From Chlorokybus atmophyticus (Eukaryota; Plantae; Mesostigma and Chlorokybus algae), in assembly GCA_009103225.1 (NCBI GenBank), contig RHPI01002998.1:161525-176949 (forward strand): DNA of 15,425 nt. The letters run 5' to 3'. Both the position numbers and the translations under genes were made by a program. Below the pieces are notes generated by a model. That model saw only the letters and a program-made list of their open reading frames with translations. It searched no databases and was not told the DNA's origin. Below are positions 1-15,425 of this stretch, in pieces. Every line of letters starts with the position of its first letter. Position 1 is the stretch's first letter.

Positions 1-76
<76 letters not shown>
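1..76. repeat. Poly-G homopolymer (at least 76 nt, runs off the window edge)
   Basis: Positions 1-76 are all G. It may be a real homopolymer or a sequencing/assembly artefact. Confidence 0.9.
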
Positions 77-78
<2 letters not shown>

Positions 79-207
79 TATGTCGATGGTGTTGGTTGGG
101 TATGACAGACGGTGACGGTGGTTTGATCTTAGTGGTGTGCATGTGCATGCGTGAGTGGAGAGACACTTTGCTACTGGTTGTGTTCACTTCAGCGTCTGTT
201 GTATAGC

Positions 208-810
208 ATGCAGCCAAGCTGCTTGGTTCTTGTGAGCCCTGACCTGCTGCAAGTAATCCTCCAATCAGTCAGTTGCAAAGACCGCGCGCGCGCCAGCTGT
301 GTCAACAAGGCATGGAAGCAGGCTGCTACTGAGGCTGAAGACAGATATTACCTTGCCAACTGGCCAACATTGGCGGGTGCGGTGAAGGCGCATGTGCAAC
401 TGTGTCACAAGCAGATACAGACCCACCGTGAAGATGAGTGCATCTGCTTTGCACGGTACCCCGGTGGCGAATTGGCCGAGCCGGTGTCAACACTTGAACC
501 AAGCAACAGTTTTCTAACACCTGTGGATGGGCGTGGTATCAAGCTCAACGTGAACAACCGGCTGCATGTGTATGGCCCGGCAAACAAGGAGACTGTGCAG
601 TCTTTCTGTTTCGATGTTAAAATAGATATGTTCTTCGTAAGGCGTGCGGATGGAGAGTTGGTGCACATGCGCCCGCGCCGCTACTGGTTGGCTCAGCTGG
701 AGAGAGATGGCAACGTTATCGCCAGAGGCATTCTGAACTTGGTTACTGAGAGAACATCGGCATGTCCATGGTCGGCATTGGTTGGATGGTCTTTGGCTTT
801 GAGCCTGTGA
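208..810 (+). CDS. F-box domain protein (3' end uncertain; may continue via frameshift or splice into the 762-986 frame)
   Basis: ATG at 208. The N-terminus MQPSCLVLVSPDLLQVILQSVSCKDRARASCVNKAWKQAA fits the F-box pattern L..(L)P.DLL..IL..L...D..R...V.K.W. The rest has no domain I recognise. The overlapping frame 762-986 (GWMVFGFEPVK...GEESEEEKRGFALKHAVW) looks coding, and a GT(742)..AG(822) 81-nt intron is an alternative. Confidence 0.7.
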   Translation: MQPSCLVLVSPDLLQVILQSVSCKDRARASCVNKAWKQAATEAEDRYYLANWPTLAGAVKAHVQLCHKQIQTHREDECICFARYPGGELAEPVSTLEPSNSFLTPVDGRGIKLNVNNRLHVYGPANKETVQSFCFDVKIDMFFVRRADGELVHMRPRRYWLAQLERDGNVIARGILNLVTERTSACPWSALVGWSLALSL

Positions 811-1706
811 AAGTATGCACAGCTGGAGAAGAAAGTGAGGAAGAAAAGCGAGGTTTTGCCCTCAAACATGCAGTCTGGCAACCTCCACCGCAGGTGACAA
901 CCCTGCTTGCAATAGAGCAACTGTTCATGTTAACCAAGGATCGCAAGGATAAGCCCAACTTTATCCAATTCTATGGTTGGTCATGAAATGTATCGCGGCA
1001 GGAACATTAACTCGTGACAGGTCGGTCTTGACACTGCTGTAAGCCATAATGTATAGTAATGCATGACGCTGCAGTGTGAAATGACCTTGGGTTGGGTTGA
1101 CCGAGCATGCAAGAGTGCACACATGTGACTGACAGCACAGCCTTTCCTGAATTGGCTGAGCTTGTTCACCTGTGCATGTGGTGCCGTTCTGCATGTATTC
1201 CACAGCCGGCAATGGCTGTGGAATACACGGACTGCTGAATTCTGTGACTTGATTTAATCCAATCTTGGTTGCATTCATTGTGCCACGTGCATGCTGCCTT
1301 TGCAAGCTAGTGCCATACACATCTGTACATAGGCTTCCCAGTACTATGTACATGCAGTGTACGAAAGTATGTTGCCGGTATGTGCTGTGCTAAGCGCACT
1401 GCAAATGCCAAGTAGCTGCCAGGTTGATGGCAAAAAGAACGTATTGTTCTGAACAGCTACTGGTTTTGAAACTTAGACAGACAATGTCCTTGGACACTGC
1501 ACATGGTACAATGGAGGGGTGACTCTCATGACAGACAAGCAAAGTCAGGTCACCATGTGACGCAAATGCCACTATTGTGCATTCTCTGTCTCTGCTATTT
1601 AGGTCTACCTAGGTCTCATTACATCAGAACATGTGCGCGCTCCACAACAAATATGTATACAACACGCTCGCATACTAGGACCGTGAATGGCGCACACCTG
1701 CCGTGG

Positions 1707-3232
1707 TCACGACATGCGGCTTGTAGGGGCTCTGTGCGTGCGGTTGGCCTTGATGTTGAAGCAGTAGCAGTTTTTCCTGTGTATGCAGTGCCAGCAAGCT
1801 CCGTCCGGACTCTGCTGATAAGTGCCTTCCCCAAGCTGCTTGAGGAATTTTTGGAACGGAAGCCGCACGACAGCCTCCACGCAAGCCTTGCAGAACCACT
1901 TCCTTGTGGGCGGCCGCGTGCTATCAGGGCCCTGAAGTTGACAACAATCAGACATATGGTGCTTTCTTGGACGAGATGCGTGTCATGACACAAACAAGAA
2001 TACCCACCTTGTTCCATGCTGAACATTGCTCTGTGGCGCATACGATGAAACCTCCCTTTCCAGTAAGGTGCCGATTGAACTCAGTAAGTTGGTCTGGTGA
2101 TGCAAACATGGGAACGTTGCAGAAGTGACAGTTCTTTGCCAGGCTTGTTTTGAGTCGCTCAAAGGTATCCCTATCGTACTGGAAGGTTGCTCGCGCTTGC
2201 ACCTGACGAGACAACATTGTTCTTTATCACCATCAAGCGTGGAAACAATGCACTCTGTTGTGCTCTCAAGTTCCTGGATGTTGGCAGCAGCTGTTAAAGC
2301 CGCATTGGTTGCACTGGCTCCACACATACAGTCACCACCCGGCCTACCTGCATGGCTATCCTTCTTCGCTCACGGGGGGTCGGGGCTGTCCACCCAGCAG
2401 GAATCTCAACATCATGAAACTCAAGTTCGCAACTCTTACTTTCCAATCCTGAGTCATGGGCCGGATCACCTGCCATCTCGGCCCATCGTGGCACATCTGG
2501 CACATGGCAGTGTCAGTTGCACGGAACACCCATAACAAGCAGGGGAGGAACAACGCTCCATGGCAGCCCTTCTCACCATTGGACGGGTACGATACTGACA
2601 CTGGCATGGGGTTGTAAAACTGATGCTGCCCAGCCTGGCAAGCATGACACTGTGAGCTGCTTGCTGGCATCAAGCTTGCTGTAGGACAGTAATATGACGC
2701 ACCTGGCCGTCTCTAGTTGGTATAGCTGGCAGGGCTCCATGCATATGACCTGCCATGCAACAAGCATTATTGTGTGACATGCATGTCGATCCAGTGAAAG
2801 TCTACTACCACACGGCACGCGAGCTGATGCCCTCACCTTCAAGCTTTGGCCTTTTGGCACCGTAGGCATGAAAGTTCCGATGACAACCGCATGCGATACA
2901 TCGGACCGCCCCCTGACCCTCCGACGACTCTGGATCAAACTTTTGGCAGCCATCCATGGTCACCGCCCCACCTGCAGGTAACAACTTATGAATTGATGAC
3001 AGCATGCAAGCTGACAGCTCTCACACAAGCACTGCTGCTAAGAAAGCATACCTGGTAGCACGATAGCGCGCTGACAGGCACCAAAGACGTTGGCACCAGG
3101 CTTGAGCTTCTTTTTCTTCTCCCGCAGTACTGACGGAGGCTTGGGAGGTGCCTCGGCAAGCGCCATGGCATCTGACTCACCAACCACCTCCTGTATTGTG
3201 GACGCAAGCTTGTCATGGTCCTCTTCTGCCAT
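1707..3232 (-). CDS. 7-exon protein (~329 aa): N-terminal ZF-HD dimerisation-type zinc finger plus C-terminal PHD/CW-like Cys-rich finger, no homeodomain
   Basis: Exons 3232-3052, 2971-2837, 2749-2703, 2634-2577, 2496-2348, 2202-2008 and 1931-1707 sum to 990 nt. All six introns are GT..CAG (80, 87, 68, 80, 145, 76 nt) with matching phases. The spliced product contains [49 protein letters not shown] (ZF-HD signature DGC.EF...[10 protein letters not shown]) and CHFC...[31 protein letters not shown]. The start codon may lie further upstream. Confidence 0.8.
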
Positions 3233-4303
3233 GCCAGAAGCGACTGAACTCCACTGTATGCTTCCTGCCTGGCCGACTCAACAGTCAGGGTCCTCCTTTG
3301 CAAACAGCAGACTACACGAGCTCTACAACACCCACACATGTAATGGCTTAAAGATAAAGCATTTGTTCACTGGTTGATTGCCTGCATAGCGATGAGAGCC
3401 AGTAAACCATCTCTCAGTGACACACCAAGAAAATGATGTGCTATCCGCGCATGGCAACTATGCAGCAGTGTTTGGCATGATGGTTTGACAAGAAGTGGCT
3501 ACTGTTCTAGGTTTGCAATTCACTAACAAAACCGCTTGATACACAAGGCAACTACACTGCAACATGCGATCGACAGCAGACCGGATGCACACGTCTGCAG
3601 TCATCATCCAACATGCAAAAGCACTACTGTAAGAAGAGTAACCAGGCAAGAGTGGTGCATTCAGGGGAATGGGGCGTACTGACCAACTCGTGGACTGAGA
3701 CTAATAGACGTCTCGCTTACGTATTGCAACAAGAGTGACACGCGTGTTGCATCACAACACTGGCAAGCGAGGTAGGCTTTCAGAGAACACAAGAGAACAA
3801 AGCGCAGAAGTTGAGGCAAAATCAACTGTTGCAGTTGTTTAGCTACAGCTGCTACCAGCACCTGTTGCTCAGGGAGTAGCGGGCATGAGCCCGCCGAGAC
3901 TAGTCAGCTTGTTGACCAGCGACAAGACGAGCCTCCAACAGGCTAGCCAAACACTACACCACACGCTAAAGACGTTCCATCCAGGTAGCTTACAGCTGCT
4001 GTCACTGAAACTAGCTAGCGCCAATGCAGCTGAAGTTTACACCAACGGCAGCTTGATTGCCAGCTTCACAGCAACCTTTTCCATAGCAAATTCTAGACAC
4101 TGGAGAGCAAGGAACAAAGGCTCGCCTCAATAATCACCAGGCGCTCTTCAATAAGCTACGCAAGCATGTAATAACTGGTATTTTTCTGCGTATTTCTCTC
4201 CACCTCCTCCTGCTTGTCCACACCGCCGCCCGACCCAGGCGGGAGTAAGGCGATATCAACCGTCTATTTTGATAACCTTTTGCCAAGCGTGCTGATTTCA
4301 GGC

Positions 4304-4583
4304 AAACCCTAGATGACAAACCCTGCGTTGTCACAACGTTACACTAACGCAGTGCTTGGTAGTTGTCTTCGACGTGCGTCGCCTACCTTTTCATTACGTG
4401 CGTCTCTGATGCACGTTTCAACTTGAAGCCGAAATCGGTTGCGCAGCGCTAACTATGCAAACGGTTGAGATTATCGGCACCGCAAGCCTGCGCAGCTGGC
4501 GGCGCGGCGGATATCCGGGCGATTCGCTGTAAGATGGTTAGAAAATGGGGTTCTTCAACCGCGGTTTCTCCGCCAAATGGGCC
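4304..4583. promoter_or_regulatory. Putative promoter region with telo-box, E2F-like and site II motifs
   Basis: AAACCCTA at 4304-4311 and AAACCCT at 4318-4324. CCGCCAAA (TTTGGCGG on the - strand) at 4570-4577 is followed directly by TGGGCC at 4578-4583. The stretch is CpG-rich and non-coding, ~1 kb upstream of the ZF-HD gene. Short motifs can occur by chance. Confidence 0.35.
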
Positions 4584-6050
4584 ACAAAGGTTACTGACAG
4601 GTTGCAGATCTGATCAAAGTAGCAGTTGATTAACTCTGTCACACGGTTACGGTGAGCGCTAAAGGTGGGTGCTGACTGGGTTGCGGTGGATATGAAATCC
4701 ACCATCCGACGGATGTTGACGCAGCAACTCGCGTGCGAGAGCTTGGCCGCCGTTGGATTCTGTATTTCACTCGCGCGCCAACACTGCCTGCCTCGCAAGT
4801 TTCTCCAGCCTTATCGTTATCGCCGCTCTGCTCAGCTGCCACCAACGATATCAGGCTTGTTGTCGTCCACAGGCCTGGCACATATAATGGGAACGCTCCC
4901 CCCATGTCACCGTTAAATCCAATGTTAGCGGTGATGGCTCTATGCATGTATGGAGCCAATGTGGCTGTTTAGTGCTTGACATCTCAAAAAGTGGCTCTGA
5001 TCGCCAAATTATTTACCCCCCCTCGCCCTCAACAAAGGCTGCTTGCTTGATACAGTAATATCTTAAGTAAAAATGTATGTGATTGTTAACTGTAAAGTAA
5101 ATTAATCAAATACACGTAAACATAATGAAACACATCCCGCTTGTTGCTCCTGCCTACCGCAAATAATTTAAAGCCATCACAAAGCCAATACACATTACTT
5201 GGCAGACACACCGCCACGAGCTTGATGTCGTAGGATGGATGGGCATGTCGTGTATGAAAAAGTCATTAATATAAAACAAAAAAAATCTGCTCGTAAGGTG
5301 GAGGTACAATTACCTGTTATACTTCAAAAGTGGTAGCGTACTGAACTTGAAGAACACAAAGCAAGGTGCGAAAAACCTGTGTGCAGTAATAACACGACAA
5401 ATGGCATATCCATGATGGCTGTAGCGTTTACAGCGATGCGAACCTTGAGCCAAGCGCTACGCATATTATCACGGCGTGACAGGCTGTCGTCGCAAATTTT
5501 ACACGGTGACTGACTAAGGACTGAGGGACTGACTGGTGCCTAAGCCTGTCTGAGCCTGCCTGTTGCTGCCTGAAATATTACTTTTGGACTGTTGGGTTTG
5601 CCGTTGGCTTAAGTGGACTGACGCAGACGGCCGCGGGCCGAAAGTGGTTGTCAGTGGCACTAACCGGCCGAGAGTTGTCAACCAGTTACCCTTTGGTCGA
5701 TGTGCACAGACGGCCGTTAACCGGTAGTTACGGACAGCTGACAGCCATAGCCGGCAGTTTCTTTGCCGTTACACTGCTGTTAATATGTGACCCTTGCCAT
5801 TTGACAAAAGTTGGCAATTCATGCCGTAAGCCAACACTAACATGCCATGCAGCTTGTACAAACCTTGGACTGATTGTTTGATCTTGCACCTAAAAGCCCA
5901 CAATATATACAATGTACAGGCAGTGGTGAGAGTATGTCCACTCACAACTGAGCAGCCGACTTGCGCATGAAACTATCCTATAACATTGAGTCTAGCTGTC
6001 GGACTCATGCGCAGCTTGTCAACCCGTGGTGCCTGCCTAAGAACTCCTCC

Positions 6051-6786
6051 TCAAACCCCCTCCTCCTGTTCCTCCTCCGACGAGTCTTCTGCTTCAACGC
6101 CGGAGTCATCTTCATCCGCTGCCTCGCTCGCTGACAGTACAGCGGCTACTTCGTCCTTCAGCTTGAATGTCAGCGCCTCGCCGTGCACGCGCATGCGCTT
6201 GATGGTCGCTTTGAGAGTGACCACCTGCATTTGGTAATGCTGTAAGAGTGGCGTGCTGCCAGAGGACTAGCCCATCAGCATACACACGCTTACCTCGTCT
6301 TCCGCTTTGTTGCACTCCGCCAGGCAGACAGTCAGCCTGCCGCGCTGCTCTTGGTTCACTCTGACCAACATGGCAATCTGCAAGCATACTGCTTAATTAC
6401 CGCTGGAAACATTAAACTAGGTCATAGATTACCCGTTCGTTTGACTCCGCAGCTTCTCTTTTGCGACTTGTGAGCTCCCGCAAGTAGAAATAGGCTGTGC
6501 ATTTGCGAGATTGGTCATGCTGTTCATGTGCATGACACTGGAGGTTGTGCATGAGGGTGTGCATGTCGTATTGACAATGTATGTCAAGTGCAAGATACTT
6601 GAGGCTGTGCATGTGCAAGATAAAAGAACCCTAGCATGTGGCATTGACAGTGCATCGTAACCCACCTTGGTTATGCCAGTCTTGTTTGGTCCCTTCAATC
6701 ATGTCGCCGTGGTCGCAGCTGCTGGTGGGTCGGATTTTCTTAGAGGCAGTATTGTGGTGTGCCTTTGCCCACTCGGATGGGGAGCC
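6051..6786 (-). CDS. 3' four exons of an uncharacterised protein with a predicted helical region and acidic C-terminal tail; 5' exons unresolved (probably to ~7090)
   Basis: Exons 6786-6666, 6494-6433, 6377-6294 and 6239-6051, with GT..CAG introns of 171, 55 and 54 nt and consistent phases. Translation: GSPSEWAKAH...KQDWHNQ-AYFYLRELTSRKREAAESNER-IAMLVRVNQEQRGRLTVCLAECNKAEDE-HYQMQVVTLKATIKRMRVHGEALTFKLKDEVAAVLSASEAADEDDSGVEAEDSSEEEQEEGV*. Confidence 0.7.
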
Positions 6787-7092
6787 CTGTAAGATATTGC
6801 CCGAGTCACTATTGTCATTGGATATGCCCTTGGTAGTCTTGATGGGGTTTGACACCGAGGACACCCCTCCGGCACCCTGCCCGCCCTGTGCGAACATGAA
6901 ATTCATCCCGGACCTCGACCACAATGCCCACTACGCCCCTGGCAGCGCCGCCAACGATCTTCCAAACGCCACATACCCTCGGCATCACGCCCCTGTAAGG
7001 GCATAGCTTGGCGGAGCTATCAATGGTGTTTTCATGCGCAGGGGGACTGACATTGCCAGAGTTGTCAATGGTACGAACTGCCATTGCCATTG

Positions 7093-7124
7093 TACAAAGG
7101 TACCATTTCAATGGTACCTTTGTA
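7093..7124. repeat. Perfect 15-bp inverted repeat with a 2-nt loop
   Basis: TACAAAGGTACCATT (7093-7107), TC, AATGGTACCTTTGTA (7110-7124). Confidence 0.9.
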
Positions 7125-7181
7125 TAATGCCTATACCTTGGGGCAAAGGCATCTTCGTACCATTGAAACGGTTCAATCAGA

Positions 7182-7205
7182 ATATATATGTATATATATA
7201 TATAT
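7182..7205. repeat. (TA)n microsatellite / TATA-like run
   Basis: atatatatgtatatatatatatat, lying between the two GTAC palindromes upstream of the transposase. Confidence 0.8.
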
Positions 7206-7236
7206 CCAGACTCACCCTGGACGTTCAATGGCTCGA

Positions 7237-7258
7237 TCGTACCATTATAATGGTACGA
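7237..7258. repeat. Perfect 22-bp palindrome
   Basis: TCGTACCATTA|TAATGGTACGA. Confidence 0.9.
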
Positions 7259-7282
7259 CGGAGCCAGTGACTGGCGGCCAAG

Positions 7283-7290
7283 TTTCCCGC
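7283..7290 (+). promoter_or_regulatory. Canonical E2F-type site TTTCCCGC upstream of the transposase
   Basis: Exact match to the E2F consensus ~130 nt upstream of the ATG at 7419. Function is not shown. Confidence 0.35.
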
Positions 7291-7304
7291 CTCTGGCATG
7301 CAAG

Positions 7305-7351
7305 GGTAGCGGTAGCGGTGGCGGTGGCGGTGGCGGCGGCGGCGGCGGCGG
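7305..7351 (+). repeat. GC-rich (GGTAGC/GGTGGC/GGC)n simple repeat in the transposase leader
   Basis: ggtagcggtagcggtggcggtggcggtggcggcggcggcggcggcgg. Confidence 0.75.
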
Positions 7352-7418
7352 GTGTGCGTGTTGCTGGATATGATGCAGGTTACATTGGCGACACCTGTGT
7401 CGACGTTAGTAGTGAGAT

Positions 7419-10400
7419 ATGGGAGTCCTTTGTCCGTATTGCCACATGCGCTTCGCCACACGCAGCTCGGTCTACATGCACATTATTAGCAGCAGGGTGT
7501 GCAAGCAGATCAAGCTGTATGTCGGCCAGCGTCCATTACAGTACGATGCGGGTCATGTTGAACCGGGGAGTTCGATCCAGGATGCTCACATGCTTGATGC
7601 TGAAGGATTCCTCCAGGAGACACACGCACAGCAGCAACAGGAGGAGGAGGAAGTGAACGAGGGCTTTCGATGTGTGCGTGTGCCTGAGAAACCTGTGGCA
7701 CGCCAACATGGAAGTGGAGGCGTCCCTTCGCACGCGTCGGAATCCAGGTGGTATGGCTCGGAGCATGCTCTTGCAGTGGCATTCGTGCAGTGCAACAACG
7801 GCCAAGGCCTGTCGGCCTCCGACATGGGGCGGATCATCAAGTGCATCCGAAATGCACACTTCCTGACGGAAGAGCTCCAGTGGGAGACCGGTGTGCATGC
7901 GGCCAGCTACCTCCGGACCACGATTGCTTTCTCTCAGTCTGAGGTGTGTTCACGGTGTGCGGTGCATGTGCTTCAACCATCAGAGCCATGTCACATATGC
8001 ACATGCGAGTGTGCTGCCGTATCAGAACTACGTGACGGCTGACCTGCGCAAGCCTGGAGACCCTGAGGATCAGGACATCTGCGTCACATATATGCCGGCC
8101 AAGGTCTGTGAAATGCAGTACCTAATGCAGTATCGATGCAGTATCTATTCTGAGGCCAGCATAGTAAGTAATGCTCTTGGTCGGAGCAGGTATGGCTCGC
8201 GCGGTTGTATGGCAATCCACATGCCGCCAATGGCTTCAATCTCCAGTACACTGGTGACGAGCACAGCTTTGGCCATCCTTCCACGGGCGATTGGTGGAAG
8301 GATGTGGAGGTGGATTTGAGGAGAGAGGTGGGGGAAGCGTCCTACTTGGCGCCTGCCATTCTGTACAGTGACAAGACCACGCTGGACAGCGCGGGCAAGC
8401 GCTCTGGCTACCCTCTGATGGCATCGCTTGCCAACTACAGTTGGGACATGTATGCTAGCAACATGGGGGTTGTTATGATAGCGCTTCTGCCGGTGGTTCA
8501 CGCAGTGGCCGGGCATCCCACCTGGGCGCAGGGCAAGGAATCGTTCTCCATTCGGAAACGTGAGATTTTTCATGACGCTTTGAATGTAGTGTTAGGGGAT
8601 GTGAAGCGGGCGAGTTGGGAAGGTCTGCAGCTCATCGACCCGAATGGCATCGAGCGTCGTGTGTTTCCCGCGCTTGCCAACTACATCAGCGATTTGCAGG
8701 TAGTGGGCATGAATGGTTGTAACCGGATGCAGCCCGCCAGCAAACAGTGCATGGAGGATGTTGTCAGTAGAACATCTGAGTTTGTCGTGTTGTAGGAGAC
8801 TGCCACACTCGCACGCACTGTGTCGGGCAACCAAACACGACATCCTTGCGATGTTTGTCTCGTCACCAAATCAGATCTGTTGGAGATGGATGAGGACCGG
8901 GAATTGAGAACCGAGGCCTTCTACACACCAGCAATACGTCAGCTGCGGGCGGACCTGCATAGCGGTGTTAGGAATGCACGCCAGACAGCCAAGGCTTTCA
9001 AAGAGCAGCACTCCATGCATGTCGAGGAGGTAATGGTCAAATTACCGGCATTCGTGAGGATGAATGGCTTTCCGTGAAACCAGGCAATGTGGTTTGGCAA
9101 CAGAATGCACTGTGGGGTTGGCGACAGTCGCGGGTGCCGGGAGCTGACTGCTACTCTCGTCTTGCCCCTGACGCAATGCATGTGCTGGGAGGCATCATTG
9201 ACCACCTGCTTGCTGCTGTGTACGACGCCGCGAAGGAACGAATGCGTCCATCCACGAGACAGATTCTGCAGGCCAGGCACGTCTTTGGTGTTGCTTTTGT
9301 GTTGAACACAAAAGCCAACAACACGTGCTCACGAGCAGATGTGCACAGGCTGAATGCATGCAAGGCGACTCTGCGGGTTTCGCACTTCAAGGCACCCACA
9401 AGCACAGTAGATTTCTTCCTGTCCGACCACTCCTTTCAGGTGGTGGAGAAAGTGGCGGTGCTGCAGCTGCTGCCGGTCCTCGCAGACGGTTTGCTGCTCG
9501 ACAGTGAGGGCAACGATTTCTTCACCATTGCTGCCGCATCGCTTGCCCAGTGGAACAAGAAGTTGCTGAAGGCGCATGAACACACAAGAGAGACCCTGAC
9601 CACAGCCGACAACGAGCTGGCTGCCTTCAAAGCTGCAGTGTTGCATCCGCTACTGTCGTCATATTCTGCACAGAAGTCAGGTTGGAAGATCGAGAAGATG
9701 CATCAGCTCACTCATTTTGGGCCGGCAATTGTCAGCAGTGGACACCCAGATTGGTTCAGCGCCAACCGCATGGAGCAGACGCACGCCCAAAATATCAAAC
9801 GGTGGGCGCGTGGTGGCAACAACCGGGACTACCATGCACGTATCCTGAAGGCATGGAGCTGTGCGGAATATGTGAGAGAGGATGGCATGGTCGTGGATCC
9901 CGAGATGCGCTCGGTCATGGCGCAGGCGCGGCAGCAGTGCTGTAATGTCATGGAGAAGACGGACAAGTTGCTACGGATGGATGTGCTGACAAGGAGGGAG
10001 TCCAGCCCGTACTGGAGCGGATCTGCGCGTAGCCGCCAAGTCGCCTTGAAGACTCCATTTGCCGACAAGCTGCCTGCCACCCTGGACAGCTGGTTGAGGA
10101 GGGAACAACTGGAGTTGGCCGACGGGTGGCGTGCTGTTCGCGTGGTGAACGGAGGCGCAGCGGTGTACATGACATCAGGAGTCAGCATGGCGCGCGCAAC
10201 TGGGATGTTCCATGGGCGGCCTTGGTTCTCTACACTTGAGTTGGAAGGTGATGAGGACGGTGTGAACGTGACGTGGTGGGCTCAGGCACTCCTTTTTCTG
10301 CGCGTGGTGGTGTGGGGTGGTAGCGGCGAGCGCGTGTGGAAGGAGGTCGTGTTTGTCCGCTGGTACACGAAGCTGGATGTGACGAGCGACACAAAGTGCA

Positions 10401-10561
10401 TCGCTCTGGAATGGGAAAAGCGTCGAGGCGGTCCACATCTCGATGTCGTGACTCTGGAGCAAGTAAAAGGCATTGTCCAGCTGCTCCCCATGTTTGACAA
10501 GGACAGCGCCCGTGTACAAGAGGGCAAGTATTGGGTGAACGTTCACTGCACTTCCACGTGA
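7419..10561 (+). CDS. Plavaka-type (CACTA/EnSpm-related) DDE transposase, 6 exons, ~910 aa, with N-terminal C2H-C zinc finger
   Basis: Exons 7419-7943, 8026-8103, 8190-8699, 8796-9029, 9104-9276 and 9349-10561 sum to 2733 nt with no stops. Introns are 82, 86, 96, 74 nt (GT-AG) and 72 nt (GC-AG, in frame). Plavaka motifs appear in order: GDWWKDVE...LAPAILYSDKTT...SGYPLMASLAN; YISDLQ/ETATL...HPCDVCLV; NALWG...APDAMHVLGGIIDHL; WKIEKMHQLTHFGPAIVSSG...SANRMEQTHAQNIKRW; C-terminal WFSTLE...VFVRWY...VKGIVQLLP. N-terminus CPYC...HIISSRVC. Confidence 0.85.
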
Positions 10562-10764
10562 CACATGTACTTGTCTCACTACTCTGAGTTTGGAGCATAT
10601 CAGTCAGTTAGGCATTGCTAATCGTATGCTAAGACTTTTGCATGTGGACGTGTACAATACCGGGCAGCTGTCACTGCACAACTGTCACCACAATCGAATG
10701 ATCCATGCAACATTCAACAATCAGTCCGCCGTGTGGCATTAAGCATCAATACAGTGCACCACAC

Positions 10765-11718
10765 TCAAGCCTCATAGTTCCATGACACAGGAGGGTAGTC
10801 ACAGCGCATATCCATTGTTTCAAGCATGAGACGCCCTATGCACTCCGCCATTGCGGGAGGAACTGCATTCGCTATGGAAACGGCCGAGGTCATCCATGGC
10901 ACTCCCAGCGCTGTTTGCCACGCAGCAATGCCGCCCCTGGTGCTTGGAAGGCCATAGACCGGGTACATCTGCTGTGGCGCGTTTGATGTCACGATTGTCT
11001 TCTTCGCGCTAGCGGACAGGTGCGGCGATAGCAGTCCAACTGCCTTGCCCGCGTGCGAGCAGCGTGCTGGTGGGGTAGCTACCACTGGCTGTGTCTCAAA
11101 CAGACGGTGTCGGAAAGTTGATAGGCCAAACATCGTGCCACAAAAGGACAGTTTGGGTCTGAATGAGGAAGCTGCTCCTAGCACATTCTCAATCACAAAC
11201 TTGACCTGGCTTGCAAGCAGCAGACGTCGGACGAGCGGTATCATATCCTGGTGTCTCCAGGATGTGCCATGTGCCGCCCGTTGAGGTGCCGGGATAGCAC
11301 CTGAATAGGCCTGGCATGGTGGACTGGCCCAGATGAGCTCGTACTCGCTCAGCTCTCCTGCACTCAGGGTGCATACATCGCGGTGTATGAAGGGCAGCGG
11401 GTACTCAGAGGAGGGACTTATGTCCATCCCGGTCACGTCAAAGCCTGCGTGGTATAGACCGACACTGGCACCGCCACCGCCGCAGAATAGGTCGAGTGCC
11501 CTTGGTCTGCGTGTGCGTCCCAGCTTGTTGTCAAATGGCGTGTATGTGGTCAAGGCTGGCCGTGGTGCTGGCCAGGGACTAACAATGATGCCGTCCGGGC
11601 TTACTTTGCGACTGATGTTCTCCCCTCCGGCGCGCAGAACATGGCGTGCCCCGTCAACTGATGTGTACGCATACGTTGTGCCCTTTGAAGTTGATGGTTT
11701 GTGGTCGATCACCGTCAT
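10765..11718 (-). CDS. C5 cytosine DNA methyltransferase catalytic domain, compact bacterial/phage type (probably the last exon of the 12491-start gene)
   Basis: Motif I ALDLFCGGGGASVGL, II GMDI, III FIHRDV, IV IWASPPCQAYS (catalytic PC), VI FVIENV, VIII FCGTMFGLSTFRHRLFE, and IX/X-like LGVPWM...IANAVPPAMAECIG. The frame is uninterrupted. Its true 5' boundary is uncertain. Confidence 0.9.
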   Translation of the reverse strand: MTVIDHKPSTSKGTTYAYTSVDGARHVLRAGGENISRKVSPDGIIVSPWPAPRPALTTYTPFDNKLGRTRRPRALDLFCGGGGASVGLYHAGFDVTGMDISPSSEYPLPFIHRDVCTLSAGELSEYELIWASPPCQAYSGAIPAPQRAAHGTSWRHQDMIPLVRRLLLASQVKFVIENVLGAASSFRPKLSFCGTMFGLSTFRHRLFETQPVVATPPARCSHAGKAVGLLSPHLSASAKKTIVTSNAPQQMYPVYGLPSTRGGIAAWQTALGVPWMTSAVSIANAVPPAMAECIGRLMLETMDMRCDYPPVSWNYEA

Positions 11719-12491
11719 CGAATACTATACGGTGCTGCCCTGCAAAGACATTTTCCATTGCACCATGCATATATGATGCGTCCTCAATCTCGCACGCCAC
11801 GAAGCGATGCTGACCTGACGCTTGCTTGAATGATTCCACAACGCCCGCATACCATTCCCCATCCAGCGGCCAATGCACCATGACACTCACACCGATCAGC
11901 TGCTCGCATCCCAACTTAACTGCGTTCCGCAGCTGATGCAGTGCGCTGTCCAACGGTCGATGGTCTGCCTCCTCTACAGCGGCCAGGGGATGGAACTGCC
12001 CACGCCCACACCGTGCAAGACTGCTCTGAATGCGACAACAGCTTCAACATGCATGAAATAAGCATACGCCCAACATAACATGCAGTGATACGTCGCGGTC
12101 CACTCTCGTGGATTACCTCCACAGCATCCACCACCTGTCCACTAACCACATGTCCCGGTGTTGTCCATGTGAAGAAGCGCATGGGTTCCCCTCGCCACTC
12201 GAAGCATGAGCGCCAGCACGATTCGCACACGCACTGCACGCAATGGAAAAACTCGGGTTCCTTGCACAGCACTTGGCCGAGGCGGCAGCCAAACACGTCG
12301 ACATTGTGTGTGGTGTGATGCCAGCAAGCAGCACTAAAACCGTGGCACACTGTCTGCACTCGCTGGCATTCGGTCAAGTGTGCTCGCATTTGCTGCCTAC
12401 GGCCATTGGCACATACGTACGCATTGCATTGTGGGCACACCAAGCATGGTCTCCTAGGCGAGGGTGATTCAACTGCTGCCGCCGACATCAT
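11675..12491 (-). CDS. N-terminal exons (Cys-rich/C2HC zinc fingers plus Tudor domain) directly upstream of, and probably fused to, the methyltransferase
   Basis: Exons 12491-12117, 12025-11815 and 11739-~11675, with GT..CAG introns of 91 and 75 nt and consistent phases. They contain CPQC...RAHLTEC (C2HC/UBZ-like) and FHCVQCVCESCWRSC. After splicing: LIGVSVMVHWPLDGEWYAGVVESFKQASGQHRIVFDDGDRPQTINF, the plant MSH6/PDS5-like Tudor pattern G..V.V.WP.D..WY.G.V......H.I.(Y/F)DDGD. Confidence 0.7.
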
Positions 12492-12534
12492 GCAAAATAG
12501 GAATCGGCACGGCTGCCCACAAACTGAGCGAGAC

Positions 12535-12583
12535 TTTAGGGTATGGGCATCAATTTAGGGTTGCCAGCTTACGAACCCTAAAT
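12535..12583. promoter_or_regulatory. Telo-box cluster (TTTAGGG x2, AACCCTAAA) forming a 10-bp inverted repeat, just upstream of the Tudor-methyltransferase gene
   Basis: TTTAGGG at 12535-12541. ATTTAGGGTT (12553-12562) and AACCCTAAAT (12574-12583) are separated by an 11-nt spacer. The cluster is 45-90 nt upstream of the ATG at 12491 (- strand). Confidence 0.5.
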
Positions 12584-12629
12584 GGGTCAAACTTCAAGTG
12601 AAGCACGACTGTACCTTATACGCTATTGC

Positions 12630-12684
12630 AGTACCATGCATGGTACTACATCAACATGAATGGTACTCTATCTGTTAATGGTAC
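12630..12684. repeat. 18-bp palindrome plus two AATGGTAC repeats
   Basis: AGTACCATGCATGGTACT (12630-12647); AATGGTAC at 12659-12666 and 12677-12684. Confidence 0.85.
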
Positions 12685-12974
12685 TACAGTACAAGGATAC
12701 TCGCATACTACCACGATCGTAGAGTAATACTGTGCTGTCATGCCATGGAACCCAGAGCGCTGTCCGAGTTTGTTGCTGTCAACCACGCTCTAAACCAGCG
12801 AGGTATGCAAGCCATGCACTGACTCATGCGCCGGGCAGTCATCATACACATGTACAGCCAATGCTTCTAACAACAGCAGATCTCTGGTGCACCATGCACC
12901 ATGCTGCAACTATACATGTACCTACATGGTTCACAGGAAGCCAACACAAAACTACAATACATGCACAATTGGCA

Positions 12975-15400
12975 TCAAGGCGGGGGCCAAATCACCGCCG
13001 ACACGTTGGCGTCTTGCATCAGGCGTGGCGACCAAAACGGGTGAGGTTGCTTGCAGAATGGACACGCTTGTAGATTCTTTGATTTATTTGCCACAGTCTT
13101 CTGATGTGCTATGATGCAGACATGGCACATCGCTTTCTTGCAACAGGGCGTCTCCCCATCCGCTGGGGGGGGGTGGCTCTTCAATGCGACAGATCAGCAC
13201 ACATGGTGCACGCGGGTGTGCAAGCTGCCTCTGCCACCAAACTCTGTTATCGCGTCGCAGGCGTAGCGACTCCCATCTGAATGGCGCAGCATAACGCTCC
13301 ACTGCCTGCTCGATCACCTGACGCCCATCTGCCGCCATACACCACCTGCTGGTCTTGGTGGTCTCGTCCAGCATGCGTTCATCCAGGCCCTCGACATGGC
13401 TGTCGTCACTCGTGTACTCCCCCGCATCGTCATTTTCTTCGAGCTTCCACAGAATCAGCTCGACGTGCCGTATGACATACAGCCACTGCCAGCCAAAGCA
13501 TGCCAAGTACAGCTCGAATGGTTTTACTTGCCACCCAGTATGTTTGCTCAAGTAGTGGCACACATCTCGACCCGCATTAGTCGACATCGACAGGTACATC
13601 TGATGCAGCAGGTCGAAGTTCTGCTCCGCAGATAGCTCTTGCACATTGCCGGGGTGCTGCGGCAGCAACAACACCATCATATCGAGGACGGCGAGGGGCA
13701 ACAACGTACTACGGATGGCCATATCGTGTATGGGTTCCAACCACGGCCAATCCCCAGAGGTCTGTTTAGACCGCATTCTCCGCGTTTGCTCCCACTTATT
13801 GCAAACTTTCGTCACCCACCTCGAGGCATGCCGCATGCGGTGATGCAGCGCGTCTTGGGCGTACTGTAGGGTGATCAACTCCTTTGCACTACGAGTCAGC
13901 CCCCCAAAGCGTCTGCGCGTCGGTGCTTTGAGCTTAGGCAGCTCGTGCCGCACCGGCTGTCTCTCTGGACGATGCTGAGCAGCCACTTGACGCTGTAAAC
14001 CCGCCTGTGCCTACTCAGGACACACAGTCAGCCCCAGTGAGGCTTCAAGGCGCTGTGCTTCTTCTAATGTTGTAACGATGCCTCACCTTTCCTTTTTTGG
14101 TCCTGTCAGCGTCCTTTGTTCCAACAACCTTCTTCTTTTTTTTTTTGTCACCCTGCACATCCTGGCAGGCGCTCTCCGTGGCACTGTCACTCAGAGGAGG
14201 TAAGGCGTTATCTTCTTGCTCCACAGCCTTGCGCTTGTTGGTTGCCTCCCGTTCCTCCACGACCTCATGTTGCTTCATGAGGTCGAGCATGAAGCCTTTG
14301 TCTTTCAGCGCAGCTTTCAGGACACCTCGATCAATCTCTTTACCAACAAGACAGGCTGGGATCAATGTGGCAAGCTTAGAGGGAGAGGGCGAGCTACAGC
14401 TGCTTCTTGATGGAGATGCCTCCGGATGGTCAGAGTGCGGTGGCAAGTGAGTCTCCGCGGCAGGAAGGGAGGGTGCTGAATTGGGATTGCGAGCATGTGG
14501 CTGTGGTTGAGGGGAGGCAGGATGTGCAGAACACTCGGCTACTTCTTGCCTAGCACACGAAGGCGAGGCCTGAGGCGTTGGCGCAGCACTCTGGGTCACA
14601 GCCGGTGGTAGCGGGGAATTGGCAACGCCATGCCGCCACTCTCCGATCAGGTGTGTTACCTCCGGTGGCACTTCATGCATAGGCCACGACCACTGTTCGG
14701 TGCTTGCAGGCTTGAGGAGCCAAAAGTGTGCTTCTGGCTCATCAGGAGCAGTGTTGCCCACCACCAGGACTGAGTTGGGGGCTTCTTTATTTCCAACCCA
14801 AACTGCGCTGCCGGGCCGTGGCACCCACTCCCCATGCTCGCGCTGAACGGTCACGCAGCCAATCAACAAGCCCAGCTTGTTGGCAAACATGGTCATCTGC
14901 AGGTGCTCGACGTACACATCTTTTCTCCGCACGATCTGTCGCACCTTGGCCATGGCTAGGTCAATGTTGCAGTTGATATCAGCCAACATGGTCGCAGGCA
15001 GTTTGTCGTAATACTGCGCCATCTCTCCCGCGGCACCAGTGGCTCTGCAGAAGTCTAGGATTCTGCTCGCCACGCCTGCATCGACAGCCTTGGCGGTGAT
15101 TTTGCGGAGAGTGTGCCCCCTGCCGTCGTCGTCCATGGTGTCCAGCATGGCCCAAAATCTGCTCGAGCTGGGGCACTTGTGATCATCCAGGACACTTTGC
15201 GCTATGGATGGCCTGGCGCGAAATACACAATGGTAGAAGCAGTTACCATCCGTTGGCGCATTGAAGTGGTCCCATGAGGCGAGCTGGCCACCTAGCATGC
15301 CTGATGGCCGTATGCGGGTTGCGGCCAGCTCCTCTGATGTCTCGCTGGCAGGTGGTGACCCCTGCTGCATGCGCATACAGCACTCACATGGTGTGTCCAA
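12975..15400 (-). CDS. OTU-like cysteine protease (deubiquitinase) with Pro/Ser-rich linker, Lys-rich NLS-like stretch, unknown domain and C-terminal RING-like finger (~780 aa in window; 5' end outside window; one frameshift in a C9 run)
   Basis: Exon 15400-14087 has HFNAPTDGNCFYHCVF (OTU catalytic D..C) and a late EAHFWLL (catalytic His). An 82-nt GT..CAG intron (14086-14005) joins it in phase 0 to 14004-~13170. Removing one C from the 9-C run (G at 13165-13173) gives PCVLICRIEEPPPADGETPCCKKAMCHVCIIAH...QACPFCKQP, a RING-like pattern, ending at the stop 12975-12977. An acceptor-like CCACAG precedes 15400. Confidence 0.75.
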
Positions 15401-15425
15401 CTGTGGACGGCAAGAGTCACAGTGA

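Follow-up and report, generated by a model that had tools for sequence, protein, structure and literature searches.

Evidence for a Repeated Plavaka DNA Transposon in Chlorokybus atmophyticus with a Tudor-Fused C5 Methyltransferase Gene and an OTU-Like Gene

The presence of a Plavaka-type transposase gene among genes with apparently chromatin- and ubiquitin-related domains in the alga Chlorokybus atmophyticus raised the question of which of these genes move with the transposase and what they might do for the mobile DNA. Transposons with chromatin enzymes offer one of the rare direct views of how mobile DNA resists or exploits silencing by its host; according to a preprint on the red alga Bostrychia (bioRxiv 10.1101/2025.02.11.637652) a mechanism has been demonstrated only for VANDAL. 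The analysed window is a stretch of 15,425 nt of contig RHPI01002998.1. A sequence-only reading had proposed that positions 208–15425 form one mobile unit in which the transposase lies among five cargo genes.

Comparison with contigs of other runs revealed a repeat boundary at 5487/5488, which contradicts the single unit. Sixteen contigs entered from other flanks at 5483–5488 (six of run X1, nine of X3, and one of X5), and all except one matched the window only from 5487 or 5488. The letters 5′ of these starts were dissimilar, with a consensus agreement of 0.53–0.61 (five contigs of X1 and nine of X3, plus one at 5483). The summed contig depth, which does not equal copy number, rose sharply across the boundary: over the 10 bins to the left of 5197 it stayed at or below 1.65 (X1) and 0.98 (X3), and over the 19 bins to the right of 5708 at or above 70.5 (X1) and 130.8 (X3); zero-depth flank bins in X1–X4 were not counted alone as evidence. 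No contig of runs X7 and X8 matched the window. Copies of the Plavaka element at different sites share an abrupt end, shown here for the left side only. Since contigs overran the right end of the window, the element extends past 15425. We are confident that 5488–15425 (9.9 kb) is the left part of a repeated Chlorokybus transposon of the Plavaka (CMC/CMCT) type, the whole being at least that long.

The left terminal region (5488–5562, plus strand) has the PlavakaB-like terminus CGTCGCAAATTTT and short subterminal GGACTGA/GACTGAC repeats. Contigs that diverged at 5531–5562 likely come from the other element end or belong to a related family. The window contained no long pair of inverted repeats, the terminal 23-mer had no match in metagenome contigs, and an Rfam search of the window returned nothing. 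Joint presence of the element genes was seen on contigs of other runs: one of X2 covered 9602–12120, from the transposase into the methyltransferase, one of X1 covered 12140–13459, from the methyltransferase into the 3′ part of the OTU-like gene, and the eight X1 contigs listed between 5945 and 14533 had depths of 84–113. Among the matches listed, the element differed from the X2 contigs at 24 of 7386 nt and from the X1 contigs at 13 of 5354 nt. Such a low divergence (0.2–0.3%) suggests a recent burst, and the cut-and-paste mode of movement is deduced from the transposon family. The repeated element was likely mobile in recent times and is likely still able to move.

The two genes left of the boundary are likely ordinary host genes. 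The F-box gene (207–957, plus strand; CDS 208–810) encodes a domain scoring 26.2 bits, and its X5 contig extended 30 letters beyond 207 in the 5′ direction, likely from an exon that lies outside the window. The ZF-HD-dimer gene (1590–4174, minus strand) comprises eight exons (CDS 3232–1707, 329 aa), and its seven GT-AG introns were joined in X5 with no differences. The ZF-HD_dimer domain (47.2 bits) was the sole domain above cut-off in the spliced product, which is identical to the annotated C. atmophyticus Chlat1 protein 3688 and belongs to a one-member cluster. Both domains named by the sequence-only reading are therefore real, but they lie outside the element, and a spliced, annotated, single-member ZF-HD gene is the kind of neighbor that this reading had itself named as speaking against cargo. 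Its RING-like domain, presumably at 2440–2682, is partly intronic, and the RING and PHD frames at 1707–2682 were dropped once the X5 exon joints were seen. Four genes, not a transposase with five cargo genes, remain in the element within the window. This copy of the element is located 1.3 kb upstream of a host gene that is transcribed. Run X5 is RNA by guess only; it covered almost nothing of the transposase and methyltransferase genes, and uncovered parts are no evidence of silence.

The transposase gene (7419–10561, plus strand) proved intact, as had been claimed: the six-exon model encodes 910 aa with no internal stop, and PF18759 matched at 8172–8792 with 82.4 bits (cut-off 26.3). The five introns, predicted to be spliced, measure 72–96 nt, one of them being GC-AG. 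Residues D262, D369, C389-x2-C, D472-x2-H, H625-x3-H, and E649 aligned with those of 10 homologues. They agree with the definition of Plavaka given in PMC12730594, a D, D, E triad in which C(2)C and H(3–4)H stand between the second D and E. The nearest relatives, from Closterium, Chara, and Calypogeia, shared 27–29% identity in the best stretch. The assignment to a subgroup is less clear-cut. The termini of PlavakaB read 5′-CATCA..TGATG-3′, and 27 of the 28 fungal termini listed in the supplement of PMC12730594 start with CATCA and one with CATCG; the left end found here, CGTCG, is similar and differs in two purines. The element was not filed as PlavakaB because its terminus is similar, not identical. 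PlavakaA (5′-TGT..ACA-3′) was rejected: a TGT occurs at 5485, but the boundary contigs, with the one exception, match only downstream of it.

Downstream of the transposase gene, on the minus strand, lies a C5 DNA methyltransferase gene (10765–12491, three predicted exons) encoding a Cys/His-rich N-terminus, a Tudor domain, and a phage-type C5 domain, about 520 aa in the run consensus. The enzyme domain scored 25.5 bits with PF00145 (cut-off 22), matched phrog_363 at E 1e-26, which makes it phage-type, and retained the SAM-binding DLFCGGGG, the PC catalytic motif in SPPCQ, ENV, and the R-x-R of RHRLF. The claim of a C5 methyltransferase holds in this respect, although it overlooked a frameshift at 11670 that splits the gene in the window copy. 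The break is upstream of the C5 domain, and the frame is open in runs X1, X2, and X3, which have two more bases there. The Cys/His-rich exon 12117–12491, formerly read as PHD/CW-like, had no match in Pfam, PHROG, or PDB.

The RDM15/PDS5-type Tudor domain (11680–11893, minus strand), split by a predicted 75-nt intron at 11740–11814, was corroborated by its best PDB match, 7DE9 (E 0.0011). In Arabidopsis RDM15 the reference residues are the cage W616, Y623, and Y641, plus D643 and D645; across the predicted intron, W, Y, F, D, and D stand at these positions (616, 623, 641, 643, and 645). Five of the seven peptide-contacting RDM15 positions are kept or conservatively replaced, while the H3R2-binding E647 and Q654 are replaced by P and G in an ungapped count. 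On this residue pattern, the Tudor domain is predicted to bind H3K4me1 nucleosomes.

The nearest named relative of the methyltransferase is Klebsormidium nitens GAQ92615, with 47% identity over 170 aa. These nearest relatives (the GAQ92615 cluster, P0002) carry an inserted MBD, which implies that this group of enzymes gained a chromatin reader more than once. No closer host copy was present among 7999 candidates of 175–559 aa, and IMG/VR contained four loci at 35–54%. In a quick tree of 55 rows (53 of 120 matches, the window protein, and the first 315 aa of P0200), from which no donor is claimed, the window protein grouped on a long branch with Klebsormidium-type and long-insert proteins (11 rows, SH-aLRT 95). 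None of the 80 metagenome loci of P0001-like methyltransferases (kept of 117, the Klebsormidium locus not included) matched the transposase, the OTU-like gene, the Tudor part, or seven Plavaka homologues. CpG accounted for 5 of the 16 C/G-loss differences scored among the 40 rows shown, against a background of 21% (p 0.23); without an excess, the decay pattern does not point to CG methylation.

The OTU-like gene (13084–15376, minus strand) combines an OTU domain, a low-complexity linker, and a basic tract, and would gain a 300-aa domain of no known family if the predicted intron 14011–14086 were spliced; one unspliced X5 contig (14007–14655) retained it. The first ESM Atlas match of the OTU part, with a score of 0.93 and 188 of 256 features in common, was a cluster in which 20% of the members bear OTU, and two of the top OTU clusters were of Nucleocytoviricota. 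In this part a DGNCF Cys motif is followed further on by a His; the PDB matches were weak (E 0.22) and lay on the Cys motif. Searches of the OTU part against Pfam and of the OTU exon against 7991 candidates returned no homologue, a single-sequence fold of the OTU part, whose pLDDT of 37.8 is too low to be informative, found no Foldseek match at E 0.001, and the 300-aa C-terminal domain had no usable Atlas match. The earlier OTU assignment is thus retained as likely, and the gene likely encodes a deubiquitinase, as judged from the Atlas score and the Cys and His motifs. The broader claim still stands: a host of the green lineage harbors a large element of the Plavaka type, whose cargo includes a writer of methylation and, likely, a ubiquitin enzyme.

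The fourth gene, a predicted four-exon model without a family (6051–6906, minus strand), encodes 191 aa with a coiled-coil-like part and an acidic tail; two of its exon frames had no Pfam match. Between it and the divergent transposase gene are six ATGGTAC motifs, some as inverted pairs (7068–7256), and four more lie upstream of the methyltransferase gene (12631–12684). The window contains 11 such motifs against 1.54 expected, a number reached by none of 200 shuffles, and 10 of the 11 fall in these two non-coding regions of the element.

Altogether, we favor, by a little over even chances, a likely still mobile Plavaka element whose Tudor-fused methyltransferase, predicted to bind H3K4me1, would methylate the element's own new copies. 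A new copy would insert into gene-rich chromatin, where the Tudor domain might retain the methyltransferase on local H3K4me1 nucleosomes. The enzyme would then deposit 5mC on element DNA, possibly in or close to the ATGGTAC clusters of the two promoter regions; the mark could tune the expression of new copies, while the OTU protein may remove ubiquitin from chromatin or from element proteins. The Tudor-steered self-methylation itself remains tentative, its chances being somewhat below even. A bolder version is rather unlikely: in an active nuclear cut-and-paste transposon of the earliest-branching streptophyte lineage, a phage-derived C5 methyltransferase steered by a plant H3K4me1-reading Tudor and a deubiquitinase would act as a reader–writer–eraser kit on the ATGGTAC promoters, so that new copies mimic host gene bodies and escape silencing, with the Klebsormidium MBD fusion as a second independent case.

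An unlikely alternative, though one to be taken seriously, is anti-silencing of the VANC type, in which an element protein binds ATGGTAC and the cargo keeps copies active: the OTU protein would strip repressive ubiquitin, and the methyltransferase would write a gene-body-like mark or itself serve as a decoy. A known domain for sequence-specific DNA binding was found in none of the element proteins, and the GTAC core of the motif could presumably be a site for a host SBP-box factor. The confinement of the motifs to two non-coding regions does resemble that of VANC motifs in VANDAL (PMC5735166), but the latter have one orientation and the ATGGTAC set includes inverted pairs. CG methylation is reported to mark active gene bodies in Klebsormidium (PMC5890265), and a like role for Plavaka accessory genes is proposed in the Bostrychia preprint. 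The methyltransferase and OTU genes might instead be passive cargo, captured once and carried without benefit by a recently amplified element. The frameshift and a 1-base difference near the 3′ end of the OTU gene in the window copy fit such a view, selection is not measurable here in so young a family, and the transfer of TET/JBP genes between transposons is described as frequent but passive (Kojima, PMC12730594). It is nevertheless improbable, as the catalytic and cage residues are intact despite 47% identity to the nearest relative, and the enzyme gained introns and a plant-type Tudor with no closer host copy among the candidates.

Two further readings concern the nature of the whole region. 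In the first, the transposase would be a passenger in, or a flank of, an endogenous fragment of a giant virus or a tandem "giant repeat", as in Amoebidium, where intron-poor giant repeats are flanked by Plavaka transposases; the phage-type enzyme, the Nucleocytoviricota OTU clusters, and the end of the seen sequence at 15425 leave it some room. It is very improbable here given the sharp transposon-like terminus in many flanks and the predicted short host-like introns in all four genes. The 28 frames scanned in the window held no viral core gene, which weakens this alternative already raised by the sequence-only reading, and the transposase exon, like P0003, gave no confirmed match among six IMG/VR candidates. 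That the whole of 208–15425, including the F-box and ZF-HD genes, is a single mobile unit is hardly credible: all genes seemed chromatin- or ubiquitin-related and an older, larger element might be imagined, but the boundary at 5488 and the host character of the ZF-HD gene argue against it.

Returning to the favored self-methylating element, it is a compact testable case: its small methyltransferase has a histone reader whose binding residues map to a solved structure, there is a candidate target motif, and a cultured alga at the streptophyte base provides near-identical copies. It also suggests how methyltransferases of prokaryote type could acquire chromatin readers within transposons. The element does not found a class of its own. 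Red algae and fungi are already known to have giant Plavaka elements with epigenetic cargo, and algal retrotransposons to carry C5 methyltransferases; we found no report of the same cargo set in a nuclear cut-and-paste element, and the supplements of the preprint may list a Chlorokybus Plavaka.

The giant Plavaka elements described in that preprint from Bostrychia and other florideophyte red algae are likewise large (17.4–19.1 kb), with three accessory genes, some of them predicted DNA or chromatin modifiers, and with short inverted-repeat arrays beside an accessory gene, as here. Most of those copies are degenerate, and the cargo comprises one gene for an N6-adenine methylase plus SET, one for a ParB-2OG oxygenase, and a third, unknown one, whereas the Chlorokybus element carries the C5 methyltransferase with Tudor, the OTU-like gene, and the small acidic gene in near-identical copies in a streptophyte alga. 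Fungal PlavakaB elements, with or without TET/JBP (Kojima 2025, PMC12730594), share the C(2)C and H(3–4)H motifs of the DDE transposase, and their termini CATCAGCAAAA and CATCACAAAATTTT resemble CGTCGCAAATTTT; they carry a 5mC oxidizer, the Chlorokybus element a writer. An OTU gene is carried by Helitrons (PMC11417382) and short motifs are clustered in non-coding parts of VANDAL (PMC5735166), both of other superfamilies, and no VANC-like domain was found in the Chlorokybus element. Mariner-1_OLpv (PMC3627910) is also a DNA transposon encoding a C5 methyltransferase, but it has a viral location and an EcoRII-like nuclease partner, and that source describes no chromatin reader for it. K. nitens GAQ92615 joins a methyltransferase to a chromatin reader too, but as an MBD inserted within the enzyme. 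The DNMT retrotransposons of Symbiodinium and Klebsormidium (PMC5890265) are algal elements with a C5 methyltransferase for which self-methylation was proposed and de novo CG methylation demonstrated; their carriers are LINE, DIRS, and Gypsy elements, those of Klebsormidium having intronless Dnmt3-type domains, in contrast to the separate, spliced, phage-type enzyme with a Tudor domain on the DDE DNA transposon of Chlorokybus.

Contigs from four sequencing runs were aligned to positions 77–15425 of the window, runs X1 and X2 representing one sample and X3 a second study; X5 and X6 were compared as well. The sequence-only reading had taken nearly the whole stretch as one mobile unit, and these alignments placed the left boundary of the repeated Plavaka element at 5488. 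The match set in at 5487/5488 in five X1 contigs (at 5483 in another) and in nine X3 contigs, with one further flank at 5487 in X5, and the 5′ letters of the X1 and X3 boundary contigs differed from the window and from one another (agreement 0.53–0.61). None of the 10 bins left of 5197 exceeded a summed contig depth of 1.65 in X1 or 0.98 in X3, and each of the 19 bins to the right of 5708 reached 70.5 or more in X1 and 130.8 or more in X3; contig depth is not copy number and some flank bins were simply uncovered, so the boundary argument rests on the flanks. Roughly, tens of copies would be present. Single contigs linked the transposase to the methyltransferase (X2, 9602–12120) and the methyltransferase to the OTU-like gene (X1, 12140–13459). 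Since contigs extended over the end of the window, the element spans at least 9.9 kb. The few differences between the window and the listed contigs (24 in 7386 nt for X2, 13 in 5354 nt for X1) suggest a young family. X6 gave short pieces scattered across the element and nowhere else in the window; of the 23 pieces, 14 were less than 95% alike. One X5 contig joined at 13495 to 158 foreign letters with a poly-A end, which may stem from a retroelement insertion in a different copy.

The left terminus of the element is CGTCGCAAATTTT. According to Kojima, PlavakaA ends are TGT..ACA and PlavakaB ends CATCA..TGATG; 27 of the 28 PlavakaB ends listed from the supplement start with CATCA and one with CATCG, two of them being CATCACAAAATTTT (PMC12730594). 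The terminus is similar but not identical to these PlavakaB ends, and no inverted copy of it was found within the window. Contigs of X1, X3, and X5 shared its first 45–75 nt and then diverged at 5531–5562, two of them continuing into CTGACCCTA-like repeats; they may represent the right end, a related family or a non-autonomous derivative.

The host genes outside the element, F-box (207–957) and ZF-HD-dimer (1590–4174), were matched by X5 contigs with 0 differences. The first 76 nt of the window are all G, which is likely an artefact of assembly or sequencing, or a gap. The X5 F-box contig carried 30 letters 5′ of 207 that are absent from the window, hence the first exon likely sits beyond the G run. 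A protein search with the ZF-HD exon returned a single match, C. atmophyticus Chlat1/3688, identical across the query and the only member of its cluster; its 329-aa sequence equals the product derived from seven introns joined in X5, which identifies Chlorokybus as the host. The ZF-HD-dimer protein (1707–3232, minus strand) has a Cys-rich C-terminus without a Pfam match and no homeodomain match, an architecture unusual for the plant ZF-HD family. Its 593-nt 5′ UTR intron (3263/3267–3861) showed two acceptors 4 nt apart in X5 (depth 195 vs. 3), and two upstream AAACCCT motifs (4304–4324) resemble plant telo-boxes. Genes of the window contain introns, and GC is about 50–55%. Chlorokybus is an early-branching streptophyte alga with an 85 Mb genome containing 31.3% repeats (PMC7027972).

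The transposase (7419–10561) passed the PF18759 Pfam profile, and its six-exon model encodes 910 aa without stops, the GC-AG intron being backed by an alignment spanning the junction. Its D, D, C(2)C, H(3)H, and E residues aligned with 10 homologues of 21–25% overall identity. A search with the last exon revealed 59 relatives with E-values no higher than 0.001; eight of the top nine were looked up and came from Closterium (six), Chara (one), and Calypogeia (one). Another annotated Chlorokybus Plavaka, P0154, is 21% identical to this transposase. The Chara braunii model GBG85192 (2125 aa) unites a histone-fold domain with a Plavaka transposase, which may reflect histone cargo or a fusion made in annotation.

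The methyltransferase gene (10765–12491) combines a Tudor domain with a downstream catalytic domain of a short prokaryote/phage family (3480 matches among 7999 candidates; phrog_363), in which every checked motif is kept. The best solved relative of the Tudor domain was 7DE9, Arabidopsis RDM15 bound to H3K4me1 (PMC8184781), matched without gaps across a predicted 75-nt intron; the cage and acid positions are W, Y, F, D, and D, and those of the RDM15 H3R2 contacts are P and G. The Cys/His-rich first exon had no family match in Pfam, PHROG or PDB. In the window copy the frame ends at 11654. X1, X2, and X3 have two extra bases at 11670 (96.7/96.7, 7.22/7.22, and 157.8/161.7), which restore a single frame of about 520 aa; the family thus has an intact fusion, of which the window carries a damaged copy. 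The two best methyltransferase matches carry an inserted MBD, and one clusters with Klebsormidium GAQ92615. In such Klebsormidium-type proteins (P0200/P0001/P0002) the catalytic domain is interrupted by the MBD; the Klebsormidium gene lies on a 17-kb contig and may also be transposon cargo. A clade of unnamed 340–373-aa methyltransferases (P0003, P0005, P0009, P0015, P0033, P0076) has a long insert at this position too, and no relative of P0003 was found in IMG/VR.

In the OTU-like gene (13084–15376), residues 20–260 of the frame 14048–15424 had OTU-bearing clusters as best Atlas matches (0.93), and PDB matches around the Cys motif were weak (E 0.22); Pfam gave no match, and 0 homologues were found among 7991 candidates. 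A predicted intron would link this frame to a 308-codon frame, for which no known family was found; as the sole X5 contig there retains the intron, the two may be separate. The small gene (6051–6906) is predicted to encode an acidic, coiled-coil-like protein of 191 aa. The window contains 11 copies of ATGGTAC where 1.54 would be expected, and 0 of 200 shuffles reached 11; the shuffle result somewhat overstates significance because the motif was picked by eye before testing. The clustering is plain: 10 of the 11 fall into two non-coding groups, one upstream of the transposase, the other upstream of the methyltransferase.

In the most likely reading, the element moves by cut and paste and the Tudor domain would hold the methyltransferase on H3K4me1 chromatin, so that the element's own copies would be marked; the OTU protein would strip ubiquitin from chromatin or element proteins. 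That such cargo limits the element itself fits this anatomy and is a tentative reading, somewhat short of an even chance. The same anatomy would accommodate cargo that counters silencing, which we consider rather unlikely. Against both proposals stand the lack of CpG excess in decay (5/16, p 0.23) and the finding that 0 of 80 related methyltransferase loci adjoin a Plavaka gene.

Neither a C5 methyltransferase–Tudor fusion nor an OTU in a Plavaka element was reported in the openly accessible papers that the literature search covered. Plavaka has already been described from streptophyte algae (PMC13519894), and the separate kinds of cargo are familiar: C5 methyltransferases lie inside algal retrotransposons (PMC5890265) and a viral Mariner (PMC3627910), and OTU is carried by Helitrons (PMC11417382). 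In orphan DNMTs companion domains are mostly absent (PMC12344493). Amoebidium has giant repeats with Plavaka flanks, fungal Plavaka occurs with TET/JBP (PMC12730594), and in red algae giant Plavaka elements carry methylase, SET, and oxygenase genes (bioRxiv 10.1101/2025.02.11.637652).
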